Shown here piece by piece: positions 1-64,000 of a stretch of DNA of 64,000 nucleotides. The notes under the pieces were generated by a model. That model made no database searches and was not told the DNA's origin. It saw only the letters and a list, made by a program, of their open reading frames with translations. The stretch is from Candidatus Yanofskybacteria bacterium. GTDB lineage: Bacteria > Patescibacteriota > Minisyncoccia > 2-02-FULL-40-12 > IGHO2-01-FULL-4-A. The DNA lies in NCBI GenBank assembly GCA_016185545.1, contig JACPNJ010000005.1:4549-68548 (forward strand). Direction: 5' to 3'. Positions within the stretch are counted from its first letter, which is position 1. The number at the start of each line of letters is the position of its first letter. A program made the position numbers and the translations under genes.

Positions 1-1
1 G

Positions 2-1180
2 AAACAAAAAAATTTTTCAGAAGTATATTTACACCTGTTTTTAGACGGCAAAGATTCGGGTTTGCAAGAGTCGCCTGAATTATTGGGTAAATTGAACGTA
101 GAAATACAGGCTAACGGAATTGGCAAAATCGCTACTCTTATCGGCCGTAACTTTGCTATGGATCGCGATAATAATTGGGAATTGACCAAAAGTGCCTATG
201 AACTTTTGGTTTCGACTGTTGGCAAAACAAGCGACGATGTGTTGGCAACCATAAAAGAACATTATGTTTTGGGCGGGAACGATTCAAATATGTTGGCGAT
301 AATTGCCGGCAATTCAAATTTTACTGGCATATCGGATGATGATTCTTTAATTTTCTTCAATTTTCGCGAGGATAGCGTTAGGCAAATTCTTAAACCATTC
401 ATTGAGCCGAATTTTTCATGGTTTCCCATAAAAGTTTTTAAAAATATCTATGTTTGCACCATGACTAAATATTTGGAACCGCTGGCTGGCGGTTTGATTG
501 TACACGTAGCATTTGTTCCGCCTACGGTCATGAACGGTTTAGCTGAAATTTTAGAAATCAGCGGTAAAAAACAGTTACATATTGCCGAAACAGAAAAATA
601 TGGCCATGCAACTTTTTTCTTCAATGGCTTAAGATTGGATAAATATGCCAACGAAACGGATATTGCCATAGAATCCAATAAAGATAATCTGAGGAATCCG
701 GAAATGAAAAGTCAGGAAATAGCCATGAAAGTTGTTGAAGAGCTGAATAGTGACGTTTATGATTTTATTGTTATTAATTTTGCCAATGCTGATATCTTGG
801 CGCATACCGGCGATTTTGCCGCCGTGGTTAAGGGCGTGGAAGCAATCGATAATGCGCTGGGTTTGATTTATAATGTGGCTATTGTACAAAAAGATGGCAT
901 AATGATTGTTGCAGCCGACCATGGCAATGCCGAATCGCTCGTGTATCGTGGCAGTGGCGAAGCAGAAACCCGTCATGATGACAATCCGGTGCCGTTTTAT
1001 TTAGTAGGACGAAAATACCAAACAAACAAAATGCCAGAACAAATTGCGCTGGAAACAGGCGAGGTGTCTGGCATTCTCGCCGATATCGCCCCGACAATTC
1101 TGGAATTAATGGATATTCCCCAACCTCCCGAAATGACCGGCAAAAGTTTGTTATCAATACTGACTTTTTCCTCGTCTTAA
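2..1180 (+). CDS. gpmI: 2,3-bisphosphoglycerate-independent phosphoglycerate mutase, 5'-truncated at window edge
   Basis: Motifs GIGKIATLIGRNFAMDRD and ADHGNAE match iPGM. The frame is open upstream to position 2 (..HLFLDGKDS..), so the gene begins outside the window. Confidence 0.85.
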   Translation, partial: KQKNFSEVYLHLFLDGKDSGLQESPELLGKLNVEIQANGIGKIATLIGRNFAMDRDNNWELTKSAYELLVSTVGKTSDDVLATIKEHYVLGGNDSNMLAIIAGNSNFTGISDDDSLIFFNFREDSVRQILKPFIEPNFSWFPIKVFKNIYVCTMTKYLEPLAGGLIVHVAFVPPTVMNGLAEILEISGKKQLHIAETEKYGHATFFFNGLRLDKYANETDIAIESNKDNLRNPEMKSQEIAMKVVEELNSDVYDFIVINFANADILAHTGDFAAVVKGVEAIDNALGLIYNVAIVQKDGIMIVAADHGNAESLVYRGSGEAETRHDDNPVPFYLVGRKYQTNKMPEQIALETGEVSGILADIAPTILELMDIPQPPEMTGKSLLSILTFSSS

Positions 1181-2332
1181 AACTTTACTCGCTATACTGC
1201 GTGACAAAATGCCACCGCCTAAAACTTCTTGGCCACGGTAAAAGACGGCTGATTGGCCGGGAGTGAGAGCTTTGGCATGCTTTTTAAATTTAACCAGTTT
1301 TTTTGAAACAGTAGCCGGTATTGATTTGCTGCGATATCTGATTTTAATTTGGCAATTCAATGGTAACTTTGGTATTTTACTAACCCAACTTATTTTTTCT
1401 ATTTTTGATGTCGGGTTTTTTATATTTAATTTTGAAGGCGTATTAGTAACATAGATAATATTTTTTTGGATATTCTTACTTACGACAAAATACGGTCCTT
1501 TGCCGTCTTTGATGTCTAGTCCATGCCGCTGGCCTATGGTGTAGTAATAAGCGCCATCGTGGCGTCCGATAATTTTGTCCGTATCAATATGTATGATCTT
1601 CCCCAGTCCGGATTTAATATATTTTTTTAAAAATTTTTTCATGTCCAACTGTCCGATAAAACATACGCCCTGGCTGTCTTTTTTGTCGTGATTCGGTAAT
1701 CCGAACTTTTTAGCCAGTTTTCTGACCCCAGGTTTGGTATAATCCCCTATCGGAAAAATGCAATGTTTTAGCTGGTCTTGCGTAAGTGTCCACAAGAAAT
1801 AAGATTGGTCTTTATTCGAATCTTTGGCAATCAGTAACTGGTAACTGGTAACTGGTAACTGGTTTTTCGAACGCCTAATTACTAATTTAGGATTACTAAT
1901 TACGTTTCTTAATCGCACATAGTGACCAGTAGCAATACAATCCGCTCCTTCAACCAGCGCTTTTTTCAAAAATAAGCCAAATTTGATTTCTTTATTACAC
2001 ATAACATCGGGGTTGGGTGTAATTCCAGATCTATAAGAGTCAATCATATATCGTACTACCTCTTTTTCGTATTCTTTTGAAAAATCCCAGGTTTTGAAAG
2101 GAATGCCAAGCTTGGCGCATACTTTCATAGCATCCTGCCTGTCTTGCTGCCACAGACACGAACTGTTAACTGGCGGAGTCCAGGGTTTAAAAAAAACACC
2201 AGTCACTTTGTGACCTTGTTTTTTTAGTAATGCCGCAGCGACTGAAGAATCAACGCCCCCGCTCATTGCTACGAAGACTTTAGGTTTAAGAGTGGTATTT
2301 AATTGTTTGTGTTTAGTCCAGATTCTTGCCAT
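1154..2332 (-). CDS. mnmA: tRNA-specific 2-thiouridylase MnmA
   Basis: PP-loop VAMSGGVDSSVAA, central ATGHY, DSNKDQSYFLW. Carries an extra ~14 aa relative to E. coli MnmA that includes a heptamer tandem array. Confidence 0.9.
   Translation of the reverse strand: MARIWTKHKQLNTTLKPKVFVAMSGGVDSSVAAALLKKQGHKVTGVFFKPWTPPVNSSCLWQQDRQDAMKVCAKLGIPFKTWDFSKEYEKEVVRYMIDSYRSGITPNPDVMCNKEIKFGLFLKKALVEGADCIATGHYVRLRNVISNPKLVIRRSKNQLPVTSYQLLIAKDSNKDQSYFLWTLTQDQLKHCIFPIGDYTKPGVRKLAKKFGLPNHDKKDSQGVCFIGQLDMKKFLKKYIKSGLGKIIHIDTDKIIGRHDGAYYYTIGQRHGLDIKDGKGPYFVVSKNIQKNIIYVTNTPSKLNIKNPTSKIEKISWVSKIPKLPLNCQIKIRYRSKSIPATVSKKLVKFKKHAKALTPGQSAVFYRGQEVLGGGILSRSIASKVLRRGKSQY
1835..1862. repeat. Heptamer tandem array (taactgg)x4 inside the mnmA coding sequence
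   Basis: Four perfect head-to-tail copies; encodes ..QLPVTSYQLL.. in an insertion relative to other MnmA proteins. Confidence 0.9.
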
Positions 2333-2344
2333 ATTCTTTTCGTT

Positions 2345-2824
2345 TTAATTTAGCATCCAAATCGCATAGTTCAAGTACATCGCAAAACTGACCCAGAGAA
2401 TATATGGCAAAAGAAGCCAGGCAGCTGGTTTAGATATTTTTACAAAAGTGATAATCGTGGCGAGGATAGCGAGCCAGAGGAATATGATCTCAATAAACGC
2501 ACCGCCAGGACTGTGTAGTCCGAAAAAGATAATCGACCAAAGCGTATTCAAAACCAGCTGGCCGAGGAATATGCCGAGAGCGATTTTTACATCTCTGCGA
2601 TCCAGTCCTTTTTTCCAGACTAGGAACGCCGCGATGCCCATAAGCGCAAATAGTGTCGTCCAGACAGGACCAAACACCCACGCCGGAGGATTAAGAGCTG
2701 GCTTCACCAGTTCGGTATACCAGCTTGATTGAACCGCCGGCATCGTGAAAACTGCACCAATAATCCCCGCCGCTTCTGAAACGCCTATGGAGACTATTAA
2801 TTTGAAAAAGTTATTGATACTCAT
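2345..2824 (-). CDS. tspO: TspO/MBR family tryptophan-rich sensory protein
   Basis: Five TM helices; PPAWVFGPVWTTLFALMG signature. Confidence 0.85.
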   Translation of the reverse strand: MSINNFFKLIVSIGVSEAAGIIGAVFTMPAVQSSWYTELVKPALNPPAWVFGPVWTTLFALMGIAAFLVWKKGLDRRDVKIALGIFLGQLVLNTLWSIIFFGLHSPGGAFIEIIFLWLAILATIITFVKISKPAAWLLLPYILWVSFAMYLNYAIWMLN

Positions 2825-2962
2825 ATGTAATATTTTAACAAATTTTCTCGTCTATACCCATGACGACTTGAATTATCCCCAGATCATTGATTTCTCATCC
2901 CGAACCTGCTAACATGGAAATGTGGGTGATAAAGCCCTGTTTCTAAAGGTTTTGTACCAAAA

Positions 2963-3001
2963 GAGCGTGTCCTAGGTCTAGGGCCCGCTCTTTTGGTTTT
3001 T
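2963..3001 (+). terminator. Hairpin plus T-run (ccaaaagagcg..cgctcttttgg tttttt); possible end of a small + strand transcript
   Basis: Perfect 11-bp stem followed by a U-run on the + strand; no + strand CDS lies upstream. Confidence 0.4.
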
Positions 3002-3224
3002 ACCATATCTTGTAGAGGTACTTTTTATCAATCACCCTTTTCAAATCCTTATTCTTGCCGGTAAAATAATCTTTAATTGCTCCGCTTACAAGGTCGGATA
3101 ATTGCATCGAGTTTACATATTCGGAATTAACATGCGTGATGTGTTTTATCCGCTTAATCGTTTTGGTATTAACACGCCCGAATAAGTATTCGTCAAAACT
3201 GCTGAAATAATCGCCGTTATACAT
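3000..3224 (-). CDS. hypothetical small protein (possible Fic-like remnant, second fragment)
   Basis: ORF only; follows the Fic-like fragment in a different frame. Confidence 0.3.
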   Translation of the reverse strand: MYNGDYFSSFDEYLFGRVNTKTIKRIKHITHVNSEYVNSMQLSDLVSGAIKDYFTGKNKDLKRVIDKKYLYKIW

Positions 3225-3240
3225 TCTCCTGTCGGCTCGA

Positions 3241-3510
3241 TCAATTATGACTTCCGACTACGCGTGCGAGATTTTTCGCTTCAAAGAGCTCGCGCTCGGA
3301 AACGAACCGATCAAGATCGATCTGGAGAAGAATTTTTTCCGTCTCTTCCAGCGAAAGCGTACTGTTCTCGATAGCGTTAGAGTTGTACACCTGCTCCGGA
3401 ATTTCCGCCTCCGAGACCATCTTGAGCAATGATTCCTTCCCTGGTAGGACTTGGTAATAGCGCTCGCGAAGTTCGATTATTTTTTTGTATATGTTTAGCG
3501 TTCTGGCCAT
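3241..3510 (-). CDS. Fic/DOC-like N-terminal fragment (hypothetical)
   Basis: NSNAIENSTLSLEETEKIL resembles the Fic N-terminal S/T-x-x-IEG-N motif; no HPFx[DE]GNGR catalytic motif is present. Confidence 0.35.
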   Translation of the reverse strand: MARTLNIYKKIIELRERYYQVLPGKESLLKMVSEAEIPEQVYNSNAIENSTLSLEETEKILLQIDLDRFVSERELFEAKNLARVVGSHN

Positions 3511-3729
3511 ATAAGTTAAGTATAGTAAAGTTAACTCTTATTGTCAAATAACCGTGAATTATACCGAAAAATCTACTTATTTCACGATATTGCGTTAGAA
3601 AAGTCCTGATTTTGAGCAGTTGTATCACTGTAGTGCACAAAATCGGGACTTTTTGTGCAGTACACTATGCTAAAAATCCCTTTTTTGCATAGTGCAGTAT
3701 GGAAACTATGCAAAATAGTTTTAATTTGA

Positions 3730-4998
3730 TCAGTTCACGTAAATATTAGCAAACAAATCTAAACTCTTGATGGCTTGAAATTTCTTTATGTAATTTAAGG
3801 TTTCTTGACGTAAAACTTTTGTTGATGCGGGTAATCGAAACTGGCCGCTGATCCATGTCAGGCCGAATTTGTTGATAGAACTTGCAACTCTGCTTGGACC
3901 ACCATTATAAGTTGCGGCTAGCATTTCCTCGGTGATACCCAGTGACTGTACGATATCACGGCGCGTGATCTTGCCGGTTATGTCTTTTTTGTGGCTGTCA
4001 AAAAACAAAACCATTGCTTTGATTGCATTTACGTGGTTGGCCATGCCGGCATTATAATTTTTAATCAGTTTTGCCTGCGGATATTTTGCAACCATCAAAT
4101 CGTATGTTGATTTAATAAATTGAGCCATACCGGAAGCACCGGCCGGAGAACCGGTATAACGGTAAGCATAATTTTGATTAGCGCCAATAACTGTCAGTAC
4201 GCGTTCTGACAATTCTTTGCCGCCATCAGTGGCCGCATTAAAACTATCGGGATCTATATGTTCAATTAAAATTATATTACTGATAAAATCCCTGCTGATA
4301 TTTGCGGTAATAGGAATACGCGTATTTGAAAGCGAGGTTACTACTTTTTCGTCTAATTCAGTAAAGGCTTGATTAATACTCTTTGCCAAATACTTTTTGC
4401 CGGCCTCTATTATTTCTGGCGATTGAATCCTGCCTGAATATGGAGCGTAAATTATATCAGTATATTGTTTGGCTGATTTTTCCGGCAGTCCTATGAGATG
4501 CGAACTCAGGAGCGGGTATTTATTGGCAACTACCACAAATTCAGGGTGCTCTGGAAACTCGTAGTCCGTATTAAAACTGTTCCACCAGTTCACTTTCACG
4601 CCAATCCCCTGCACGTCCTGCACGACATCGCATGTCGTGCAGGGTAAAATGGTGATAATTCCGGTTTTTTTGAAGTTTTTAATCTCATCCTCGCTGACCC
4701 ATACCATATGTTCAAAAATTTCCCCTGTATTTTTATTAAGAATAGCCAGTGTAATTTGTTTGCGGAGCGCATCATATTTTAGTGGCGGTGATTTTTTTAA
4801 TAATTCAATTCCCTCTCGGATATTTTGCGTAGTTATCAATTGAGTTGCTTGGTCCGCGTAAAATATCATGTCAGATTCATTTACAACCGTCAATTCCCTG
4901 GCATAATCAAGATTAATTAAAGTTAAAAATCCGGTTGATATTACCGTAAGCAATAAAAAATAAAAATATCCTGATTTTAACCAGGTTTGCGGTTTCAA
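3730..4998 (-). CDS. membrane-anchored SLT-domain lytic transglycosylase-like protein
   Basis: N-terminal TM helix; GSPAGASGMAQFI resembles the SLT GLMQ motif. Confidence 0.6.
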   Translation of the reverse strand: MKPQTWLKSGYFYFLLLTVISTGFLTLINLDYARELTVVNESDMIFYADQATQLITTQNIREGIELLKKSPPLKYDALRKQITLAILNKNTGEIFEHMVWVSEDEIKNFKKTGIITILPCTTCDVVQDVQGIGVKVNWWNSFNTDYEFPEHPEFVVVANKYPLLSSHLIGLPEKSAKQYTDIIYAPYSGRIQSPEIIEAGKKYLAKSINQAFTELDEKVVTSLSNTRIPITANISRDFISNIILIEHIDPDSFNAATDGGKELSERVLTVIGANQNYAYRYTGSPAGASGMAQFIKSTYDLMVAKYPQAKLIKNYNAGMANHVNAIKAMVLFFDSHKKDITGKITRRDIVQSLGITEEMLAATYNGGPSRVASSINKFGLTWISGQFRLPASTKVLRQETLNYIKKFQAIKSLDLFANIYVN

Positions 4999-5001
4999 AA
5001 T

Positions 5002-6300
5002 TTATAAATTTTGTTCTATGACAGTTGCCTTATTCAATACGGCATTGGCGTAATAATTACAGATGCGCGATGAACACTTCGTACTGCCGCCGATATAAGC
5101 TTTTGCGGCGCCCTTCTCAGCGATACGCGTTTGGGCCGTAGCTCCGCCATTGGCAAGTTTAATTGCGGATGCCATAAATGCATCTTCTATATTCCACGGG
5201 TTTGGTGGACGATGTCCGGTTAATTCTGCTACCCGATCTTCATATGCCAACCAGGTGGTTGATATGAATTGAGCCGGTCCTAATGCTCCGCCGCAACCGT
5301 AGTTTGGTTCGCGTGATACTTTAACAGCATCGGGATTTAATCCTAGCTTGCTTGTAATTTCCAAAAATGCTGCTTTCTCCGTTTCGGCGCGGCTGGATTT
5401 GCCAAGTTTAATGTAACAATTGTACATATCGGTTAACCAATTTCCCGTCCCGACATTACGGCCAAGACCGGATTCTACCTCAAGTATGGCTATTAAAAAC
5501 GCCGGCCTTATGCCTACGCGTATTGCCGCCAGCTGACCGAATTTAATCGCTTCCTCCACGCTTACGCCATTTTGCTGCAAATAAAATACCTGTTCTTTTA
5601 TACGTTCAATATCTTGCTTAGATTGCTTTACTAATTGCTGGAATTTAGTCTCTTGTCCTTTTGTTTCTTTTAAAAACAGGTCTTTGCTTTTTTTGGCATT
5701 ATCCAAATTTCTTTTTTCCGATTGCTGTAAGCCGTTTAATTTTTCCAATTCAGCCTTTTTATCCAAAAGATTGTCTTTTTTTTGTTCCAGGTCTGTTTTG
5801 AGATCTTTGATGCCGATAATGGTAGTCCGCAGATTGTTTTGAGTATCTTGCAAATTTTTTAAATTATCAAAAAAGTTGGAAAGAGTCGCGTGCTTAAAAA
5901 GTACTTGGGTGAGATTTTCCTGATCAGCTTGATAAAGTATCTTGATATATTTAGCGAGCGCTTCTTTGTGAGTATCAAGCTTGCTCTGGGTAATTTCAAT
6001 CTGCTCCTGTGTATTAACAGTTTCAATATTTGTTTGCTCAATGGCAATTCCAATGCTCCTAATTTCAAGCTGGACCTTTTTTATCTGGACGTTAAGGCTA
6101 CCGATTTCACCAGCTAAAGTTCTTGCTTTCTGGCTGTTTTCATCAATTTGCCCCTGGTATGTGTCTATCTGTTTCTGTAGTTCCTCAATCTGTTTGTTGC
6201 GCGCGTCAATTTCTTCCTGTAATCCGGCAGAAGTGTCGGAAACAGGCAAAATAAAAACTACGATCAAAAAAAAGATTGTAAAAATAATAACCCGCTTCAT
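5002..6300 (-). CDS. secreted coiled-coil protein with C-terminal family-3 lytic transglycosylase domain
   Basis: Signal peptide, long Q/E/K-rich coiled coil, EVESGLGRN catalytic Glu region and GALGPAQFISTTW (MltB/SLT_2-like). Confidence 0.65.
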   Translation of the reverse strand: MKRVIIFTIFFLIVVFILPVSDTSAGLQEEIDARNKQIEELQKQIDTYQGQIDENSQKARTLAGEIGSLNVQIKKVQLEIRSIGIAIEQTNIETVNTQEQIEITQSKLDTHKEALAKYIKILYQADQENLTQVLFKHATLSNFFDNLKNLQDTQNNLRTTIIGIKDLKTDLEQKKDNLLDKKAELEKLNGLQQSEKRNLDNAKKSKDLFLKETKGQETKFQQLVKQSKQDIERIKEQVFYLQQNGVSVEEAIKFGQLAAIRVGIRPAFLIAILEVESGLGRNVGTGNWLTDMYNCYIKLGKSSRAETEKAAFLEITSKLGLNPDAVKVSREPNYGCGGALGPAQFISTTWLAYEDRVAELTGHRPPNPWNIEDAFMASAIKLANGGATAQTRIAEKGAAKAYIGGSTKCSSRICNYYANAVLNKATVIEQNL

Positions 6301-6453
6301 CCCGTAAGAAGTAGTGACAACTGCATGTAAGTTTTACTTACAATTGCCGTACTAGCGTTATTAAAGTAAGGCCTTGCCCTGTAATCCCGTTAGGGCTACT
6401 TCTAACGGGACTCATGTGGGTTATTATAACAAATTCTGATTATTATTAAATCT

Positions 6454-6930
6454 TTACGGGTTGATGACTATCTGACCTTTTATAGATGGGTTTAGGTGGT
6501 CGTGCCAGGGGCAAGTTTTGGCTTCGTTAAACTTGAAAGAATAGGACTCGCCGTTATTTAAACCGTGGAGAGCGTCAAAACCGGGGCAAATCTGGTGTGT
6601 CGGGTGTACTCCTGATGCCGGCCAATGCAGAGTACTATTGCTATTAACGAATTTAACCGTATCACCGGCTTTAATAGTAACTATGTTAGGAGTAGCCGTT
6701 CCATTGGCAAAATTGATAATCATAGTTTGGCTTTTGGGAGTAATACTTACTGTGGGGCTGACTGTCGCGGTAGTATTGTCAGTTACCGAAACTGTCGGGC
6801 TTGGACTAATGCTTGCACTGGCCGTTGGTGATTCAGTTTGTTCCGGCGCAATCGCCGTTTTGTTTTTAAACGCCGCGACTGCCGCTATAATACCGGCTAC
6901 AATAATAAAAATTAGTAACGCCTTTTTCAT
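6454..6930 (-). CDS. membrane-anchored cupredoxin-like protein with S/T/P-rich linker
   Basis: N-terminal TM, PT-rich linker, TIKAGDTVKFVN..HWP..CPWHDH plastocyanin-like pattern. Confidence 0.5.
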   Translation of the reverse strand: MKKALLIFIIVAGIIAAVAAFKNKTAIAPEQTESPTASASISPSPTVSVTDNTTATVSPTVSITPKSQTMIINFANGTATPNIVTIKAGDTVKFVNSNSTLHWPASGVHPTHQICPGFDALHGLNNGESYSFKFNEAKTCPWHDHLNPSIKGQIVINP

Positions 6931-7098
6931 GGAATCAATATATGCTATGCATAATAATGCCGTGGTTAAAATTATTTACCCCGGTATTAATTTTGCGGCT
7001 AGCACATTGATAAAGCACTCATATTATTTTTTTTTAAATTGTAGCATAAAAATAATATTATTGGAAAGTATTATCAAAAATGATAATCTAATTTACAA

Positions 7099-8427
7099 AT
7101 GGTAGGTAAACTCAAAAACTATTTTTTCGGGTCTATATTCCGTCGTGGAGCGACGCTTTTGACTTTTTTAACATTAGGTAGTTATGTACTCGGTCTGGTA
7201 CGGGATATGCTATTTGCCCGGGTTTTCGGCGCTTCGCGCCTGCTTGATGTTTATTATGCCTCCTTTATTATTCCTGATTTTCTTCTCAACATTTTTGTTG
7301 CCGGTGCTTTAACGGCGGCGTTTGTACCAATATTCACATATCTTTACGCTCGTAACGAAAATGTGGAAGCCGAAAAAGTTGCGACCACAATGCTGGTTGC
7401 CGCACCTTTAATTCTGCTGATATTAGCCATACCAGTTTTTATTTTTATGCCGCGTTTGGCCGATGTTGTTGCTCCCGGTTTCGCGTTCGAGGACAAAGAA
7501 TTGCTAGTTCTGATGGCTCGTATCTTGCTTCTATCCCCCATAATTTTTGCCGTTTCTAACACGCTTGGCAATATTTTAATATCTTTTGAGAGATTTTGGG
7601 GTTATGGTTTAGCACCAATTTTTTACAATCTAGGCATTATTATTGGTATTCCTCTCGCCAGAATATTTGGGCCGCTAGGTTTGATTGAAGGCGTAGTCAT
7701 TGGGGCATTACTGCATCTTGCCGTTCGCTGGGCCGATATCGCTAAAAATCGGATACGTTGGCGTTTTCCGGTCCAATGGCGCCATCCTGAATTCCGCAAA
7801 ATTCTTAAACTGATGATTCCGCGCATGGCCGGTCAGCCGATTGAACAAATTACTTTTTTTATTTTTACCAATATCGCTTCAACACTGACGGTCGGCTCAA
7901 TTGTGGTGTTAAGTTTTGCCCGTAACTTCCAAAGCGTTCCGGTGAGCTTATTCGGCATCGCGTTTTCTACAGCGGTTTTCTCTTCTCTTGCCAAAAAAGC
8001 AGCCCTAGGCGATAGAGCCGGCTTCTTGCATCATTTGCGCGAAACGGCTAAAGCTTTAGGGATCATGACCGGCTTATCCGCATTATTTTTCTTTTTTTTC
8101 GGGGAATGGATCGTGCGCCTTCTTCTTGGCGGCGGCCGCTTTGTTGAATCTGATGTAATACGTACCGGCCAGCTTCTTGCCGTTTTTGCCTTCGCTATCC
8201 CAGCCGAGAGTTTCATGCACCTTATTGCTCGCTCTTTCTATGCCCTTAAAGACACTTGGACTCCGCTTCTTGTTACTCTGCCCGGTTTGATCCTGATAGC
8301 CGTTTTAGCCAAGCTCTTACTGCCGCTCATGTCTCTTAACGCTTTACCGTTTAGTTTTTTTGTCGGCCTTACGCTTGAGGTGGTAATTTTAACTTTTATA
8401 CTTCTGCGTAAATTACGCAGATTATAG
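7099..8427 (+). CDS. murJ: lipid II flippase MurJ/MviN family
   Basis: GLVRDMLFARVFGAS..DVYYASFIIPDFLLNIFVAGALTAAFVPIF matches the MurJ N-terminus; polytopic membrane protein. Confidence 0.85.
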   Translation: MVGKLKNYFFGSIFRRGATLLTFLTLGSYVLGLVRDMLFARVFGASRLLDVYYASFIIPDFLLNIFVAGALTAAFVPIFTYLYARNENVEAEKVATTMLVAAPLILLILAIPVFIFMPRLADVVAPGFAFEDKELLVLMARILLLSPIIFAVSNTLGNILISFERFWGYGLAPIFYNLGIIIGIPLARIFGPLGLIEGVVIGALLHLAVRWADIAKNRIRWRFPVQWRHPEFRKILKLMIPRMAGQPIEQITFFIFTNIASTLTVGSIVVLSFARNFQSVPVSLFGIAFSTAVFSSLAKKAALGDRAGFLHHLRETAKALGIMTGLSALFFFFFGEWIVRLLLGGGRFVESDVIRTGQLLAVFAFAIPAESFMHLIARSFYALKDTWTPLLVTLPGLILIAVLAKLLLPLMSLNALPFSFFVGLTLEVVILTFILLRKLRRL

Positions 8428-8449
8428 AGGTCGATCCCTATAGCAATCT

Positions 8450-9205
8450 CTAATTAGAGTAAACAACCACGATAGTTTTAGCGCCAGTTTTAATATATTC
8501 TTCCGGATTGGCAACTGGCCAACCGTCGCCGCCAGTCGGGGCATCATGAATGGCATTAAATAAAACCTTGTCATCATAGACATAATTCTGGCCCCGCTTT
8601 GTTCCAACATCATTGGTGATAAAATCACCATTCTTAGTGATACCTTTGATTATAAGCATATGATAAACTGGCCCCGGCTGGCGATAATATGGATTTGCAG
8701 CCAATCGTCCGGCCAGCGGCACAATAACCGGTCTACCGGCGGCCATAACGTGCGACTTGATGTCTTCTGCAGAAACATTCGTCAGAACATCAACCCTTTT
8801 GTAACCGAAATATTCACGCAACATAATTGCGGTTTCTTTTGCCGTAGTGTGAAAATAATAACCAAACCTCTTTTTTTGCCAATCAACTAAATTTAGAATT
8901 TCTTTATCAACTGTTTCCGGCGTAGCCAGCTCATTTTTATAAAATTTATCCACTAAAATCGATGAGGTTTCTTCGCAGGCCTCTTGATAAGGAAGCTCCC
9001 AGTTGCCGAAAGGCGCTTGGGGTAAAAACGGTACGTCTAAATTTATGCCCGCAAACGGCCTTATCGTTCCTGATTGAATTGTTATGGGTGGTAGGTTCTT
9101 TTTTTTCCATTCTAAGGCAAAATCCCGTATATTATTACGGAAAAAAACCATAAACAATAAAACCGCAATAAACGCAATGCTAAAAATAAATAATCCCCTT
9201 TTCAT
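8450..9205 (-). CDS. C39-like peptidase domain protein (membrane-anchored)
   Basis: N-terminal TM; YQEACEETSSILV resembles the Peptidase_C39_2 active-site Cys region. Confidence 0.5.
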   Translation of the reverse strand: MKRGLFIFSIAFIAVLLFMVFFRNNIRDFALEWKKKNLPPITIQSGTIRPFAGINLDVPFLPQAPFGNWELPYQEACEETSSILVDKFYKNELATPETVDKEILNLVDWQKKRFGYYFHTTAKETAIMLREYFGYKRVDVLTNVSAEDIKSHVMAAGRPVIVPLAGRLAANPYYRQPGPVYHMLIIKGITKNGDFITNDVGTKRGQNYVYDDKVLFNAIHDAPTGGDGWPVANPEEYIKTGAKTIVVVYSN

Positions 9206-9210
9206 TAAAA

Positions 9211-10185
9211 CTAAAGATTTTTTTTGAAATCTTCAATCATTAAGATGTCTTTTGGGTCTATGCCGTAATATTTAGCAAGGAAGTGCGAGGTCCACATGGC
9301 AGTTAAGATACCGGCAAGAGATTTGTGCCAAAGAGATGGACCAGTTAAATCAATTGGTAAAACCATAAATCCCCTATCTTCAAAAATTTTCTTTGTTGCC
9401 GTAATTCTTTTTTGTATTTGAGGTTTATCATCGGGGTCGTTAAGAAAAATAAAAGAGAATTTTTGATTTAATTTGCCATCAAAAATTTTAGAATCAAACC
9501 CGGCCATTTCATTATGATTCAATTCTGGTACGAAATTATAAAACGCCGGAAGTTTTACCGTTTCGTTAAAATTGATTTTCCAATATCTTGCCAGTCCGGC
9601 ATTTATTCCGGAAGAATAAATGAGGGGTATCCTATTTTGCAATTTTTCTGCCAATTCTCTGCCTATCCGTTCATAATCATCAACATCGAGCAATCTTGTT
9701 TCACTGTTAATAATTTTATTAAGTATCATCTCTTCGCCCAGTGCCTTCAAAGTTGCATTGATGCTGTAGCCGATTGCAAATCGCGGGTTGCCGTCAATTT
9801 TGGGAATCTGGATGTAGGGCATTTTTTTTTCTTGAGCTATTTCCAATAACTTGCCGGAAGCGGCTATTACGATGAAAGGCAAGCCGTGTACTCGCGCCTC
9901 TTGTAATGCACTGTTCGTCTCTTCCGTATTGCCGGAATAAGAACTTGCAATAACTAAATAATTTTTTAATTGTGTTTCATCTATTTCTGGCAAACCATAA
10001 TCTCTATGGATAATAAGGTCAAGCTTCGGTTTCCAGCTCTTTATAATTCCCGCCGCCAAATTAGATCCGCCCATACCGCAAACGATAAACCTGTTGCGTT
10101 TCTGAAAATTGCCGGCATTTTCTATAAATGGTTCATATTCAAATTGTTTGCTGAAATTTTTAACAATGTCTTCTAGCATAATCAT
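9211..10185 (-). CDS. SIS-domain bifunctional phosphoglucose/phosphomannose isomerase
   Basis: CGMGGSNLAAGII SIS motif; overall length and pattern fit the archaeal-type PGI/PMI family. Confidence 0.7.
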   Translation of the reverse strand: MIMLEDIVKNFSKQFEYEPFIENAGNFQKRNRFIVCGMGGSNLAAGIIKSWKPKLDLIIHRDYGLPEIDETQLKNYLVIASSYSGNTEETNSALQEARVHGLPFIVIAASGKLLEIAQEKKMPYIQIPKIDGNPRFAIGYSINATLKALGEEMILNKIINSETRLLDVDDYERIGRELAEKLQNRIPLIYSSGINAGLARYWKINFNETVKLPAFYNFVPELNHNEMAGFDSKIFDGKLNQKFSFIFLNDPDDKPQIQKRITATKKIFEDRGFMVLPIDLTGPSLWHKSLAGILTAMWTSHFLAKYYGIDPKDILMIEDFKKNL

Positions 10186-10284
10186 ATTTTAACAGTAGAA
10201 ATTCTCTAACGCAAACCGCGGCTGTTCAGTCGCGGTTTGCTGATCATAAACTAGTTACCAGTTACTAATTGCTAACCGCCAGTT

Positions 10285-11913
<1,629 letters not shown>

Positions 11914-11920
11914 TTAAAAA

Positions 11921-12045
11921 TTCGAATATCAAAATTCGAAATTCGAAACAAATTCGAAACGTTTTAAACATTCGAATTTTGGTCATTTGATATTGTTTCG
12001 GATTTCGTGATTCGGATTCCGAGTTTTATTAGAAATTAGAAATTA
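11921..12045. repeat. MITE-like element with (aaattcgaa)n left arm and (ttcggattt)n right arm, in the groES-groEL spacer
   Basis: Imperfect inverted arms; a closely related copy lies in frame inside uvrC (25919-26035) and shares a 22-nt identical core, attcgaatatcaaaattcgaaa. Confidence 0.5.
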
Positions 12046-12059
12046 AGCAATTATCGAAT

Positions 12060-12347
12060 TCATTCGATAATTGCAAGTATATTCTCCTCTTTAGCTATCA
12101 AATACTCTTTACCGTCGATCTTAATTTCATCTGGTCCGTATTTGGTAAATAAAACCTTATCGCCTTTTTTAACATTCAACGATACTTTTTTGCCGTTTTC
12201 ATCTATGCGTCCCGAGCCCACGGCGATCACACGGCCTTTTTCTGGCCGCTCTTTATCAATAGTTTCGGGCAATATTATTCCGCCCTTCTTTTTTTCTTCA
12301 TAGAGCGGCTCTATCAGAACACGATCAGCTAACGGTTTAATACGCAT
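12060..12347 (-). CDS. groES: co-chaperonin GroES
   Basis: MRIKPLADRVLIEP...GGIILPE...VIAVG. Confidence 0.95.
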   Translation of the reverse strand: MRIKPLADRVLIEPLYEEKKKGGIILPETIDKERPEKGRVIAVGSGRIDENGKKVSLNVKKGDKVLFTKYGPDEIKIDGKEYLIAKEENILAIIE

Positions 12348-12360
12348 ACAAATAAGGTGC

Positions 12361-12431
12361 TAGGGACTAGGGACTAGTTGCTAGCTTTAAATCCGAAACC
12401 TAGAACCTAAAACCTAAAACCTAGAACCTGG
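12361..12431. repeat. Heptamer tandem arrays (tagggac x2.4; aacctag/aacctaa x5) in the groES upstream region
   Basis: Direct head-to-tail 7-mers between the CIRCE element and the groES start. Confidence 0.85.
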
Positions 12432-12434
12432 TTT

Positions 12435-12461
12435 TTAGCACTTTCAGCCCAAGAGTGCCAA
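12435..12461. promoter_or_regulatory. CIRCE-like HrcA operator (TTAGCACTT-N9-GAGTGCCAA)
   Basis: Matches the CIRCE consensus TTAGCACTC-N9-GAGTGCTAA at 16 of 18 positions, upstream of groES. Confidence 0.7.
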
Positions 12462-12487
12462 TACACCATATTTGCAAAAAACAAAAA

Positions 12488-12506
12488 CCCCGTCAAGAGC
12501 GGGGCT
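12488..12506 (-). terminator. rho-independent terminator of the protease gene
   Basis: On the minus strand: ccccgctcttgacgggg followed by tttttgtttttt. Confidence 0.6.
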
Positions 12507-12513
12507 TGTGGCA

Positions 12514-14340
12514 TCAAAAAGGCCAAAACTTCCTTTTTTTCTTCTGTTGCGTCTGTTGGGATTCGGTTTGGGGCGGCATCAATGTTAAAACCAAATACTT
12601 GTTTCCTTTTATCAAATAATTTTTGCTTGGCAGGTTAATTTTAGACAAAATTTCTATAATTGGCGCTTTAGTCGGTTGAGCTTTCCAGCCGTCGGTTAAA
12701 TTATTACTGTCCATTTTTTCCATACCTTCTTTATTCGATATTACGGCCGGCGTTTTATTTCCATCGAGTGTCGGCGCTATTTTCGTTAATAGCGGAGTAT
12801 CCGGATCACTGCCATATCCACTGCCCAAAGAAATAACTAGCGCGGTCAGTTTATCGGGTTTTGGAATGTCTTCTCCATCCATAAAATACAAATAGAGCGC
12901 GTTTCTATCAGATACGCTGTTAAGCAAATTAACCGTACTTCCGTTTGAGCCCAAGCCGGATAAAATTTTAGAAGCGATTTCGCCGCCGTTAGCAATTCCC
13001 AGTTTTTTACCAAGATATTTTTTATCAACAGTTATATTGAAAGTATTCGTAAAAAATTCTCCGTTTCCAGCAAGTAAATTGATTTTTAAATCAAGGCCAT
13101 TCTTATTTTCCGTTATGCTTTCTATTTCTGCCTTTTTAAATTCAAGGATTTCATATTTTGGCCGGGCGCTTAATATCACCGCAATGTTTTTAATGTTTGA
13201 GATTACCGCGCTTTTGCTGAAAGTATCAATTAAGTCACCAACGGCCGATAATTCTTCGGAAGAACCAGCAAAATAAATTTGCGTCAAACCGGAGATGTCT
13301 ATACGAACTTGGGCCTCAGTATCCAATACATTATCAATTAAACGTTCCGTGCCGGATAATGTTCTGGAAATATTCGTGCCCATATTCGGCGTATAAGCAA
13401 AGAGATATTCTCTTGTCAAAGTCCCTCTAAAATTATTTTCTATGCTTATTGTCAACGGGATAAACGGCGGTGTTACCCCAAATTTTGCGACTTGACCAAA
13501 TGGGCTATTAAAAATTACCGTTCCCAGCATTGGCCCAGTTTTTTTCAATAATTTTTGTGATAATGCAAAGCTTGGCATTGTGGTTATGACCTCGGCCTTC
13601 CAGAAAGGAACACTCACGATGCCGCTTTGACTCAATCCCGAATGTCCAAGAGAATAGAAAATCCCTGAGTTTTTAGAATCAACCAAAGTTACGGTACCGC
13701 CAGGGCCGATACAAAAATCAGAATTGTCATCCCAAACTTCACAAGCCATGTAACTTTCCCCGGCTTTTAGTTGGCGCACATTATGGGGCATGGCAAAGCC
13801 CTTTCTAAAAAATCCCGCATTCGGTAAACTATCTAAAAAATTATTTAAAGAATCCAAAGCGGTAGTTCTAAAATTAACCATTAGTTCGATAGGTGTAACT
13901 AGGGCTTGGGGCTTTTTCAAAAACTGGCCTGTTATTGCTAATGCCCCGATTATTTTATCATCAATGTAAAGTGGACTGCCTGACATACCGCCGAAAACAT
14001 TGCCGTCTTTGATAATTTCCACGCCATTTTCATCCGTTGGGCCGCCGGATAGAGTTACGACGAAGTATTTGGCAAAACCAAAATCCAAGATTCCCGAAAC
14101 CTTAAAATTAAATCTCTCGGGTTCTTCGCCCCTAAAAACCGTCAAGCCATAACCCATATCGCCGCGCTTAATTTGATTAAATGGCAAAATTTCTTGTGCA
14201 TTCGCCGCTTCCAAAAAAGGTAAAAGAATAATTAAGAATACTAACAAAAAAAATATACCGAAACGAAATAAACTTGTCCGAATAGACATCGGCTCATGCA
14301 CGGGCGACCAGAATCTCAAAAAACGGCCAAATTGCGACAT
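12514..14340 (-). CDS. membrane-anchored trypsin-like serine peptidase
   Basis: N-terminal TM; GGMSGSPLY (GDSGGP-like Ser motif); long C-terminal extension. Confidence 0.6.
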   Translation of the reverse strand: MSQFGRFLRFWSPVHEPMSIRTSLFRFGIFFLLVFLIILLPFLEAANAQEILPFNQIKRGDMGYGLTVFRGEEPERFNFKVSGILDFGFAKYFVVTLSGGPTDENGVEIIKDGNVFGGMSGSPLYIDDKIIGALAITGQFLKKPQALVTPIELMVNFRTTALDSLNNFLDSLPNAGFFRKGFAMPHNVRQLKAGESYMACEVWDDNSDFCIGPGGTVTLVDSKNSGIFYSLGHSGLSQSGIVSVPFWKAEVITTMPSFALSQKLLKKTGPMLGTVIFNSPFGQVAKFGVTPPFIPLTISIENNFRGTLTREYLFAYTPNMGTNISRTLSGTERLIDNVLDTEAQVRIDISGLTQIYFAGSSEELSAVGDLIDTFSKSAVISNIKNIAVILSARPKYEILEFKKAEIESITENKNGLDLKINLLAGNGEFFTNTFNITVDKKYLGKKLGIANGGEIASKILSGLGSNGSTVNLLNSVSDRNALYLYFMDGEDIPKPDKLTALVISLGSGYGSDPDTPLLTKIAPTLDGNKTPAVISNKEGMEKMDSNNLTDGWKAQPTKAPIIEILSKINLPSKNYLIKGNKYLVLTLMPPQTESQQTQQKKKRKFWPF

Positions 14341-14417
14341 AAAAACTCCCTTAAAATTTAAATGTACTTTATTAATAGACTACTCTTGAAAGAAATTTTT
14401 GTCCAATTTCGGAGAAT

Positions 14418-15419
14418 CTACTGCGTGGTCAACCCGGAGTCTTTTTCTATTGCCAGTTGTGGTAAATTTAGTTTTAGCATTCGCTCGTTGTAATCCTTAA
14501 TTATTCGCATCTCTATTGAATGCGGATGAAATTCCAGCTGTTCATCAGTAAAAATCACACGCCCGCCAGTCTGATGACTCACGGGGTTGTGCGCGATGCG
14601 CCGCGATTGATAATGGCCAAACCATTTTTCCAAAACTCTAGCAATGCCGAAGTTATCAAGTAACCATTCAGTCAACTTCACCAAGAATTGAGAAGTTGAG
14701 CTTCTCAAACGAAGCTCAACTTCTTTATTTTCAATATCCCACTCGCAAACATAATCAAGCACCCAACCATTGGCTTTCTTGAAGTCATCTATTAATTCAC
14801 TATCACTGACAAAAATTGGCACGAGATTGGCATAGGTTTGGGCATTATAAATACTTTTGTGGGGAATACTCAGCGATTTATCTGTTATGTAATGGTTGAG
14901 GCAGATTTTATTAGGCGCAATCTTGTCATTGCCACGGCGACGCACGCGCAGGAGTGATAATAAGCCGGTTATGAAAAAGCGTGTCAGCCAGATTCGGCCA
15001 TGTTTAATAATGACTAAAACGTCCAGGTCGCTTAGCTCATCCATATTTCTCATGGCTAATGACCCTGAAGCAAAAACCACTTTTACATATGGTACTAAGT
15101 GTAGCCACCAAACGGCACGCTTGGTAATCTGCCATTTTCGTTGAGCGATTTTTTCACGCTTTATTCGCAATGGCACCAGATATTCCCGGTCAAATAGAAA
15201 ATAGTAACCCTCGCGTAAGCCAATGACTCCCTCCAAAATTAATTGGTCAAGTTCTCGAGAGACAGTGGACAGTGGACAGTAGACAGTGGACAGTAGGCTA
15301 ATGCCTAGATGTTGAAAATTTATCAAGTAATTAAAAACTTCTTCCATTTTCAACGGGAAATCAAAAACATCGTAATAGGTAAGGGTTGCCAGGATATTTT
15401 TTTTAAATTCGGACACCAT
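14418..15419 (-). CDS. nucleotidyltransferase-domain protein (hypothetical)
   Basis: GSLAMRNMDELSDLDVLV Pol-beta-type NTase motif; contains two in-frame repeat insertions. Confidence 0.5.
   Translation of the reverse strand: MVSEFKKNILATLTYYDVFDFPLKMEEVFNYLINFQHLGISLLSTVYCPLSTVSRELDQLILEGVIGLREGYYFLFDREYLVPLRIKREKIAQRKWQITKRAVWWLHLVPYVKVVFASGSLAMRNMDELSDLDVLVIIKHGRIWLTRFFITGLLSLLRVRRRGNDKIAPNKICLNHYITDKSLSIPHKSIYNAQTYANLVPIFVSDSELIDDFKKANGWVLDYVCEWDIENKEVELRLRSSTSQFLVKLTEWLLDNFGIARVLEKWFGHYQSRRIAHNPVSHQTGGRVIFTDEQLEFHPHSIEMRIIKDYNERMLKLNLPQLAIEKDSGLTTQ
14691..14724. repeat. In-frame palindromic element agaagttgagcttctcaaacgaagctcaacttct
   Basis: Near-perfect 14-bp arms; same family as the elements in murC and trpS; encodes EVELRLRSSTS. 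Confidence 0.8.
15261..15295. repeat. Heptamer tandem array (gacagtg/gacagta)x5 inside the NTase coding sequence
   Basis: Five head-to-tail 7-mers encoding STVYCPLSTV. Confidence 0.9.
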
Positions 15420-15561
15420 TAAAACATTAGCAAATATGCGTTACAAAAACAAAAACTGTTTTAGCGAGTAATCCGATCCTGTTTTTGGAATCAAATTAAA
15501 AAGCCCGCTATTTGCGGACTTGTTATCTAATCACTAAGGGACTAATCACCATAAACTAGTT

Positions 15562-15846
15562 TCAGCTCTGGCACTTGGGCTTGCATTCGCACATATATCT
15601 TTTACAGTGGTTAGTGCATTTGGGGTCTTCACCTTGCGGTTTGCAGTTAGGATATTTTGGGTCATTTGGATTGGCATTTCCCCAGCATGTGCAGTTGGGT
15701 TTCTGGCCGTCTTTTGTAAAATTATGACATTTGGCCTTTCCATCCTGTGGCGGAGTGGGCGCCGGTCCTTCTTGGGAAAGAGCCAGACCAAAGAAAAGAA
15801 ATGAAGCCGCAACCAAAATCAAAGTTTGCCGTTTAGCATGTTTCAT
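15562..15846 (-). CDS. small secreted cysteine-rich protein (10 Cys)
   Basis: Signal peptide, AGGAGG-type RBS 8 nt upstream, C-x-C spacing pattern; no family recognised. Confidence 0.5.
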   Translation of the reverse strand: MKHAKRQTLILVAASFLFFGLALSQEGPAPTPPQDGKAKCHNFTKDGQKPNCTCWGNANPNDPKYPNCKPQGEDPKCTNHCKRYMCECKPKCQS

Positions 15847-15926
15847 ACATCCTCCTTTTTGTAAAAGAAACTATTGAAATAAGTTTAGCAATACCCGGCT
15901 GCCTGGTCAAATCGCTGGTGGGTAAA

Positions 15927-17033
15927 TCAAATCCTCCAAATCGTTATCAGCAACAACATTATTGCTGGTATGGCCAGTATTTCCCACCAGATATCCCGGC
16001 TCTCGTCTGAAGCAACCAGGCGTGGCGAGAAATTACGATTTGAATTTACGGTATTTTTAAGAAAATTCTGCGCATCGCGGACGCTAGCGGCAGAATCAAT
16101 AACATATGACTCTCCGCCGGTTTTGGCGGCAATTTCATTGAGCGCTCGCATTTCGAGTTTTGTTTCAGCAGCTTTTTTAGTTTCTTTAACTGTTTTATCC
16201 GGATTCTTGGGGTCGTAGGCTTCTATGATGATTTTTTTGCTTCCTTGGGTACCAATGCCAACTGAATAAATTTTTATTTTTCTTTTTTTTAATTCTTCAA
16301 TCCCCAATCTAAGGTCAGCGCTTTCCGTATCGTGGCCATCGCTGAATAAAAACACAATCCTGTTATTTTTAAACCAAGGAATTCCTAACATCTTGGCTTT
16401 TTTTTCAAAAAAACTGTCTTTATCTATAACTTTGGATATATATTCAATCGTATTTGCAAGGTTCGTGTTCAGTTGCGAATCTTCCCAATAAACCTGAGGG
16501 TGCGAGACTTCCATGATTTGAGACCTGAAAATGTTAAAATCTTCAGAAAACGGCATTCGCCAAAAAGAATGGGTTCCAAAAACTAATAAAGTTACACGAT
16601 CCCCGGTTCCCATTGTTTTGCTATCAATAAATTCAGCAATTACCGATTTTATGACATCCAGCCGTGTTTTGCCGTCTATATCATCGACTTTTGTTGAAAA
16701 TGAACTGTCAATTATAAACCCGACATCTATACTGCCGCCGGGAATTAATTTCATTCCTTTGTTTATTTTTGGACCAGCCAGAGCGACCACTGATAAAGTG
16801 CAAATCATCAGTGCCGCGACCCAGACAGCATCTTTACCGAAAAGTCGGTATCTGGAATATTTAGATTTGGGCGGACGATTAATTAACTTTATAACCAAGA
16901 TAAGTATCAGTACTGCGGCAAGGGCCCATATGATGTTCAAAAAAATAAAATAAACCGGCTCTGAAAAATACAAATTTTCAAACCAATGCCTGATACTGCT
17001 GTTCATCATGCGGCTACCCCCCTCTTTTGGCAT
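15927..17033 (-). CDS. VWA-domain membrane protein (BatA-like)
   Basis: N-terminal TM; MIDAS motif DSSFS in VGFIIDSSFSTKVDD. Confidence 0.7.
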   Translation of the reverse strand: MPKEGGSRMMNSSIRHWFENLYFSEPVYFIFLNIIWALAAVLILILVIKLINRPPKSKYSRYRLFGKDAVWVAALMICTLSVVALAGPKINKGMKLIPGGSIDVGFIIDSSFSTKVDDIDGKTRLDVIKSVIAEFIDSKTMGTGDRVTLLVFGTHSFWRMPFSEDFNIFRSQIMEVSHPQVYWEDSQLNTNLANTIEYISKVIDKDSFFEKKAKMLGIPWFKNNRIVFLFSDGHDTESADLRLGIEELKKRKIKIYSVGIGTQGSKKIIIEAYDPKNPDKTVKETKKAAETKLEMRALNEIAAKTGGESYVIDSAASVRDAQNFLKNTVNSNRNFSPRLVASDESRDIWWEILAIPAIMLLLITIWRI

Positions 17034-17775
17034 CCGGGTTTGGGCTTTGGCTTGGCTTATCGCCGCCTTTTTTATCCAAATCCAGAGTTCCTTTGCCTTC
17101 GGGACCCTCGCCTTTATCGCCTTTCGGTCCTTTGTCTTTGCCGCCTTCGCCTAAAACAACTTTGATTTTGATGGGTTTAGGGCCGAGAGCGCGAGCCATA
17201 GCCGATGGGTCGGCAGTAAGGTCGTAATTCCATTTCGGCGGAAGGGTTGAAGCGGGATCGTTTTTAATAACCCACTCATAGTCATCTTTGGTTGAAGCTG
17301 CCATTTCTATGGACTGTTTCTGATCGGCTGTTCTGGTTTTTTCATCTTTATTTTTATCCAGTGATTTCTCAAAAATACCTTGAGCGATTCGCCATCTGCA
17401 GTTGGCTCGCATATAACGTCCCCAATAACTGTCATCATCTTTGAGTTCATTCAGTATTTTTTCACATCTACCATGACCGGTTAAGTAATCATAAGCAGAT
17501 TGGTAATGTTGAGCGTTTTTGAAAAAACGTTCATTAATCACACCGTCTAGTCCCAACGGTCGGAGTTTCTTATTGAGTTCGTAAAAATATTGAAGGTTTT
17601 GCAGGTAATCTCTGGCGGCTAATTGGTCGCTGCGGGTAATCGCGCCGCTAAAAGCGTCCTGGGTTTCATAAAATTGGCTGACCCTGTAAAAAACAATGGT
17701 CAATAAAGAAAAAACAGCCAATACGATAACTGCCAAGAAAACACGGGGAATCGTAAACCATTTTGCTTTTTCCAC
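17014..17775 (-). CDS. hypothetical membrane protein in the Bat-like operon
   Basis: N-terminal TM; G/K/D-rich low-complexity C-terminus. Confidence 0.4.
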   Translation of the reverse strand: MEKAKWFTIPRVFLAVIVLAVFSLLTIVFYRVSQFYETQDAFSGAITRSDQLAARDYLQNLQYFYELNKKLRPLGLDGVINERFFKNAQHYQSAYDYLTGHGRCEKILNELKDDDSYWGRYMRANCRWRIAQGIFEKSLDKNKDEKTRTADQKQSIEMAASTKDDYEWVIKNDPASTLPPKWNYDLTADPSAMARALGPKPIKIKVVLGEGGKDKGPKGDKGEGPEGKGTLDLDKKGGDKPSQSPNPDAKRGG

Positions 17776-17973
17776 GGTTTGTCTCCTTTGGGCGACCCGA
17801 TCTGTGGTTTAGCCCTTCCATTCAATTGTAAAAGTCCTTTGCTGTCAGGCTATAACCAAATAAAACATTTGTCCACCCCGTACGAGGCAGAGGCACGCTG
17901 TATGCCCTCGCGGCCTCGTTCGGGGTCCAGCATATTATTGGCAGGAAATTAAAAAGCAGCTTTTGCTGCTTAT

Positions 17974-19152
17974 TTAAACTACCCTGTGGAATTTCAAAAA
18001 TATCACTCTAGCCAGAATTGCAAGGGTGTAGAGCAAAAACGAAGCAACTAACGGCAGACGGTAAATGTGCTGTTCGGTGGTGTAGTTTTTGACTTCTACG
18101 ACTGCGGCGTGAAGGCGGTCAAGCCGCTGGCGTATTTGGTCCAGTGATGAACGATTGGTTGCGATAAAATATTCACCGCCGTATTGCTTTACTTGTTTTA
18201 ACAATTGTTCCGGCAGTTTTAGTTGCGGCGAATTTTCGCCGTGAATCTTTTTTTCTGATTCTTTATCGGGATCAATAAACACCAGATATGGAGTAATACC
18301 CCGCTTTTTCAGTTCCTTAAACTTCGTCTCAGGGTCGCGGTCGGACGCGCCGTCAGTCGCAATTATGACTGATCTTCTTTTAATGGATGGATTCTTTTTA
18401 GCTTCTTCGGTAATTTTGGGATCGCCTTTTTCGTCAAAAAGCTTGATAACTGTCCCGAGTCCTAGAAAAAGATCGGACTCGCCGCCAAACAGCTCCGGCA
18501 TAAAGTCGTTAACAATAAAAATCCCCTTGTACATTTCGATTGTCGGCGTAGCAGGATCAGCAATGACTAATGGGCCGTCATCTACATTAAAAAGAAAACC
18601 CTTAACATCTGTCGTAAAATCCGCAACACGGTATGGATTGGTTGCGTAAATTATAAAAGCGGCCCTGTCATTTTTATCCTTGCGTTCGGCAATAAGCTTC
18701 AAAATGAAATCTCGTATAATTTCGGCTCTGCTTATTTGCTGGTTTTTAAACTTAAAACCCATTGAAGCCGAAACGTCTTCAAGATAGATAATTTCCCGCG
18801 ATTGTGTGGATTTATTCTGATGGCTCGACAAGACATATGGGTCAGCAATTGCAATCAGAAGTAATCCTGATGCTAAAACAACAAACATTATCGGGATAAA
18901 TCCCAAAATCTTGTACCAGAATCCCGGCTTATCCCGCTGTTTAAAATAGTGACCGGAGTGTTCATAAAAACTCTTTTCGTGTTCCGGATGAAAATAACGC
19001 CACAAGATTTTTAGCAAAAAGGCCGCTCCCAGCAGTATCGCGGCCCAGATTGCAAAACCCGCCTGCTTAAATTGAACCGCCGACCAATCGGTATTAAAAA
19101 AATTGGCCAGATTAAATTCAATCAGCTCACGAAGTGTGCCTAGTAAGTTCAT
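17974..19152 (-). CDS. VWA-domain membrane protein (BatB-like)
   Basis: Two N-terminal TMs; IIYLEDVSASMGF MIDAS motif. Confidence 0.65.
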   Translation of the reverse strand: MNLLGTLRELIEFNLANFFNTDWSAVQFKQAGFAIWAAILLGAAFLLKILWRYFHPEHEKSFYEHSGHYFKQRDKPGFWYKILGFIPIMFVVLASGLLLIAIADPYVLSSHQNKSTQSREIIYLEDVSASMGFKFKNQQISRAEIIRDFILKLIAERKDKNDRAAFIIYATNPYRVADFTTDVKGFLFNVDDGPLVIADPATPTIEMYKGIFIVNDFMPELFGGESDLFLGLGTVIKLFDEKGDPKITEEAKKNPSIKRRSVIIATDGASDRDPETKFKELKKRGITPYLVFIDPDKESEKKIHGENSPQLKLPEQLLKQVKQYGGEYFIATNRSSLDQIRQRLDRLHAAVVEVKNYTTEQHIYRLPLVASFLLYTLAILARVIFLKFHRVV

Positions 19153-20258
19153 CTGGCCCTCCGTGGTAATTTAGTAAACCACGCGGCTAATTTTTGCCAT
19201 CCCCGCTGTTTATTAAACAGCCAAATTTTCCAATCATCCAAATCGTCGACGTATTTCCTCATGGTAATTATTTCATTGGTTAGGCCGCTCTTGTTTTCTT
19301 CATGATGCAAAATATTTTCATGATATTCCAACCAGTTAGTTAGAATGACCAGCAATTCCCTTCCTCTTTCTTCTGATATTAGCGAAATCTTGCCTTTGAT
19401 TTCCTCGTAGGTAAACTCGCCCCTCCTAAGATCGGGAATATACAGTAAGAAAAACTTGCGTAGTTCATTACAAATTGCAGCTCTTGTTTCGCGTAATATT
19501 TGGTTGTCAGAATTTTCCGCAAGGCCCGCTTGCAACCAGAAAAGTTTATTGCTCAAGAATATCCGGGCGTATTTGGGCGCAAGCTGCTCTTCCTGTTCGT
19601 GGATTGCCTGGCCAGTAGTTTTTGTTTTGCCCGTTTTTCTTGCGGCATAGATAGCCGGCTTCCTAAACAGCCAAAAAAGAATCATGCTCGTGAGCAAGGC
19701 TAATCCGCCGATTAAACCTTTCCACAAATTTTCTTGACCCCTAAATGACCCAAAATCTACCCTATCCATAATATCATCGGCACCCTTGGTCAGAACGCTA
19801 TCATAGCGCAATATAATGCCGGGGGCTTTGACTTCTTTGGCTTCCGCTCCCTCATCAGACCTGCCCGGTTCTTGTTTTATGTAGTGAAAGGTCTGTTCAG
19901 AAATTTCTACTTCGCCTTTCTTCTCGTCAATATATCTGAGGTAATAAACGAGATCGGCGTAGTTCTCCTTTTTATATTTGCGTTCATTTATTTTTATGAG
20001 TTTTCGGCCTTTAACCGGATCTAGTTCAAAATGGTCGCCAAAAGACATATCCTCCGGTTCGGCCATTTCAAAAAGCGGTTTATACCCATCCAGCCAGCGA
20101 ACGGTATATGTTAGTTTGATTTCTTCCCAATTAGTAAAAACTGTCCTGTTGCTTATTGGTTGGTCGATAATGACTGGCATTTCTTCCTGCGCCATAGCCT
20201 GAATAATTATCGCCAGCCAAATGGCAATTAGCAACGTGAATTTTTTATGCTTTCTCAT
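19149..20258 (-). CDS. hypothetical secreted/membrane protein in the Bat-like operon
   Basis: Signal peptide plus an internal TM helix; no recognised motif. Confidence 0.4.
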   Translation of the reverse strand: MRKHKKFTLLIAIWLAIIIQAMAQEEMPVIIDQPISNRTVFTNWEEIKLTYTVRWLDGYKPLFEMAEPEDMSFGDHFELDPVKGRKLIKINERKYKKENYADLVYYLRYIDEKKGEVEISEQTFHYIKQEPGRSDEGAEAKEVKAPGIILRYDSVLTKGADDIMDRVDFGSFRGQENLWKGLIGGLALLTSMILFWLFRKPAIYAARKTGKTKTTGQAIHEQEEQLAPKYARIFLSNKLFWLQAGLAENSDNQILRETRAAICNELRKFFLLYIPDLRRGEFTYEEIKGKISLISEERGRELLVILTNWLEYHENILHHEENKSGLTNEIITMRKYVDDLDDWKIWLFNKQRGWQKLAAWFTKLPRRAR

Positions 20259-20433
20259 TGTCTTATTCCTTAATTGTCAAAGTCCTTTGTTGTAGCAAGA
20301 ATAAAACAGCTAATTTTCATAGTCAAGAGCTTCCCAAAATACAAAAGCAAGTTTTTGTATTTTGCTCATTCTCGGTAAAATAAAGCCCGACTAATAGTCG
20401 GGTTATTTAGACCCGCTCTTTTTAAGAGCGGCA

Positions 20434-21372
20434 CTATCTACGAACTGATTTTCTCTGGGATAAAAATTGAGCCAAATTATTAAAATGATCGCTAAAGTTT
20501 AGAACAACAGAGTCAACACCGGATCTTCCCAACTTTTCACGAAGTTCCTCGGTTTTTTTTAGAAATGTCCGTCTGACATCGGCTGCTCGGTCAGCTTTGA
20601 TTTTTTGGATAACGCCCGTCTCGGCATCCCGTACCGCAACTGTTCCTCTGCCACGTTGCCACAAGAATTCGTTGGGGTCGTCAAGAAATACGGCAATGAC
20701 ATTCCAGTTATGTTTGGCTGACAGAAACTCAAGCATCTGGTAATTAATCTCCGATTGGCCGCTGGTCACATCTATAAAATCAGAAAGTATTACTATGGAA
20801 CAATGGCGTTTGAGCCGTGCCGCTAAAAGTTCAAGAGCGGCGCTTAAATTTGATCTTCTTCTGCCAAATTTATTTTTTTTCTTCAATATCTCAAATTCTT
20901 CGGCCTTCTCAACAGCCAGTTTTACCGCATAAAATATCTGTCCGGAACCGAATTTGGGCGGCAAATAAAATTCAATGCCGTCAGAAACACAAAGTATTCC
21001 GACAGGATCATGAAAATAATTAGCGGCAAATCCCAACGCCCCGATGAGATGAAGCAGGAGTCTGAACTTATTTGCCTTTTGGTCAATTTCTACAAAAATG
21101 GAAGGTGAAATATCAACTACTAAAATTACAGGCGTACTTTTGAATTCCGGGTGTTCTAATTTATAAATCTTCTTGGGCCAACTAAGCAAACTTAATTGCC
21201 AGTCAATGTTGTCAACCGAATCTCCGTGGCGCCACTTGGTTATATCAAGTAAATCATAGCCCGCTCCTTGAAGCGGGCTTTTATGTTCCCCAATCTGTAT
21301 GTTACGGGCTTTACCGCGGTAAGTTTCCTGTTTTATTTGGATCAATTCTTCAAAAATTTCCCTTATTTCCAT
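20434..21372 (-). CDS. DUF58 family protein (MoxR partner)
   Basis: VILVVDISPSIF VWA-like core; directly downstream of moxR with overlapping stop/start. Confidence 0.7.
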   Translation of the reverse strand: MEIREIFEELIQIKQETYRGKARNIQIGEHKSPLQGAGYDLLDITKWRHGDSVDNIDWQLSLLSWPKKIYKLEHPEFKSTPVILVVDISPSIFVEIDQKANKFRLLLHLIGALGFAANYFHDPVGILCVSDGIEFYLPPKFGSGQIFYAVKLAVEKAEEFEILKKKNKFGRRRSNLSAALELLAARLKRHCSIVILSDFIDVTSGQSEINYQMLEFLSAKHNWNVIAVFLDDPNEFLWQRGRGTVAVRDAETGVIQKIKADRAADVRRTFLKKTEELREKLGRSGVDSVVLNFSDHFNNLAQFLSQRKSVRR

Positions 21373-22505
21373 GGCGGTTTCTCCGTTTTTTTGAGAATCT
21401 CTTCAAAGACCTCTTCTTTCGTGGTTTTAAATTCTTTGCCCGGTTTAAGAATAAGCCGGTGAACGATAACATTTTTGGCTACAGCCTTGACATGTTCTGG
21501 TCTCACCTCATTGCTGCCGGCAAAAAACGTTTCGGACCGAGCTACGGCTTCAAGGTGATAATTGACTCTCGGACTTGCCCCTACTTGAACATATTCTTTT
21601 AAAAACCGACCCAACTCCGATTCCGTATCAGTTACCCTCGGATCGGGGTCGGTATTGCGCAGCAATTTAGTGATGTATTTATCTGCTAATGCGGACAACT
21701 TAATATTATGATGAATCCAATCGGCGCAAGCCGAGATTTCATACAAATCCGTTACCGGCTGAATGGACTTACCCTCAACATTTTCGGCTCTAATTTTGCG
21801 TTCTTCTTCCTCTGGCGGACGATCAATGGGAATAAACATTGAAATTCTGTCCAAAACAGCCATTGGATTGGGAAAGGCTCCTGCTTCATCGTCAAGAATA
21901 TTTTGCGTTAGCAAAACCATAAAAAATCGCTCGCCCTCCACATCGTCATACTTGCCGCTTAAAGGGAAAAGCGGCAATCTTTTCATGGCAAATTCTTCGG
22001 CCAGATACTCATTTTTCGGAGTAATTGAATGCTCTTCCATTGCTTCAATGAGCGCTGAGCCTGTTTGAGGACGCATTCTATTAGCTTCATCCACAAAAAA
22101 CAAATGATTAAAAATTGGTCCGGGCTTAAATTGAATAGTCCTATTTCCTTTTAAATCTTCAACTATAGTCGGAGAACCGATGATATCTTGGGGCATTAGG
22201 TCAGGAGTTCCCTGAATTCTTCTCTCCTGAGCCTTCACAGCAAAAGAAATTGATTGTATAAGAGCGGTTTTACCAATCCCGGTGGATCCGGCAAACATAA
22301 TATTGGGCGGAGCTAATTTCATTGAACGGGTTAATTTGTCATTGTAGGGCAAACGCATAAAAAGCGAGCGCACTAATAACTCCGCCGGTCTTTCCAAACC
22401 AAATAGCCATGTAGTGGTCTCGGCGCGGATTTTTTGTTCAATTTTTCGAATATAATTAGGGGTAATATCTTCACGCGCAATGACTGGGCGTTTGTTTTGT
22501 TCCAT
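21363..22505 (-). CDS. MoxR-like AAA+ ATPase
   Basis: Walker A GSTGIGKT; VDEANRMRPQTGSALIEAMEEHSIT matches the MoxR AAA_3 sensor region. Confidence 0.85.
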   Translation of the reverse strand: MEQNKRPVIAREDITPNYIRKIEQKIRAETTTWLFGLERPAELLVRSLFMRLPYNDKLTRSMKLAPPNIMFAGSTGIGKTALIQSISFAVKAQERRIQGTPDLMPQDIIGSPTIVEDLKGNRTIQFKPGPIFNHLFFVDEANRMRPQTGSALIEAMEEHSITPKNEYLAEEFAMKRLPLFPLSGKYDDVEGERFFMVLLTQNILDDEAGAFPNPMAVLDRISMFIPIDRPPEEEERKIRAENVEGKSIQPVTDLYEISACADWIHHNIKLSALADKYITKLLRNTDPDPRVTDTESELGRFLKEYVQVGASPRVNYHLEAVARSETFFAGSNEVRPEHVKAVAKNVIVHRLILKPGKEFKTTKEEVFEEILKKTEKPPWK

Positions 22506-22643
22506 GAATTTATCCTCAAAAATTATAAAAGTGCTTGATTAGCTGGATAGTAATTGAAACGATAAAACCAGTCAACCCACCCTTGAAAAATAAAACCTGA
22601 CCACGGGTCAGGAGATTTTAAAAATTATTTTTTAAGGGCGGGG

Positions 22644-23528
22644 TTATTTAATATCCGCAAGCAAGGGTATCAGTTTTTCAAGCTCGGAAGCGGGAACGAT
22701 ATTCAATTCATCAAAAGGACGGGGTTTTAATCCTGACTTTGTAAGCACGGGCTCGCCTTGCACTATACAATTTTCTGTTCGCGGGACGCAATCCTTGGGG
22801 AGCTGATTTGCATTAATACCGACAACCTCACCCCGCTCATTAACCGTGGGGCCACCACTTAAACCGCCAAAAGTAAATAAATGATTTTTTGCCATTTTTA
22901 AATTTATGTAATTATTTGAAATTTCAGATATATCTTCAGAAAATTCATCGCTTAGATCTTTATTTTTTATCGGAAGATTTAGAGAAATTATATCGGCCTC
23001 AATACTTTCATAAACCAAGATTTGCGGTTCGCCAATTAACCCGTAATATACTTCATATATGAGGATTATTTTATTGTTGCCGGTAAGCTGTTTTGGATGT
23101 GGATGGATGCCTTTTACAAAAACCTTATCGCCTATTTTAGCTTGGCTTAACCCGTACGCTTCCGGAAAAGTTGTCGGATCAAAATTACCTTGAATTTTAA
23201 CAACCGCAACATCAGTTATTGGCGGAAGTTGTACCAGAAAACCATCATATACCCTGCCGTTGAAAAATACTTTTGCTTGCCCGTCGCTTTCATTGCCCAC
23301 AAAATGCTTGGCTGAAGCAAACAGCCCACGCTCTCTGTCAATCAAGAAAGCCGATGCCAAAATATGCGGCGCGCAGTTCCGCTCCCTTATGAATAGCGCC
23401 TCTTTGGCTGAAAAATTTTGCGGGAAACGATCCGTATTTTGGCAATCATTTGATAAATTTGGCGGCCCGCAACCAAGAACAAATAACGAAAAAACAAATA
23501 ATCCAAAAAGTGCAATCGGCAGCTTCAT
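22644..23528 (-). CDS. lipoprotein, trypsin-like serine protease
   Basis: Lipobox LFVLGCG; FGGLSGGPTVN serine protease motif. Confidence 0.55.
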   Translation of the reverse strand: MKLPIALFGLFVFSLFVLGCGPPNLSNDCQNTDRFPQNFSAKEALFIRERNCAPHILASAFLIDRERGLFASAKHFVGNESDGQAKVFFNGRVYDGFLVQLPPITDVAVVKIQGNFDPTTFPEAYGLSQAKIGDKVFVKGIHPHPKQLTGNNKIILIYEVYYGLIGEPQILVYESIEADIISLNLPIKNKDLSDEFSEDISEISNNYINLKMAKNHLFTFGGLSGGPTVNERGEVVGINANQLPKDCVPRTENCIVQGEPVLTKSGLKPRPFDELNIVPASELEKLIPLLADIK

Positions 23529-23546
23529 TACATTCTCCTCAATTTT

Positions 23547-24749
23547 TTATGATTCTAAAACTTTCTTGATCTTGGGCAGTGCCCAATAAATATCCTCCCG
23601 CCCGATATTTAATGGCGGATTAAAACGTAAAACATTGTGGCTGGCGCCTAAAAGAATGCCTTCAGCCATAAATTTTCTGATTAGGTTTTCGGTTTTGACA
23701 TTTTCAACCAATTCAACGCCAATCATTAATCCTCTGCCGCGAACTTCTTTAATATACCGACGGCTAATATTCCGCAAACCTTGTTTTAAAATTAAGCCCA
23801 GATCATACGCGTTATCGCTTAATTCCTCTTCTTCTAAAATTTTCATCGCTTCCAACGCAGCAACACAACTTAACGGATTACCGGCAAAGGTACTGCCATC
23901 ATCGCCTTTTTTGATTACATCCATAATCTCAGCCCGGCCAACTACTGCTGAAACGGGCTCCACACCACCGCTAAAACCTTTGCCCACAATAAAAATATCC
24001 GGCTGTACTTTTACTCTTTCGCAACTTAAATTGTGCCCGGTTCTGCCAAAACCGGTTTGGATTTCGTCAGCAATGAAAAGCACTCCGTTTTCTCTGCAAA
24101 TTTCACTAACTAAAGGTAAATAGCGTGACGGCGGCACAATGACTCCACCTTCGCCCTGAATCGGTTCAACTATAAAAGCGGCCGTGTTTTTAGTAATTGC
24201 CTGTTCAAGCGCTCCAATATCGCCAAAAGGAATCTGTATAAATCCCGGCAAGAACGGCCCGAAATTGTATTTATATTGCTGATTTGTCATTAAAGAAAGA
24301 GCGCCATAGGTACGGCCGTGAAAACTCCCGATACAGGAAATAATCTCGGCCTTTTTTTCATCTATGCCCTTTGTTTCATATCCCCACTTGCGGGCAATCT
24401 TAATTGCTTTTTCAACCGCCTCATGTCCGCCGAGGGCTGGTAAAATCTTGCCAGTTTCTCCAAAACCGCAGAAGTGAACCAGTTTTTCGCTAAACAATGC
24501 CAGGGCTTCGGTAGGCGTGGTTCTGGAAACAAGCCCCAGCTTGTCCAGTTGTTTTTTAATTGCGGCTATAATCCGCGGATGGCAATGACCAATATTAAGA
24601 ACAGCATAAGATCCTAAAAAATCAAAATATTTATTGCCATCAACATCCCATAGCCAAGCCCCACTGCCGTGGTCAGCAATTAGTTGCGGCTCATAATTAG
24701 CCACCAAATGTTTATTCAATTTACTTAAAATTGTTAAGGAACGTTCCAT
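23547..24749 (-). CDS. class III aminotransferase (ornithine/acetylornithine aminotransferase-like)
   Basis: Pattern matches class III aminotransferases (e.g. GFGETGKILPALGGHEAVEKAI, IADEIQTGFGRTG, VGKGFSGG). Confidence 0.8.
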   Translation of the reverse strand: MERSLTILSKLNKHLVANYEPQLIADHGSGAWLWDVDGNKYFDFLGSYAVLNIGHCHPRIIAAIKKQLDKLGLVSRTTPTEALALFSEKLVHFCGFGETGKILPALGGHEAVEKAIKIARKWGYETKGIDEKKAEIISCIGSFHGRTYGALSLMTNQQYKYNFGPFLPGFIQIPFGDIGALEQAITKNTAAFIVEPIQGEGGVIVPPSRYLPLVSEICRENGVLFIADEIQTGFGRTGHNLSCERVKVQPDIFIVGKGFSGGVEPVSAVVGRAEIMDVIKKGDDGSTFAGNPLSCVAALEAMKILEEEELSDNAYDLGLILKQGLRNISRRYIKEVRGRGLMIGVELVENVKTENLIRKFMAEGILLGASHNVLRFNPPLNIGREDIYWALPKIKKVLES

Positions 24750-24915
24750 TTTTTCTCTCCCATCTGATTTTTATCATTCAACCAAATTAACCAAGCGCAT
24801 TTGAAAATTACAGAAAAAATGGTAGGATGTCAATCCCGAACGAGACAGCCTTTGCAAACAACAAGAAAGGGTTACAACGCCTATCTAATCGGGATTATTA
24901 AAGTAAATTATTAAT

Positions 24916-24957
24916 AGGCACGGAAACGATTTACATATGTAAATCGTTTCCGTGCCT
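24916..24957. promoter_or_regulatory. 42-bp perfect palindrome in the divergent promoter region upstream of uvrC
   Basis: aggcacggaaacgatttacat|atgtaaatcgtttccgtgcct; ends 8 bp before the uvrC ATG. Confidence 0.5.
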
Positions 24958-24965
24958 CGTACGGG

Positions 24966-26393
24966 ATGAAAATTAATCCCAAAATCGTGCCCAAAACACC
25001 GGGTGTTTATTTTTTCCGTGATAAACATGGGCAAATTTTGTATATCGGCAAAGCGGTTAACTTAAAAAATCGCTTGGCCAGCTATTTTAAATCTCAACTT
25101 GGCGGTCGGACCGCTAAGTTGATGGAAAAAGCCATAAGAGTTAATTGGCAAAAGACTGATTCCGAAATAGAAGCCCTGATTTTAGAATCACAACTTATTA
25201 AAAAATATCGTCCGCCGTTCAACGTAATGCTGCGTGATGATAAACAGTATTTTTTTGTTGGATTCACGAAAGATGTGTTTCCACGCATCTTCTTGACTCA
25301 TCAACCGTTTGATTGTCGACGCTTAAAAAATTCAAAATCTAAATTTCAAAATTCAAATAATCTAAAACCTGATTTCGTTGGTCCATTCACTGATGGAAAT
25401 GCGCTAAGGATAACCTTGCGACTTCTGCGCCGCATATTTCCCTATTGCACTTGCAAGCAAAAGCATAATAATTATTGTTTGAATTATCATATTGGGAAAT
25501 GTTTGGGGTTTTGCTGTCTGAAAGATCAGAATCTAGAATCTAGAAAGCAGAATCTAGAATCATATAAGAAAAATGCCAGGGCGATAAAAGATATATTGAC
25601 AGGCAAGCGAAGCAGTTTGATAAAAAGATTTAAAAAAGAAATGCTGGAACTTGGCAAAAAACATGATTTTGAAAAAGCGATTGAATTACGCGATAAAATT
25701 ACGAAACTGAAAAAAGTTTTTGAGAATGCCCGCATCATTCTAGATTCCAAAAACAGGTCTACAGACAAAGATGCTTTAAAAAACTTAGCCAAAATTATCG
25801 GCACAAAATATATCCCAAAGCGAATAGAGGGTTATGATATTTCTAATATCCAAGGCGAATTTGCTACTGGTGCAATGGTCGTTTTTGTTAACGGCCGGCC
25901 TGATAAAAGCCAATACCGTAGGTTTAAAATTCGAAATTCGAATATCAAAATTCGAAACAAATCCAAAATTCAAAATTCAAAATCACAAAAGGTTTCGGAT
26001 TTCAGATTTCATGCTTCGGATTTCCGCTCTGTCGGAGATACGGCAATGTTGCGTGAAATATTAACTCGTCGGTTTAATCATCCGGAATGGCCACGGCCGG
26101 ATTTAATAATCGTAGACGGCGGTAGGGCACAACTAAATGTTGCAGCTAAAATAATCTATGGACATCGCAAGACCATAGGTCTTGCGATGACGGAAAATCT
26201 GATTCCGATTGTTGCTTTGACCAAAAACGATAAACACCGAGGAAGCCACATTTATGTTGGCGCTAAAAAAGCGGCTGTACCGTTGAAACAGTTACCATCG
26301 GCGGTTAGAAATCTGATTCTTCAAGTTGATTCAGAGACCCACAGGTTCGCGATTAGTTATTACAAAAAATTGCACAGAAAATTGGGCAAATAA
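24966..26393 (+). CDS. uvrC: excinuclease ABC subunit C, short form lacking the C-terminal (HhH)2
   Basis: GIY-YIG (GVYFFRDKHGQILYIGKAVNLKNR), Cys cluster, UVR domain, RIEGYDISNIQG/IIVDGGRAQL endonuclease domain; ends at 475 aa. Confidence 0.85.
   Translation: MKINPKIVPKTPGVYFFRDKHGQILYIGKAVNLKNRLASYFKSQLGGRTAKLMEKAIRVNWQKTDSEIEALILESQLIKKYRPPFNVMLRDDKQYFFVGFTKDVFPRIFLTHQPFDCRRLKNSKSKFQNSNNLKPDFVGPFTDGNALRITLRLLRRIFPYCTCKQKHNNYCLNYHIGKCLGFCCLKDQNLESRKQNLESYKKNARAIKDILTGKRSSLIKRFKKEMLELGKKHDFEKAIELRDKITKLKKVFENARIILDSKNRSTDKDALKNLAKIIGTKYIPKRIEGYDISNIQGEFATGAMVVFVNGRPDKSQYRRFKIRNSNIKIRNKSKIQNSKSQKVSDFRFHASDFRSVGDTAMLREILTRRFNHPEWPRPDLIIVDGGRAQLNVAAKIIYGHRKTIGLAMTENLIPIVALTKNDKHRGSHIYVGAKKAAVPLKQLPSAVRNLILQVDSETHRFAISYYKKLHRKLGK
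25528..25562. repeat. Heptamer array (agaatct-like x5) inside uvrC
   Basis: agaatct agaatct agaaagc agaatct agaatca; encodes QNLESRKQNLES. Confidence 0.8.
25919..26035. repeat. MITE-like aattcga/ttcggatt element inserted in frame in uvrC
   Basis: Same family as 11921-12045; encodes RNSNIKIRNKSKIQNSKSQKVSDFRFHASDFRS, which is absent from E. coli UvrC at this position. Confidence 0.5.
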
Positions 26394-26399
26394 AAAATG

Positions 26400-26850
26400 G
26401 CTCGGGTTTAGCATTTGCCTTCGCCGAACCATTTCCGCTCCAAGATCCTTTCTTTGTCTCGGCGCACAATGTTGCGCCGGTCTGGAGGGTTAATTTTTGC
26501 CCCACATCCTAAAGCTATGCGGAGCACCTTTCGCCAATGTAAACCCTACCATAATTTCAAACCGCATGGCAAAGTTCGGGAATTGGCGAAATTTATGCCT
26601 GACCGGCCGCCTGCTTCTCCGCCATCAGTTGCCTGATAGCCGCCTCCACACGGACACTCACTCGCGGCTTTTGCCGCCGCGGGAAACGGAAACATGGCGA
26701 GGGGCCCTTGTTTTGGCTATTGGTACCGGGAATAACCTTTGTCTTTGTTCCCTTTCTTCGTTCGGTACGACTTCCCAATGCCTTTCTGATTTTGCGCCGA
26801 TTTATGTTCACTTTTTACCTCCATAACCAGATTCGCACCATGCTTACATT
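26400..26850 (-). other. GC-rich (~55%) island with a strong minus-strand promoter; small basic ORF (72 aa, GTG start with GGAGG RBS) or ncRNA
   Basis: Promoter TTGACT-17-TAATAT on the minus strand at about 26858-26886; overlapping ORFs on both strands; composition unlike its neighbours. Confidence 0.3.
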
Positions 26851-26925
26851 ATATTACACCTAATATAATTAAAAGTCAAGGTTTGCATAAAACGGATGAA
26901 GTGATATACTAAAAATTGCCTTAAT

Positions 26926-27261
26926 ATGGCTATTTTTATAAGGTTTTTTGCTAGTATTCTGGGTTTGTATCTAGCTAATCTCTGGGTAAGCGGTTTTAGC
27001 GTAATTGATGGCTGGCAGTCATATCTGATTTCCGGTTTAGTGCTTGGTTTACTGAATTTGATAATCCGCCCTATTTTGAAAATTATCACTTTTCCGTTAA
27101 TTATAGTTTCGCTGGGCCTTTTCCTGATCGTAATTAATGCCATAATCTTGTGGCTTACAGCCCAACTGACCGGTTATATTGTTATAGAAAACTATGTCGC
27201 TCTTTTATGGGCAACATTAGTAATAGCAGCAATAAATTTTATAGCGCATTGGGTCAAATAA
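26926..27261 (+). CDS. Phage_holin_4_2 (DUF360) family membrane protein
   Basis: LVLGLLNLIIRPILKIITFPLIIVSLGLFLIVINAIILWL matches the four-TM holin-like family. Confidence 0.65.
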   Translation: MAIFIRFFASILGLYLANLWVSGFSVIDGWQSYLISGLVLGLLNLIIRPILKIITFPLIIVSLGLFLIVINAIILWLTAQLTGYIVIENYVALLWATLVIAAINFIAHWVK

Positions 27262-27267
27262 AAATTT

Positions 27268-27477
27268 ATGTTAATAACAATCATCCAGCTAATTCTCGCC
27301 GTTCTCCTGATTGCGGCCATTTTACTCCAACAGCGTGGCACAGGACTTTCCGGCGCTTTTGGCGGCGAGGGCAGTGTTTATTCAACGCGCCGCGGTATTG
27401 AAAAAATACTTTTTACTTCCACCATAGTGATAGCGGTTTTATTTTTTGGCACTTCCGTTGGCAGACTCTTGTTCTAG
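27268..27477 (+). CDS. secG: preprotein translocase subunit SecG
   Basis: ILLQQRGTGLSGAFGGEG between two TM helices. Confidence 0.75.
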   Translation: MLITIIQLILAVLLIAAILLQQRGTGLSGAFGGEGSVYSTRRGIEKILFTSTIVIAVLFFGTSVGRLLF

Positions 27478-27516
27478 TTTGCAGTCCACAGTTGTCAGTA
27501 AACAGTTAATATCTTT

Positions 27517-27548
27517 TATAAACTGTGAACTGTAAACTGTGAACTTTT
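27517..27548. repeat. Heptamer array (aactgtg/aactgta) downstream of secG
   Basis: aactgtg aactgta aactgtg aactttt. Confidence 0.8.
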
Positions 27549-27662
27549 CTAATTAATAACGATTATAATCAATTAGATAATTTTTTCTCGTCTCCCAAGA
27601 ATACAAAAAACGACAAGCATATCAGTAAGATAAAGCGAAAATGGTTTCAATTATTTGAACTA

Positions 27663-29396
27663 TTGCCCACGAAACAGCAATTACGGTATCTGCCGAAAGT
27701 GCTGTCTAAAAAAGAACGGGATTTGATTGTTTTTTTATTTTTTATTACTATCGGTGCTTTAATAGCCATGCCCGTCGCAGGTTATTATCACTTTACCAAA
27801 CCGGCGCCTGATTTTGGCGGGAGCTTAATTGAAGGCCTAGTGGGTACACCACAGCGCATCAATCCCCTGCTTGTCCAAAATAATGATGCGGAAAAAGATT
27901 TAACAGGCTTAGTTTATAGCGGCTTATTACGATATAACGGTCAAGGTAAAATTGAAAACGGTCTTGCCGAATCTTACGAAATATCAGAAGATGGTCTGAT
28001 TTATATTTTTAAACTGCGAAATAATCTTTTGTGGCATGACAGACAGCCACTCACTGCCGATGATGTAATTTTTAGCGTTATTACCGCTCAGAATTCCGAT
28101 TACGGCAGTACGCAAAGGATTGTTTGGCAGGGAGTTGAAGTAAGTAAGGCTGACGACCGAACAATAATATTTAAACTAAAAAACAAATATGCGCAGTTTT
28201 TAAGTAATGCTACGATGGGGATAATACCCAAACATATATGGGAAAAAATAAAACCGTCTAGTTTTGACCTTTCGGATTTCAATATAAAGCCGGTTGGTTC
28301 CGGACCATACAAGTTTTCCAAGGTCAGACGCGATACTGCCGGAAACATAAAATCTTTTGAATTAGCGGCGTTTGAAAAATATTATGCCGGCAAGCCCTAT
28401 ATCTCTAAAATTATATTCAAATTCTATCAGTCTGAAAATGATATGATAACCGCATATAACAACAATGAAATTGAGGGTTTGGGATTCATTTCGCCGCAAA
28501 ATTTAAATTCTTTCAGGTTCCTCGGTCAATTAAAAATTTTAAAATTACGATTGCCGCGATATTTCGCCGTATTTTTTAACCAGAACCGCAGCAAACAACT
28601 TTCCGATAAGAATGTACGGCTTGCCATAAATTATGCCACCAATAAAAACGGCCTTGTGGACAAAATATTAAACGGCTATGGCACAGCAGTTGATTCCCCA
28701 ATGTTATTCGGAATTATAAATCCGTCCGGCCAAATTGCTAAACAAGAGTTTGGCATTGAGTTAGCAAATAAAACTTTGGAAGATGCTAACTGGTCATATC
28801 CGGCAAGCTCTTCGGATAATCATAGAATCCGTGAAAAGGTTCTGCCGCCGCCAAAAAATAAAAAAAATCAGCCCGGCGAACCGCTTAAACTGGAAATTAA
28901 ACTCACAACTTCCGATTGGCCGGAACTTATAGCCGTCGGTAACGAAATTAAAAGACAGTGGGAAACAGTAGGTGTGGCGGTAAATTTAGAGGTTTTGCCT
29001 TTGCCGGAATTACAGCGTGTAATTAAAGAAAGGAATTATGACGCATTGCTTTTTGGAGAAGTACTTGCTCTTGATCCAGACCCATTTAGTTTTTGGCATT
29101 CATCGCAGAAACGTGATCCCGGTCTTAATTTGGCATTGTACGACAATAAGGACGCTGATAAGCTGTTAGAAGATGCTCGCCAAACACTTGTTTATTCGGC
29201 ACGACTGGCTAAATATGACGAATTTCAAAAAATTGTAGCCAACGAAATTCCCGCGGTATTTCTTTATAGTCCCGATTATTTATACGCCCAGCCGGTAAAA
29301 ATTAAAGGTAATAATAATAAATTGATTTCAATGCCTTCTGGCCGTTTTGATACTGTAAACAAATGGTATATAGAGACAAAAAGAGTTACGAGGTAG
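27663..29396 (+). CDS. ABC transporter substrate-binding protein, family 5 (peptide/nickel-type), membrane-anchored
   Basis: N-terminal TM; length and pattern fit SBP_bac_5. Confidence 0.7.
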   Translation: MPTKQQLRYLPKVLSKKERDLIVFLFFITIGALIAMPVAGYYHFTKPAPDFGGSLIEGLVGTPQRINPLLVQNNDAEKDLTGLVYSGLLRYNGQGKIENGLAESYEISEDGLIYIFKLRNNLLWHDRQPLTADDVIFSVITAQNSDYGSTQRIVWQGVEVSKADDRTIIFKLKNKYAQFLSNATMGIIPKHIWEKIKPSSFDLSDFNIKPVGSGPYKFSKVRRDTAGNIKSFELAAFEKYYAGKPYISKIIFKFYQSENDMITAYNNNEIEGLGFISPQNLNSFRFLGQLKILKLRLPRYFAVFFNQNRSKQLSDKNVRLAINYATNKNGLVDKILNGYGTAVDSPMLFGIINPSGQIAKQEFGIELANKTLEDANWSYPASSSDNHRIREKVLPPPKNKKNQPGEPLKLEIKLTTSDWPELIAVGNEIKRQWETVGVAVNLEVLPLPELQRVIKERNYDALLFGEVLALDPDPFSFWHSSQKRDPGLNLALYDNKDADKLLEDARQTLVYSARLAKYDEFQKIVANEIPAVFLYSPDYLYAQPVKIKGNNNKLISMPSGRFDTVNKWYIETKRVTR

Positions 29397-29429
29397 TAAT
29401 TGTTATTCAGTAACTGAAAACTAAAACTA

Positions 29430-29458
29430 TTGACTCCAACCGCTAGTTTTGCTATAAT
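29430..29458 (+). promoter_or_regulatory. consensus sigma70 promoter (TTGACT-17-TATAAT) upstream of tRNA-Leu
   Basis: Exact consensus hexamers with 17-bp spacing. Confidence 0.55.
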
Positions 29459-29547
29459 GGAATTTCATAGTAGTGATGCATCTCTTATCGGGGACAGCGA
29501 CGTGTCTTACTGTCTAACTCTTGTGTTTTTATTACGCGCATACCCCT

Positions 29548-29631
29548 GCTCGGGTGGTGAAATTGGCAGACACGTTAGCTTCAGGAGCTAATGGGAGCAA
29601 TCCCGTGGGAGTTCAAATCTCCCCCCGAGCA
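29548..29631 (+). tRNA. tRNA-Leu (anticodon CAG), type II with long variable arm
   Basis: Acceptor GCTCGGG/CCCGAGC, anticodon arm TTAGC-ttCAGga-GCTAA, variable-arm hairpin GGGAgcaaTCCC, T-arm GGGAG-ttcaaat-CTCCC; CCA not encoded. Confidence 0.85.
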
Positions 29632-29980
29632 CAATTGAACGAAGTGAAATTGGGAGTGGGGAGCAACACGCCTGCGCGTGTTGCGTGGAGATGAGAACGC
29701 CGGAGCGATGTTTGACGAGCAATCGGTGAGTCAAACCGCGAGGAGGTGGCTAGACTAAATTAGCGGAAGCTAATTTAAGTCAAAGCCAAATCTCCCCCCG
29801 AGCACAATTGAACGAAGTGAAATTGGGAGTGGGGAGCAACACGCCTGCGCGTGTTGCGTGGAGATGAGAACGCCGGAGCGATGTTTGACGAGCAATCGGC
29901 GAGTCAAACCGCGAGGAGGTGGCTAGACTAAATTAGCGGAAGCTAATTTAAGTCAAAGCCAAATCTCCCCCCGAGCACAA
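29615..29980. repeat. Tandem 173-bp direct repeats (2 full copies plus a 20-bp partial) beginning inside the tRNA-Leu 3' end
   Basis: Units at 29615-29787 and 29788-29960 differ by 1 nt; the partial copy at 29961-29980 abuts the ATG of the downstream ORF. Confidence 0.85.
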
Positions 29981-29981
29981 A

Positions 29982-30482
29982 ATGAATAGTAAAAAAAAGC
30001 TTAATGTCAAAATTATTTGGAACGAATCATACCTAAAATCTATTAAAAATAGTGTTGGTTCCAACATATTTAGAAATTTTTACGCTAATGTCGATGGTAA
30101 AAAGATGGATATCAGAAAAGACGGTCAGCTATCCTGCTCTGCGTTTGTTTCTTCTATTCTTTATCTTCATAAATTAATCTATGATATCCATGCAACAGTT
30201 GAGGGTTTAGTTAAGGATATGGAATTGTTCGGATGGAAAAAGATCGACAAACCGAGACCTGGCGCAGTTCTTTTGTGGGAACCTAAACTGCCAAAAAATC
30301 ACAATGATAAAATGTACTTGCGTCACGATCACATTGGTTTTTATGTCGATAACGACAAGGCAATAAGCAATAGGTATGAAAAACGGCAACCAGTTTTGCA
30401 TCACTGGACATTCGGTGTTAGAAACGGCCGGCCGATGCGCAAGGTAGAACAAATATTTTGGAACACAAAATTAAATAAATGA
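29982..30482 (+). CDS. hypothetical protein (possible Cys/His hydrolase)
   Basis: DGQLSCSAFVSSIL and RHDHIGFYV suggest a papain-like Cys/His pair; no RBS; weak call. Confidence 0.35.
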   Translation: MNSKKKLNVKIIWNESYLKSIKNSVGSNIFRNFYANVDGKKMDIRKDGQLSCSAFVSSILYLHKLIYDIHATVEGLVKDMELFGWKKIDKPRPGAVLLWEPKLPKNHNDKMYLRHDHIGFYVDNDKAISNRYEKRQPVLHHWTFGVRNGRPMRKVEQIFWNTKLNK

Positions 30483-32374
30483 TAACTGAAGAAAATAAGG
30501 TGCAATTAACGTCAGCTAAAACTCCAGCTGACAAACAATCAAATACACAACGGCTGGAATCTCAACAAATGAGGCCCAGACGCAGCCGCGCGCCACGTTA
30601 TAAAGATCGGCGTGATTTGCCGCGTTCGCGGCGGCTTGCGCCCATTGAACGTCCCCAGCGTCAAGAAAGTACCGGTGCGTTAGATGAAACTATTAAAATT
30701 ATTCCTCTTGGAGGTCTCGGCGAGGTCGGACGCAATATGTGCGTCCTGGAATATAAAAACGACATTATGATAATTGACGTCGGCTTTGGTTTTCCGGAAG
30801 AAGATATGCCCGGTATTGATTACACTTTGCCCAATATCGCCTATCTGGATGGCAAGCAAGACAGGATACGGGGCATAGTCTTAACCCACGGACACATGGA
30901 CCATATTGGCGGAATTCCCTATCTGATTAATCGACTTGGAAATCCGACCATTTACGCCATGAATCTCACCCGCGGCTTAGCCATTAAGCGTCATCAGGAG
31001 TTTCCACATCTGCCGGAACTGGACATTAATCTCGTACACACTGGTGAAATAATTCATCTTGGTGCATTTGAAATTGAATTTTTCCATGTTAATCATAATA
31101 TTCCAGATGACACTGCACTCATTATTACTACGCCAGCCGGCCGGATCGTGCATACGGCTGACTTCAAATTTGATCCTGAACCGCTTAATGAGAAACCAGC
31201 AGATTTAAACTTCATCAAGAGCATCGGTGATCGCGGAGTATCATTACTGATGTCAGACTCTACTGGTGCTGAGAAAGACGGCAAATCAATATCGGAAAGC
31301 GTAATTCAGGAAAATTTGGAGAAAATTTTTGAAGAATCAAGCGGCGGTGGCATGATACTCGCGGCAACCTTTTCATCTATCATCAATCGCATCCAACAAT
31401 TAATAACCTTGTCAGAAAAATACGGCCGTAAAGTAGTATTTGACGGTTTCAGTCTCAAGAGCAACGTGGAAATCGCTAAGGAATTCAACCAGATAAGCAT
31501 TAAAAAAGAAACACAGATACCGATAACTGAAATAGATCGATACCCGCGTTCCAAAATTACTCTTATAGGCACCGGCGCTCAAGGTGAGGACAGGGCAGTT
31601 TTGATGCGCATTGCTTCCGGCGAACATCGCCACGTCCGGCTTCAAAAAAAAGATGCGATTATTTTCTCGTCCTCGGTAATTCCCGGAAATGAGCGAACAG
31701 TTCAACGGCTTAAAGATCTGCTTTATCGTATGGGGGCGAGAGTTTATGATTATAACATGATGGACATCCATGCCAGCGGTCACGCCTATAGAGACGACCT
31801 CAAACAAATGATGCGGCTGATACGGCCAAAGGCGCTAATGCCCATACATGGCCAATATTCCATGATGGTCAACCATGGCTATCTTGGTGGGCAAGAGGGC
31901 ATAAAAGAAGAGAATATTATAATCGCCGATAATGGTTCTATAATTCACATATCGGACCCAAAATTTACCGACCAGAAAGCTCCGATTAATTGGTGGTTTG
32001 ATAAAAAAACTGTCCCTTCGGACAGTGTTATGGTAGATGGCCTCGGCATCGGAGATATCGGCAATGTGGTTTTGCGTGATAGGCAGGTATTGGCCGAGGA
32101 TGGTATGTTTGTGATCGTGGCTCTGATTGATTCCAAAACCGGCCGCGTGCGCGGCAGTCCCGATATCATTTCACGCGGTTTTGTATATCTCAAAGAAAAC
32201 AAAGAATTGCTGATGCAAGTCCGCAAAAAGGTTAGGTTTGTCATAGAGCGCAAAACCACGCGCCCCATAAACTGGGTGGATTTGAAGGATTTGCTACGCG
32301 ACGAAATCGGGTTGTTTCTGTTCCAAAAAACAGAACGCAGACCCATGGTTTTGCCTGTAGTAATTGAAATTTAA
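30479..32374 (+). CDS. rnj: ribonuclease J (metallo-beta-lactamase/beta-CASP)
   Basis: HGHMDHIGG motif and beta-CASP region; basic N-terminal extension. Confidence 0.9.
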   Translation: MITEENKVQLTSAKTPADKQSNTQRLESQQMRPRRSRAPRYKDRRDLPRSRRLAPIERPQRQESTGALDETIKIIPLGGLGEVGRNMCVLEYKNDIMIIDVGFGFPEEDMPGIDYTLPNIAYLDGKQDRIRGIVLTHGHMDHIGGIPYLINRLGNPTIYAMNLTRGLAIKRHQEFPHLPELDINLVHTGEIIHLGAFEIEFFHVNHNIPDDTALIITTPAGRIVHTADFKFDPEPLNEKPADLNFIKSIGDRGVSLLMSDSTGAEKDGKSISESVIQENLEKIFEESSGGGMILAATFSSIINRIQQLITLSEKYGRKVVFDGFSLKSNVEIAKEFNQISIKKETQIPITEIDRYPRSKITLIGTGAQGEDRAVLMRIASGEHRHVRLQKKDAIIFSSSVIPGNERTVQRLKDLLYRMGARVYDYNMMDIHASGHAYRDDLKQMMRLIRPKALMPIHGQYSMMVNHGYLGGQEGIKEENIIIADNGSIIHISDPKFTDQKAPINWWFDKKTVPSDSVMVDGLGIGDIGNVVLRDRQVLAEDGMFVIVALIDSKTGRVRGSPDIISRGFVYLKENKELLMQVRKKVRFVIERKTTRPINWVDLKDLLRDEIGLFLFQKTERRPMVLPVVIEI

Positions 32375-32379
32375 TCAAC

Positions 32380-32703
32380 ATGATTGCTATTGAAGATTTT
32401 AAAAAACTTAACATCGTGATTGGAACTGTTGAAAGCGTTGAGGATATTGATGGCAGTGAGAAATTATATAAACTGACAGTTAATATCGGCGCAGAAACGC
32501 GGCAAATTATTGCCGGCTTAAAACCGTCATATTCCTCCGTTGAACTTGTCGGCAAACAGGTTTTAATTTTGGAAAACCTTGAACCACGCGATTTGATAGG
32601 TCTTGAATCACAAGGAATGGTATTGGCGGCTTCGGATGAAACCGGTAAACCCATTATAATCAGACCAGAAAAACCAGTAGCCAACGGTTCAGTAATCAAG
32701 TAA
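32380..32703 (+). CDS. tRNA-binding domain protein (CsaA/Trbp111-like)
   Basis: OB-fold pattern GTVESVEDIDGSEKLYKLTVNIG. Confidence 0.75.
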   Translation: MIAIEDFKKLNIVIGTVESVEDIDGSEKLYKLTVNIGAETRQIIAGLKPSYSSVELVGKQVLILENLEPRDLIGLESQGMVLAASDETGKPIIIRPEKPVANGSVIK

Positions 32704-32726
32704 AATGATAATTGGATAATAAAACT

Positions 32727-32895
32727 TTACGCGTTTGGCCCAAGTTCGAGGCAGATATGAGGAGCGAACCGAAGCGTACTAGAAGTACGTTGAGGGAGCA
32801 CCGGAATATCTAACGAGGAAATTGGGCAAACCCGAAGGGCTTTGAGCCACGTTGAGCCCACAAGGTTTGGGACTCCGTGGCGAAAAGCGTGTAAG
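32727..32895 (+). promoter_or_regulatory. structured leader motif, copy 1 (5' leader of trpS)
   Basis: About 165 nt conserved with an inverted copy at 53740-53905, including a compensatory stem (cgtac-tagaa-gtacg versus cgtag-taaaa-ctacg). Confidence 0.45.
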
Positions 32896-32901
32896 TTATT
32901 T

Positions 32902-33927
32902 ATGGCTGACAGAATTTTTTCAGGAATACGCCCGTCAGGCAAGTTGCATCTGGGTAACTATCTGGGAGCAATAAAAAACTGGATAGAATTACAAAATTCG
33001 CCGGATACTGAACGGGCAATTTTTGCTGTAGTTGATTATCACGGCATTACCACGCCGTTTGACCCCGAAACCTATCGCCAACAAACCCTGGATACAGTTT
33101 TAGATTTTCTTGCCATAGGAATTGACCCCAAAAAATCACTTCTAATTCGCCAGTCCCATATTCCAGAGCATACCGAACTTGCCTGGATTTTTAATACAAT
33201 CACGCCGGTCAGCTGGTTAGAGCGGCTACCGACTTACAAAGAAAAACTGGAAGAAAGCGGCAAAAAATATAATCATGTTGGTCTGCTTGATTATCCTGTT
33301 CTTATGGCAGCTGATATTTTGATTTATAAATCAAATCTTGTGCCAATTGGCGATGATCAAAAAGCCCACATAGACATAACCAATGAAATCGCCAAGAAAT
33401 TTAATCACATGTTCGGCGAAACCTTTGAACCGGTCAAAGCATACAAGGCCGAGGGCGAGCGTATTAAGTCACTTCAGGACTCGGCTAAAAAAATGTCCAA
33501 ATCGGGTGACGAAGGTATTGCTCTCATTGATTTTCCTGATGTAATCCGTGAAAAAATAAAAAAAGCCGTAACTGATTCTGGCCATGAAGTTATATTTGAT
33601 CCCGATAAAAAACCGGCTATTTCTAACTTAATTACAATCTATCATTTGCTAATTAAAGAGGTTCAACCTCGAGAACCCAAAGAGGTTGAACCTCTAAAAT
33701 TTGGCATCAGAGAAATTGAGAAAAAATACAGCGGCAAAACTTATATTGAATTCAAAAATGACCTCGCGGAAATTATAGTGAATTTTCTCAAGCCATTTCA
33801 GGAAAAACGCAAAGAGTTAGAACAAGATATGACTTATGTTGAGGATGTCTTGACAGAAAGTGAAGAAAAAGCTAAACTTATTGCAAGTAGTACTTTGACA
33901 GAAATCAAACAAAAAATGGGGTTATAA
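32902..33927 (+). CDS. trpS: tryptophan--tRNA ligase
   Basis: MADRIFSGIRPSGKLHLGNYLGAI (HIGH-like), KMSKS. The six-frame ORF starts at 32842, but the conserved N-terminus starts at the 32902 ATG. Confidence 0.9.
   Translation: MADRIFSGIRPSGKLHLGNYLGAIKNWIELQNSPDTERAIFAVVDYHGITTPFDPETYRQQTLDTVLDFLAIGIDPKKSLLIRQSHIPEHTELAWIFNTITPVSWLERLPTYKEKLEESGKKYNHVGLLDYPVLMAADILIYKSNLVPIGDDQKAHIDITNEIAKKFNHMFGETFEPVKAYKAEGERIKSLQDSAKKMSKSGDEGIALIDFPDVIREKIKKAVTDSGHEVIFDPDKKPAISNLITIYHLLIKEVQPREPKEVEPLKFGIREIEKKYSGKTYIEFKNDLAEIIVNFLKPFQEKRKELEQDMTYVEDVLTESEEKAKLIASSTLTEIKQKMGL
33657..33695. repeat. In-frame palindromic element agaggttcaacctcgagaacccaaagaggttgaacctct inside trpS
   Basis: Perfect 13-bp arms around a 9-nt centre; encodes KEVQPREPKEVEP; same family as the murC and NTase copies. 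Confidence 0.8.
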
Positions 33928-34054
33928 GGAAAGCGATGAAAATGCTATTACTAATCCTGCTGGTCTGGGTCATTGTGTCAATTCCGGTTGGTTTAATCAG
34001 CGGAAAATTACTTTCCAGAAACAAGAAATACTACCCGCCGGTAAAAAAATAAAC

Positions 34055-35368
34055 TCACAGCGATCCTTTTATTTCCGAAAGCTTCTCTTCGAGAAGCTTT
34101 TTTGTTTTTGCTTCCACCACTAACCGCAAAACTGGTTCGGTATTTGACGGCCTGAAATTGAACCACCAATCGGGATATTCCACCATTATCCCATCCAGTT
34201 CATCAATTTTCCCGTCTTTATATTTTTCCTTAAGTTTTACGAAAACTTGTTCCTTGTTCCATGTTTCATGTTTTGCGATATTAATTTCTCCGGAATTAAA
34301 CCAAGTTCTAAATTGTTCGGTTAATTCCCGAATATTCTTCCCGCTCTTATTTATTATTTTTAACAGCCGCAACATAACTAGAAATGGCATTTCATTGTAG
34401 TTGGTCTCTTTGAAATAAATATGACCCGATAATTCACCACCGATATCAGCATCGTATTTTACTATATTTTCCCGTATAAAAGTCCTGCCATTTTTGGAAT
34501 GAATCGCCTTAATTCCCCACTCTTTAAATTTTTCCAGCACTCCCCTTGAAAATCTCCAATCGTATATTACTTTGGGTTTTGTCCAAAATTTAATACCGCT
34601 TTGTACCAATAAACCGATAACGTATTCGGAATGTATCGGTTTCGCCGCGGAATCAAAAATATAAATTCTGTCGGCGTCTTCGTCAAAGCCAAAAGATAAA
34701 TCGTATTGCTCGTTTATGCTTATAATGCCGGTTTTTTTAACCAATGACTCAAGCTCGTCGGCGATAGTGGCTTGCGGTTCTATCTTTACTCTTACGGCAT
34801 TTGAATCGCGAACATTCCAGGATGATTTTTTAATTATAAAATCAGTATAGGAGTCAATGAGTTTTTGCCGGTCTTGTTTAATTAACTTACCGCCGTACCT
34901 GGATACTTCAAAGTTTTTATTTTCAGTTAAAATAACTTTAATTTTTTCCAAACCGGAATTCAGCCCCACAATAACACCACCCTCGCCGAAAACTTTGAAT
35001 CCTCCGTACTGCGGGCCGAGATGTGAAGCCGTCAGCATAACTCCGCCATTAACGCCAAGTTTTTTAAGGGCAAAATTAAAAAGCGGGGTTGAGGCCAATC
35101 CTATAAATTCAACATCCGCGCCAACGCTTGTAATGCCCTTGACCAGCGCTTGGGCCAGTTTTTCTGAAAATTGGCGGCTGCCATAGCCTATAAGAAATAT
35201 CCGTTTGTTGATGTATTTGACCAGCGCTTGGCCGAGTTTGAATGCAAAATCCTCATCAAAATCACGGCCGTAAATGCCGCGGATATCATAGGCTCTAAAG
35301 ATTTCCGGATTAAAGTTCACTGCGCAGAAATTGTTGAATAATCTAGCATATGCTAGATTATTCAACAA
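34055..35368 (-). CDS. phosphoglucomutase/phosphomannomutase family protein
   Basis: GFDEDADR Mg-binding, GGELSGHIYF sugar-binding and RPSNTEP phosphate-binding motifs. The start is uncertain: the six-frame TTG start lies in a palindrome, and GTG at 35320 is an alternative. Confidence 0.8.
   Translation of the reverse strand: MLNNLAYARLFNNFCAVNFNPEIFRAYDIRGIYGRDFDEDFAFKLGQALVKYINKRIFLIGYGSRQFSEKLAQALVKGITSVGADVEFIGLASTPLFNFALKKLGVNGGVMLTASHLGPQYGGFKVFGEGGVIVGLNSGLEKIKVILTENKNFEVSRYGGKLIKQDRQKLIDSYTDFIIKKSSWNVRDSNAVRVKIEPQATIADELESLVKKTGIISINEQYDLSFGFDEDADRIYIFDSAAKPIHSEYVIGLLVQSGIKFWTKPKVIYDWRFSRGVLEKFKEWGIKAIHSKNGRTFIRENIVKYDADIGGELSGHIYFKETNYNEMPFLVMLRLLKIINKSGKNIRELTEQFRTWFNSGEINIAKHETWNKEQVFVKLKEKYKDGKIDELDGIMVEYPDWWFNFRPSNTEPVLRLVVEAKTKKLLEEKLSEIKGSL
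35331..35368. promoter_or_regulatory. 38-bp perfect palindrome between the divergent pmm-like and murC genes
   Basis: ttgttgaataatctagcat|atgctagattattcaacaa; overlaps the annotated TTG-start N-terminus of the pmm ORF. Confidence 0.45.
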
Positions 35369-35406
35369 TTTGTTAAATTAGGCTAAATTGTTATATTGGT
35401 AACATT

Positions 35407-36795
35407 ATGATGAAAATACTGGAAAGACTCAGACATATTCATATGATCGGCATTAAGGGCACGGGAATGTCTGCCCTGGCTGTTAATTTTAAGCATATGA
35501 ATATCGAGGTTACCGGTTCTGATTTTGATGAAAAATTTTTTACGGACACTTTGCTTAAAAAGCAGGACATTAAAATCAAAACGCCATTTGCTGCGGCTAA
35601 CATACCAAAAAATACCCAACTGGTCATCACCTCTACCGCTTATGATAACAAAAATCAGGAAATCCAAGAAGTCAGACGCCGTAACTTGCCGCTTTTGACT
35701 TACCCGCAAGCATTGGGCCTTTTAACGCGCGAATTGTCGTCAGTTGCAATCTGCGGCAGCCATGGCAAAACCACTACATCAGGCGCTCTGGGATTCCTGC
35801 TTAGCAAAACTGTTTATAATCCGATTATAAATGTCGGCTCCATTGTGCCGCAATTGCTAAAATATAAAGCGCAAAAAACCAAATTATTGGTTTTTGAAGC
35901 TGATGAATATCAGAATAAGTTTGAGTATTTTTACCCTAAAATTGTCATACTAACCAACATTGATTACGATCACCCTGATTACTTTAAAACCTCGGCGCAT
36001 TATAAATTGACGTTTAAAAATTTTATCAAAAGAATTCCCCAAGACGGGTTATTGATTTATTGCGCCGATGATAAAAACTGCAGAGATGTCGCCCAATCGG
36101 CTCAATGTAAAAAAATAAACTACGGATTCTCTAAATATGCGGATTGTCAAATAAATATTAACCGGATAACTCCGGCTAAAATGACTTTTTCAACCCACTT
36201 AGAAGTTGAACTTCTCAAACTGAGAAGTTCAACTTCTAAGTGGCAATCTAAGCTTATCGGTAATCATAACGCCCTCAATCTTACTGCGGCGGCGCTTTGC
36301 GCCGCCGCTCTAGATGTGCCAACCAAACAAATAAAAAAAGCTATTACGAACTTCGTTGGCACCAAGCGGCGTCTGGAAATAACCCGCCGTCTACGCATCA
36401 ATGGACACCATTGCTTAGTTATTGACGATTTTGGTCATCACCCGACGGAAATTAAAGCCACAATCGCCACGCTTAAAACCGCTCATCCCGATAAAACACT
36501 TTGGACCGTTTTCCAACCGCATACTTTCAGCCGTACCGAAGCTTTATTCAATGATTTCTCCAAATGTTTCGACAAGTCGGATAAAACCATAGTCCTGGAC
36601 ATCTATGCCTCAAAGAGAGAAACTAAAGGAAAAATACATTCAAAAGACTTAGTTAAAAAAATAGGCTCGTCTGGCGTTTTTTACAAACCAAGCATTGAAT
36701 TAGCCGCCAAATTTCTTAAAACTAAAATAAAAACCCCGAGCATTATCTTAACGCTCGGAGCTAGCGAAGTCTGGCGTCTAGCTAAACTTTTATAA
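35407..36795 (+). CDS. murC: UDP-N-acetylmuramate--L-alanine ligase
   Basis: GIKGTGMSALA, ICGSHGKTTT, DEYQNKF. Confidence 0.9.
   Translation: MMKILERLRHIHMIGIKGTGMSALAVNFKHMNIEVTGSDFDEKFFTDTLLKKQDIKIKTPFAAANIPKNTQLVITSTAYDNKNQEIQEVRRRNLPLLTYPQALGLLTRELSSVAICGSHGKTTTSGALGFLLSKTVYNPIINVGSIVPQLLKYKAQKTKLLVFEADEYQNKFEYFYPKIVILTNIDYDHPDYFKTSAHYKLTFKNFIKRIPQDGLLIYCADDKNCRDVAQSAQCKKINYGFSKYADCQININRITPAKMTFSTHLEVELLKLRSSTSKWQSKLIGNHNALNLTAAALCAAALDVPTKQIKKAITNFVGTKRRLEITRRLRINGHHCLVIDDFGHHPTEIKATIATLKTAHPDKTLWTVFQPHTFSRTEALFNDFSKCFDKSDKTIVLDIYASKRETKGKIHSKDLVKKIGSSGVFYKPSIELAAKFLKTKIKTPSIILTLGASEVWRLAKLL
36201..36237. repeat. In-frame palindromic element agaagttgaacttctcaaactgagaagttcaacttct inside murC
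   Basis: Perfect 16-bp arms; encodes LEVELLKLRSSTSK. Confidence 0.85.
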
Positions 36796-36796
36796 T

Positions 36797-37888
36797 ATGC
36801 TAAGTATCGGCATCGTCGGGTTGCCGAATGTGGGCAAATCCACGCTCTTCAAGGCCCTGACGAAAAAACAAGTTGATATTCAGAATTATCCCTTTACAAC
36901 CATAGACCCGAATGTGGGCGTGGTTGGCGTACCTGATAAACGGCTTGAATTGTTAGCCAGAATGTCTCATTCGGCTAAGATTGTACCGACTGCTATTGAG
37001 TTTATTGATATTGCCGGACTTGTTAAGGGCGCGGCTCAAGGCGAGGGGTTGGGAAACAAATTTCTTGCCAATATTCGCGAAGTTGATGCTATTGCCGAAA
37101 TAGTCAGAGTTTTTGAAGATGAAAAAATTACTCACGTTCACAAACGTATTGATCCGGCCAATGATATTGAGGTTATAAACACCGAGTTGATTCTGGCTGA
37201 TTTGGAAACAGTCAATAAACGGCTTGAAAAAACTAAGGGGAATGACGAAAAAACAAAAATTGAACTGAATGCGCTGAACAAATTAAAACTAGGCCTGCAA
37301 TCAGGCATTTTGGCAGTTGATATAAATCTTGATAAAAAAGAACTGCCGCTGGTAAAAGAATTAAATCTTCTGACCAACAAAAAATTTATTTATGTGCCGA
37401 ATATTTCAGAAAAACAGTTGAAAAATGATTGGCAGTTTAATGTCGAGCTTAAAAAAACAATCGGCAGCAATGAATTTACTGTTTTATCCAGTACTTTTGA
37501 ACTCTTGCTCTCGGAATCAACGCCAGAAGAACAAAAAAATTACCTTGACGACATGGGCCTGAAAGAAAGCGGCTTGGATAATTTAATTAAAAAAGCTTAT
37601 TCTGCTTTGGATCTGATAACTTTCCTGACCACCGGTGAGGACGAGACGCGCGCCTGGACGGCGCGCGCCGGTTCCCCCATTCCGCAAGCCGCCCGCGCTA
37701 TCCATACCGATTTTGAACAAAAATTCATCCGTGCCGAGGTTATCAATTGGCAAGAGTTGCTTGCGGCCGGCTCCCGTTCGACTGACTCAGGGCAGGCCTG
37801 GGGCAACGCGCGCCAGACCGGCAAAATTCATACCGTCGGCAAGGATTACATTATCCAGGATGGCGATGTTATAGAAATTAAGATATGA
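36797..37888 (+). CDS. ychF: ribosome-binding ATPase YchF (Obg-family GTPase)
   Basis: GIVGLPNVGKSTLF, TGS-like C-terminus; a locally GC-rich segment at about 37620-37830. Confidence 0.9.
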   Translation: MLSIGIVGLPNVGKSTLFKALTKKQVDIQNYPFTTIDPNVGVVGVPDKRLELLARMSHSAKIVPTAIEFIDIAGLVKGAAQGEGLGNKFLANIREVDAIAEIVRVFEDEKITHVHKRIDPANDIEVINTELILADLETVNKRLEKTKGNDEKTKIELNALNKLKLGLQSGILAVDINLDKKELPLVKELNLLTNKKFIYVPNISEKQLKNDWQFNVELKKTIGSNEFTVLSSTFELLLSESTPEEQKNYLDDMGLKESGLDNLIKKAYSALDLITFLTTGEDETRAWTARAGSPIPQAARAIHTDFEQKFIRAEVINWQELLAAGSRSTDSGQAWGNARQTGKIHTVGKDYIIQDGDVIEIKI

Positions 37889-37906
37889 TACAAATCAATA
37901 AGAACT

Positions 37907-38494
37907 TTGAAAATATCCGGGGCTATTATGAACTTTGATAACTTATCTAGTGAGGAATTAAAAAAATTACTCACCATGGGTCGAACATCCGGTAAAAGAA
38001 TGGCTTTTGAATTTTGGCTCAAGCACATAGAACTAATCGCTCCCAGGGAAACTGGCATAGGCAAAGACCAGCAGCATTACACGGCAAGATTCTTAACACG
38101 GTTTTCTCTGGTTTCAACCACACATTCAATGTTCCACTTTCCTACTTTCATGAGTTTGGCGCAAATTTATGACGAATTCGTGCAGGATATTGAAAACCAG
38201 TATTCACCGGAACCCATGGAAATAGCCGGTTACCAAACTTTACTGCTTGGCGGGTTTTATCTGAAAGCCGCAAGTAAACATTACAACATGGAAGACATAC
38301 GAAAAATGGGCGAATTATTTTTCACCCGCGGAGCAATCGGCAAAAGAAAATCCGTAATCAAAAAAATGGCTCATAATTTTAGCCGATGGCAAAATACGCT
38401 TTGTTATCTTGAATGGTATTTAAGAAATGAAAGATTAGTCATTCAAAAAGCAGAAAAACCCGACGAGCCCCTCATCAAAATCATCCCCCGCTAG
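37907..38494 (+). CDS. hypothetical protein adjacent to the DGR
   Basis: ORF only; its stop overlaps the RT stop by 4 bp (convergent). Confidence 0.35.
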   Translation: MKISGAIMNFDNLSSEELKKLLTMGRTSGKRMAFEFWLKHIELIAPRETGIGKDQQHYTARFLTRFSLVSTTHSMFHFPTFMSLAQIYDEFVQDIENQYSPEPMEIAGYQTLLLGGFYLKAASKHYNMEDIRKMGELFFTRGAIGKRKSVIKKMAHNFSRWQNTLCYLEWYLRNERLVIQKAEKPDEPLIKIIPR

Positions 38495-39501
38495 GGGGAT
38501 TTATATTTTAAAATTTCGGCTTTTAGTTCGTTGGAATTTCCGTGGCTCAAAAGGCCTAGATACGATTCTATTGCCGCAATGTCAGGATTTGATTTAAGTT
38601 TTTTTAACATTCTTCTCTTTGTTGTTGTTCTCAATATTCTGTGGTCTGGAAAATTCACCCACCCCAGAAAATCAACACCCGAATTAATGGTTTTTATGAA
38701 AATTTTACCGGGATGTAATTCTAGTTTAAGATTTTCGGATAAAAAAATCTGAATAGGGTTGATTATACCTTTAAGCCAGGCTTTGTAGGGTGAAATTATT
38801 ACAAAGTCGTCTGAATATCTGACATAGTATTTAGCCTTGAGTTTGTGCTTAACAAACTGGTCAAACTTGTTCATATAGATATTTACGAAAAGCTGTGATG
38901 TTAAGTTACCAAGCGGCAAGCCAACGCCTATTTTCTTGGACGAGAAACTTTTAATGATTTGGTTAAGAAGCCACAAAATATCCTTGTCCGGTATGTTCTC
39001 AACCAAAATTTTTTTCAGTACTTCATGGTCAATATTTTTAAAGAATTTCTTGATATCACACTTTAATATCCAACAAGTGCGAGTATTGTTTTTATTGGCT
39101 TTGTGGGCAAAACTCCTGAAACGGTTTATTGCTTTATGAGTTCCTTTGCCGACTCTGCACGAGAATGAATCGGGAATAAACACTCGGTCAAGGAACGGAC
39201 AAAGTTGCCTACAGACGGCATGGTGAATCAAACGGTCCCTTACTGGCGATTTGTGTATTTGCCTTGGTTTGGGGTCATTGATACGAAAAGATTGATATTT
39301 GCCGTGCTTATAAGTTTTGCCCATCAATTCATGGTGAAGTTCGATAATATTGTCCATCAAATTCATACTGAATTTTTGGACATCTTTCTTTTTGCGCTTT
39401 CCTTTCAAAAATTCTTGCCAAGAATGAAGCAGATTGTCTATACTTACAACATCGTAAAAACAAACACAAAAACCACCTTTATGCCCCCCCCCCAACAACA
39501 A
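38491..39501 (-). CDS. diversity-generating retroelement reverse transcriptase
   Basis: N-terminal IDNLLHSWQEFLKGKRKKKDV, SFSCRVGKGTHKAINR, DGR-specific GLPLGNLTSQLFVNIYMN, YVRYSDDFVI (YxDD). The start is ambiguous: TTG in the given frame, or an ATG if the G-tract is 9 long. Confidence 0.85.
   Translation of the reverse strand: MLLGGGHKGGFCVCFYDVVSIDNLLHSWQEFLKGKRKKKDVQKFSMNLMDNIIELHHELMGKTYKHGKYQSFRINDPKPRQIHKSPVRDRLIHHAVCRQLCPFLDRVFIPDSFSCRVGKGTHKAINRFRSFAHKANKNNTRTCWILKCDIKKFFKNIDHEVLKKILVENIPDKDILWLLNQIIKSFSSKKIGVGLPLGNLTSQLFVNIYMNKFDQFVKHKLKAKYYVRYSDDFVIISPYKAWLKGIINPIQIFLSENLKLELHPGKIFIKTINSGVDFLGWVNFPDHRILRTTTKRRMLKKLKSNPDIAAIESYLGLLSHGNSNELKAEILKYKSP
39484..39493. repeat. C10 (+ strand) / G10 homopolymer at the overlapping 5' ends of RT and avd
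   Basis: Read directly from the sequence. A 9-nt tract would give avd an ATG start at 39481 and RT an ATG start at 39517. Confidence 0.9.
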
Positions 39502-39502
39502 T

Positions 39503-39850
39503 TTGTCGATTATTCATGGTTTTATTGAATTATACAAAGTCTGGCAAAAAATATTTCCCCACTTTCCGACCACCTCCAGACACACGCTCGGATACAGAAT
39601 AGATAATCTTCTCGTGGAAATAGCTGAATTATTGTTTCTGGCGCAATTTGCAACCGGCAATCTTAAGTTATCTCTGGTTGAAAAAACATCACAGAAACTA
39701 GATACGATAAAATTCCTGTTAAGGTTGGCTTGGGAAGTTGAATCTATGGAAGAAAAGAAATATATAATTTTGTCTGAATATCTGCAAAACATTGGGAAAC
39801 AACTTGGCGGTTGGATAAAATATATAAGAAAAGAAAACTCTCCGCGTTGA
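39503..39850 (+). CDS. avd: DGR accessory variability determinant (Avd), four-helix-bundle type
   Basis: C-terminal GKQLGGWIKYIRKEN resembles bAvd ..GRILGSWIARVNRK; IKFLLRLAWEVE resembles bAvd LRFWLRFLA; 115 aa. It lies on the strand opposite to RT, TR and the target gene. Confidence 0.7.
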   Translation: MSIIHGFIELYKVWQKIFPHFPTTSRHTLGYRIDNLLVEIAELLFLAQFATGNLKLSLVEKTSQKLDTIKFLLRLAWEVESMEEKKYIILSEYLQNIGKQLGGWIKYIRKENSPR

Positions 39851-39866
39851 GCAGAGAGAAACAGAG

Positions 39867-40007
39867 ATAGTTTCGAGGCAGAACGAACACGAAGCGATAG
39901 TCAGAATCAAAGACGTTGTCGGGATTGCCGTAATACGCGTTCAACCAAGGTTCGCCATCGTTACGATTCACATCGAACACGTTCAGGTTGCCGTCGGAGT
40001 CAGTAAT
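39867..40007 (-). repeat. DGR template repeat (TR), template strand minus
   Basis: Aligns to 40261-40401 at an offset of 394 bp. All 16-17 mismatches are T on the + strand, which is A on the TR coding strand; there are no other mismatches in 133 bp. Confidence 0.85.
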
Positions 40008-40197
40008 GTATGGCATACCGTCTATACCACCACCCCTTGAGTTTTCTCAGGGTTGAATCTAATTTGATATCTAAATCATACCCTAGTACACCACACCAAG
40101 TATGTCTGTTTTTTTTTGAGGCCGCTCAAAGCCTTCTAATTTTGACCGTGAGCATGTCGCCGTATCTATAATATAACTTATTTCCGAAATAAAAAAG

Positions 40198-40230
40198 GGT
40201 CAGTCAATGATAAAAATATTGACCGACCCA
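40198..40230 (-). terminator. hairpin plus U-run downstream of the VR/target gene
   Basis: Minus strand: gggtcggtcaat..attgactgaccc followed by ttttttatttcgg. Confidence 0.5.
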
Positions 40231-40260
40231 GAAACCAAGCAACAAGAATCTGAGAGATCC

Positions 40261-40401
40261 TTACTTGCGAGGCAGAACGAACACGAAGCGATAGACAGAA
40301 ACAAAGACGCTGTCGGGACAGCCGCAAAACGCGCCCAACCAAGGTTCGCCATCGAAACGATTCACAACGAACACGCGCAGGCTGCCGTCGGAGTCAGTAA
40401 G
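40261..40401 (-). repeat. DGR variable repeat (VR) at the 3' end of the target gene
   Basis: See the TR entry. The TR-encoded peptide has Asn (AAY) where the VR peptide has S/R/F/G/C/K, and TR Asp/Tyr codons also vary. Confidence 0.85.
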
Positions 40402-40914
40402 TGGCTCCATGGCAACTACGAGACACTCTCCATCGGGCTGATCCTTGTACTGATCGCGCAGTGCCGGACCAACTTCGTTTGGACAGAGTTGACCGCCGAC
40501 CTCAACTATCCTGGCACAGATGTCATCATACCGGGTACTCTTCTTGAAACCGAGTTCAGCAACCGACATGACACACAAATCCACTTCAATCTCTGCCTGC
40601 GAGATGGAGATTTTGTGGAGAATCTGCTGTGCCCAATCACCGATTCGGGTAGTACCTCCACGCTTCAGGGCACTCGCGTAAGCCTTCGGGGTCTTGTGAA
40701 GGCCCAGTCTGATGGTCCCCCAAACCTTCAGCACTGGCAAAAGCCCAAGAAACTTCTGGAAGACATCTCTGACAGGCAAAGTATTTGACTTGATTGCCCG
40801 AGCCAGGTCTGATAGATACCCGCTGTGCAGTGTGTTCATCTCCTCACCGGAGAGCTTCTGCTGATCCAGCAGATTAAGTGTCTGCTGGGCATGACCAAAA
40901 GTTGCATTGCTCAT
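40261..40914 (-). CDS. DGR target protein (217 aa) with C-terminal variable region
   Basis: AGGAGG RBS; GC content higher than its surroundings; C-terminus ..DGEPWLGAFCGCPDSVFVSVYRFVFVLPRK is VR-encoded; no signal peptide. Confidence 0.8.
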   Translation of the reverse strand: MSNATFGHAQQTLNLLDQQKLSGEEMNTLHSGYLSDLARAIKSNTLPVRDVFQKFLGLLPVLKVWGTIRLGLHKTPKAYASALKRGGTTRIGDWAQQILHKISISQAEIEVDLCVMSVAELGFKKSTRYDDICARIVEVGGQLCPNEVGPALRDQYKDQPDGECLVVAMEPLTDSDGSLRVFVVNRFDGEPWLGAFCGCPDSVFVSVYRFVFVLPRK

Positions 40915-41118
40915 AGTTTCCTCCTATTGAGCGCTATTCCCTTGCGGGATAGCAGAAATTGGCTGCCTGATTGCAGCCCCCAAACTCTTAAATAGATTCG
41001 GGATTGGGGGCTACAATCAGTAAAAATGACATTCAAAAAAACCTTTTATACCTTAATTATACACCCAAAAGCACAGAAAAGTCAATAGCACGAAAAACCT
41101 TGAAAAATAGGGTTAAGT

Positions 41119-41973
41119 TTAAATTTTTCCCACCGATCCAAAGAGCTCCAGATATTTTTTAATCATTCTCTTCATCTCTTCATAAGAGGACTTGAGGTAT
41201 TTGTAGGGCGTGGTTTCTTTGGGTTCTTTTTCAAGTTCTTCATGCAATGTATCATGATAAGCCACGCGGAGCTCGGTGTTAATGTGGACATTGGCGATAC
41301 CGTTTTGTATCGCCATTTTTATTTCTTCAGCCGGTAAGCCCGAAGCACCATGCAGCACAAGCGGCACTACAGGTATGGCTTGAACTATTTTTTTTAGATG
41401 CCCAATGTCTAAATGCTCTTCCTGATTAGTAACGATTCCGTGGATATTGCCGAAAGCTACGGCAAGCCGGTCAACACCAGTGCGCGTGACAAAATCGCGC
41501 GCCTGCTCCGGTTGAGTATAATCCGCCGGACTTATTTCTATTTTCTCCTGAACTTCCGAACTGCCACGCAAATATCCCAATTCTCCCTCAACCTCTAAGT
41601 TAAAGGATTGGGCGTAATCAACAACTTTTTTGGTTAGAACTATGTTTTCTTCGTATGAATGTTTTGATGCATCTATAAGTACTGAATCATAACCGGCATT
41701 AACGACGGCTTTGGTTGTTTCCCAACTTTTATGATGGTCGGCATTCAGGAAAACCGCGTGGCCATTTTTCTGATATGATTTAACCAAAGCCACCGCCTGT
41801 TCCCTGCCGACAAAATCCGCTTCGCTTTCCGAGGTCCCGACCATAATCGGCGATTTCAGCTCCATCGCCGCCTCAACAAACGCCTTGAGCTGGTCTGCCG
41901 TAGAAAAATTAAAATGCCCCAGCGCCCATTTGTCCGCCACCGCTTCATTAAAATACTGTTTTAAGGTTTTCAT
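41119..41973 (-). CDS. fba: class II fructose/tagatose-bisphosphate aldolase
   Basis: VLHGASG, NADHHKS, GELGYL metal-ligand pattern. Confidence 0.85.
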   Translation of the reverse strand: MKTLKQYFNEAVADKWALGHFNFSTADQLKAFVEAAMELKSPIMVGTSESEADFVGREQAVALVKSYQKNGHAVFLNADHHKSWETTKAVVNAGYDSVLIDASKHSYEENIVLTKKVVDYAQSFNLEVEGELGYLRGSSEVQEKIEISPADYTQPEQARDFVTRTGVDRLAVAFGNIHGIVTNQEEHLDIGHLKKIVQAIPVVPLVLHGASGLPAEEIKMAIQNGIANVHINTELRVAYHDTLHEELEKEPKETTPYKYLKSSYEEMKRMIKKYLELFGSVGKI

Positions 41974-41983
41974 AAATTCAGAT

Positions 41984-42186
41984 TGACATCTGATTTTCTT
42001 ACAACATCATGTCTTCCTGTAAATCTTCCTCGTTGAGCTATGGATTCCTTAAAATATGCGGTTATCCATTCCCCCTCCGCCTACTGGCTACGGGGCCCGC
42101 ATATTTCTTAAGGAATCATATACGCTCAACTCGTTGATTTACTAGTCGGCAGATGAATGACGAAAATCAGATATCAATCTTATTTT
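41984..42186. mobile_element. MITE-like ~200-bp element (left copy) with 19-bp terminal inverted repeats
   Basis: Left end agattgacatctgattttc versus RC of right end agattgatatctgattttc (18/19); internal long palindrome; inverted homologue at 44515-44700. Confidence 0.5.
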
Positions 42187-42370
42187 ATTAGCCGTGAACT
42201 ACAAGCGAGTCATAATACATTTTGGGACTTTTTGGGGCAGGCCCCAGCATGGTTTTGTCATAGGCCTTGCGCCTTGACAAATGGGGCTGCTCCAACAAGA
42301 TGAGCCGAACTCGCTGGGCTCGGCGAAGTTTCCAAAAGGTATTATGACGAGCTGTTAAACGAATGGCGAT

Positions 42371-43630
42371 TTACAATTTGATTAATCCATCTATTATATT
42401 CTCTTCTACCAACTCCTCAATTTTATCACGCCCCAGATATTCAATAAAAATCTTATTCCAAAGCGCCTCTTGCTGGTGATAAAGATATTTAATTTCGCCT
42501 TTTTTGACTAAAGACATGACCAGATCTATCAAGTCAAAGCTTACCAATTCATCGTTTGTCGGACCGCTTATGCCATCATGGAAAAAATCGCCGACAAAAT
42601 CCAATCCTTGCCAAAAACCGAACGTCCTGCCCTCCACGCCAAGCAATGTGGCAATTTTACCCAAGTCGCCTTCGGCCTTATACCAGTGTTCCGCCTCCGG
42701 ATTAAAATGCGGTTCCATCAGCCTAAAATCATCCGGGTCGTCCTTGGCCAAATATCTTTGCACGATTCGCAAACTGTTTTCATCCGGCAATGGCGCTTCG
42801 TTTACATCCCCACGCAAAAGCGATTTTAATTTAACAGTAAAGTTCTTTTCGTTGGAAAATTTCCTGAATAACTTAGAATAAAACGGCACCTCGTTGAGAT
42901 AGTGAAGAATTAATGTAAATAATCGTAGCGTTTCGCCCGGCGTGTCAATCTTAAGCGGAATTATAAAAATCACGCCGAATTCTTTCAAATGGCTGACATT
43001 GTGATATTTTTTTTCTAAAAATTTCTCGGCGACATCAAGCCATTGCGGTTCAAGTATTTTCAACACAACCCCTCGCTCCTCAAAGTCGTCAGCCGTTAAA
43101 TCATCGTAGGCCTTATCAAAAAATTCATGCATCCATTTTTGGTCTTGTGCGAACCGAAGCGAACTGAAGACCGATTCAAAGCCCTGTTTTTCAACTAATT
43201 CGGAAGCAGTTTGATATTCAAAATGTTTCAGAAGATTTTGCGGCGGAAATTCTTCAAGCATTTGAACGGCTTTATCTTTTTTTATAAAAAAACCCTCTGC
43301 TGGCTGATTGAGTTTAAGCGCTATATCGCAAAGCTGTCCGCAAACTGATGACATTTTAGAAAGATCGGGTTTGCCCAAAAAATTATAAAGATGCTCATCC
43401 ATATGCTCAATGCGCTTAGCAAGAATGTTATAAACATCCTTGGCATGGCATATATCAACTGACAGTCCCAGTTCTTCCAGCGTTCTCCCGATTAAAATCC
43501 TATTTTCCTCGGCTACGCGTTCAATAACGCCGGATTTGCCGGTCAGTTTATCCATTTTTTTCTCCAAACCCAAAAGCACCTCAGGTTTGGTGCGCAAGAT
43601 ACGGGCAAGTTTTGTATGAGCTTCAGACAT
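42371..43630 (-). CDS. hypothetical protein (419 aa)
   Basis: ORF only; lies between the inverted MITE-like copies. Confidence 0.4.
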   Translation of the reverse strand: MSEAHTKLARILRTKPEVLLGLEKKMDKLTGKSGVIERVAEENRILIGRTLEELGLSVDICHAKDVYNILAKRIEHMDEHLYNFLGKPDLSKMSSVCGQLCDIALKLNQPAEGFFIKKDKAVQMLEEFPPQNLLKHFEYQTASELVEKQGFESVFSSLRFAQDQKWMHEFFDKAYDDLTADDFEERGVVLKILEPQWLDVAEKFLEKKYHNVSHLKEFGVIFIIPLKIDTPGETLRLFTLILHYLNEVPFYSKLFRKFSNEKNFTVKLKSLLRGDVNEAPLPDENSLRIVQRYLAKDDPDDFRLMEPHFNPEAEHWYKAEGDLGKIATLLGVEGRTFGFWQGLDFVGDFFHDGISGPTNDELVSFDLIDLVMSLVKKGEIKYLYHQQEALWNKIFIEYLGRDKIEELVEENIIDGLIKL

Positions 43631-43671
43631 AAATTTGGTTGACTAAATTTTGGGTTTTGCTAGGGTTACGA

Positions 43672-43880
43672 TGCGGTGGGAGTGGCTCAGCGCAAGACCT
43701 AATCTCACCAGTTAGAGTCTTCGGGGTGCAAATCCCCGCACTTCCACCGCCTTAAGAGATATCAACAAGTGAAACTTTGACATTAAATTACTATTTTGCT
43801 AGACTTTTAGTAACTGGTGAGATTAGAATTTTGTACTGAGTTAAGGTTCGCCAACTCCCGCCTCGGCGGGTTTTTGGTTT
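43672..43880 (+). ncRNA. candidate structured sRNA ending in a rho-independent terminator
   Basis: -35 TTGACT at 43639; closed 5' domain gcggtgg..ccaccgc; long-range pairing of cctaatctcaccagttag with taactggtgagattag; terminator cccgcctcggcggg followed by tttttggtttt. Confidence 0.35.
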
Positions 43881-43931
43881 TGTTATAAATATAGCAAAAT
43901 AAGGGGTTTTTAACAATTTTGCAATAAACAC

Positions 43932-43961
43932 TTGACAATGCCTAGGCGATTTTGCTATACT
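43932..43961 (+). promoter_or_regulatory. near-consensus sigma70 promoter (TTGACA-18-TATACT) for the GC-rich ncRNA
   Basis: Hexamers read directly from the sequence. Confidence 0.55.
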
Positions 43962-43967
43962 TAAGAC

Positions 43968-44502
43968 AGGCTGGAGTGTGGGTGAAAGGTGCTGTTACCT
44001 TGACACACCTGACGCTTTCGGAGGCTGGCTGCGTTTCGCTCATGTTTCCTAAGACAGGCCGGAATTGTTGGCTAATCCGACCCCACACTCTCAACCCAGC
44101 TCTTTATACCAGAATCACGAACCCCGCTCCACACTCCGCCTTTATTGCGGAACTCAAGTAAGTCATTTGGAGCTAGTCCTGACAAGTTCAGGGCAAAAAG
44201 GTTCGCATTAAGTTTCGATTTTGCTGGTTGTGTGCCTTGAGGTTCCCTCACCCCATGGAATCGTGAACTGGAAAATTCACGAAGAGACACACACGATTGG
44301 CCGCCTAACCAGCATTTTGGCGGCTTACGGCACTCTGCCGTAGTTTACCCCACGTTGGCCAAGCTAGCGACAGGGGAATACCGCCCAGTCCTGCCATGAG
44401 GGTGGCTAGTGGTTGTTCCAGCAACCATGACAAGGACTCGAACCTACTAGGGGCAAAGTAGGCGTGCCGGATGCTATCACGATAGGCCGGCTTTTTTATT
44501 TT
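43968..44502 (+). ncRNA. candidate ~530-nt GC-rich structured ncRNA of unknown class
   Basis: GC well above flanking DNA; no credible ORF; internal complementary segments (ggagtgtgg / ccacactcc); ends in a hairpin plus ttttttattttt. Confidence 0.45.
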
Positions 44503-44514
44503 TAATTGGACATA

Positions 44515-44700
44515 GCAAGCCCCTTAGTTTTTCGTCATTCGTCTGCCGACTAACAAATTGCCGAGTTGAGCGTATATTGTTCCGCTGAAATATGCGGGTC
44601 GCGAAGCAGGAATGGATAACCGCATATTTCTAGGAACAATAGCTCAACGAATGCAATTTGTAGGAAGGCATGACGTTGTAAGAAAAATTAAGGGGCGAGC
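44515..44700. mobile_element. MITE-like element (right copy, inverted and diverged)
   Basis: Its reverse complement aligns along the whole length of 41984-42186. Confidence 0.45.
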
Positions 44701-44764
44701 GATGTTTTTGAAAAAACTTACTACTAAACTTATATACATTTGCACCGATGTGCTCAGTATTTCG

Positions 44765-45757
44765 TCACCTTCGTTCCTTAACCTCAACTAACGGCCATGT
44801 GCCCCAGTCACCTTTTTTAAGTATCCCCTCCTTACTCCCCACCTTCGTTACCACCGACGAGGAATTCGCCGTGGCAAACTGCATCGCTTTCTTAATGTCT
44901 CCGCTCCTCATATATTCTGCTACAAATCCTGAATTATAGGCATCTCCTGCTCCAGTCCGTTCAATGATCGGCGAGTCCGGCACCCCGGCAGAATAAAAAA
45001 CATCTTTGGCAAAAACTTTTGAGCCATTGTGTCCATCGGTCAATATAACCATGCCGCAACAGGTCAGTGATAACTTTTTTAATGTTTCCTCAACTTCTTC
45101 GGGTTTCGTACCGACCAACTGCGCGCCTTCTTCTTTATTCACCGCGAAAATATCAATATGCTTCAGGAGCGGCTCTAGTTTTTCAAAACCAAGTTCTAAT
45201 TCTTTGCCTCCGGGATTACAGGCAATTTTAATATTATTTTTTACAGCATGATTAACCAGCGCTTCAAATAAATCGTAATGCCCGCCAAGAGAATCAATAT
45301 AAAACCATTTAGCCTTTAATTTGCTAAAAGGTATATTTTTTACATCAAAATGCTGGCCCTCGCCCTTGTAGCTTAAAATTGTCCTCTCAGCATTAGGATT
45401 CATTAAAATCACGGAATAAGCAGTGCTGTCGTCACCATGAACCTGAAATAATGGTTCTATTTTTTCTTTTTTAAGTTCTTCGATTATCTCTTTGCCGGTC
45501 ATATCGTTACCAATAACCCCGACACAGGCAGCTTTAAATCCTTGCCGCCCAAACGTAACCGCTGAATTTGTTCCCCCGCCACCAGTAGTAAAAACAATTT
45601 CTTTTATACTAAGCTTGGAACCAAGCGAAAAACATTGTTCAACGCCAGTCGGCGAATCGGCATGTTTGCGCAATTCAACACCCTCCATTTTGAGAAAAAC
45701 GTCTCTAGTCGCCGAACCGATTGTAATAATGTCATACATAGAAAATTCAAAACTCAA
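44765..45757 (-). CDS. PfkB-family carbohydrate kinase (ribokinase-like)
   Basis: ERTGAGDAYNSGF DTxGAGD motif; GG dipeptide near the N-terminus. Confidence 0.8.
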   Translation of the reverse strand: MSFEFSMYDIITIGSATRDVFLKMEGVELRKHADSPTGVEQCFSLGSKLSIKEIVFTTGGGGTNSAVTFGRQGFKAACVGVIGNDMTGKEIIEELKKEKIEPLFQVHGDDSTAYSVILMNPNAERTILSYKGEGQHFDVKNIPFSKLKAKWFYIDSLGGHYDLFEALVNHAVKNNIKIACNPGGKELELGFEKLEPLLKHIDIFAVNKEEGAQLVGTKPEEVEETLKKLSLTCCGMVILTDGHNGSKVFAKDVFYSAGVPDSPIIERTGAGDAYNSGFVAEYMRSGDIKKAMQFATANSSSVVTKVGSKEGILKKGDWGTWPLVEVKERR

Positions 45758-45803
45758 ATTATAAATTTTAAAACAGTTTTATACTTTGAATTTTAGATTT
45801 CAT

Positions 45804-46466
45804 TTAAAATTTAAAATTTGAATTTGGTTGATTGTCAGTAGCAGCTTGCAATTTTTGAATTGCCGCTTTGATATCCTTGCTCTCCCAAATATAACTTCCT
45901 GCTACCAACATGCTTGCCCCTGCCTCAATCAGTTTAGGTGCCGTCTCCGGTGTCACCCCTCCATCTACTTCAATCGGCTTATCAGGATAATAAAAATGAA
46001 AATCTTTTATTTTTTCCACAACCGATTCCACAAATTCGCCTCCGTAAAACCCGGGCTCAACAGTCATAAAATGCACAAAATCAACTTGATCAATGTACGG
46101 TCCAATTTTATTGACCGGGGTTTGGGGATTGACCGCAATACCTATTGTTTTATCCGCCTCTTTGACCGCATCTATTACTTCTTGAGCCTTATTTGTTGCT
46201 TCAATATGGAAAATAAATTTGTCAGCTGGGGTTTCAAGCCAGCGGACAATGTGATTCTCGGGTTTTGAAACCATCAAATGAACCCCGATTTTTAAATTTG
46301 TATCCAACGACTCCACTTCTTCAAATCCCAGCATTGTCATATTAGGCACAAAAATCCCATCGGCAATATCAAGGTGAATACGTTCAACATGCGTTTCAAC
46401 TGCCAAAATTTTACTTAGCAATTCCTCTTTAGTTTTAACCAGAATTGAAGGTATTACCTCTGTCAT
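45804..46466 (-). CDS. rpe: ribulose-phosphate 3-epimerase
   Basis: IHLDIADGIFVPN, GIAVNP, VDGG. Confidence 0.85.
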   Translation of the reverse strand: MTEVIPSILVKTKEELLSKILAVETHVERIHLDIADGIFVPNMTMLGFEEVESLDTNLKIGVHLMVSKPENHIVRWLETPADKFIFHIEATNKAQEVIDAVKEADKTIGIAVNPQTPVNKIGPYIDQVDFVHFMTVEPGFYGGEFVESVVEKIKDFHFYYPDKPIEVDGGVTPETAPKLIEAGASMLVAGSYIWESKDIKAAIQKLQAATDNQPNSNFKF

Positions 46467-47455
46467 TTTATCAAATTTGGCGGGGTTCTGCCCTCTAGCG
46501 CCTCTATTATATTTGTCGCGGCAAGTTCTGCCATTTTATTGCGCGTTTCTCGCGTTGCCGAGGCAATGTGCGGCGTCAGAATTATGTTTTCTAACTTTTT
46601 CAATTCCGGCGTAATTTCCGGCTCGTATTCAAAAACATCAATGGCCGCTCCTCTTATTACCCCATTTTTTAATGCCGCCGCAAGCGCTTTTTCGTCAACT
46701 ATCGGCCCACGGGAAGTATTAATCAAATATGCCGACGGTTTCATTTTCTTGAACCGTTCTTCGTTGATAAAATGGCGGGTAGAGTCCAATAACGGCACGT
46801 GGATTGATACAAAATCGCATTGAGGCAATAATTCATCAACATTAGAAACATAAACCGCGCCGTATTCTTTTTCAAAATCAGGATTTTGTTTGGGGTCGTA
46901 ATACAAAACTTTCATGCCGAATCCTTTGACCGCGTGATATGCCACTCGTGAACCGATACGACCAAGACCAAGCACACCGAGAGTTTTGCCGGAAACATCC
47001 GTGCCAAGCAATAATTCTGGCCCCCAAGCCTTATATTTATCGGCGCGCGAGAATCTATCGGCTTCAGCAATGCGATGGGCAATAGAGAGCACTAAAGCAA
47101 AGGTATGTTCGGCTACAGTGTCAGTCAGGACGCCGGGGGTGTTAGTTACCATAACTCCTTTCTGTTTGGCCGCCCCAACATCAACATTATCAAAGCCAAC
47201 CGCGTAATTGGCAATTACTTTTAATGTTGGCAAACCGGCATCAATCACTTCGACGGTAATCTGATCAGTTAGAACCGAAAGCAAGGCATCGAAGGGTTTT
47301 CCTTCGCCCTGAGCTTGTTGAAGAACGGCAATCATTTCTTCCTGGGTTGCCGCCCGCTCCAGTGCCGCTTCGTTTACAACAACTTCGTAGCCCTTATCGT
47401 GCAGAATCTTGAGCCCAGCTTCTGGGATTGGTCTTGTGATAAATATTTTCGGCAT
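46463..47455 (-). CDS. D-isomer-specific 2-hydroxyacid dehydrogenase (glyoxylate/hydroxypyruvate reductase-like)
   Basis: GVLGLGRIGSRVA NAD-binding motif; catalytic R/E/H pattern. Confidence 0.85.
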   Translation of the reverse strand: MPKIFITRPIPEAGLKILHDKGYEVVVNEAALERAATQEEMIAVLQQAQGEGKPFDALLSVLTDQITVEVIDAGLPTLKVIANYAVGFDNVDVGAAKQKGVMVTNTPGVLTDTVAEHTFALVLSIAHRIAEADRFSRADKYKAWGPELLLGTDVSGKTLGVLGLGRIGSRVAYHAVKGFGMKVLYYDPKQNPDFEKEYGAVYVSNVDELLPQCDFVSIHVPLLDSTRHFINEERFKKMKPSAYLINTSRGPIVDEKALAAALKNGVIRGAAIDVFEYEPEITPELKKLENIILTPHIASATRETRNKMAELAATNIIEALEGRTPPNLIK

Positions 47456-47462
47456 ATCTTGA

Positions 47463-47705
47463 TTATAACTTTTTTAAAATTTTATTTAAATCTTTCGCCC
47501 CAACTTCAAGGTCTTCAAAAATCGCTTTGAGAGTTCGCCTGTTGATATCTTTAGCACCGTGATTAGGAATAGTAGTTTGCCGACTGTCTGTGTCGCGTCG
47601 CCAGATTTCGTGGCTACCCTTAGCAGTTCTGGCCAAATAAAAACCAAGATGCTTGGCCACCTTGGCTATTTTTCGGTAGTTAATGGCTGGAAATTCTTTG
47701 CTCAT
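47463..47705 (-). CDS. hicA: type II toxin HicA (mRNA interferase)
   Basis: KHLGFYLARTAKGSHEIWRR..TIPNHG..DINRRTLKAI matches HicA. Confidence 0.75.
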   Translation of the reverse strand: MSKEFPAINYRKIAKVAKHLGFYLARTAKGSHEIWRRDTDSRQTTIPNHGAKDINRRTLKAIFEDLEVGAKDLNKILKKL

Positions 47706-47959
47706 TTGAAAGCCATCGGCAACGGTATGTTAATTCTCGGCTCATCGCTTATCTCAATGCTGGACATATTCTCATTGTGTTCTCTTTTTACTTCTACATG
47801 TTTCTCAATAACATCTTGTAAATTATCTATCGCCTCACCTAAAGTTTTGCCCTCGGCATGGGCACCTTGTACAATATCAGTAAATGCAAAATATCCGCCT
47901 ATCGTCGGTTCAACAGTAATTGGAAAAATCTTGTATTGTGATTTAAAAACTTTTTTCAT
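47702..47959 (-). CDS. hicB: type II antitoxin HicB (UPF0150)
   Basis: YKIFPITVEPTIGGYFAFTDIVQGAHAEGKTLGEAIDNLQDVIE; overlaps hicA by 4 bp. Confidence 0.7.
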   Translation of the reverse strand: MKKVFKSQYKIFPITVEPTIGGYFAFTDIVQGAHAEGKTLGEAIDNLQDVIEKHVEVKREHNENMSSIEISDEPRINIPLPMAFK

Positions 47960-48127
47960 ATCTTTACTTTAAATAATAGCATACGTACCCATTATATTTC
48001 AACTATTGACAAAATACCATATCAAGGCCTTGCAGAATTTGGGGCTTTCGTTGTTGGTCTTGGCGCCCTATTTGCTCTTGAGATAACGGGATCGTTCTTA
48101 ACTAGTCGCTCCAACTAGACACCCGGA

Positions 48128-48160
48128 AAAGACCCCGGACAAGCGTGCAATCAGCACGCT
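48128..48160. terminator. palindromic hairpin downstream of rpiB (gacaagcgtgc..gcacgcttgtc) with a T-run on the + side
   Basis: Perfect 11-bp stem. Confidence 0.5.
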
Positions 48161-48163
48161 TGT

Positions 48164-48604
48164 CTATTTTTCTAAATCTTTTATTTTGCTTACTCTTCTT
48201 ACGTGTCTTTCAGCGTTGGAAAACTTGGTTTCTAAAAATACTTTTACGGTATTTTGGACTCGATTTTCGTCAATATAATCCGCTGATATGGCTAAAACGT
48301 TCAAATCCTCATCGTTCACCGAGGCACGCGCTTGTTCCGGCGTCATTGCGGTTCCAGCACGTATGCCCTTTATTTTATTAGCCGCAATCGCAACTCCGAT
48401 ACCTGAACCGCAAATCAAGATGCCTTTGCTGTCTAGATTGGCAATAACTTTTTCCGCTACCGCTTTGGCGAAATCAGGATAATCATCGTCTTTGTTATAT
48501 TCATGCGCTCCCATATCATCGTACTCAAATTTCCAATCTGAAAGCCAAGATTTAATCTTTTCCTTTAGCTCATATCCGCGATGATCGGCACCTATATATA
48601 TCAT
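48164..48604 (-). CDS. rpiB: ribose-5-phosphate isomerase B
   Basis: ILICGSGIGVAIAANK. Confidence 0.85.
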   Translation of the reverse strand: MIYIGADHRGYELKEKIKSWLSDWKFEYDDMGAHEYNKDDDYPDFAKAVAEKVIANLDSKGILICGSGIGVAIAANKIKGIRAGTAMTPEQARASVNDEDLNVLAISADYIDENRVQNTVKVFLETKFSNAERHVRRVSKIKDLEK

Positions 48605-48677
48605 TTTAATTTATTTAAGCGCCATAAAGCCACGGTAAACTTTTAGTTGGTGGCTTATAGCTTATAATTATTATATC

Positions 48678-50093
48678 ATGAATCTTATGAAAAAACATAT
48701 ACTGTTGATTATAATTATTGTTGCCAGTTTGGCAACGCATTTTTTGTTTTTCGGACAGCCGCGTGAAACGGTTTTTGATGAAGTACATTTCGGTAAATTC
48801 ATTTCGGGATATTTTACTCATGAGTATTTTTTTGACATTCATCCGCCGCTTGGCAAATTGATAATCTCCGGCATGGGTTATGCTGCTGATTTTGAACCGG
48901 GTTTTAATTTCGCCGAAATCGGCCAAAAATTCCCTGATAACGCATATATGTGGTTGCGGCTCTTGCCGACAATCGCCGGCACGCTTCTGCCAATTGTTAT
49001 TTATTTTTTAATTCTTGAATTAGGCATGTCGCGCCTAGCGGCATTCGCCGGCGGAATGCTAGTTATCCTTGAAAATGCTCTTTTGGTCCAATCACGTATT
49101 ATTTTACTTGACTCATTTTTGCTTTTATTCGGCTTTTTAGCTTTTCTTTTTTATCTTCTTCACCGTCATATTGCACGACATCGCATGTCGTGCAATTGGG
49201 TATATTTGCTTTTAAGCGGGATTTTTGGCGCATTGGCGGTTTCAGTCAAATGGACTGGCGCCACATTCTTAGCAATTATCGTAATCTTATACTTCATTGA
49301 TTTGCTTAAATCACAACAAAAACTCAAGGTCATGGTACGAGATTTAGGTTTTCTTGTTATTTTGCCGCTTATCATCTATTTTTCCGTTTTCGCTTTGCAT
49401 TTTTCTCTTTTATCAAAATCCGGTCCCGGTGATGCCTTTATGAGTCCCGAGTTCCGCAAAACCCTTGTTGGCAGTGCTGACAGCGCCAATGCTGATTTGA
49501 GACCACTCAATGTTTTCCAGAAATTCAACGAGTTAAATCTTCAAATGTATAAATCAAATGCCACGTTAACAGCCGGCCATCCCTATTCCAGCAAATGGTA
49601 CACCTGGCCATTTATGATTAGGCCGATATATTATTGGAACGATTCTGCAAGCGAGCAGCAGTCACGCATATATTTTTTAGGTAATCCGGTTATCTGGTGG
49701 ATATCAACAGCGGCTATATTTTATTTGCTCTTAAACGCCGCGTATTCAATATTTCGACTTGCGATTTTGAAAGTATTAAAAAAATTCCATGATTTTTCGA
49801 ATTACAAGATTAAGACATTATCGGTCTTGCTAGTCGGAGTATATCTGTTTAATCTTTTGCCATTCATCAGTATCAAACGAGCCATGTTTTTATATCACTA
49901 TATGGTTGGTTTGATTTTTGCCATAATCACTTTGGTTTATCTGATAGATCAAACTAAAAATAAAAAAAGGATCTTTATGATCCTTTTGGCTGCAAGTTTT
50001 GCCGCATTTATTTTTTTCGCCCCTCTTTCTTACGGCCTACCGCTTACTGAAAGAGCTTACAATTTCCGTGTCTGGTTACCAACCTGGTTATAA
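48678..50093 (+). CDS. GT39/PMT-like dolichyl-phosphate-mannose protein mannosyltransferase family membrane protein
   Basis: TVFDEVHFGKF..HPPLGK loop-1 motif; polytopic. Confidence 0.7.
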   Translation: MNLMKKHILLIIIIVASLATHFLFFGQPRETVFDEVHFGKFISGYFTHEYFFDIHPPLGKLIISGMGYAADFEPGFNFAEIGQKFPDNAYMWLRLLPTIAGTLLPIVIYFLILELGMSRLAAFAGGMLVILENALLVQSRIILLDSFLLLFGFLAFLFYLLHRHIARHRMSCNWVYLLLSGIFGALAVSVKWTGATFLAIIVILYFIDLLKSQQKLKVMVRDLGFLVILPLIIYFSVFALHFSLLSKSGPGDAFMSPEFRKTLVGSADSANADLRPLNVFQKFNELNLQMYKSNATLTAGHPYSSKWYTWPFMIRPIYYWNDSASEQQSRIYFLGNPVIWWISTAAIFYLLLNAAYSIFRLAILKVLKKFHDFSNYKIKTLSVLLVGVYLFNLLPFISIKRAMFLYHYMVGLIFAIITLVYLIDQTKNKKRIFMILLAASFAAFIFFAPLSYGLPLTERAYNFRVWLPTWL

Positions 50094-50125
50094 TATGATA
50101 ATTTTCTATATCTCATAATTTGCCT

Positions 50126-50671
50126 CTATTTATGAGGTACAGAAACCGGTACTGGCACAAGTTCATTTGATTGGCTGGAAGGATTTTTCAGCCAATTTTT
50201 AATTTTTTGCCAGACTTGAGACTTTTTAAACGGCGGCTGGTCAATAGAAATAAAACATGCCCATGCCCACATAAGTATATGAGAAGCGAATATGAGTACG
50301 GTTTTATTGGAGTACATGTACATAAAAAACACAAAGAGGCTCAAGAATAACCACCACAGCCGTTGCATAAGCATCTCTATATGCAAAACTGCACTCTTTA
50401 CGCCCTCGTGTCTTTCAACAAGTAATCGCTTTTTATAACTTGCGGTGAGCTTAAAAAATACAGTAAAAAGAATCAACGGCATTATTATGAAATATTTAAC
50501 ACCGCTAAAAATTAAAAAATGTAGAAAAGATTCCAATTGAGACAACCCGAGCATTAATATGGCCAAAAAGAAATTATCCAAACCGGTTAACCAGTTAAAA
50601 TCTTTGGCTATTTTGTTGAAGAACTTGAGCATTTGCTTATCAATCCATAAAATCAATAAAATCAAACGCAT
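50126..50671 (-). CDS. hypothetical membrane protein
   Basis: Several TM helices; no recognised motif. Confidence 0.35.
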   Translation of the reverse strand: MRLILLILWIDKQMLKFFNKIAKDFNWLTGLDNFFLAILMLGLSQLESFLHFLIFSGVKYFIIMPLILFTVFFKLTASYKKRLLVERHEGVKSAVLHIEMLMQRLWWLFLSLFVFFMYMYSNKTVLIFASHILMWAWACFISIDQPPFKKSQVWQKIKNWLKNPSSQSNELVPVPVSVPHK

Positions 50672-50705
50672 ATACGCCTCCTAAATATATTTCACGGGTT
50701 ATTTT

Positions 50706-51323
50706 TTAAAAATCTATAACTTTTGCTTTTTTATAATACTCCTCCAATACCTCCCAATTCAGATTTTTCCAAAACACAGCAATGTATGCCTTGCGGTCAC
50801 TGCCGTGATCTATGAAATATGCATGCTCATAGACATCAAGCGCAATTATCGGAATACAACCCCAAACGGCATGGTCGTGAGTATCGCCGTTGTATTGTTT
50901 GAGTCGCTTCTCATGCAGGTCCCAGGCCAGCACCGTCCAGCCACGAGCGGCCATGGCGCATTCGCCGAAGTATTTCTGGAAATTCTCCGCCGAGCCCCAT
51001 TTCTCTGATATTGCCGCCGCGAGCTCGGGCGCTTTTTTATAATCCCCATCTCCGCCAAGTGCGCCAAAAAACCATTCATGCAAATAAACACCATTTACAG
51101 CAAATGTCTCGCCGAGTTTCAATGCGCGGAGCTTGCTATAAGTCGTATTCCCGCCGGGCGCAGTACCGGCAATAATTTCATTCCGTAGCTTCCCGAGTTC
51201 ATCTCCTATCTCATTGGCTTTATCAACATAGCCCTTATAGAGCTTACCGTGGTGGATTTCGTTAGTTTTTGTGGATATGCCATCTAATTCTTTATCAAAC
51301 GGCAATGGTTTGAGTTCGTACAC
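50706..51323 (-). CDS. sod: Fe/Mn superoxide dismutase
   Basis: HHGKLY, ALDVYEHAYF. Confidence 0.9.
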   Translation of the reverse strand: MYELKPLPFDKELDGISTKTNEIHHGKLYKGYVDKANEIGDELGKLRNEIIAGTAPGGNTTYSKLRALKLGETFAVNGVYLHEWFFGALGGDGDYKKAPELAAAISEKWGSAENFQKYFGECAMAARGWTVLAWDLHEKRLKQYNGDTHDHAVWGCIPIIALDVYEHAYFIDHGSDRKAYIAVFWKNLNWEVLEEYYKKAKVIDF

Positions 51324-51324
51324 A

Positions 51325-51395
51325 GGTTATAGGTTATAGGTTATAGGTTATAGCTTTATTGCATCTATAATCTATAAGCTATTACCTATCAGCTA
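51325..51395. repeat. Two heptamer arrays (ggttata x4; ctatNNN x5) between sod and grx
   Basis: Read directly from the sequence. Confidence 0.85.
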
Positions 51396-51400
51396 TCACC

Positions 51401-51637
51401 TCATTTAATTCCCAGCAGTTGGTCAATCTTCCCGCGGTCAAAACCAATAACAATCTGACCGTCTATCATAATAACCGGTACGCCCATCTGATGGGTCTTG
51501 TCTATCATTTCTTGGCGCTTGATCGGATCCTCTGCCACATCATGCTCGGTATACTCCACATCATTCTTCTTGAAGTATTCCTTAACCATCTTGCAATATG
51601 CGCACCATGGGGTTGTATAAATTTCTACTTTTGCCAT
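51401..51637 (-). CDS. glutaredoxin-like protein (CxxC)
   Basis: MAKVEIYTTPWCAYCKMVKEYF; the start is probably the internal ATG. Confidence 0.7.
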   Translation of the reverse strand: MAKVEIYTTPWCAYCKMVKEYFKKNDVEYTEHDVAEDPIKRQEMIDKTHQMGVPVIMIDGQIVIGFDRGKIDQLLGIK

Positions 51638-51706
51638 AAAGCTATCATAACACAAAAATAATCCACAGCAAATTTGATTTAAAAAATCGAGCGTTTGCTC
51701 GATTAA

Positions 51707-51919
51707 TTAACGGCCCTTCATTCTTTTGAAGGCATAAAAACCAATATATGTACCAAATGACACAAATAAAGCACTGCCCAAAAGAGTAACCGCAATCATC
51801 AGAAAAGAAATATCAACTAAAGAAAAATCATTGTAAATGCTTTTGAGCAATAATATTCCTAAAATACCAGACAAAAAAGCAAGAAACAGTAAAAACAGGT
51901 TTAGAATATGCTTCTTCAT
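51707..51919 (-). CDS. small two-TM membrane protein
   Basis: RBS aaaggagga; preceded by the cccgttagaagt palindromic leader motif. Confidence 0.4.
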   Translation of the reverse strand: MKKHILNLFLLFLAFLSGILGILLLKSIYNDFSLVDISFLMIAVTLLGSALFVSFGTYIGFYAFKRMKGR

Positions 51920-52039
51920 TTCGTCCTCCTTTCATCCCGTTAGAAGTCGCTACTTCGTAGTCTTATACACAGGTTACAACTACACAACAAGACCTTAAAT
52001 TATCTTCTAGCTATGACCGCGAATCCGCTAGGACGACTT

Positions 52040-52840
52040 CTAACGGGATTCATAATCTTCGTAAAAAATTTCTCTAATCTCGTGTCTGTTACTAATTACG
52101 GTAACAAATCCGAATAATTTTGCTGTATAGATATATTCAGCCCAAATATAATCTACGGCAAAACGTCCCTCAATTAACTTAGCGGTAGCAACAAAATTAA
52201 GTTTAAATAGCCGGGCACTACCAATAATTTTAGAAATGCTGGCTTCTGATAATAGGTGGCCGGCAATTTTTTTAAAACTTAAGCCGTTTTGACTAATCCA
52301 TATTTCCCCGGCCATTCGATTAAAAGCTCCGTCTTTATCGTTCAATTCCGAGAGTTTTTCCCTGGGACGGCCGTATGTCGGGCTAGCCTTGGGTCTGAAA
52401 TTAAAAACCCAACATCTCGTCCCTTCCAGATTTTCGTTTCTCGCAAAGACAAAATCGTACCTTTCCAAAAGTTCAACACCAATGCTGATAATTTCATCCT
52501 TTTTCTTAAATCTGGAATTGGTTACGGTCAGTCCATCTTTTTCTGTCAGTTTTTTATAAAGTTCGCCATTCTTTTTTTCAACCCAAAAACGTTCTTCTTT
52601 AATTTCAGAAATTACACCATTTTTTAAGGTTTTGGTTATCAACCGTTCGCGGTGAATATAATTATCACCGATATAGAGGGAATCGGCTTCTGACTTCTCA
52701 ATGAATTTAGCTACTATTTCATTAAAATCAGGTTCTTTTTGCGCATATGCAGGGCGAGTGATTGTGAAACACAAAAAATATATGGCAATACTTATGCCAA
52801 ATTTGGTCATTTTCACCCGGCCCTCCTTTTTAATGTTCAA
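52040..52840 (-). CDS. secreted hypothetical protein
   Basis: Signal peptide; its stop codon lies inside the tcccgttagaag motif. Confidence 0.4.
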   Translation of the reverse strand: MNIKKEGRVKMTKFGISIAIYFLCFTITRPAYAQKEPDFNEIVAKFIEKSEADSLYIGDNYIHRERLITKTLKNGVISEIKEERFWVEKKNGELYKKLTEKDGLTVTNSRFKKKDEIISIGVELLERYDFVFARNENLEGTRCWVFNFRPKASPTYGRPREKLSELNDKDGAFNRMAGEIWISQNGLSFKKIAGHLLSEASISKIIGSARLFKLNFVATAKLIEGRFAVDYIWAEYIYTAKLFGFVTVISNRHEIREIFYEDYESR

Positions 52841-52876
52841 AAGTCACAAACTAATTAATAACAATAAATTATTAGA

Positions 52877-53305
52877 TTGTCAATTAAAAATGCCGATAAA
52901 ATTGGGGGTATAATTAAAGGGGTGGGATTTATTCTTAAATTTTTACTTATTTTTTTAGTGATCGCTATTGCGGGTGGTTTTTTGATAAACCAAATTCCAT
53001 CTTGGAAACAGCGGGTAATAGAAGTTGTAAATCCGGCTGCAAAAGAGGCACGTCTTTTGGGAGAACTTACAGCCAGTTTAGAGGAACTTGATAAAAATAT
53101 CGGCGATGGTGAGAATAAGGGCGTACTGGATAAATCTCGGGGCATTTTGCAAAACATTACTGATTTGAACCAGAAAAATTCTGGTATAATCAGACAGCAA
53201 GTTGGTAAGATTATAGATGCGCTTATTGACCGCACACCATATCCGGCAGATCATTTACGGACACCTCCAATAAATACACCGGCCATCTGTGAACCAGCAA
53301 AATAG
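52877..53305 (+). CDS. hypothetical membrane-anchored protein
   Basis: N-terminal TM helix. Confidence 0.35.
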   Translation: MSIKNADKIGGIIKGVGFILKFLLIFLVIAIAGGFLINQIPSWKQRVIEVVNPAAKEARLLGELTASLEELDKNIGDGENKGVLDKSRGILQNITDLNQKNSGIIRQQVGKIIDALIDRTPYPADHLRTPPINTPAICEPAK

Positions 53306-53375
53306 AACCCTGAAACATGAATACAAAAAAAAGCAAGCCCATAAGAGAGCCTGCTTTTTTTTGAGTAGCTGATAA

Positions 53376-53714
53376 TTAGTAATCCCTGCCACCACCACCG
53401 TAACCGCCTCGGCCACCGCTGTAGCCGCCACGGCCACCAAACCCGCCGGTGCGCGGAGCGCGCGGCGCCATCGGTCTGGCTTCATTTACGACAATCTGTC
53501 TGCCGTCCAAATCTTGGCCATTGAACATTTCAACAGCTTTGGCGGCTTCTTCATCCGTGGACATTTCCACGAAACCGAAGCCCTTGGAACGACCGGACAT
53601 CTTGTCGGTGATAACCATCGCTGATTCTACCGTTCCGGCTTGGGAAAAGTGCTGTTTCAGCTGGTCATCAGTCGTGTTGTAGGACAAACTGCCTACATAT
53701 AACTTCTTAGCCAT
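53376..53714 (-). CDS. RRM-type RNA-binding protein with glycine-rich tail
   Basis: MAKKLYVGSLSYNTTDDQL (RNP2), KGFGFVEM (RNP1), RGG/GGY tail. The six-frame ORF starts at 53753, but the conserved start is the 53714 ATG. Confidence 0.85.
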   Translation of the reverse strand: MAKKLYVGSLSYNTTDDQLKQHFSQAGTVESAMVITDKMSGRSKGFGFVEMSTDEEAAKAVEMFNGQDLDGRQIVVNEARPMAPRAPRTGGFGGRGGYSGGRGGYGGGGRDY

Positions 53715-53739
53715 TTCACCGCGAAATATGTGCGCTTTC

Positions 53740-53905
53740 GTTGTGAAGCCCAAAATTGTTTAGGGCTTTGCGCAACTCAAGCCACGAGGGTTTGCCCAAT
53801 TTCTTCGTTGGGTGTTCCGGTACTCCCTCAACGTAGTTTTACTACGCCTCGGTTCGTTCCTCATACCCGCCTCGAACTTGGCCAAACGCACAAATTTCGT
53901 AAATT
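53740..53905 (-). promoter_or_regulatory. structured leader motif, copy 2 (5' leader of the RRM protein gene)
   Basis: Reverse complement matches 32727-32895. Confidence 0.45.
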
Positions 53906-54040
53906 TTTGTAGGAAGACCTATTCTCGAGATCCGCTTAGCTTATGGAGAACACTAGGTTTCCTACGGCTAAATGGCTAACACTGAGAACACACACCTACA
54001 ATAGATTAAGTGTAACAAAATGCTATTTTGAAGTCAAATT

Positions 54041-54226
54041 TTAACTTAGCCCGAAAAAATGCTTTATTCTTAATTTCGTCCTGTTCCACCATGGCCATTT
54101 GTCACCGAAAAGCATGTCAACACCGATTAACAACAAAACTGAACCGGGTGTAAACGGGGTTAATAAAATTATGAAGCCTAAAATTATAAAAATTGTTCCC
54201 CAGAATTTTCTATGGCGTTTAATCAT
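54041..54226 (-). CDS. small membrane protein
   Basis: Two TM helices. Confidence 0.3.
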   Translation of the reverse strand: MIKRHRKFWGTIFIILGFIILLTPFTPGSVLLLIGVDMLFGDKWPWWNRTKLRIKHFFGLS

Positions 54227-54244
54227 TGAGATGGTTTCAAAACC

Positions 54245-55093
54245 CTAATTTACGCAGGCATTAAAAATTTTCACTTGGTCATTATATTGGGAAACTAGGT
54301 TTTTAAGCTGGGCGATCAGGTCGTTGATTTGAACAACGATGGCATTGTATTCAGCTACTTTTTGATTGTACTGCTCGCGATTCACCCTTCCCTTTAATTG
54401 TTCAAGCTCGGTTAAAATGGTATCTGCCTGAACTTTTAATTCCGCGATTTGCAATTCAAGTGTGTTTATTTGACCCTTAAGCGTTTCATTCGTCTGCGGG
54501 CAAGCCGATAACGGCAATGCAAATGCCTGCACGGCCAACCATGTTTGCCGACCATCAAAAGTTCCCCTTGCCACAGCAACCCCAATTTCACGAAAACGCG
54601 AATTCAAAATGTTAGCCCGATGGCCGGGGCTATCCATCCACGCCTGCACCAACGCCTGGTCATTCTCATAATTGCCAAGCGCAAGATTTTCACCCACCGC
54701 AATGAATTGGTAGCCAACGCCGTCAAGCAGGGTACTGATATTGCCACCGGTCGGTGAAATATGCTCAAAATATTGGCGGGCAAACATATCTTGCACTTTG
54801 AGCCGCGCTGCAGTATTTAACTGCGGGTCTTCTACAAGAGTCGGCAAACCGGCGTTGGCACGGTGTATATTGGTCCACTTCATCACGCCGCCGCGCGTCA
54901 GATATGCCTCCTTCGACTCCCGCATTGCCCGAAGCGGTGGCGGGGTCAGGATTTCTTTTTTAACGTTTTCCAATACGATATCGGCTGATTCTGTTATATC
55001 GGATAATCGGGAAGCTAATTTATCCCTGACCAAAAACAAACCGACCATGGCAATGGCTATGACCGTAATTGAAATTGTGAGTTTTTTATTCAA
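54245..55093 (-). CDS. CAP (SCP/PR-1) domain protein with C-terminal coiled coil
   Basis: GHRANIL, YFEHISP; N-terminal TM helix. Confidence 0.65.
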   Translation of the reverse strand: MNKKLTISITVIAIAMVGLFLVRDKLASRLSDITESADIVLENVKKEILTPPPLRAMRESKEAYLTRGGVMKWTNIHRANAGLPTLVEDPQLNTAARLKVQDMFARQYFEHISPTGGNISTLLDGVGYQFIAVGENLALGNYENDQALVQAWMDSPGHRANILNSRFREIGVAVARGTFDGRQTWLAVQAFALPLSACPQTNETLKGQINTLELQIAELKVQADTILTELEQLKGRVNREQYNQKVAEYNAIVVQINDLIAQLKNLVSQYNDQVKIFNACVN

Positions 55094-55125
55094 ACCTTTA
55101 TTATAGCAAATAAAAAAAGAGGGTA

Positions 55126-55830
55126 TTAATCCTCTCCTAGAATTTTCAAAATATAATCTCTCTCCACTATTAATTCCTCCGGTTTTAAAACCCCCTCAAC
55201 GATAATCGGCACATTGGGATCGCGTATGCTTTTTATGATTTCCGCCTGCTGGGTTTGAAATAACGGCTCATGATAACCAGTGTAGCCGCTTAAATGTACC
55301 TGGGCTATTTTATCGCCGAGTTTTTCATAAAATTCGGCGGTTAGAGTTATGCTTGGGTCGTTGGTATAGGCGTGGTTTACATCCAAAACCATCTTAAAAT
55401 CTTCAAACTGCCCGGCTAATTCGGCTATATCCTCAACTGATTTGAATGTTTTCTTCCGCTTGTCCATATTTTCAAAAGCGACAGGAAATGAAGGGCAGGT
55501 TTCAAAAACGGAAAAGTCCTCAACTGTATCCGGATGAAAAACAACGAGGTCAAATGGTCTTATTCGATGTACTCTGGCTATTTTTATAAATATTAAATCC
55601 GTTTGGACATTGTAGCCGTATTCGGCTACAGGCGCGTGCAAGCTCACATAATCAAAACCGCTCAAATCATTCCAACCGATACGGGTTATTTCTCGTTCAA
55701 AAACATTCAATTTCACTAAACCAAGTTCAACAACAGATTGTCCCGAATCACGCAAAAAGCTTAAACGGTCTTTTTCATCCGCAATAGATTTATAAAGACA
55801 ACCAGTTGAAAATCCCAATCTTATACCCAT
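55126..55830 (-). CDS. hypothetical protein (possible TIM-barrel sugar-phosphate isomerase/epimerase-like)
   Basis: Weak resemblance only. Confidence 0.3.
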   Translation of the reverse strand: MGIRLGFSTGCLYKSIADEKDRLSFLRDSGQSVVELGLVKLNVFEREITRIGWNDLSGFDYVSLHAPVAEYGYNVQTDLIFIKIARVHRIRPFDLVVFHPDTVEDFSVFETCPSFPVAFENMDKRKKTFKSVEDIAELAGQFEDFKMVLDVNHAYTNDPSITLTAEFYEKLGDKIAQVHLSGYTGYHEPLFQTQQAEIIKSIRDPNVPIIVEGVLKPEELIVERDYILKILGED

Positions 55831-55911
55831 TCAAACCTACTTTTTAATTTTCAAGTTGCCAATTGGTAAAGTATAAAATATTACTGGCTAAATGTCAAAT
55901 AGAGTACAGGT

Positions 55912-56133
55912 TCAGCGGTTTATCCTGATAATTTTATTACGCGAGATGTGGCCGGATACAATGGCGACATCCGATGGCATTACGCCAAAATATCCGGCAA
56001 GCAGTTTGATGATGGCGGCATTGGCCCTACCCTGAACCGGGGGCTCTTTGACGGACACGGCAAAATGTTCGTCATCAAGTTTTTCAATTTTATTTTCTTT
56101 GGCGCCAGGTTTCGCTTTTAGGTTAATTAACAT
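55912..56133 (-). CDS. DUF167/YggU family protein
   Basis: Length and VSVKEPPVQGRANAAIIKLLAGYFGV pattern. Confidence 0.55.
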   Translation of the reverse strand: MLINLKAKPGAKENKIEKLDDEHFAVSVKEPPVQGRANAAIIKLLAGYFGVMPSDVAIVSGHISRNKIIRINR

Positions 56134-56136
56134 GCG

Positions 56137-56544
56137 TTATTCCGTAGTTTTACCGTCAAAATGCTCTTCCGCATCGGCCATAGCATCCGCCTTAGTGGTA
56201 TGAATTATAGCGTCTTGATGATTGGGCGGGGAATAAATGGTATAGAGTTTCATATCCTCGGTTTCCGAGGTATTGATGATATTATGCTCAGTACCGGCTG
56301 GCACTACAATGGCGGAACCGTCACCTATCTCATGCTCTTCGCCATTCAGCACGGTCTTGCCGCTCCCCTTCTCCACGCGAATAAATTGATCCAACTGGTG
56401 AACTTCTGTGCCGATATCTTCTTTCGGCTTCAAACTCATCAAAACTAATTGGCTATTCTTGGCCGTATACAATACTTTCCTAAAATTACCATTCTCCAAC
56501 GTATCTTTTTCTATGTTTGTTACGTATGCCATAATGTTTATCAC
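56137..56544 (-). CDS. cupin domain protein
   Basis: VHQLDQFIRVEKGSGKTVLNGEEHEIGDGSAIVVPAGTEHNIIN cupin motif. Confidence 0.6.
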   Translation of the reverse strand: MINIMAYVTNIEKDTLENGNFRKVLYTAKNSQLVLMSLKPKEDIGTEVHQLDQFIRVEKGSGKTVLNGEEHEIGDGSAIVVPAGTEHNIINTSETEDMKLYTIYSPPNHQDAIIHTTKADAMADAEEHFDGKTTE

Positions 56545-56639
56545 CGCATCGTTAGATTAAAACGATCCGGCGAATTTAAAATTATTATTCTAATTATAAT
56601 ACAATTTATATAATTTTCCAAACAATACGATTAGGGGTC

Positions 56640-58430
56640 TTAGGAGTCACGCCGTGCTTTGGAGCGGTCAAGCTTAGTCAGGTACTGCTTGCGAAGGCGC
56701 ACGCTTTTAGGAGTTATCTCAAGGTATTCATCCTCAGCCATTAACTCAAGCCCGCGTTCTATGGTCAGTTCAAGCGGCGGCGTAAGGTCAATCGCCTCAT
56801 CGGAGCCTGAAGCGCGCACATTAGTAAGCTGCTTGCCTTTGGTAGGGTTAACATACATTTCTTCGCCTTTAGAGGTATTGCCGATGACCATACCCTCGTA
56901 AACTTCGGTAGCCGGCCCAATATAAAGAACGCCTCGTTCCTGAAGACCCCACAATGAATAGCCAAGGGCTTTGCCATTTGCCATTGATATCATGGAACCA
57001 ACTGCCCGCTTGCGTATCTCGCCGGCATATGGCTTAAATCCAATAACCCGAGAAGACATGATTCCCTCGCCTTTTGTGTCTATGACAAACTGATTGCGAT
57101 AACCTAACAATCCACGCGTCGGCCCCTCAAATGAAAGCCGCATCAGCTCATGAGAATGCGCCAAGTTTGTCATCACAAACCCCCGCGTACCCAATCGCTC
57201 AATGATCAAGCCCTGATATTCAGCAGGAATATCTATAATTACCTCCTCAAACGGCTCTGACTTCACTCCTTTTTCTTCATGGATAATTACCTGCGGCTGT
57301 GAAACTTGTATTTCGTAACCAGCGCGGCGCATATTCTCAAGCAAAATAGCGATATGGAGTTCCCCGCGACCGCGGACAGAGAAACTATCAGTTGAATCAA
57401 AATTCACTTGAAGCCCGACATTTACTTCCAGCTCGCGCTCAAGATACTCGCGTAACTGACGAGAAGTTACAAATTTGCCCTCACGGCCGCCAAACGGCGA
57501 ATTGTTAATTAAAAAAGTGAGGGCGATAGTCGGCTCATCAATCGCTATGGCCGGCAACGGCTCTACTTCCATATCAGTAGTAACAGTTTCACCGATATCA
57601 ATATCGGCAAGTCCGGCGACCAAAACGATGTCACCAGCGCCAGCCTCGGAAATATCCACTTTTTTAAGGCCATCAAAAGTAAAAAGCTTGGTAATTTTAC
57701 CGGAACGTGTATCACCGTTTGGTTTTTTTATAAATACGCTTTGATTCGCCTTAGCCGAACCTTCGTATACGCGTGCGACGGCAAGCCGGCCCACGAAGTT
57801 ATCATAACCGAGATTGAATGGCTGCATCCGAAGCGGCTTGGTCTCCAATTCTACGGATGAAGCGCAAGGCACATGGGCAAGAATAGCATCCAAAAGCGGG
57901 GCAAGATTATCGGATTCGTCATTTATATTAAATTTTGCGATTCCGAGACGGCCAATGGTATAAACGACTGGAAAATTAGATTGCTGATTATTAGCACCCA
58001 GTTCAAGAAAAAGTTCTAACACCTGTTCTTCACAGCGGCGCGGATTAGCGGCTAGTTTATCTATTTTATTTATAATAACTATCGGTTTGAGTCCGAGTTC
58101 AAGAGATTTTTTTAGTACAAATCTAGTTTGCGGCATAGGTCCCTCTTGGGCGTCAACAACTAATAGCACTGAATCAATAGAACGCAAGACTCGTTCAACT
58201 TCCGAACCGAAATCGGCATGGCCGGGAGTATCCACGATATTTATTTTGGTTCCCTTATATGAAATAGCCGCGTTTTTTGAATAAATCGTAATACCGCGCT
58301 CCAGTTCAAGCGCATTTGAATCCATTGATACTCCCTCGGTAAGGGCCCCCGTCTGACGCATCAGCGCGTCAGTTAAAGTTGTTTTGCCATGGTCTACATG
58401 GGCTATTATGGCTATGTTTCTAATCTGCAT
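56640..58430 (-). CDS. typA: translational GTPase TypA/BipA
   Basis: IRNIAIIAHVDHGKTTLTDALM, DTPGHADF, NKIDK. The six-frame ORF extends to 58514, but the conserved N-terminus begins at MQIRN. Confidence 0.9.
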   Translation of the reverse strand: MQIRNIAIIAHVDHGKTTLTDALMRQTGALTEGVSMDSNALELERGITIYSKNAAISYKGTKINIVDTPGHADFGSEVERVLRSIDSVLLVVDAQEGPMPQTRFVLKKSLELGLKPIVIINKIDKLAANPRRCEEQVLELFLELGANNQQSNFPVVYTIGRLGIAKFNINDESDNLAPLLDAILAHVPCASSVELETKPLRMQPFNLGYDNFVGRLAVARVYEGSAKANQSVFIKKPNGDTRSGKITKLFTFDGLKKVDISEAGAGDIVLVAGLADIDIGETVTTDMEVEPLPAIAIDEPTIALTFLINNSPFGGREGKFVTSRQLREYLERELEVNVGLQVNFDSTDSFSVRGRGELHIAILLENMRRAGYEIQVSQPQVIIHEEKGVKSEPFEEVIIDIPAEYQGLIIERLGTRGFVMTNLAHSHELMRLSFEGPTRGLLGYRNQFVIDTKGEGIMSSRVIGFKPYAGEIRKRAVGSMISMANGKALGYSLWGLQERGVLYIGPATEVYEGMVIGNTSKGEEMYVNPTKGKQLTNVRASGSDEAIDLTPPLELTIERGLELMAEDEYLEITPKSVRLRKQYLTKLDRSKARRDS

Positions 58431-58518
58431 AATATTATTTAACAAAAATGGGCATTGCGCCCGATATTTGAAACTTTCTCTATAAGATTCACATACACTT
58501 TCCATTAAGTGCATCTAA

Positions 58519-58755
58519 CTAGATATCGGAATTAGAAGAAAGCCAATCAACCAGCCTCTTACGATGCCGATCAACTGACCACGCATCTTTATGCTTAAAA
58601 AGCGTAGGATGCGCATCCTGAAATTTTTTCAATATCGCAACCGAAGCGCGGGGAAAACCTGCCGGAATATTTTTATTATAGGATTCTAAAAACACCGGAA
58701 GGGTAACCGGCGCTTCATTTTGCTCTTTTTGTTCCTTATCCTTTTTATTCCTCAT
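58519..58755 (-). CDS. hypothetical small protein
   Basis: ORF only. Confidence 0.3.
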   Translation of the reverse strand: MRNKKDKEQKEQNEAPVTLPVFLESYNKNIPAGFPRASVAILKKFQDAHPTLFKHKDAWSVDRHRKRLVDWLSSNSDI

Positions 58756-58863
58756 ATCTTAAATTCATTTCAATGATACAACGAATCAATTCATAAATCA
58801 AGATCCAGCACAAAATTAAATTAAAAAGTAAAAGCCCTGCACAAATTACATGCAGGGCTCCAG

Positions 58864-59100
58864 CTATCTGGTGTTGCTACTTTCGAGCAGAGCCGCAGGA
58901 AAGTTGCTGCCCCAGTTGCTGCTGAGCCAGTAGTAGCCGCGACCCCACACCCCGCCGCTGAAATGCAGACAACAGATACACGGTTCCTCACCGGCGTCGA
59001 AGTAAGGCGTGGCCAAGAAGAAGATATAACGAGTCTTGCCATTCTCGTCCTTCTTCCAGTCCTCTGGGATGAGGTGAGGGTTGTCACAGAAGGTTCGCAT
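58864..59100 (-). CDS. GC-rich small ORF (78 aa) followed by a terminator hairpin
   Basis: The hairpin agccctgca..tgcagggct lies downstream; the composition is unlike its neighbours; W/G/Y-rich. Confidence 0.3.
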   Translation of the reverse strand: MRTFCDNPHLIPEDWKKDENGKTRYIFFLATPYFDAGEEPCICCLHFSGGVWGRGYYWLSSNWGSNFPAALLESSNTR

Positions 59101-59375
59101 TAAGCACGGTTTTAGAACCTATCTTGGAATATCTCTCGTCCGTCTTATCCTTATGCACTAATTCTTTGTGGGGTATTTCTCTTTTGGGTCTAGTTATTTT
59201 CATGGTTTAAGAGTATCTATTTTCCACGAAAAAGCAAAGACCCCATTAGGGGTCGATTTGCTTAGAAAGGTATTATTATAACAAATCCTTCAATTGCGGT
59301 TACTTGAGTTCCATGCCAGCGCATGCAGGCCCATGTCCTATTCACCCACCTAAATTTTTAAAATTCCAGATAAAG

Positions 59376-59446
59376 CTGCGAGGCCTGGACTCGAACCAGG
59401 ATACTGGGATTCAAAGTCCCATGTCCTACCTTTAGACGACCTCGCA
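59376..59446 (-). tRNA. tRNA-Gln (anticodon UUG)
   Basis: Acceptor UGCGAGG/CCUCGCA with U1:A72 and discriminator G, anticodon arm TGGGA-ctTTGaa-TCCCA, T-arm CCTGG-ttcgagt-CCAGG. Confidence 0.8.
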
Positions 59447-59488
59447 GCTTTATCGACAATTATTTTTTCAAAAACTTAGACGGGTAAT

Positions 59489-60175
59489 CTAGGCAACTCC
59501 GCAATTTTTACAAATACCTTCTATCCAACCGGCTATTTTCCTGTTTAAATCGGCACTTTTTTTGACATTAACCCTTAATAAACCGAAATAATCAATGCCG
59601 GTATTTTTTCTATATTTGGATAATTTATTTTTCTTAAAGTATGTTTTGTTAATTTTTGCTTCCACAATATTTTCCCAGTAATCTATAACGTTTGCAACAT
59701 TATTTTTGGAATTTTCATGAATGTATATTTCATAACCAATTTCTTCTAATTTTATACCTACGGATTCTTTCAACCATTTTAAAAATATCCTAATCATAAG
59801 CGGGTCTGAATTATTGAAAGAAACCTGCTGGCTAACGCTGTGTTTTTTTTCTTTGGTTCCCTCGGCCCAATAAAGGACACTGCCAATTAACCAGAGATCT
59901 TTTTTAGAGATTCGCCCAACATCCGCTATGGCAGATTCCCTGATTATTTTAGTCTTTTCAACCCTGTTTTGGTGTACTTTAATCCAACCTCTCTTCATGG
60001 CATCTAATTTCTTCTGTGTGAGTCTCTGTTTTTGTTCCCTGGAAAGATTAACTGATTTTAGCCATAGCGAAAGCGTTGATTTGGCCACTGGGACTTTTTT
60101 TAAAATTTCTGAATACGAAAAACCTCGCTTTCTCATGCCAATTGCCGCTCCCCTTTCTTTTGGTTTAATTACCAT
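59489..60175 (-). CDS. HTH-domain hypothetical protein next to tRNA-Gln
   Basis: GMRKRGFSYSEILKKVPVAKSTLSLWLK is resolvase/sigma-region-4-like HTH; the C-terminal domain is unassigned. Confidence 0.4.
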   Translation of the reverse strand: MVIKPKERGAAIGMRKRGFSYSEILKKVPVAKSTLSLWLKSVNLSREQKQRLTQKKLDAMKRGWIKVHQNRVEKTKIIRESAIADVGRISKKDLWLIGSVLYWAEGTKEKKHSVSQQVSFNNSDPLMIRIFLKWLKESVGIKLEEIGYEIYIHENSKNNVANVIDYWENIVEAKINKTYFKKNKLSKYRKNTGIDYFGLLRVNVKKSADLNRKIAGWIEGICKNCGVA

Positions 60176-60329
60176 TGAACCACGGATTTATACTCCTATT
60201 ATAGACTGCGTGGTTCACCAAATCAATTCTCTCATGTTGATAATTGCGAATTTGGCCCAAAAAATACAAGCATGATGCCACTTCATCACCCCGCAATTTC
60301 ATAAATTTTATCATAAAAATCAGCTTGAT

Positions 60330-61505
60330 TCAAGCTGATTTTTTACTGACTATTACGGAAAAGAGAAGGGCGGCGAAAAGAGAAAGCACCAACCCATAAA
60401 TAAACGGTAGAGTTTGGTTGACGTTCCATAGGAGTCCGGCAATTAGGCCGGCGGGGATGGCGGCAAGACCGGTAAATGTTTCAAAAGTACCCAAAGCGGT
60501 ACCACGTATTTCAACTCCAGATAGGTCGCAAACGAATGACTTTTGGCTAATATTTACCGTCGCTCTGAAAAGTCCATAGAGTGCGAATAGAATAAATAAA
60601 AAGATGAATGTCCAAGTACGGTCCGGCTGCCATAAAGAAATCGCGCCGAAACCAAAAAAAACAACGGCCAGTAAAATATAACTAGAGATTATAACCTTGC
60701 GCCGTCCGAATTTATCAGACCACGAACCGGCCAGAGTGGAAAAACCAGTATCAAAAATGCTGAAGAAAATATACAAAAGAAGGGTAGATGAGAGCGCTTT
60801 TTTAAAATTTAAATCACCAAAAAGCGTCTGGGTTTTGAGAATCATGAAAGCGTAACTGAAATTAGCTAGAGCGAAAACAGAAGCCACAAGTATAAATTTT
60901 TTCAACTGGGAAGACAGGCCCTCAAAGCCAATCGCTTTTTTCGCAATTTTTAATTGCTCCGGCACTTTCACGAAAATAATCGGCACCACCGCGAAAAGCG
61001 CGATGACGGCTGAAATTAAAAATATCTTGGAAAGGGCAAGGTCAAAATAAAAAACAAAAATTAAAACTGCCAGAGAGCCCAAAATGGCGCCGGCGCTGTC
61101 CATCGCCCGCTGAATCCCAAATCCTCTGCCCCGCCGCTCATGGGACAACGACTCTGATAAAATCGCGTCGCGTGGCGCGTCTCTGAAACCCTTGCCAATC
61201 CGCTCAATAGGTCTTACGGCCAAAATCTGCCGCCAAGATGAAGAAAGCGGATACAAAAACTTGGCTACAGCGGAAAAGGCATAACCGGCAAAAACAAAAG
61301 TTCTGTATTTTTTGGTTTTATCGGCCCAGCGGCCGGATATAACCTTAAAAACAGCCGCTACGGCATCACCGATGCCAAAAGCCAAACCGATTGCCACACC
61401 CGCCCCGCCTAGTGATTGTATAAAAAACGGCAAAATCGGAAAAACCATCTCGCTTGAAAAATCAGCTAGTAATGAAGTTAATCCCAAAAGAATTACATTT
61501 AACAT
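60330..61505 (-). CDS. MFS transporter
   Basis: Twelve predicted TM helices; GRWADK-type loop motif. Confidence 0.8.
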   Translation of the reverse strand: MLNVILLGLTSLLADFSSEMVFPILPFFIQSLGGAGVAIGLAFGIGDAVAAVFKVISGRWADKTKKYRTFVFAGYAFSAVAKFLYPLSSSWRQILAVRPIERIGKGFRDAPRDAILSESLSHERRGRGFGIQRAMDSAGAILGSLAVLIFVFYFDLALSKIFLISAVIALFAVVPIIFVKVPEQLKIAKKAIGFEGLSSQLKKFILVASVFALANFSYAFMILKTQTLFGDLNFKKALSSTLLLYIFFSIFDTGFSTLAGSWSDKFGRRKVIISSYILLAVVFFGFGAISLWQPDRTWTFIFLFILFALYGLFRATVNISQKSFVCDLSGVEIRGTALGTFETFTGLAAIPAGLIAGLLWNVNQTLPFIYGLVLSLFAALLFSVIVSKKSA

Positions 61506-61564
61506 AAGTAAATTATGCCTTAAATTATTAAAAAATCAAATAAAAAAGCCGCGGCTTGTCGGCT

Positions 61565-62299
61565 TTACTTGGATCCGTTCTGGGATTTCTCTTCTAGTAT
61601 GTTCAGGGTTTGCGTCGCAATATGCTTCACCATGGTCACTTCGTCCATGTGAGTCGTATCTACCAAAAATAGCTGTTTATAATCCGGAGAAAGTGCATTA
61701 TAGGCGCTCTTATAACGTTCTATCAGCGTACGCACGATTTGCGGACTTGTCGTTTCGCCAAGCTTGCGGCTTAAAGCTATTCTCAACTCTCTTTCGGCAG
61801 CTATGCCGGGATCGCAAATCATAAAATACGCGGCATCTATTTTATCCGTCCAAAATCGCAATAGAAAAAAATCTTGTATCATCTTTTTTTCTTTATCGGT
61901 CAACTTATTTTTTTCTGCCCAATACATCATCCAGCAAAAAGCATCAAAAATACAACGATCAAAAATAACTACATCATAAGGGTGTCCTGCGCTAAAATCT
62001 ATGAGCTGAGTAAGGGCGTATATGCCGGTTCTGATATTATAAAGGGGCGTGCTTCTACCGATATGGCGGATAACCTCTGCTCCTTCTTGAGGCCTCAACA
62101 CCCTGAATCCTTGCCTGCGCAAAAACTTATCCAATTCGGTAATAGTAGTGGTTTTACCTGATGACGGCGAACCGGTAAATTCCAGGAAAAATGGCCTTGG
62201 CAAGAATTGATCGTCATAACGCAGATGACTTTTGAGATAAGCAAGAATTTTTTGCGCTTTTTCTTCAAAAACATTTTCCTGCTTTAACAACTCGGGCAT
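61565..62299 (-). CDS. P-loop NTPase (nucleoside/nucleotide kinase-like), hypothetical
   Basis: Walker A FTGSPSSGKTT. Confidence 0.45.
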   Translation of the reverse strand: MPELLKQENVFEEKAQKILAYLKSHLRYDDQFLPRPFFLEFTGSPSSGKTTTITELDKFLRRQGFRVLRPQEGAEVIRHIGRSTPLYNIRTGIYALTQLIDFSAGHPYDVVIFDRCIFDAFCWMMYWAEKNKLTDKEKKMIQDFFLLRFWTDKIDAAYFMICDPGIAAERELRIALSRKLGETTSPQIVRTLIERYKSAYNALSPDYKQLFLVDTTHMDEVTMVKHIATQTLNILEEKSQNGSK

Positions 62300-62385
62300 A
62301 GTTAACTCCTATTTTAAAAATGCTTTCGTAGGAATATACTAAACAAATAGAATACCACTGTAAACCTAGACTTTTTTTAAAAAAT

Positions 62386-62955
62386 ATGACCAAACCAATA
62401 AATAAAATAATCGGTTTTGATTTAGACGGCGTTATCCTTAATCACACCCCCAACAAGCTGAACTTAGCAAAAAGTTTCGGTTGGAAATTAAGTCCAGAAC
62501 AAACCCACTCAGAAATAATCAGAACCATTATGCCGAAGCATGCGCTGGATCAACTGAAACTTACCCTATATGATGATCCGGAAGTATCATTAAAATCACC
62601 GGTAACAAGGGGGGCTAGAAGCACATTGTCGGAAATAAAAAATAAATACTCCTACTTTTTGATATCCAGGCGGAAAAAACCGGAAATAGCTATTAGAATC
62701 CTGAAAATTAAAAAACTGTGGCCCGAGTTTTTTAATGAGAACAATACATTTTTTGTTTCCAAACCAAAAGATAAAAATAAAATCGGCAAGAAACTAGGCA
62801 TCACTCACTATGTTGATGACGAACTAAGGGTTCTTGAAAAGCTTACTGACATTAAAAATAAAATACTTTTTGACCCATATAATTCATTTCCTTATGCTAC
62901 TAATTTTATAAAAGTAAAATCATGGAAAGAACTTTTTGGTTTAATCAACAGTTAG
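62386..62955 (+). CDS. HAD-superfamily hydrolase (5'-nucleotidase-like)
   Basis: Motif I IGFDLDGVI. Confidence 0.5.
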   Translation: MTKPINKIIGFDLDGVILNHTPNKLNLAKSFGWKLSPEQTHSEIIRTIMPKHALDQLKLTLYDDPEVSLKSPVTRGARSTLSEIKNKYSYFLISRRKKPEIAIRILKIKKLWPEFFNENNTFFVSKPKDKNKIGKKLGITHYVDDELRVLEKLTDIKNKILFDPYNSFPYATNFIKVKSWKELFGLINS

Positions 62956-63000
62956 ACTTAAAATAAAACATCCCGATACCGGGATGTTTTATTTTAAGTC
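62955..63000. terminator. 46-bp palindromic bidirectional terminator between convergent genes
   Basis: gacttaaaataaaacatcccg-atac-cgggatgttttattttaagtc. Confidence 0.6.
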
Positions 63001-63011
63001 TAGTATGCTGT

Positions 63012-63956
63012 TTATTGTTGATTACTATTAGTCGACAAATCTTCGTAAGGATGTTCAAGCTCGTAGCGATGCGTATACCACCGATACAGTATCCAACCGA
63101 CGGGCATGGGAAGCCAGAATGTGAAAGCGCGCAAGAGTAATGTCATGGCAAAAGCCGGCTGGGCCGGCACGCCAAAAGATATGAGAATCAGGGTCATGCC
63201 GCCTTCAAAAACACCGAGCCCGCCCGGAACAAAAGCAACCATGGACAAAAACTTAGTCAAGGTAAAAGTAATAAATGCCACCGAGAAACTGATTTTTGAA
63301 TCTAAGGCAAAAGACAAAAAATACAGTGTAAAAACACTGGCCAGTAAAATCATATTTTGCCAAAAAAATGCCAGCCAGAAAGGCCTGGCTCTTTTCTTTA
63401 GCTCTCCGAAATTAAAAGTTTCCTTGAACTGGTCTATAATCATTGCCACATGACTAGCATGATCAGCTCCGTTGTCTTTGTTATCGTCACCATTGCCGTT
63501 CTTTTTTTTGCGTCGGTTTTCAAAATAGGCATGTATTTTGTTAATCATCCATCGGGCAAATTTACCGCGTTTTCTTTTTTGTAAGGCTAAAAACCAAGAA
63601 AGAGCAATTACCGCGAAAAAAGCAAAAGCATAAATAAAAAATCTAGCTTCCGGATGTTGTCCCATAATGCCGTTTCGGAACATCATTACAGACGAAATTA
63701 CAAAAAAAACGCCGAAAGCCATATACAAAGTGGCAAGCTCCAAAAGCGCCCGTCCGATGCCTTCAGCCACGGTTAAACCGAATTTTTTAAGATAGTGAAC
63801 AAAAAATGCCTGCCCCGAGAAACCGGCTGATGGCAAGGCTTGATTAAGAAATTGTATGACAAAAGTTACGGGAAAAAGCTCCCTTACGCCAACTTCAAGG
63901 TCTTTAACGCGTAAAACATCTCGGTAATTAAGGGCGACAAAGTAATAACTAATCAC
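63012..63956 (-). CDS. UPF0104/lysylphosphatidylglycerol-synthase-TM-region-like membrane protein
   Basis: Polytopic; weak resemblance to the MprF-type flippase domain; its N-terminus may extend past the window edge. Confidence 0.45.
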   Translation of the reverse strand: MISYYFVALNYRDVLRVKDLEVGVRELFPVTFVIQFLNQALPSAGFSGQAFFVHYLKKFGLTVAEGIGRALLELATLYMAFGVFFVISSVMMFRNGIMGQHPEARFFIYAFAFFAVIALSWFLALQKRKRGKFARWMINKIHAYFENRRKKKNGNGDDNKDNGADHASHVAMIIDQFKETFNFGELKKRARPFWLAFFWQNMILLASVFTLYFLSFALDSKISFSVAFITFTLTKFLSMVAFVPGGLGVFEGGMTLILISFGVPAQPAFAMTLLLRAFTFWLPMPVGWILYRWYTHRYELEHPYEDLSTNSNQQ

Positions 63957-64000
63957 CTGCGTGACAATGACGCCAAATAACCAAAAAAAATTGGAACGGA

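What the first reader, a model, noticed from the sequence alone, without database searches (positions are those of the whole stretch)
36201..36237. Family of short perfect palindromic elements inserted in frame inside essential genes (murC, trpS, and a nucleotidyltransferase gene)
Three copies of a ~34-39-bp palindrome with arms AGA(A/G)GTT(G/C)A(A/G)C(T/C)TCT occur at 36201-36237 in murC, 33657-33695 in trpS, and 14691-14724 in the NTase ORF. Each keeps the reading frame and adds about 12-13 residues (EVEL..RSSTS / EVQPREPKEVEP) at positions that look like insertions relative to orthologues. This resembles the in-frame Rickettsia palindromic elements and is a mobile palindromic DNA parasite not expected a priori in this kind of genome.
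Basis: seen in the sequence. Interest (0 to 1): 0.7.

Follow-up and report, generated by a model that had tools for sequence, protein, structure and literature searches.

The report
In-frame REP-type hairpin repeats in genes
Three essential or conserved genes of this tiny-genome (CPR) bacterium carry in-frame copies of a short DNA hairpin repeat. In other bacteria the same repeat flanks a REP-associated tyrosine transposase gene, so it is most likely a small mobile REP-type element tolerated in protein loops.

Summary
All three palindromes sit at the stated coordinates; the murC copy is actually a 49-bp perfect palindrome, 36195-36243. They are far beyond chance and are read in the one frame that is stop-free in all three. 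The trpS and murC copies are insertions: 68 of 70 close TrpS orthologues and most MurC orthologues lack them. In AlphaFold models both map to low-confidence loops.

The window comes from a Candidatus Yanofskybacteria MAG. The same 15-nt arm, AGAAGTT(G/C)AACTTCT, forms hairpins at more than 180 loci in Chloroflexota and Patescibacteria. They are intergenic in Chloroflexota and lie in frame inside housekeeping genes in Patescibacteria.

Only three Y1 (HUH) transposase genes occur in the 1.4 Mb I collected. All three are tightly flanked by these hairpins, and their best match is the NCBIfam model "REP-associated tyrosine transposase". This is a REPtron-like arrangement.

The best reading is therefore a new REP/REPIN-type family. 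It behaves like the Rickettsia palindromic elements at the protein level but is not one of them. No transposase lies in the window, and mobility in this genome is inferred, not shown. Orthologous copies keep perfect pairing through compensated, amino-acid-changing substitutions, which is unexplained. Other palindrome families occupy the same MurC codon position in relatives.

The parts
36195..36243 (.). murC copy. It is a 49-bp perfect palindrome: CCACTT + arm AGAAGTTGAACTTCT (36201-36215) + CAAACTG + arm AGAAGTTCAACTTCT (36223-36237) + AAGTGG. It encodes (HL)EVELLKLRSSTS(KW).
   Evidence: (dG -24.4 kcal/mol, z -10.8). The insert is MurC residues 266-277, a loop between strands 258-265 and 276-281 with local pLDDT 75-77 in a model of mean pLDDT 92.6. 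It is absent from most orthologues.
33657..33695 (.). trpS copy of the AGAGG/CCTCT subtype: AGAGGTTCAACCTC-GAGAACCCAAA-GAGGTTGAACCTCT. It encodes (K)EVQPREPKEVEP(L).
   Evidence: It is present only in the window protein and P0122 among 70 close orthologues. It is a 14-residue gap relative to solved TrpS 6dfu. In the AlphaFold model residues 253-266 have pLDDT below 50 and form a coil between helices 238-250 and 269-275.
14691..14724 (.). Copy in the NTase-like ORF. Read on the - strand: AGAAGTTGAGCTTC-GTTTGA-GAAGCTCAACTTCT, encoding (K)EVELRLRSSTS. Its loop, CAAAC on the + strand, matches the murC loop CAAACTG apart from a 3-nt deletion.
   Evidence: The orthologues in L190 and L191 carry related palindromes at the same site.
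35407..36795 (+). Host gene murC (UDP-N-acetylmuramate--L-alanine ligase).
32842..33927 (+). Host gene trpS (tryptophan--tRNA ligase). The database protein P0121 starts 20 codons downstream of the first possible start.
14418..15419 (-). Host gene: a conserved Patescibacteria protein, annotated in relatives as containing a nucleotidyltransferase domain.
   Evidence: (no Pfam hit).
26161..26191 (.). A separate palindrome family, in frame in uvrC: GACATCGCAAGACC-ATA-GGTCTTGCGATGAC. In other Yanofskybacteria the same family occupies the MurC insertion site.
4617..4643 (.). A third palindrome family, TGCACGACAT(CGC/GCG)ATGTCGTGCA, in frame in ORF 3730-4998 (-).
49170..49196 (.). Second copy of the third family, in frame in the PMT-family glycosyltransferase gene 48678-50093 (+).

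Best explanation
The three palindromes are copies of a REP/REPIN-type repeat. The unit is a 15-nt, itself nearly palindromic sequence, AGAAGTT(G/C)AACTTCT. Two units in inverted orientation form a 14-23-bp hairpin in single-stranded DNA.

Such hairpins are the substrates of RAYT-type HUH/Y1 tyrosine transposases, which cut and rejoin single-stranded DNA and spread the repeats without target-site duplication. In Chloroflexota the copies pile up between genes. In Patescibacteria (CPR) genomes the copies I found sit almost entirely inside long ORFs, and the ones that survive keep a stop-free frame and land in tolerant surface loops. They add 11-17 residues.

The copies in this window are old. They were inherited with the host genes through speciation and are not necessarily mobile today.

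Shown: the family, its in-frame state, absence from orthologues, loop location, and the REPtron arrangement elsewhere. Inferred: mobilisation by the RAYT-like enzyme, filtering of insertions by selection, and the cause of arm co-evolution.
For: 1. Family. The same arms occur in three unrelated genes here, and the murC and NTase copies also share the loop CAAAC(TG).

2. Spread. 117 of these are in Chloroflexota MAGs and 3 in one Patescibacteria MAG. It also hit 60 metagenome stretches.

3. Location. In Chloroflexota the copies are mostly intergenic (median spanning ORF 241 nt) with genome-specific flanks and tandem arrays. In low-GC Patescibacteria contigs they form 58-88-bp perfect palindromes inside PolA, LeuRS, PrmC, CysRS, a GrpE-like gene and RecG, all read as (T)EVELLS...DRSSTSV.

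4. Transposase link. tblastn with one Y1 transposase against all 1.42 Mb held found only three genes. Each is tightly flanked by the hairpins: L130 has 3 upstream and 2 downstream; L166 has 2 and 2; L143 has one 12 bp past the stop and one in frame inside the gene. Hairpin density near these genes is roughly 17 times the background of 0.22 per kb. In 13-kb Patescibacteria loci the only two copies are the ones at this gene.

5. Transposase identity. The proteins hit Pfam Y1_Tnp (35.6, 38.5 and 72.5 bits). Their best NCBIfam model is NF047646, REP-associated tyrosine transposase (77.6, 75.1 and 39.5 bits), against 28 bits for IS200. The best PDB match of their profile is E. coli TnpA-REP 4er8. 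The YHI..R, NHxH and YI..NP motifs are invariant. The gene sits at one conserved locus in 10 assemblies. NCBI names its hosts as Patescibacteria and as Anaerolineales/Ardenticatenaceae.

6. No target-site duplications flank the copies (read).

7. Insertion and loop status of the window copies.
Against: - No Y1 transposase or any other transposase lies in the 64-kb window. The rest of the source genome could not be reached.
- NF047646 scores fall just below NCBI's cutoff of 80 bits.
- The repeats lack the GTAG/CGTC foot typical of described REPs.
- Only three REPtron-like loci were seen, and two of them are in contigs already rich in the repeat.
- The window copies are shorter than the Patescibacteria REPtron copies and lack their inner GTCAG..CTGAC stem.
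- Persistence of perfect pairing across orthologues of 52-71% protein identity is not predicted by a purely selfish, decaying insertion.
Confidence: 0.7

Rival explanations
1. The hairpins are functional nucleic-acid structures kept by selection inside the genes, not just tolerated insertions. They could be mRNA structure affecting stability or translation, or a binding site for a dimeric protein. Their origin as repeats would then be secondary (domesticated REPINs).
For: Orthologous copies keep full pairing through changes on both sides of a pair. There are 8 compensated pairs against 4 one-sided changes across the murC, NTase and trpS orthologue sets. The compensated changes alter the encoded residues (E/G/V and S/P/T in MurC). 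So the DNA or RNA structure, not the peptide, is what is conserved. The core arm is also identical across two phyla.
Against: - Most orthologues lack any insert and clearly function without it.
- Host genes and positions are unrelated.
- A different palindrome family fills the same MurC site in relatives, which suggests a permissive site rather than a specific function.
- One compensated variant (A10G/T6C) is a widespread subfamily, so re-insertion or hairpin-templated correction can mimic selection.
- No T-run follows the stems, so they are not intrinsic terminators.
- No Rfam family matches.
Confidence: 0.12
2. They are miniature inverted-repeat elements (two terminal inverted repeats and almost nothing else) moved by a DDE-type or other unidentified transposase. 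The link to Y1 transposase genes would then be coincidental.
For: Formally, the structure is two 15-bp inverted repeats with a 3-11-nt spacer. Only three Y1 loci support the RAYT link.
Against: - No target-site duplications at any of about 200 copies inspected.
- No gene family other than the Y1 transposase recurs next to the copies.
- All three Y1 genes found are immediately flanked by copies.
Confidence: 0.08
3. The palindromes arose locally at each site by template-switch or hairpin-primed repair at variable loops, without any transposition. The shared sequences would be convergent.
For: The sites are indel-prone loops. Different inserts occur at the same codon position in relatives. The window as a whole has 18 perfect stems of 11 bp or more, against 0.6 in shuffles.
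Against: Identical 15-nt arms, and for murC and the NTase ORF the same loop, occur in unrelated genes. The same arms occur at more than 180 loci of two phyla. That cannot be convergence.
Confidence: 0.05
4. Assembly or amplification artefact (chimeric inverted joins).
For: One hit contig, L012, is an inverted-duplicate contig. Logan unitigs L001-L003 begin inside a nearby 44-bp palindrome.
Against: The identical MurC protein with the insert was assembled independently from three sequencing runs. Orthologous copies exist in other studies' assemblies. The reading frames are intact.
Confidence: 0.01

Closest known systems
REP / REPIN sequences with their RAYT (TnpA-REP) transposase, i.e. REPtrons of Proteobacteria (Nunvar 2010; Bertels & Rainey 2011; Ton-Hoang 2012; reviewed in PMC3733652 and PMC6006769; PDB 4er8)
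   Same: - Short 20-40-bp palindromic units, often paired in inverted orientation to form a longer hairpin.
- Tens or more dispersed copies per genome, including tandem clusters.
- No target-site duplication.
- A single-locus Y1/HUH transposase gene flanked by the repeats.
- Subfamilies that differ by complementary stem changes.
- Occasional intragenic, in-frame copies, including different REPs at the same site of one gene (recB in Xanthomonas; PMC3733652).
   Different: - No GTAG or CGTC foot.
- The stem is longer (14-15 bp, up to 23-44 bp with flanks), and each arm is itself a palindrome.
- The same core is conserved across Chloroflexota and Patescibacteria rather than being specific to a species or genus.
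- In Patescibacteria nearly all copies seen are intragenic.
- The transposases score just under NCBI's RAYT cutoff.
- Activity is untested.
Rickettsia palindromic elements (RPE; Ogata et al. 2000, as summarised in PMC10969869)
   Same: Palindromic repeats inserted in frame in many unrelated housekeeping genes of a reduced genome. They add a peptide segment at positions compatible with the protein fold.
   Different: - RPEs are about 100-150 bp and encode 30-50 residues; these are 34-49 bp (58-88 bp in other Patescibacteria) and encode 11-29 residues.
- RPEs have no known dedicated transposase and carry a CGTC tag (PMC3733652); here a RAYT-like gene is associated.
- The host lineage is unrelated.
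Subterminal hairpins of IS200/IS605 elements (TnpA Y1; e.g. IS608, ISDra2)
   Same: ssDNA hairpins recognised by a Y1 HUH enzyme. There is no target duplication, and precise excision is possible.
   Different: Here the transposase gene is not multi-copy and the hairpins are dispersed alone. NCBIfam scores favour the RAYT model over IS200 (75-78 against 28 bits).
Very small dispersed repeats of cyanobacteria (Elhai et al. 2008; from my own knowledge, not checked here)
   Same: Mobile-looking palindromic repeats of only a few tens of bases that can nest and occasionally lie in genes.
   Different: Different sequences and host. No transposase link was established for those.

Membership tests
REP/REPIN-RAYT system | Short (about 20-40 bp) palindromic unit able to form a stem-loop; doublets in inverted orientation (REPIN) | tested here: met
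   Stems are 14-23 bp and loops 3-11 nt. ssDNA folding z-scores are -6.9 to -10.8. Each 15-nt arm is itself palindromic and the two arms are inverted.
REP/REPIN-RAYT system | Many dispersed copies within a genome | tested here: inconclusive
   The window holds 3 copies in 64 kb and no more even at 3 mismatches. The rest of the source genome was unreachable. The feature is met for the family elsewhere: roughly 30 loci in MAG BC3.16 and roughly 20 in S014_14, despite a truncated scan.
REP/REPIN-RAYT system | Predominantly extragenic location | tested here: not met
   All 3 window copies, and 9 of 10 distinct Patescibacteria copies, lie inside ORFs. The feature is met in Chloroflexota. Intragenic REPs are a known minority elsewhere (PMC3733652).
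REP/REPIN-RAYT system | Conserved unpaired 5' tetranucleotide foot (GTAG, or CGTC in the second superfamily) | tested here: not met
   Flanks of about 200 copies show no GTAG or CGTC. Only a loose ..TTT/AAA.. extension of the palindrome is seen. Atypical REP classes without GT[AG]G are described (PMC6006769).
REP/REPIN-RAYT system | Single-locus RAYT (Y1/HUH) gene flanked by the same repeats (REPtron) | tested here: met
   The arrangement is seen in L130, L166 and L143/L194-L203. The proteins hit PF01797 and, as best model, NF047646; their profile's best PDB match is 4er8. It is not met within the window itself, which has no such gene.
REP/REPIN-RAYT system | The RAYT binds and cleaves or rejoins its REP as ssDNA | not testable with these tools
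   This needs biochemistry with the L130 or L194 protein and hairpin oligonucleotides.
Rickettsia palindromic elements (RPE) | Sequence families of about 100-150 bp found in Rickettsia and relatives | tested here: not met
   Size is 34-49 bp here. The host is a Candidatus Yanofskybacteria MAG. No sequence comparison to RPE consensus sequences was possible.
Rickettsia palindromic elements (RPE) | In-frame insertion in unrelated protein-coding genes, encoding a conserved peptide | tested here: met
   The peptides are EVEL(L/R)(K/L)LRSSTS and EVQPREPKEVEP in murC, the NTase-like ORF and trpS. The same peptide core occurs in PolA, LeuRS, CysRS, RecG and others.
Rickettsia palindromic elements (RPE) | Inserts map to positions compatible with the protein fold (surface loops) | tested here: met
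   In MurC the insert is a coil between two strands with pLDDT 75-77 against a mean of 92.6. In TrpS it is a coil between two helices with pLDDT below 50. Solvent exposure itself was not computed.
MITE (TIR element of a DDE transposon) | Target-site duplication flanking the element | tested here: not met
   No direct repeats flank the copies. Where the flanks resemble each other they are inverted, not direct.
MITE (TIR element of a DDE transposon) | A parent IS with the same terminal repeats encoding a DDE transposase | tested here: inconclusive
   An all-vs-all comparison of 1916 ORFs near the copies found no recurrent neighbour family. Whole genomes were not searched.

The most novel reading that the evidence does not exclude
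The hairpins are not merely tolerated junk. In CPR bacteria and Chloroflexota, a REPIN-RAYT pair with an almost invariant 15-nt core has been kept since before, or exchanged across, the split of the two phyla. Its intragenic copies would be maintained at the nucleic-acid level by selection or by RAYT- or hairpin-templated correction. That would make them a class of structured elements embedded in the coding sequence of essential genes, with a fixed set of 'landing loops' that different palindrome families use in turn.
Probability: 0.18. Interest if true: 0.75.

Novelty: new member of a known kind. Interest (0 to 1): 0.5.

Why it matters
REP/RAYT systems have been studied almost only in Proteobacteria, where the repeats are extragenic and specific to a species.

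Here a family with one nearly invariant core spans Chloroflexota and the ultra-small Patescibacteria. In the latter it sits in frame inside genes such as murC, trpS, polA, leuS, cysS and recG, and even inside its own transposase gene.

If confirmed, this gives three things:
- An explanation for some of the odd lineage-specific inserts seen in CPR proteins.
- A marker for gene flow or shared ancestry between CPR and Chloroflexota.
- A natural experiment on how essential enzymes absorb 11-29 extra residues, and on what keeps a hairpin perfectly paired inside coding sequence.

For annotation, such inserts should not be mistaken for frameshifts, inteins or assembly errors.

Tried and rejected
- Viral contigs. 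Four pattern scans (7-nt-loop degenerate form, general AGAAG form, AGAGG subtype, family 2) all returned 0 hits, so there is no sign of a phage vehicle.
- Cis-linked gene. Clustering 1916 ORFs around the Chloroflexota copies gave no recurrent neighbour. This argues against an operator or regulon reading. The transposase link only appeared when an ORF hosting a copy turned out to be a Y1 transposase.
- Mobiliser in the window. Pfam on about 50 ORFs found only housekeeping genes and a DGR. A link to the DGR was considered and dropped: the copies elsewhere have no DGR nearby, and the TR/VR pair is unrelated in sequence.
- Intrinsic terminators. No T-run follows any of the three stems.
- Known RNA families. 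Rfam finds only two tRNAs.
- Integron attC sites. The arm centres GTTCAAC and GTTGAAC fit RYYYAAC and GTTRRRY by eye. However, the elements are far too short, are not arranged in cassette arrays, and no integrase was seen. I rejected this reading.
- Extending beyond the window. The 339-kb NCBI contig is not retrievable; look-ups returned only 1.5-2.3-kb Logan unitigs or nothing.
- A single-sequence PDB search with the RAYT-like protein found nothing. A 7-sequence profile was needed.
- Literature. The arm sequence returned only three unrelated papers (arthropod, Drosophila and human-protein studies). No paper combines 'palindromic element' with Patescibacteria in the library searched.
- One paper search failed on syntax.
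Full report
**What is in the sequence**

- In murC (35407-36795, +) the core AGAAGTTGAACTTCT-CAAACTG-AGAAGTTCAACTTCT lies at 36201-36237. It is embedded in a perfect 49-bp palindrome, 36195-36243, with a 23-bp stem and a 3-nt loop.
- In trpS (32842-33927, +) the copy is AGAGGTTCAACCTC-GAGAACCCAAA-GAGGTTGAACCTCT (33657-33695).
- In the conserved ORF 14418-15419 (-) it is AGAAGTTGAGCTTC-TCAAAC-GAAGCTCAACTTCT (14691-14724).

Each 15-nt arm is itself a palindrome around a central G or C, so the two arms are inverted copies of one unit.

The arm pattern occurs 11 times (both strands counted) against 0.05 expected. Relaxing to three mismatches adds no further copies. As single-stranded DNA the three fold with z-scores of -10.8, -6.9 and -7.2.

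All three are read in frame 2, which is the only stop-free frame of the murC copy on either strand. The murC and NTase copies also share their loop (CAAACTG against CAAAC), which points to common descent rather than convergence.

**Context**

MurC is 100% identical to a protein of a Candidatus Yanofskybacteria MAG (Patescibacteria/CPR) on a 339-kb contig. The window has 41% G+C, and ORFs of about 100 aa or more cover at least 83% of it.

Pfam annotation of about 50 ORFs gives ordinary housekeeping genes and no transposase, integrase or HUH protein.

The window is unusually rich in palindromes. It has 18 perfect stems of 11 bp or more, against 0.6 +/- 0.8 in dinucleotide shuffles.

**Are they insertions?**

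- TrpS. Of 70 close orthologues, only the window protein and its 85%-identical relative carry the segment; 68 lack it. It is also a gap relative to solved TrpS structures.
- MurC. The site is empty in most of 30 orthologues. DNA of an empty site (L188) confirms this.
- NTase-like protein. The site is a variable loop, so the element represents replacement plus a small net gain.

AlphaFold models place the MurC insert (residues 266-277) in the turn between two beta strands, at local pLDDT 75-77 in a model of mean 92.6. They place the TrpS insert (residues 253-266) in a coil between two helices at pLDDT below 50.

**Orthologous copies and site re-use**

Relatives with 67-71% identical MurC carry the element at the same codon position with different but perfectly complementary arms:
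- L004: AGGAGTTGAGCTTCT / AGAAGCTCAACTCCT.
- L005: AGTAGTTGAGCTACT / AGTAGCTCAACTACT, with a 52-nt loop.

The NTase orthologue in L191 has AGTGGTTGAGCCTCT-TAAA-AGAGGCTCAACCACT.

Across the three genes I count 8 pairs changed on both sides and still paired, against 4 one-sided changes. The compensated changes alter the encoded residues, so what is kept is the nucleic-acid pairing, not the peptide.

One of the variants (A10G/T6C) is a common subfamily. Re-insertion of another family member therefore cannot be separated from in-situ compensation with these data.

Other MurC orthologues hold an unrelated palindrome at the same position:
- L006: GGACATCGCAAGTCC-TTAGA-GGACTTGCGATGTCC.
- L007: a degraded version of the same.

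This second family also occurs in the window, in frame in uvrC at 26161-26191. The closest MurC relative (P0002, 76%) has no such insert, so the site has a history of gain, loss and replacement.

**The family outside the window**

117 are in about 30 Chloroflexota MAGs (Anaerolineae, Ardenticatenales, Caldilineae, Promineifilaceae) and 3 are in one Patescibacteria MAG.

In Chloroflexota the form is AGAAGTTCAACTTCT-N3-4-AGAAGTTGAACTTCT. It is mostly intergenic (median spanning stop-to-stop ORF 241 nt), with genome-specific flanks and some tandem arrays.

A metagenome scan gave 60 more stretches.
- The high-GC ones are the Chloroflexota type.
- The low-GC ones (27-34% G+C) are perfect palindromes in which a 46-49-nt two-arm core extends by 6-21 bp on each side (58-88 bp in all). 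The layout is ..GAGAC or CCAAAAAC-arm-GTCAG..CTGAC-arm-GTCTC or GTTTTTGG.
- These lie inside long ORFs for PolA, LeuRS, PrmC, CysRS, a GrpE-like protein and RecG, always read as (T)EVELLS..DRSSTSV.

Viral contigs gave nothing.

**The link to a transposase**

One of the low-GC host ORFs (L143) is itself a Y1 transposase (PF01797). I used it, with its insert removed, as a tblastn query against all 192 loci held (1.42 Mb). It found just three genes, in L143, L130 and L166. All three are tightly flanked by the hairpins:

| Locus | Upstream of gene | Downstream of gene |
|---|---|---|
| L130 | three hairpins, the last overlapping the ORF's first in-frame bases (about 10 nt before the likely ATG) | two hairpins starting 17 nt after the stop |
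| L166 | two hairpins | two hairpins, with compensated arm variants |
| L143 | none within about 250 bp; one hairpin lies in frame inside the gene | one hairpin 12 bp after the stop |

Hairpin density around these genes is roughly 17 times the 0.22 per kb background of loci that were themselves selected for containing the element.

The Patescibacteria gene sits at one conserved chromosomal locus in ten assemblies. In 13 kb around it, the only two copies of the element are the ones at the gene.

The proteins' best NCBIfam model is NF047646, 'REP-associated tyrosine transposase' (77.6, 75.1 and 39.5 bits; cutoff 80). IS200 reaches only 28 bits. A profile of them matches E. coli TnpA-REP (4er8) best among solved structures. 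The YHI..R, NHxH (HUH) and YI..NP motifs are invariant. NCBI records name the hosts as Patescibacteria and as Anaerolineales/Ardenticatenaceae.

This is the REPtron arrangement described for REP/RAYT systems (PMC6006769, PMC3733652).

**Most likely mechanism**

The elements are REP/REPIN-type hairpins dispersed by a RAYT-like HUH enzyme acting on single-stranded DNA. This is consistent with the absence of target-site duplications.

In Patescibacteria nearly every copy seen lies inside a gene. Presumably only in-frame copies in tolerant loops survive, though that filtering is inferred rather than shown.

Mobilisation by the RAYT-like protein is inferred, as is the state of the source genome outside the window. 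The window copies look old, because they are shared with orthologues of 52-85% identity. They are also shorter than the REPtron copies. For example, the murC loop CAAACTG can be derived from the Patescibacteria inner stem GTCAGTTGAAACTGAC by small deletions (my reading).

**Comparison with known systems**

In kind, this is a REP/REPIN family. It differs from described ones in four ways:
- It lacks the GTAG/CGTC foot.
- Its arms are self-palindromic.
- Its core is shared across two phyla.
- Its copies are intragenic in CPR.

Intragenic REPs, and even different REPs at one site of one gene, have been reported in Proteobacteria (PMC3733652).

It behaves like the Rickettsia palindromic elements at the protein level. 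RPEs, however, are about 150 bp and have no dedicated transposase (PMC10969869, PMC3733652), so it is not a member of that family.

I found no paper mentioning the arm sequence in a relevant context, or palindromic elements in Patescibacteria, in the library searched.

**Verdict**

Novelty: a new member of a known kind. Three points are of real interest: cross-phylum conservation of the core, in-frame residence in essential CPR genes, and compensated evolution inside coding sequence.

The main gaps are the unseen remainder of the source genome, the small number of REPtron loci, and the lack of any activity data.

Noticed in passing
window 38491-40914: A complete diversity-generating retroelement lies next to the murC-ychF block. 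It has an RT at 38491-39501 (-) (PF00078, LGNLTSQ motif), bAvd at 39503-39850 (+), TR at 39868-40006 and VR at 40262-40400 (139 nt, 88% identical). 16 of the 17 TR/VR differences are at T on the + strand, i.e. at A on the - strand. The VR is the 3' end of ORF 40261-40914 (-), which has no Pfam hit.
   Followed up: partly
window 26161-26191; L006 2976-3010; L007 2592-2624: A second in-frame palindrome family, GACATCGCAAGNCC..GGNCTTGCGATGTC. It is in uvrC in the window. In other Yanofskybacteria it sits at exactly the MurC codon position that holds the AGAAG element here. It gave no hits in viral contigs.
   Followed up: partly
window 4617-4643 and 49170-49196: A third palindrome family, TGCACGACAT(CGC/GCG)ATGTCGTGCA (27 bp, 12-bp stem). 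It is in frame in two unrelated genes: ORF 3730-4998 (-) and the PMT-family glycosyltransferase 48678-50093 (+). Whether these are insertions relative to orthologues was not checked.
   Followed up: no
window 24916-24957, 35328-35371, 62953-63002: Three long perfect palindromes (42, 44 and 50 bp) lie between genes. Two are in divergent promoter regions (aminotransferase/uvrC and pgm/murC) and one is between convergent genes. They are unrelated in sequence to the AGAAG family. Logan unitigs carrying murC begin inside the 44-bp one.
   Followed up: no
window 25094-25122: A 29-bp palindrome (13 matched pairs around a 1-nt centre, with one internal mismatch), TCAACTTGGCGGTCGGACCGCTAAGTTGA, lies in the GIY-YIG domain of uvrC. 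It sits in a stretch that aligns without a gap to solved UvrC (1yd6), so this one is not an insertion.
   Followed up: partly
L004 (TrpS), L005 (MurC loop), P0004 (MurC), five TrpS orthologues: Relatives carry other short in-frame inserts. These are TPSTGSGQG in L004 TrpS, SGSGQSNNAYLSNLYQ inside the L005 MurC element, GPPKFSYGKPRRVN in P0004 MurC, and SIKGQVL at the window's trpS insertion site in five orthologues. This suggests further insert families and recurrent use of the same loops.
   Followed up: no
L143 3913-3958; L194 10180-10225: The Patescibacteria RAYT-like gene carries a copy of its own associated hairpin in frame inside its coding sequence, within a ~45-residue stretch that is a gap in the L130 homologue (about 15 of those residues are hairpin-encoded). 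The same protein is found in at least 10 assemblies, next to an NTP_transf_2/HepT pair.
   Followed up: partly
L012 (JAHJJO010000063.1): This contig is an inverted duplicate of itself: the same 1257-aa LeuRS ORF appears on both strands and the element hits lie at mirror positions. It is probably an assembly artefact, so I counted it as one copy.
   Followed up: partly

What the first reader, a model, noticed from the sequence alone, without database searches (positions are those of the whole stretch)
38491..40914. Complete diversity-generating retroelement: RT, Avd, TR and a VR-bearing target gene with an adenine-only mutation pattern
The 38491-39501 ORF has the DGR RT hallmarks (IGNLTSQ-type motif, YxDD, KGKRKKK N-terminus). 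TR (39867-40007) aligns gap-free to VR (40261-40401) at a 394-bp offset. All 16-17 differences are at positions that are A on the TR coding (minus) strand, and non-A positions are identical across ~133 bp. The TR-encoded peptide is Asn (AAY) rich where the VR peptide is diversified: SDGNLNVFDVNRNDGEPWLNAYYGNPDN versus SDGSLRVFVVNRFDGEPWLGAFCGCPDS. The target is a 217-aa cytoplasmic-looking protein with higher GC than its surroundings, which suggests horizontal acquisition. The VR ends a few codons before the stop and is followed by a hairpin terminator, as in known DGRs.
Basis: partly seen in the sequence, partly recalled or inferred. Interest (0 to 1): 0.9.

Follow-up and report, generated by a model that had tools for sequence, protein, structure and literature searches.

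The report
Confirmed diversity-generating retroelement in Yanofskybacteria
This is a genuine, complete diversity-generating retroelement of the type already known to be common in tiny "candidate phyla radiation" bacteria; the element itself is ordinary, but it carries a conserved folded RNA and an unstable G-run that the papers I could search do not describe.

Summary
TR (39874-40006, minus strand) and VR (40268-40400) align without gaps over 133 nt. All 15 differences are at TR adenines, all in codon positions 1 or 2 (P about 7e-13). Extending to 137 nt gives 17 differences, still all at adenines.

The RT matches the Bordetella phage DGR RT far better than group II RTs (E 6e-43 against 2e-17). 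The Avd passes Pfam bAvd. The 217-aa target models confidently as a C-type-lectin fold. The window comes from a Candidatus Yanofskybacteria MAG.

The layout is target, TR, avd on the opposite strand, RT. This is "architecture B3", reported for 90% of CPR DGRs, so this is a new member of a known kind.

Three diverged copies show homing after they split: 51 of 51 non-A TR differences are mirrored in the cognate VR.

High target GC is family-wide (54% against 42% in flanks, 31 loci).

Found in passing: a roughly 125-nt structured RNA just 5' of TR with strong covariation, present in CPR DGRs with unrelated targets; a duplex bracketing TR; a terminator-like hairpin after TR; and a hypervariable G-run (G10) between avd and RT that the RT reading frame runs through.

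The parts
40261..40914 (-). Target (variable protein) gene, 217 aa. The N-terminal ~60 aa is helical and modelled with low confidence. Residues ~60-217 form a C-type-lectin-fold domain. Coordinates include the stop codon.
40268..40400 (-). Variable repeat (VR), codons ~172-216, ending 4 nt before the stop codon. The last ~24 nt are A-free and identical to the TR, which makes them IMH-like.
40239..40268 (-). Imperfect hairpin spanning the VR end and the stop codon. It occupies the position of the IMH-adjacent inverted repeat of BPP-1. Also here is the junction motif GCAA|GTA, which is conserved across target families.
   Evidence: RNAfold. Recurrent hairpins downstream of the VR in related loci. 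Junction conservation. The function is inferred.
40183..40229 (-). Intrinsic-terminator-like hairpin (12-bp stem, 40197-40229) plus a T-run, ending the target transcript.
   Evidence: The consensus scan missed it because its loop is 9 nt.
39992..40129 (-). Structured RNA domain immediately 5' of the TR. Elements: 5' strand of the long-range duplex (40105-40111); invariant UACUUGGU (40095-40102); closing stem P1 (40085-40096 with 40008-40019); hairpin P2 (40078-40082 with 40066-40070); hairpin P3 (40050-40053 with 40032-40035).
   Evidence: Alignment A3. RNAalifold gives 24 pairs, 18 with compensatory changes. Controls: 96.9% paired against 27-57% when slid, and 0 of 500 shuffles reach the observed values. 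Covariance model R1 hits here at 118 bits, the only hit in the window.
39874..40006 (-). Template repeat (TR): 133 nt, 27 A, Asn-codon rich. The homology can be extended to 39871-40007.
39828..39865 (-). 3' flank of the TR. It holds the 3' strand of the long-range duplex (39859-39865), an 8-bp hairpin (39838-39858) and a U-tract (39828-39837). The hairpin overlaps the avd stop codon on the other strand. It is a candidate Avd-binding stem-loop and/or terminator of the TR RNA.
   Evidence: Best terminator-like site in 38300-41200. The hairpin is present, with compensatory stem changes, in all 32 cassettes. Duplex: 93% paired against 52-63% when slid. Handa et al. 2024 describe Avd-binding stem-loops just 3' of the TR.
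39503..39850 (+). avd (accessory variability determinant), 115 aa, TTG start, on the strand opposite to RT, TR and target.
   Evidence: Pfam bAvd E 4e-12, 47 bits, above the cut-off of 40. NCBIfam DivGenRetAVD E 3e-17, 62.8 bits, below the cut-off of 80.
39484..39493 (-). G10 homopolymer (C10 on the + strand) between the avd and RT start codons. It is the only G or C run of 7 or more in the 64-kb window. Here it lies inside the RT ORF (TTG TTG TTG GGG GGG GGG CAT...) and 8 nt upstream of the avd start.
38491..39501 (-). DGR reverse transcriptase, 336 aa, TTG start, with motifs LGNLTSQ and YSDD.
   Evidence: Pfam RVT_1 E 1.8e-22. Best PDB hit is BPP-1 bRT 8ub7, E 6e-43, over residues 18-303.
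41056..41085 (-). Promoter-like site (TTGACT-18-TATAAT, 11 of 12 matches) upstream of the target gene.
   Evidence: This is a consensus match only.
39415..39444 (+). Promoter-like site (TTGCCA-18-TATACT, 10 of 12 matches) inside the 5' coding region of RT, facing avd.
   Evidence: This is a consensus match only.

Best explanation
This is a chromosomal diversity-generating retroelement of the CPR/Patescibacteria lineage (layout target-TR-(avd)-RT, 'architecture B3') in a Candidatus Yanofskybacteria genome.

Proposed mechanism, by analogy with the Bordetella phage BPP-1 DGR. An RNA containing the TR is bound by the RT-Avd complex and reverse-transcribed. Template adenines are copied unfaithfully. 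The cDNA then replaces the VR at the 3' end of the target gene. This rewrites up to about 12 codons on the surface of a C-type-lectin-fold domain in a small protein that lacks a signal peptide and probably binds a ligand.

Shown here: all the parts are present, the substitution pattern is adenine-only, the target fold is C-type-lectin, and TR-to-VR information transfer happened after related lineages split.

Inferred: the enzymology (by homology to BPP-1); that the conserved 5' RNA domain, the TR-bracketing duplex and the 3' hairpin are the RT/Avd-binding and priming scaffold; and what ligand the target binds, which is unknown.
For: - Adenine-only TR/VR differences: 15 of 15 in 133 nt (P 7e-13); 17 of 17 in 137 nt; all in codon positions 1 or 2.
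- RT: best solved relative is BPP-1 bRT at E 6e-43, against 1.8e-17 for the best group II RT and 8e-17 for chains deposited as retron-type RT. LGNLTSQ and YSDD are read directly.
- Avd: Pfam bAvd above its gathering score.
- Family support: about 40 related genome loci and 34 metagenome loci carry the same cassette with A-only TR/VR mismatches.
- Past activity: among the window, L083 and L089 (87-90% identical cassettes), 23 TR columns differ. At these, 51 of 51 non-A TR bases are mirrored in the cognate VR. The VRs differ at 14-17 of 21-26 shared TR-A sites but at only 1-3 of about 95 non-A sites.
- Layout: B3 is reported for 90% of CPR DGRs (PMC5758913). CPR targets typically lack transmembrane or other recognizable domains (PMC8144416).
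- RNA scaffold: strong covariation, and the domain occurs only next to TRs.
Against: - No read-level data were available, so present-day activity is not shown. Two independent short-read assemblies (L090, L091) are 100% identical to the window, including the VR and the G10 run.
- The RT has no ATG. Its only in-frame start codons are TTG codons upstream of a G10 run, so expression depends on the run length.
- The NCBIfam Avd score is below its curated cut-off, and there is no PDB sequence hit for the Avd.
- I built no RT phylogeny.
- The ligand and the cellular location of the target are unknown.
Confidence: 0.92

Rival explanations
1. The element is a DGR but is currently silent or switched off. 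It could be a relic, or it could be held in an OFF/low state. In that case the VR differences record past activity, not ongoing diversification.
For: Two other assemblies carry an identical VR. The RT has only TTG starts and must be translated through a G10 run. A terminator-like hairpin lies between the TR and RT. The related locus L001 has its RT split into two ORFs.
Against: The RT ORF is intact, with catalytic YSDD and full-length alignment to bRT. TR and VR are identical at all 106 non-A positions, which argues for recent homing. TR and VR have evolved in concert among close lineages. A consensus assembly cannot reveal minority variants.
Confidence: 0.25
2. The TR/VR pair is only a duplicated 3' gene fragment (a pseudogene remnant) that has diverged by ordinary mutation. 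The neighbouring RT is unrelated, for example a group II intron or retron RT.
For: The TR lies inside a 90-aa ORF (39744-40016) that resembles the target's C-terminus. The best NCBIfam hit for the RT is the group II intron RT/maturase model, well below its cut-off.
Against: All 15-17 mismatches are at A (P about 1e-13). The same pattern appears in more than 70 independent cassettes. The RT matches DGR bRT about 25 orders of magnitude better than group II RTs. An Avd gene is adjacent. Rfam gives no group II intron or retron RNA match.
Confidence: 0.01
3. The cassette belongs to a prophage or other mobile element, and the target is a phage receptor-binding protein, as in BPP-1.
For: 87-90% identical cassettes sit in different genomic neighbourhoods: aldolase and a 195-aa ORF here, against ribosomal S30AE/MurB and an 862-aa gene in L083. 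Identity along the cassette is mosaic.
Against: The flanking genes here are housekeeping: a MurC-like ORF and a YchF-like ORF (both assigned by my reading of the translations) and class II aldolase (Pfam). No phage genes were recognised next to the cassette. The target is a 217-aa protein with no tail-fibre features. Roux et al. describe the Patescibacteria DGR clade as almost entirely cell-encoded.
Confidence: 0.05

Closest known systems
CPR/Patescibacteria DGRs: 'architecture B3' TR-(avd)-RT of Wu et al. 2018 (PMC5758913), and DGR clade 2 of Roux et al. 2021 (PMC8144416)
   Same: Same order and orientation: target, TR, avd on the reverse strand, RT. Same host group. The target has no recognizable domain, signal peptide or transmembrane segment. 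The VR is at the C-terminus, and A sites fall in codon positions 1 and 2.
   Different: Nothing essential differs. I could not check whether this target family is one of Wu et al.'s 'UVR1-6' clusters, because no supplementary files are held. The papers I could read do not describe the 5' RNA domain, the TR-bracketing duplex or the G-run.
Bordetella phage BPP-1 DGR (mtd-avd-TR-brt), including the RNP structure of Handa et al. (bioRxiv 10.1101/2023.10.23.563531; PDB 8ub7)
   Same: The RT is homologous (E 6e-43). Both have an Avd, adenine mutagenesis, a C-type-lectin-fold target with a C-terminal VR, an A-free 3' end of TR and VR, and a hairpin after the VR. Both have a stem-loop just 3' of the TR (like the Avd-binding stem-loop Sp3-33) and a duplex between sequences 5' and 3' of the TR (like the avd:Sp 'cPRT Stop' duplex).
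   Different: This element is cellular, not phage-borne. Its avd is inverted and lies between the TR and RT. In BPP-1 the RT-binding RNA lies in a 140-nt spacer 3' of the TR. Here that space is antisense avd, and the conserved structured RNA (125 nt or more) lies 5' of the TR. The upstream strand of the bracketing duplex is about 125 nt from the TR rather than adjacent to it. The target is a small stand-alone protein, not a tail-fibre tip.
C-type-lectin-fold DGR variable proteins (Mtd, TvpA)
   Different: No detectable sequence similarity, and no Pfam FGE-sulfatase or DUF1566 signature. The domain is compact (about 155 aa) and ends in a conserved RFVFVLPRK tail.
Simple-sequence-repeat contingency loci, such as poly-G tracts in Campylobacter or Neisseria genes, and TA repeats in the divergent hifA/hifB promoters of Haemophilus (recalled from my own knowledge, used as a lead only)
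   Same: A G8-G13 run, or (GT)12 or (GA)6 in some relatives, lies in the short gap between two divergent genes. Its length differs between every close pair of relatives examined. In this window it lies inside the RT reading frame.
   Different: Length switching within a population was not tested. In most relatives the run is 12-27 nt upstream of the RT ATG rather than in frame. Lengths cluster at 9-11, which could instead reflect a structural RNA or DNA role.

Membership tests
Diversity-generating retroelement (DGR) | Reverse transcriptase of the DGR clade (motif 4 [I/L]GxxxSQ, YxDD; closer to bRT than to group II or retron RTs) | tested here: met
   LGNLTSQ and YSDD are present in the ORF. 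Best PDB match is bRT 8ub7 at E 6e-43 / 150 bits, against 66 bits for GsI-IIC. I built no phylogenetic tree.
Diversity-generating retroelement (DGR) | TR/VR repeat pair whose differences are confined to TR adenines | tested here: met
   15 of 15 in 133 nt, and 17 of 17 in 137 nt.
Diversity-generating retroelement (DGR) | VR inside a protein-coding target, with variable sites at codon positions 1 and 2 (AAY-rich TR) | tested here: met
   The VR spans codons ~172-216 of a 217-aa ORF. All changes are at codon positions 1 or 2. The TR peptide is Asn-rich.
Diversity-generating retroelement (DGR) | IMH-type 3' boundary and a nearby inverted repeat at the VR that distinguish recipient from donor | tested here: inconclusive
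   The A-free 24-nt 3' end is shared by TR and VR. The flanks then diverge (VR GCAA|GTAAGG, TR GAAA|CTATCT). A hairpin lies at 40239-40268. The junction motif GCAAGT is conserved across target families. Function was not tested.
Diversity-generating retroelement (DGR) | Ongoing or recent mutagenic homing (VR variation tracking the TR) | tested here: met
   Recent homing on an evolutionary scale is shown: 51 of 51 non-A TR polymorphisms are mirrored in the cognate VRs of three lineages, and the VRs differ almost only at TR-A sites. Within-population variation is not testable with these tools, and other assemblies are identical.
Avd (accessory variability determinant, four-helix-bundle) | Match to curated Avd profiles | tested here: met
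   Pfam PF22296 bAvd scores 47 bits, above the cut-off of 40. NCBIfam NF033474 scores 62.8 bits, below the cut-off of 80, so this is a divergent member. I made no structure prediction.
C-type-lectin-fold DGR variable protein | C-type-lectin fold with the VR forming part of the C-terminal domain | tested here: met
CPR DGR architecture B3 (Wu et al. 2018) | Order TR-(avd)-RT with avd on the reverse strand | tested here: met
   Coordinates. The definition and the 90% figure come from PMC5758913. The same layout occurs in about 40 plus about 30 related loci.
Phase-variable simple-sequence-repeat switch | Repeat length varies within a population and switches expression on and off | not testable with these tools
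   Only between-lineage length differences were seen (G7-G13, plus GT and GA repeats). This needs read-level data.

The most novel reading that the evidence does not exclude
CPR-type DGRs may use an RNA scaffold arranged differently from the BPP-1 paradigm. A large structured domain lies 5' of the TR (125 nt or more here, about 240 nt in most relatives). An 8-9-bp duplex clamps it to the TR's 3' flank. A terminator-like hairpin follows.

The invariant loop motif UACUUGG is complementary to the conserved CAAGTA at the VR 3' junction. This suggests RNA-guided priming and/or target-site recognition.

In addition, a hypermutable simple repeat (G10 here) between the divergent avd and RT genes may act as a stochastic ON/OFF switch for the mutator. 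I found neither feature in Rfam 15 or in the searchable literature.
Probability: 0.4. Interest if true: 0.65.

Novelty: new member of a known kind. Interest (0 to 1): 0.4.

Why it matters
The DGR itself adds one more example to a well-described class. DGRs are known to be enriched in CPR bacteria, and this layout is the norm there.

Its value is as a clean, well-supported exemplar. All parts are present. TR and VR are identical at every non-A position. The target has a high-confidence C-type-lectin model. More than 70 relatives are available for comparison.

The comparative set exposes features that bear on open questions. These questions are how DGR RNPs prime cDNA and find their target when avd is inverted, how TR RNA and RT expression are separated, and whether the cell gates a potentially costly mutator with a contingency repeat.

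The structured 5' RNA is supported by covariation and is now captured in a covariance model, so it could be used to find TRs and DGRs directly in metagenomes.

The systematic GC excess of the targets relative to both their hosts and their own RT and avd genes is unexplained.

Tried and rejected
1. Antisense-avd constraint. I asked whether the antisense strand of avd is a constrained part of the DGR RNA. Between the window and L083/L089, avd has dS of 0.04-0.07, against 0.24-0.32 for the target and 0.89 for RT. Other close pairs show no such synonymous conservation: L038-L063 has 0.99 against 0.81, and L053-L068 has 1.49 against 1.17. I rejected this as a general rule. Mosaic recombination is the more likely cause.

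2. High target GC as evidence of recent horizontal acquisition. Rejected, because the excess is family-wide.

3. A second VR or remote target in the window. None found.

4. Known RNA families. Rfam gives nothing but two tRNAs in the window, and only noise across the cassette.

5. Sequence-based function for the target. Pfam, NCBIfam and PDB sequence searches all gave nothing.

6. Exact-protein look-up of the window's Avd. Not on record.

7. Pairing of the 5' domain's G-rich linker (GGUGGUGG) with the TR 3' end or with Sp CCAACCNCC. The duplexfold results were inconsistent and G·U-rich, and the CUUGG:CCAAG pairing is broken by uncompensated synonymous changes. Not supported.

8. Placing the G-run in a sigma-70 promoter spacer for avd or RT. 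I found no convincing hexamers by eye or by scan.

9. Paul et al. 2017 (PMC5436926) and the Wu et al. supplements could not be read. A preprint on genome-language-model mining of ncRNAs was also not held.

10. Literature searches for DGR plus homopolymer, poly-G, phase variation, covariation or upstream structure. These returned nothing relevant beyond Handa et al..


Full report
**Observation**

Sliding the window against itself at an offset of 394 bp shows that 39874-40006 and 40268-40400 are identical except at 15 positions. Each is T on the + strand in the first copy, which is A on the minus (coding) strand. The TR has 27 A in 133 nt, and the probability that 15 random mismatches all hit A is 7e-13. 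All 15 fall in codon positions 1 or 2 of the target frame. The replacement bases are G (7), T (7) and C (1).

Extending by one base at the 5' end and three at the 3' end adds two more A-site mismatches: 137 nt, 17 of 17 at A, P 1.3e-13. The first non-A mismatch is at 39870. A scan of both strands using only the non-A positions finds no other VR in the window.

**Identity of the parts**

- RT (38491-39501, minus strand, 336 aa). It hits Pfam RVT_1. Its best relative among all solved structures is the BPP-1 DGR RT (8ub7), E 6e-43 over residues 18-303. The best group II intron RT scores 1.8e-17, chains deposited as retron-type RT score 8e-17 and weaker, and Drt2 scores weaker still. The ORF carries LGNLTSQ and YSDD.
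- Avd (39503-39850). It lies on the + strand, opposite to everything else. It passes Pfam bAvd (47 bits, cut-off 40). It hits NCBIfam DivGenRetAVD at E 3e-17, below that model's curated cut-off.
- Target (40261-40914, minus strand, 217 aa). It has no Pfam, NCBIfam or PDB sequence match. It has 73 homologues in the large protein database, none with a Pfam domain. Every hit that carries a source name comes from Patescibacteria. The identical sequence is HYX20_02320 of a Candidatus Yanofskybacteria MAG, on a 339-kb contig.
- Target family alignment. It shows a conserved core (residues ~60-175), then a C-terminal ~45 aa that is hypervariable between homologues and ends in a conserved RFVFVLPRK.
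- Target location. It has no hydrophobic N-terminus or transmembrane-like segment. Roux et al. report the same for CPR DGR targets (PMC8144416).

**Layout**

The order is target, TR, avd (reverse strand), RT. [quoted passage not shown] The inverted avd is therefore normal for this host group.

**Relatives and evidence of activity**

A scan of GTDB species-representative genomes with the target alignment found 294 loci. Of the 80 fetched, nearly all are Patescibacteria MAGs. About 40 of the related loci fetched (89 in all) carry the same cassette: target, a gap of roughly 350-500 nt, a TR of about 134 nt, 20-30 nt, avd (reverse) and RT. Each has 10-26 TR/VR mismatches, almost all at TR-A. The other half have no TR, avd or RT within 4 kb.

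Three cassettes are 87-90% identical: the window, L083 and L089. Their TRs differ at 23 columns. At those columns, 51 of 51 non-A TR bases are mirrored in the cognate VR. The VRs differ at 14-17 of 21-26 shared TR-A sites, but at only 1-3 of about 95 non-A sites. This is the signature of TR-to-VR homing after these lineages split.

Present-day activity could not be tested. Two short-read assemblies of the same organism are identical to the window, including the VR.

The target is GC-rich: 52.9% overall, and GC3 of 0.57 against 0.40-0.45 for neighbouring genes. This is a property of the family. In 31 cassettes the non-VR part of the target averages 54% GC, the flanks 42%, and RT and avd 37%. 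It therefore does not indicate recent acquisition here. The cause is unexplained.

Close cassettes do sit in different neighbourhoods and are mosaic in identity, so the cassette does move or recombine.

**RNA elements found by comparison**

1. *A structured domain 5' of the TR.* The ~125 nt immediately 5' of the TR is conserved across 32 cassettes (alignment A3).
   - RNAalifold predicts a 12-bp closing stem whose 3' strand ends 1-2 nt before the TR, plus two hairpins. Of 24 pairs, 18 have compensatory changes.
   - Controls: 96.9% of cells are paired, against 27-57% when partners are slid. The covariation score is 0.60, against 0.17 or less. No shuffle out of 500 reaches the observed values.
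   - A covariance model (R1) hits once per cassette, including loci not used to build it. It hits once in the window (39992-40129, 118 bits). It gives no hit at E ≤ 0.01 in most target loci that lack a detected cassette; the few exceptions (L007, L016, L051) may be undetected cassettes.
   - A pattern scan of JGI metagenomes followed by R1 gave 34 more hits. All but one (L162, a 1-kb contig) are followed by a TR with an upstream VR, and in nearly all the mismatches are almost exclusively at A. Most also show avd (reverse) and RT; the exceptions are mostly short contigs. About 24 have targets that are not detectable homologues of this one.
   - The RNA therefore belongs to the RT/Avd lineage, not to the target family. 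In most relatives, conservation continues about 120 nt further 5'.

2. *A long-range duplex.* An 8-9-bp duplex joins AAAUGAAG, at the 5' edge of the domain, to CUUCAUUU, just 3' of the TR. In the window the pair is ACAGA:UCUGU. It is 93% paired against 52-63% when slid, with 15 doubly changed cells against 0-5. It recalls the "cPRT Stop" duplex of BPP-1 (Handa et al.).

3. *A hairpin after the TR.* A 7-10-bp hairpin plus a U-tract follows in every cassette, with compensatory stem changes. In the window (39858-39838) it is the best terminator-like site of the region, and it overlaps the avd stop codon. It matches Handa et al.'s "Avd-binding stem-loop just downstream of TR". It could also terminate a discrete TR RNA of about 290 nt (40115-39828).

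4. *A junction motif.* The VR 3' junction is GCAA|GT(A/T) across unrelated targets. The TR has GCAA|CUCU. The invariant RNA motif UACUUGG is complementary to CAAGUA. This is a lead for priming or target recognition. Both motifs are invariant, so covariation cannot test it.

**The G-run**

Between the avd and RT start codons lies G10 (39484-39493). It is the only G or C run of 7 or more in the 64 kb.

- A G-run of 7 or more occupies this spot in most family cassettes (about three-quarters). A run of 8 or more is present in 20 of about 26 evaluable metagenome cassettes, with a mode of 10.
- L152 has (GT)12 there, and L044 has (GA)6.
- Length differs between close relatives: window G10, L089 G12, L083 T8G7; L022 G11 against L023 G8. 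It also differs between two cassettes on one contig that have identical flanks (L115, G10 against G8).
- In the window, the only in-frame start codons that keep the conserved N-terminus are TTGs upstream of the run. RT is therefore translated through it.

A contingency switch is an attractive reading, but it is untested. I found no paper on it.

**Verdict**

The finding is correct. It describes a typical CPR DGR: a new member of a known kind. The added interest lies in the RNA scaffold and the repeat, which need experiments or read-level data.

Noticed in passing
window 39992-40129 (-); related loci L001-L089 and L092-L171: A structured RNA domain of about 125 nt lies immediately 5' of the TR: a 12-bp closing stem, two hairpins, and invariant single-stranded motifs UACUUGGU, CGAAUAnGAUaCA, GAGAGUAUUCAA and GGUGGUGGCA. 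Covariation is strong. It is absent from Rfam. It occurs only next to TRs, including in DGRs with unrelated targets. In most relatives conservation extends about 120 nt further 5'.
   Followed up: yes
window 39484-39493 (C10 on the + strand, G10 on the RT strand): This is the only G or C homopolymer of 7 or more in the window. It sits between the divergent avd and RT start codons and inside the RT ORF. The position is conserved in most CPR-type cassettes. Length varies from G7 to G13, and two relatives have (GT)12 or (GA)6 instead. Length differs between every close pair examined. Two contigs (L089, L104) end at the run.
   Followed up: partly
window 40105-40111 with 39859-39865 (-): A long-range duplex brackets the 5' RNA domain plus the TR (AAACAGA:UCUGUUU here, AAAUGAAG:CUUCAUUU in most relatives). 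It shows compensatory changes.
   Followed up: yes
window 39828-39858 (-): A hairpin plus U-tract lies 15 nt after the TR and overlaps the avd stop codon and last codons on the other strand. It has the features of an intrinsic terminator in the TR-to-RT direction. This raises the question of how RT is transcribed.
   Followed up: partly
window 40261-40268 and 40095-40102; loci: The VR 3' junction motif GCAAGT(A/T) is conserved across different target families and is complementary to the invariant RNA motif UACUUG. Five lineages, including this window, have TR CGAAA against VR CGCAA. The VR base is always C, which suggests this position lies outside the copied region.
   Followed up: partly
window 40401-40914, compared with 31 related loci: Target genes are systematically GC-rich: mean 54% in the non-VR part, against 42% in flanks and 37% for their own RT and avd. 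In the window, GC3 is 0.57 against 0.40-0.45 for neighbours. This is unexplained and is not specific to this genome.
   Followed up: partly
window 38599-41061 compared with L083 1472-3957 and L089: Cassettes that are 87-90% identical sit in different genomic contexts, and their identity is mosaic: avd 97% (dS 0.04-0.07), target 88-90%, RT falling from 93% to 65% towards its 3' end. This suggests recombination or cassette mobility.
   Followed up: partly
loci L004-L081: About half of the target-family genes have no TR, avd or RT within 4 kb. They may be orphan or remote targets, or non-diversified paralogues. Some loci (L028, L033, L040, L053, L060) carry tandem paralogues. L018 and L045 have two copies of the 5' RNA domain.
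   Followed up: no
window 38483-38500: A palindromic GC-rich hairpin (ATCCCCCGCTAGGGGGAT) lies exactly where the convergent RT and the 195-aa ORF (37907-38494) end and overlap. The scan flagged it as terminator-like on both strands.
   Followed up: no
L001 6470-7411: In the related Parcubacteria cassette the RT is called as two ORFs (163 and 122 aa). This is either a decayed copy or a sequencing frameshift.
   Followed up: no

What the first reader, a model, noticed from the sequence alone, without database searches (positions are those of the whole stretch)
39478..39520. A C10/G10 homopolymer sits exactly at the overlapping divergent 5' ends of the DGR RT and avd; a 9-mer tract would give both genes ATG starts
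As given, both ORFs need TTG starts within 2 bp of each other (RT TTG at 39501 on the minus strand, avd TTG at 39503 on the plus strand). If the C-tract 39484-39493 were 9 nt, avd would read from the 39481 ATG as MPPPNNNLSIIHGF.., and RT would read from the 39517 ATG (minus) as MNNRQIVVGGGHKGGF... Both genes cross the tract, so one indel toggles both frames together. This is either a homopolymer assembly error or a slipped-strand phase-variation switch that co-regulates the two DGR enzymes.
Basis: seen in the sequence. Interest (0 to 1): 0.8.

Follow-up and report, generated by a model that had tools for sequence, protein, structure and literature searches.

The report
Slippery C/G run gating DGR enzymes
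A run of ten C's sits inside the overlapping starts of the two enzymes (reverse transcriptase and Avd) of a protein-diversifying retroelement, and most related elements in CPR bacteria carry such a slippage-prone repeat at the same spot, so this mutagenesis machine is probably turned up and down by chance changes in repeat length.

Summary
C10 at 39484-39493 is the only G/C run of 7 or more in 64 kb. It lies between divergent avd (+) and RT (-) of a real DGR whose TR and VR differ at 16 template adenines. With 9 or 12 bases both genes start at ATG. With 10, as given, only TTG starts remain. With 8 or 11 the RT has no start codon.

An independent assembly of the same strain (L001, 1579 bp, no other difference) has C9.

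The tract is a family feature. Of 80 related loci from CPR genomes, 63 carry poly-G (6-14) at this avd-RT junction. Seven carry other repeats there: (GA)n, (CT)n, (CTGG)n, (TTGG)n. Repeat units are 1, 2 or 4 nt, never 3 or 6. G/C runs of 8 or more are almost absent elsewhere in these loci (63 at the junction, 3 elsewhere in 412 kb). A second species shows G8 versus G9 as the only indel in 3 kb.

Best reading: a slipped-strand contingency locus that sets Avd and RT translation, and so DGR activity.

Not shown: read-level heterogeneity, or which lengths are ON. Consensus lengths are mostly stable within species, are not enriched for the ATG phase, and one "OFF"-consensus population still diversifies its VR.

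I found no paper describing this.

The parts
39484..39493 (.). C10 (+) / G10 (-) homopolymer. The candidate hypermutable repeat shared by the 5' ends of avd and RT.
   Evidence: the only G/C run of 7 or more in the window. C9 in the otherwise identical contig L001; a homologous tract in 63 of 80 related loci.
38491..39501 (-). DGR reverse transcriptase ORF as given (TTG start at 39501, 336 aa). Its first codons (TTG TTG TTG GGG GGG GGG) run through the tract.
   Evidence: (RVT_1, E=1.8e-22).
39515..39517 (-). ATG that becomes the RT start when the tract is 9 or 12 nt (MNNRQIVVGGGHK...). With 10 nt it opens a 12-codon ORF that ends at TAA 39481..39479, just past the tract.
   Evidence: sequence.
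39503..39850 (+). avd (bAvd-like four-helix-bundle accessory protein) as given, TTG start, 115 aa.
   Evidence: PF22296, E=4e-12. Identical to P0125, annotated 'four helix bundle protein, Candidatus Yanofskybacteria'.
39481..39483 (+). ATG that becomes the avd start when the tract is 9 or 12 nt (MPPPNNNLSII...). With 10 nt it opens a 15-codon ORF that ends at TGA 39526-39528.
39529..39534 (-). Perfect TATAAT on the RT strand, 11 nt upstream of ATG 39517 and inside the avd coding sequence (antisense). Candidate -10 box of a near-leaderless RT mRNA. This is an inference.
   Evidence: Sequence; many genes in this window have a TATAAT-like box about 7-9 nt before the ATG, and few have a Shine-Dalgarno motif.
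39415..39444 (+). Promoter-like site TTGCCA-18-TATACT (10 of 12 matches), inside the RT 5' coding region (antisense). Candidate avd promoter. This is an inference.
39868..40006 (-). Template repeat (TR) of the DGR.
   Evidence: a 139-nt repeat; 16 of 17 mismatches to the VR lie at TR adenines.
40262..40400 (-). Variable repeat (VR) at the 3' end of the target gene.
40261..40914 (-). DGR target gene (217 aa, no Pfam hit), preceded by a strong AGGAGG Shine-Dalgarno motif.
39838..39858 (-). Terminator-like hairpin plus T-run directly after the TR on the - strand. It suggests the TR RNA and the RT mRNA are separate transcripts.

Best explanation
The C10/G10 run is a contingency locus. It is a hypermutable simple-sequence repeat embedded in the head-to-head, overlapping 5' coding ends of avd and the DGR reverse transcriptase. 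Slipped-strand mispairing during replication changes its length, and each one-base change shifts the frame of both genes relative to their ATG codons.

In this strain:
- n = 0 mod 3 (9, 12): ATG-initiated RT and Avd, full ON.
- n = 1 mod 3 (10, as assembled): only SD-less TTG starts remain, and ribosomes starting at the two ATGs make 12- and 15-codon peptides. Expression is low or leaky.
- n = 2 mod 3 (8, 11): no RT start at all, OFF.

In the studied Bordetella phage system, DGR cDNA synthesis needs the RT-Avd complex (established knowledge). The tract would therefore set the rate of adenine mutagenesis of the target gene's VR in each lineage. It would act as a stochastic, heritable, reversible gate on a hypermutation machine.

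Shown:
- the tract, the frames and the DGR itself;
- a 9/10 difference between otherwise identical assemblies;
- family-wide conservation of a repeat at this junction, but not of its length or motif.

Inferred:
- that length changes happen at high frequency in cells;
- which phases are ON;
- that TTG initiation is weak;
- the promoters.

In most relatives the RT has its own ATG downstream of the tract. There the repeat would gate Avd, whose likely ATG lies antisense to a conserved RT His codon, and perhaps also RT promoter spacing.
For: 1. The tract is non-random. It is the only G/C run of 7 or more in 64 kb.

2. The RT must be translated through it, because no start codon lies between the tract and the invariant N-terminal residues.

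3. L001 (Logan assembly of SRR12113422) equals window 38473..40052 with 0 mismatches and one gap. The gap is the tract: C9 versus C10.

4. Of 80 species-level relatives (56-68% aa identity, CPR/Patescibacteria MAGs):
- 78 of 85 loci analysed have avd divergent and adjacent to the RT;
- 63 have poly-G of 6-14, lying 5-17 nt from the avd N-terminal codons in almost all loci and 19-82 nt upstream of the RT core;
- 7 have (GA)n, (AG)n, (CT)n, (CTGG)10 or (TTGG)10 at the same place;
- repeat units are 1, 2 or 4 nt only, never 3 or 6;
- lengths show no mod-3 preference (23/21/17);
- some loci that lack a repeat carry interrupted remnants such as aggggaggag.

5. Specificity: in 412 kb of these loci, 63 G/C runs of 8 or more lie at the junction and 3 elsewhere.

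6. A second within-species polymorphism: L087 has G8 (RT in frame from ATG, MIEIRCGGGIIGK...), while nine other contigs have G9. It is the only indel in 3,048 bp.

7. Several scaffolds have N-gaps, or contig ends, exactly at the tract (L008, L057, L073, L014, L074).

8. Evidence that avd is read through the tract in the family:
- The RT His(-2) codon is CAT in 59 of 61 loci, against 57% CAT in the RT bodies. CAT is ATG on the avd strand.
- The avd-strand frame from that ATG to the tract is open in 44 of 44 loci, against 61% of control antisense windows.
- At the avd 'Leu' position many species have non-start codons (TTA, CTA, CTT).
- NCBI and PGAP models with M...PPP...LPII N-termini exist (P0129; L097).

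9. This genome rarely uses Shine-Dalgarno motifs and often has TATAAT about 7 nt before the ATG. That favours ATG-dependent, leaderless-like initiation.

10. Outgroups lack the repeat: 1 of 7 IMG/VR relatives at 47-58% identity has it, and 0 of 21 distant DGR RTs do.
Against: - Consensus tract lengths are mostly stable within species: G10 x6, G9 x3, G10 x6, G9 x4 and C7A8 x5. Only 2 of about 37 contigs differ.
- A single-base homopolymer difference between assemblies can be a technical error.
- The actual tract phase is not enriched for the ATG-ON phase. For avd the counts are 25/25/29 at actual length, +1 and +2. For RTs without a downstream ATG they are 5/8/8.
- The 80%-identical relative keeps the same TTG/TTG phase in five assemblies, and its VR carries 20 A-to-N changes.
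- A population with consensus G9 (no ATG for either gene) shows different VR variants between samples, with an identical TR. The "OFF" phases are therefore leaky, or ON cells are a recurrent minority.
- The CAT bias has a near-equal control site (GAA at 0.93).
- The coincidence of RT-ON and avd-ON phases follows from the codon-aligned antisense register, so it is not independent evidence.
Confidence: 0.65

Rival explanations
1. Assembly or sequencing error. The real tract in this strain is a fixed C9. Both genes simply have ATG starts and overlapping 5' ends, and the window (like the deposited MAG) carries a one-base homopolymer error.
For: - L001, identical elsewhere, has C9.
- With C10 the annotation pipelines produced truncated or TTG-started models: P0121 is 305 aa and P0001 is 291 aa.
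- Homopolymers are error-prone in Illumina assemblies.
Against: - The 80% relative has the same non-ATG phase in five independent assemblies. That phase is therefore not merely an error product.
- Family-wide lengths fall in all three phases equally.
- This rival explains the single base. It does not explain why a repeat of variable motif and length is kept at this junction in about 70 of 80 species.
Confidence: 0.15
2. The DNA tract has a fixed length, and expression is rescued downstream of the DNA. The RT and Avd are made from the TTG codons, or RNA polymerase slippage or ribosomal frameshifting on the G/C run produces in-frame products. On this reading the tract is a constant rheostat, not a heritable switch.
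For: - Consensus lengths are stable within five species or lineages.
- VR diversification goes on in a population whose consensus phase lacks ATG starts.
- TTG is over-represented at the avd Leu position: 26 of 51 Leu codons, against 22% expected.
Against: - Two within-strain length variants exist at the DNA level.
- Non-start codons (TTA, CTA, CTT, ATT) occupy the avd Leu position in many species.
- With n=8 or 11 the window RT has no start codon of any kind.
- Di- and tetranucleotide repeats at the same site are typical of DNA slippage, not of programmed frameshift sites.
Confidence: 0.12
3. Transcriptional element. The tract is part of the RT or avd promoter region, for example the spacer just upstream of a -10 box. 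It would tune transcription by spacing, as in Neisseria porA/opc or H. influenzae hifA/hifB, rather than by reading frame.
For: - In a subclade of 14 relatives the tract is followed directly by TAnnnT, then 7 nt, then the RT ATG. Thirteen of the 14 fit this pattern.
- This looks like a -10 box of a leaderless mRNA with the tract in its spacer.
- The implied -35-to-(-10) spacings centre on 16-18 nt. This is my by-eye reading.
Against: - In the window no -35/-10 pair brackets the tract, and the hexamer after it is CATAAA.
- Repeats of 20-40 nt, such as (GA)10-16, (CTGG)10 and (TTGG)10, cannot fit in a 17-nt spacer.
- The absence of 3- and 6-nt units points to a frame effect.
- In the window the RT ORF must cross the tract.
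Confidence: 0.08

Closest known systems
Intragenic poly-G/poly-C contingency loci of Neisseria, Haemophilus, Campylobacter and Helicobacter (SSR-mediated translational phase variation)
   Same: - A G/C homopolymer of 8-14 sits just after the start codon.
- Unit lengths are not divisible by 3.
- The tract is kept at the orthologous site while its length and motif drift.
- Length differs between near-identical sequences.
- Such runs are scarce elsewhere in the genome.
   Different: - The gated genes are not surface or restriction-modification genes. They are the two enzymes of a diversity-generating retroelement.
- The host is an uncultivated CPR bacterium.
- One tract lies in two ORFs on opposite strands.
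- Switching frequency and ON/OFF phenotypes have not been measured.
H. influenzae hifA-hifB (TA)n repeat: a single repeat between divergent genes that co-regulates both
   Same: One simple-sequence repeat placed between two divergently oriented genes changes the expression of both at once.
   Different: There the repeat lies in overlapping promoters and acts through -35/-10 spacing. Here it lies within, or at the edge of, both coding regions and acts (inferred) through reading frame. This comparison rests on my own knowledge and was not tested here.
Bordetella phage BPP-1 DGR (avd-TR-brt), the prototype diversity-generating retroelement
   Same: It has an RT, an Avd accessory protein, a TR/VR pair with adenine-specific substitutions, and a VR at the 3' end of the target gene.
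   Different: - In this CPR clade avd is inverted and lies head-to-head with the RT, with overlapping 5' ends.
- A terminator-like hairpin follows the TR.
- A hypermutable repeat occupies the avd-RT junction.
- To my knowledge no such repeat is described for BPP-1, and I found none in the searchable literature.
Genetic switches that toggle mutator states (for example, repeats or mobile elements that interrupt mutS/mutL)
   Same: A reversible DNA change turns a mutation-generating system on and off within a lineage. This is second-order evolvability.
   Different: Those switches act on genome-wide mismatch repair. Here the gated system is a targeted hypermutator that acts on one variable region. 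The analogy is from my own knowledge and was not tested.

Membership tests
Diversity-generating retroelement (DGR) | Reverse transcriptase of the DGR type | tested here: met
   RVT_1 match, E=1.8e-22. Thousands of CPR homologues, some named retron-type or group II intron RT by their sources.
Diversity-generating retroelement (DGR) | TR/VR near-repeat whose differences are confined to template adenines | tested here: met
   A 139-nt repeat, 40006..39868 versus 40400..40262. Of 17 mismatches, 16 lie at TR adenines.
Diversity-generating retroelement (DGR) | VR at the 3' end of a target ORF | tested here: met
   The VR ends one base before the end of ORF 40914..40261, which includes the stop codon. 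The fold of the target protein was not examined, and it has no Pfam hit.
Diversity-generating retroelement (DGR) | Avd accessory protein | tested here: met
   bAvd PF22296 match, E=4e-12, residues 15-107.
Diversity-generating retroelement (DGR) | IMH/IMH* elements and the downstream hairpin that direct retrohoming | not tested
   I only noticed a terminator-like hairpin after the TR. No IMH analysis was done.
SSR contingency locus (slipped-strand phase variation) | Repeat tract long enough to be hypermutable, and over-represented relative to base composition | tested here: met
   C10 is the only G/C run of 7 or more in 64 kb, against about 0.016 runs of 10 or more expected. In relatives, 63 runs of 8 or more lie at the junction and 3 elsewhere in 412 kb.
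SSR contingency locus (slipped-strand phase variation) | Tract placed so that a unit change alters expression (within the 5' ORF or the promoter) | tested here: met
   The frame table for n=8-12 shows that the start codons of the RT and avd change with n. There is no RT start downstream of the tract.
SSR contingency locus (slipped-strand phase variation) | Repeat unit not a multiple of three | tested here: met
SSR contingency locus (slipped-strand phase variation) | The repeat is conserved at the orthologous site while its length and motif vary between species | tested here: met
   G6-G14, (GA)n, (CT)n, (CTGG)n and (TTGG)n, with degenerate remnants in some loci that lack a repeat.
SSR contingency locus (slipped-strand phase variation) | Length polymorphism among otherwise identical sequences of one strain | tested here: met
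   Window C10 versus L001 C9. L087 G8 versus nine contigs with G9. This is consensus-level evidence only. Four other species and the window's 80%-identical relative showed no variation.
SSR contingency locus (slipped-strand phase variation) | High-frequency, reversible length changes within a population | not testable with these tools
   This needs raw reads or clonal lineages.
SSR contingency locus (slipped-strand phase variation) | Expression or phenotype switches with tract length | not testable with these tools
   This needs reporters, proteomics or transcriptomics. The indirect data are mixed: the VR diversifies in a population whose consensus phase lacks ATG starts.
Promoter-spacer repeat (porA/opc/hif type) | Tract lies between the -35 and -10 hexamers of a promoter | tested here: inconclusive
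   In the window no promoter-like pair brackets the tract. In a subclade of relatives a TAnnnT box directly follows the tract, 7 nt before the RT ATG (13 of 14 loci). Repeats of 20-40 nt in other relatives cannot be promoter spacers.

The most novel reading that the evidence does not exclude
A large clade of DGRs in CPR/Patescibacteria carries an anciently maintained contingency locus at the head-to-head avd-RT junction. Targeted hypermutation is then itself under stochastic, heritable, multi-state phase control: ATG/ATG full ON, TTG leaky, and no-start OFF in this strain, with Avd-only gating in most relatives. On this reading cells diversify the target protein in bursts and then lock in a variant by slipping the tract out of phase. 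That would give a mechanism for the open question of how DGR activity is restrained after an adaptive variant arises.
Probability: 0.5. Interest if true: 0.85.

Novelty: new variant of a known kind. Interest (0 to 1): 0.8.

Why it matters
Little is known about how DGRs are regulated. Continuous mutagenesis would erase a useful variant as fast as it creates one. A slippage-prone repeat that gates Avd and/or the RT would be a simple, heritable and reversible brake. It would be a switch on a mutator, in organisms (CPR bacteria) where DGRs make up most reverse transcriptases.

The idea is directly testable in existing metagenomes by relating tract phase to VR diversity.

It also has practical consequences. 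Annotation pipelines truncate or mis-start these RT and avd genes; the deposited models here are 305 and 291 aa against a 336-341 aa ORF. Assemblies also break at the tract. DGR surveys may therefore miscount these elements as intact or as degenerate.

Tried and rejected
- **Exact-protein look-ups.** The TTG-started RT and avd of the window are not on record, because gene callers chose other starts. The strain was reached through homologue P0001 instead.

- **"Both genes get ATG in the same phase" as evidence of design.** The phases coincide in 13 of 14 loci where the RT has no start downstream of the tract. I rejected this as independent evidence. In that phase the two ORFs are in codon-aligned antisense register, where stops arise only from TTA, CTA and TCA, so both extensions tend to be open together.

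- **Enrichment of consensus tract lengths for the ATG-ON phase.** There is none: avd 25/25/29, RT 5/8/8.

- **Promoter-spacer reading for the window.** No bracketing -35/-10 pair was found.

- **Known RNA family.** No Rfam hit in 38400-41100 at E of 1 or less.

- **Pattern scan of JGI metagenomes for other tract lengths.** It found only one contig of the 80% relative, again C7A8.

- **Homology search with the extended Avd.** It gave only 4 hits, too few for a survey.

- **CAT-codon bias.** The signal is significant against whole-gene usage, but one neighbouring control site is nearly as biased (0.93). I treat it as supportive only.

- **VR comparison between L002 and L003.** Uninformative: one mismatch in 3.2 kb.

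- **Literature.** No paper was found that links the DGR RT or avd to homopolymers, SSRs or phase variation. Paul et al. 2017 on CPR DGRs (PMC5436926) is not held, so prior mention there cannot be excluded.
Full report
**1. The observation**

Positions 39484-39493 are ten C's on the + strand, directly preceded by ATG at 39481-39483. The window is 41% GC. This is its only G or C homopolymer of 7 or more, and about 0.016 runs of 10 or more are expected from composition.

The longest ORFs on either side are:
- 39501..38491 on the - strand (TTG start, 336 aa), which matches RVT_1 at E=1.8e-22;
- 39503..39850 on the + strand (TTG start, 115 aa), which matches bAvd PF22296 at E=4e-12.

The element is a genuine DGR. 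A 139-nt repeat pairs 40006..39868 (TR, - strand) with 40400..40262 (VR). The VR lies at the 3' end of a 217-aa ORF at 40914..40261. Sixteen of the 17 mismatches are at TR adenines.

The gene order on the - strand is target/VR, TR, inverted avd, RT. A terminator-like hairpin lies directly after the TR, at 39858..39838.

**2. Frame logic in this window**

- With n=9 or 12 the RT reads MNNRQIVVGGGHKGGF... from ATG 39517(-). Avd reads MPPPNNNLSIIHGF... from ATG 39481(+).
- With n=10, as given, the RT frame holds only three tandem TTG codons (39501, 39498, 39495). Avd has only the TTG at 39503. The two ATGs then open short ORFs: 12 codons ending at TAA 39481..39479, and 15 codons ending at TGA 39526-39528.
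- With n=8 or 11 the RT frame has no ATG, GTG or TTG upstream of its conserved core.

The RT cannot start downstream of the tract. The next in-frame candidates are CTG at L24, TTG at L32 and ATG at M46. Any of them would remove residues that are invariant in a 40-sequence alignment (N23, L25, W28, E30). The tract is therefore inside the RT ORF in every phase.

Only 11 of 41 long ORFs in the window have a Shine-Dalgarno-like motif. Several have TATAAT about 7-9 nt before the ATG. This suggests leaderless, ATG-dependent initiation is common in this genome.

A perfect TATAAT lies on the RT strand at 39534..39529, 11 nt before ATG 39517. A TTGCCA-18-TATACT site at 39415-39444 could drive avd. Both promoter assignments are inferences.

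**3. Same strain, other assemblies**

Homologue P0001 led to L001, a 1,579-bp Logan contig from SRR12113422. L001 equals window 38473..40052 with zero mismatches and a single gap. That gap is the tract: C9 instead of C10.

The deposited models that match the window are an RT of 305 aa started at an internal TTG (P0121, MBI2669948.1) and an avd of 115 aa (P0125, MBI2669949.1). Both come from a Candidatus Yanofskybacteria MAG. The annotation pipeline evidently found no good RT start with C10.

A relative with 80% aa and about 87% DNA identity has C7A8 in place of C10 in five assemblies (L002-L004, L085, L086). That is 24 nt instead of 18 between the ATG and TTTG, so the reading frame is the same as in the window. 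Its VR carries 20 A-to-N changes. The TTG/TTG phase is therefore not just an error product. It may support some activity.

**4. The tract is a family feature**

RT homologues are abundant in CPR/Patescibacteria. Many called N-termini contain GGG or GGGG just before the conserved core.

I fetched 80 species-level loci from GTDB genomes, at 56-68% identity, and anchored each on the RT core and on the avd N-terminus. The results:
- In 78 of 85 loci analysed, avd is divergent and directly adjacent to the RT.
- Sixty-three loci carry a poly-G run on the RT strand, G6 to G14, with 60 of them G8 or longer. In almost all loci it lies 5-17 nt from the avd N-terminal codons, and 19-82 nt upstream of the RT core.
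- Seven loci carry a different repeat at the same place: (GA)10 in L006, (AG)16 in L021, (GA)12 in L053, (GA)15 in L084, (CT)10 in L045, (CTGG)10 in L078 and (TTGG)10 in L080.
- Of the eight loci with no repeat, three are cut by contig ends. Some of the others show interrupted remnants, for example aggggaggag in L049 and gcggcggcgggg in L065.
- Two further loci (L070, L073) show only poly-C runs, beside a contig end or a scaffold gap.
- Tract length shows no mod-3 preference (23/21/17).
- In 412 kb of these loci, 63 G/C runs of 8 or more lie at the junction and only 3 elsewhere.
- Several scaffolds have N-gaps, or contig ends, exactly at the tract (L008, L057, L073, L014, L074).

Outgroups mostly lack the repeat. 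Among IMG/VR relatives at 47-58% identity, one of seven has it (L119, G11). None of 21 distant DGR RTs does.

To summarise the pattern: the presence of a repeat is conserved, but its length and motif are not. Its units are never multiples of three, and such repeats are nearly confined to this one site. This is the comparative signature of a contingency locus, rather than of a sequence-specific motif or a conserved Gly/Pro run.

**5. What it gates in the family**

In 50 of 68 loci the RT has an ATG (typically MKIQL...) downstream of the repeat. RT translation there is independent of the repeat.

In 14 loci, including the window's clade, there is no start codon between the repeat and the core. 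In four more the start at that position is a GTG. In those 14 the repeat is inside the RT ORF.

For avd, the codon at the position of the window's TTG is a conserved leucine. It is TTG in 26 loci, ATG in 2, and CTG, TTA, CTT, CTA or others in the rest. TTG is over-represented: 26 of 51 Leu codons, against 22% expected (P=4e-6). It may serve as a weak start. Many species have non-start codons there instead.

Three results point to an avd start upstream of the repeat:
- The conserved RT His two codons before the core is CAT in 59 of 61 loci, against 57% CAT in the RT bodies. CAT is ATG on the avd strand. One control site is almost as biased, at 0.93.
- The avd-strand frame from that ATG to the repeat is open in 44 of 44 loci, against 61% of codon-aligned antisense control windows.
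- Annotated Avd models with M...PPP...LPII N-termini exist (P0129; the 135-aa avd of the complete genome CP066687.1, locus L097).

So in most of the family the repeat probably gates Avd translation. In the window's clade it gates both genes.

In a subclade of 14 loci the tract is followed by TAnnnT, then 7 nt, then the RT ATG (13 of 14 fit). There the tract may additionally sit in the spacer of a leaderless RT promoter.

**6. Within-species variation**

Contigs that carry an identical RT protein allow a direct look at tract length within species:
- a Giovannonibacteria species: G10 in 6 contigs;
- a Jorgensenbacteria species: G9 in 3 contigs;
- two further species: G10 in 6 contigs and G9 in 4 contigs.

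None of these vary. One species does vary. L087 has G8, which puts an ATG-started RT (MIEIRCGGGIIGK...) in frame. Nine other contigs have G9. This is the only indel in 3,048 bp.

Together with the window/L001 pair, that makes two variants in about 37 contigs. In each case the tract is the only indel. Consensus sequences hide minority alleles, so this is a lower bound. It still shows that the majority allele is fairly stable.

**7. Evidence against a simple ON/OFF reading**

- The actual tract phase is not enriched for the ATG phase.
- In the G9 species neither gene has an ATG in phase, and avd has no canonical start at all. Yet the VR differs between samples at TR-adenine positions while the TR is identical.
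- Either ON cells are a recurrent minority whose descendants slip back, or the non-ATG phases are leaky through non-canonical starts or through transcriptional or translational slippage.
- The coincidence that the RT and avd gain ATGs in the same phase (13 of 14 loci) follows from the codon-aligned antisense register. I do not count it as independent evidence.

**8. Conclusion**

The phase-variation reading is the best supported. The tract is most likely a slipped-strand contingency locus in the overlapping 5' ends of avd and the RT. In this strain it would give ATG/ATG (n=9, 12), TTG/TTG (n=10) and no-RT-start (n=8, 11) states. The first and third would be full ON and OFF, and the second low or leaky; none of these levels has been measured.

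I cannot exclude that the particular C10 call is an assembly error for C9. That would not change what the tract is.

The closest known systems are the intragenic poly-G/C contingency loci of Neisseria, Campylobacter and Helicobacter, and the hifA/hifB divergent-gene repeat. What is new is the target: the enzymes of a DGR, across a large CPR clade.

I found no description of this in the searchable literature. The main CPR-DGR paper could not be read.

Noticed in passing
L116:1500-1525: A relative in the window's clade has a compound tract, ATG-C8-G10, on the RT strand. The called RT starts MPPPGGGRRR. This palindromic C-run/G-run junction could be a second adjacent repeat or a mis-join at the homopolymer.
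   Followed up: partly
L069:3404 and L069:5253: Two further G10 runs lie about 1.0 and 2.9 kb downstream of the RT core in this locus. Apart from one G12 beside the scaffold gap in L073, they are the only G/C runs of 8 or more outside the avd-RT junction in 412 kb of related loci. They may be other contingency loci.
   Followed up: no
window 39838-39858 (- strand): A terminator-like hairpin (8 pairs) plus TTTTCTTTTC lies immediately after the TR and overlaps the 3' end of avd on the other strand. It suggests that the TR RNA ends here and that the RT needs its own promoter. It could also act as a bidirectional terminator for avd.
   Followed up: no
window, upstream of ATGs at 48678(+), 47455(-), 36797(+), 35407(+): TATAAT-like boxes lie about 0-9 nt before the start codons, and only 11 of 41 long ORFs have a Shine-Dalgarno-like motif. 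Leaderless mRNAs may be common in this Yanofskybacteria genome.
   Followed up: partly
L088-L094, positions about 550-690 (VR) versus 980-1120 (TR): Seven assemblies of one species share an identical TR but have different VR sequences at TR-adenine positions. This DGR is diversifying between samples, even though the consensus junction tract (G9) leaves neither the RT nor avd with an in-frame ATG.
   Followed up: yes
L008, L057, L073 (N-runs) and L014, L074 (contig ends): Scaffold gaps or contig ends fall exactly at the junction homopolymer in several MAGs. In L073 the gap is flanked by an artefact-like C41 run. The tract breaks assemblies.
   Followed up: partly
window 37907-38494 (+): A 195-aa ORF with no Pfam hit converges on the RT and overlaps its 3' end by 4 nt (38491-38494). 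It is uncharacterised.
   Followed up: no
window 38491-39501 versus proteins P0121 and P0001: Public gene models for this RT are N-terminally truncated (305 aa from an internal TTG, and 291 aa from M46), because no ATG is in frame with C10. The contig with C9 had avd called as 141 aa from a far-upstream ATG. Annotation of these DGRs is unreliable at the junction.
   Followed up: yes
L117, L118, L120 (IMG/VR contigs): Relatives at about 56% identity on contigs classed as viral keep the divergent avd-RT arrangement but have no repeat at the junction. L119 has G11. The repeat may be tied to cellular CPR lineages rather than to phage-borne copies.
   Followed up: partly
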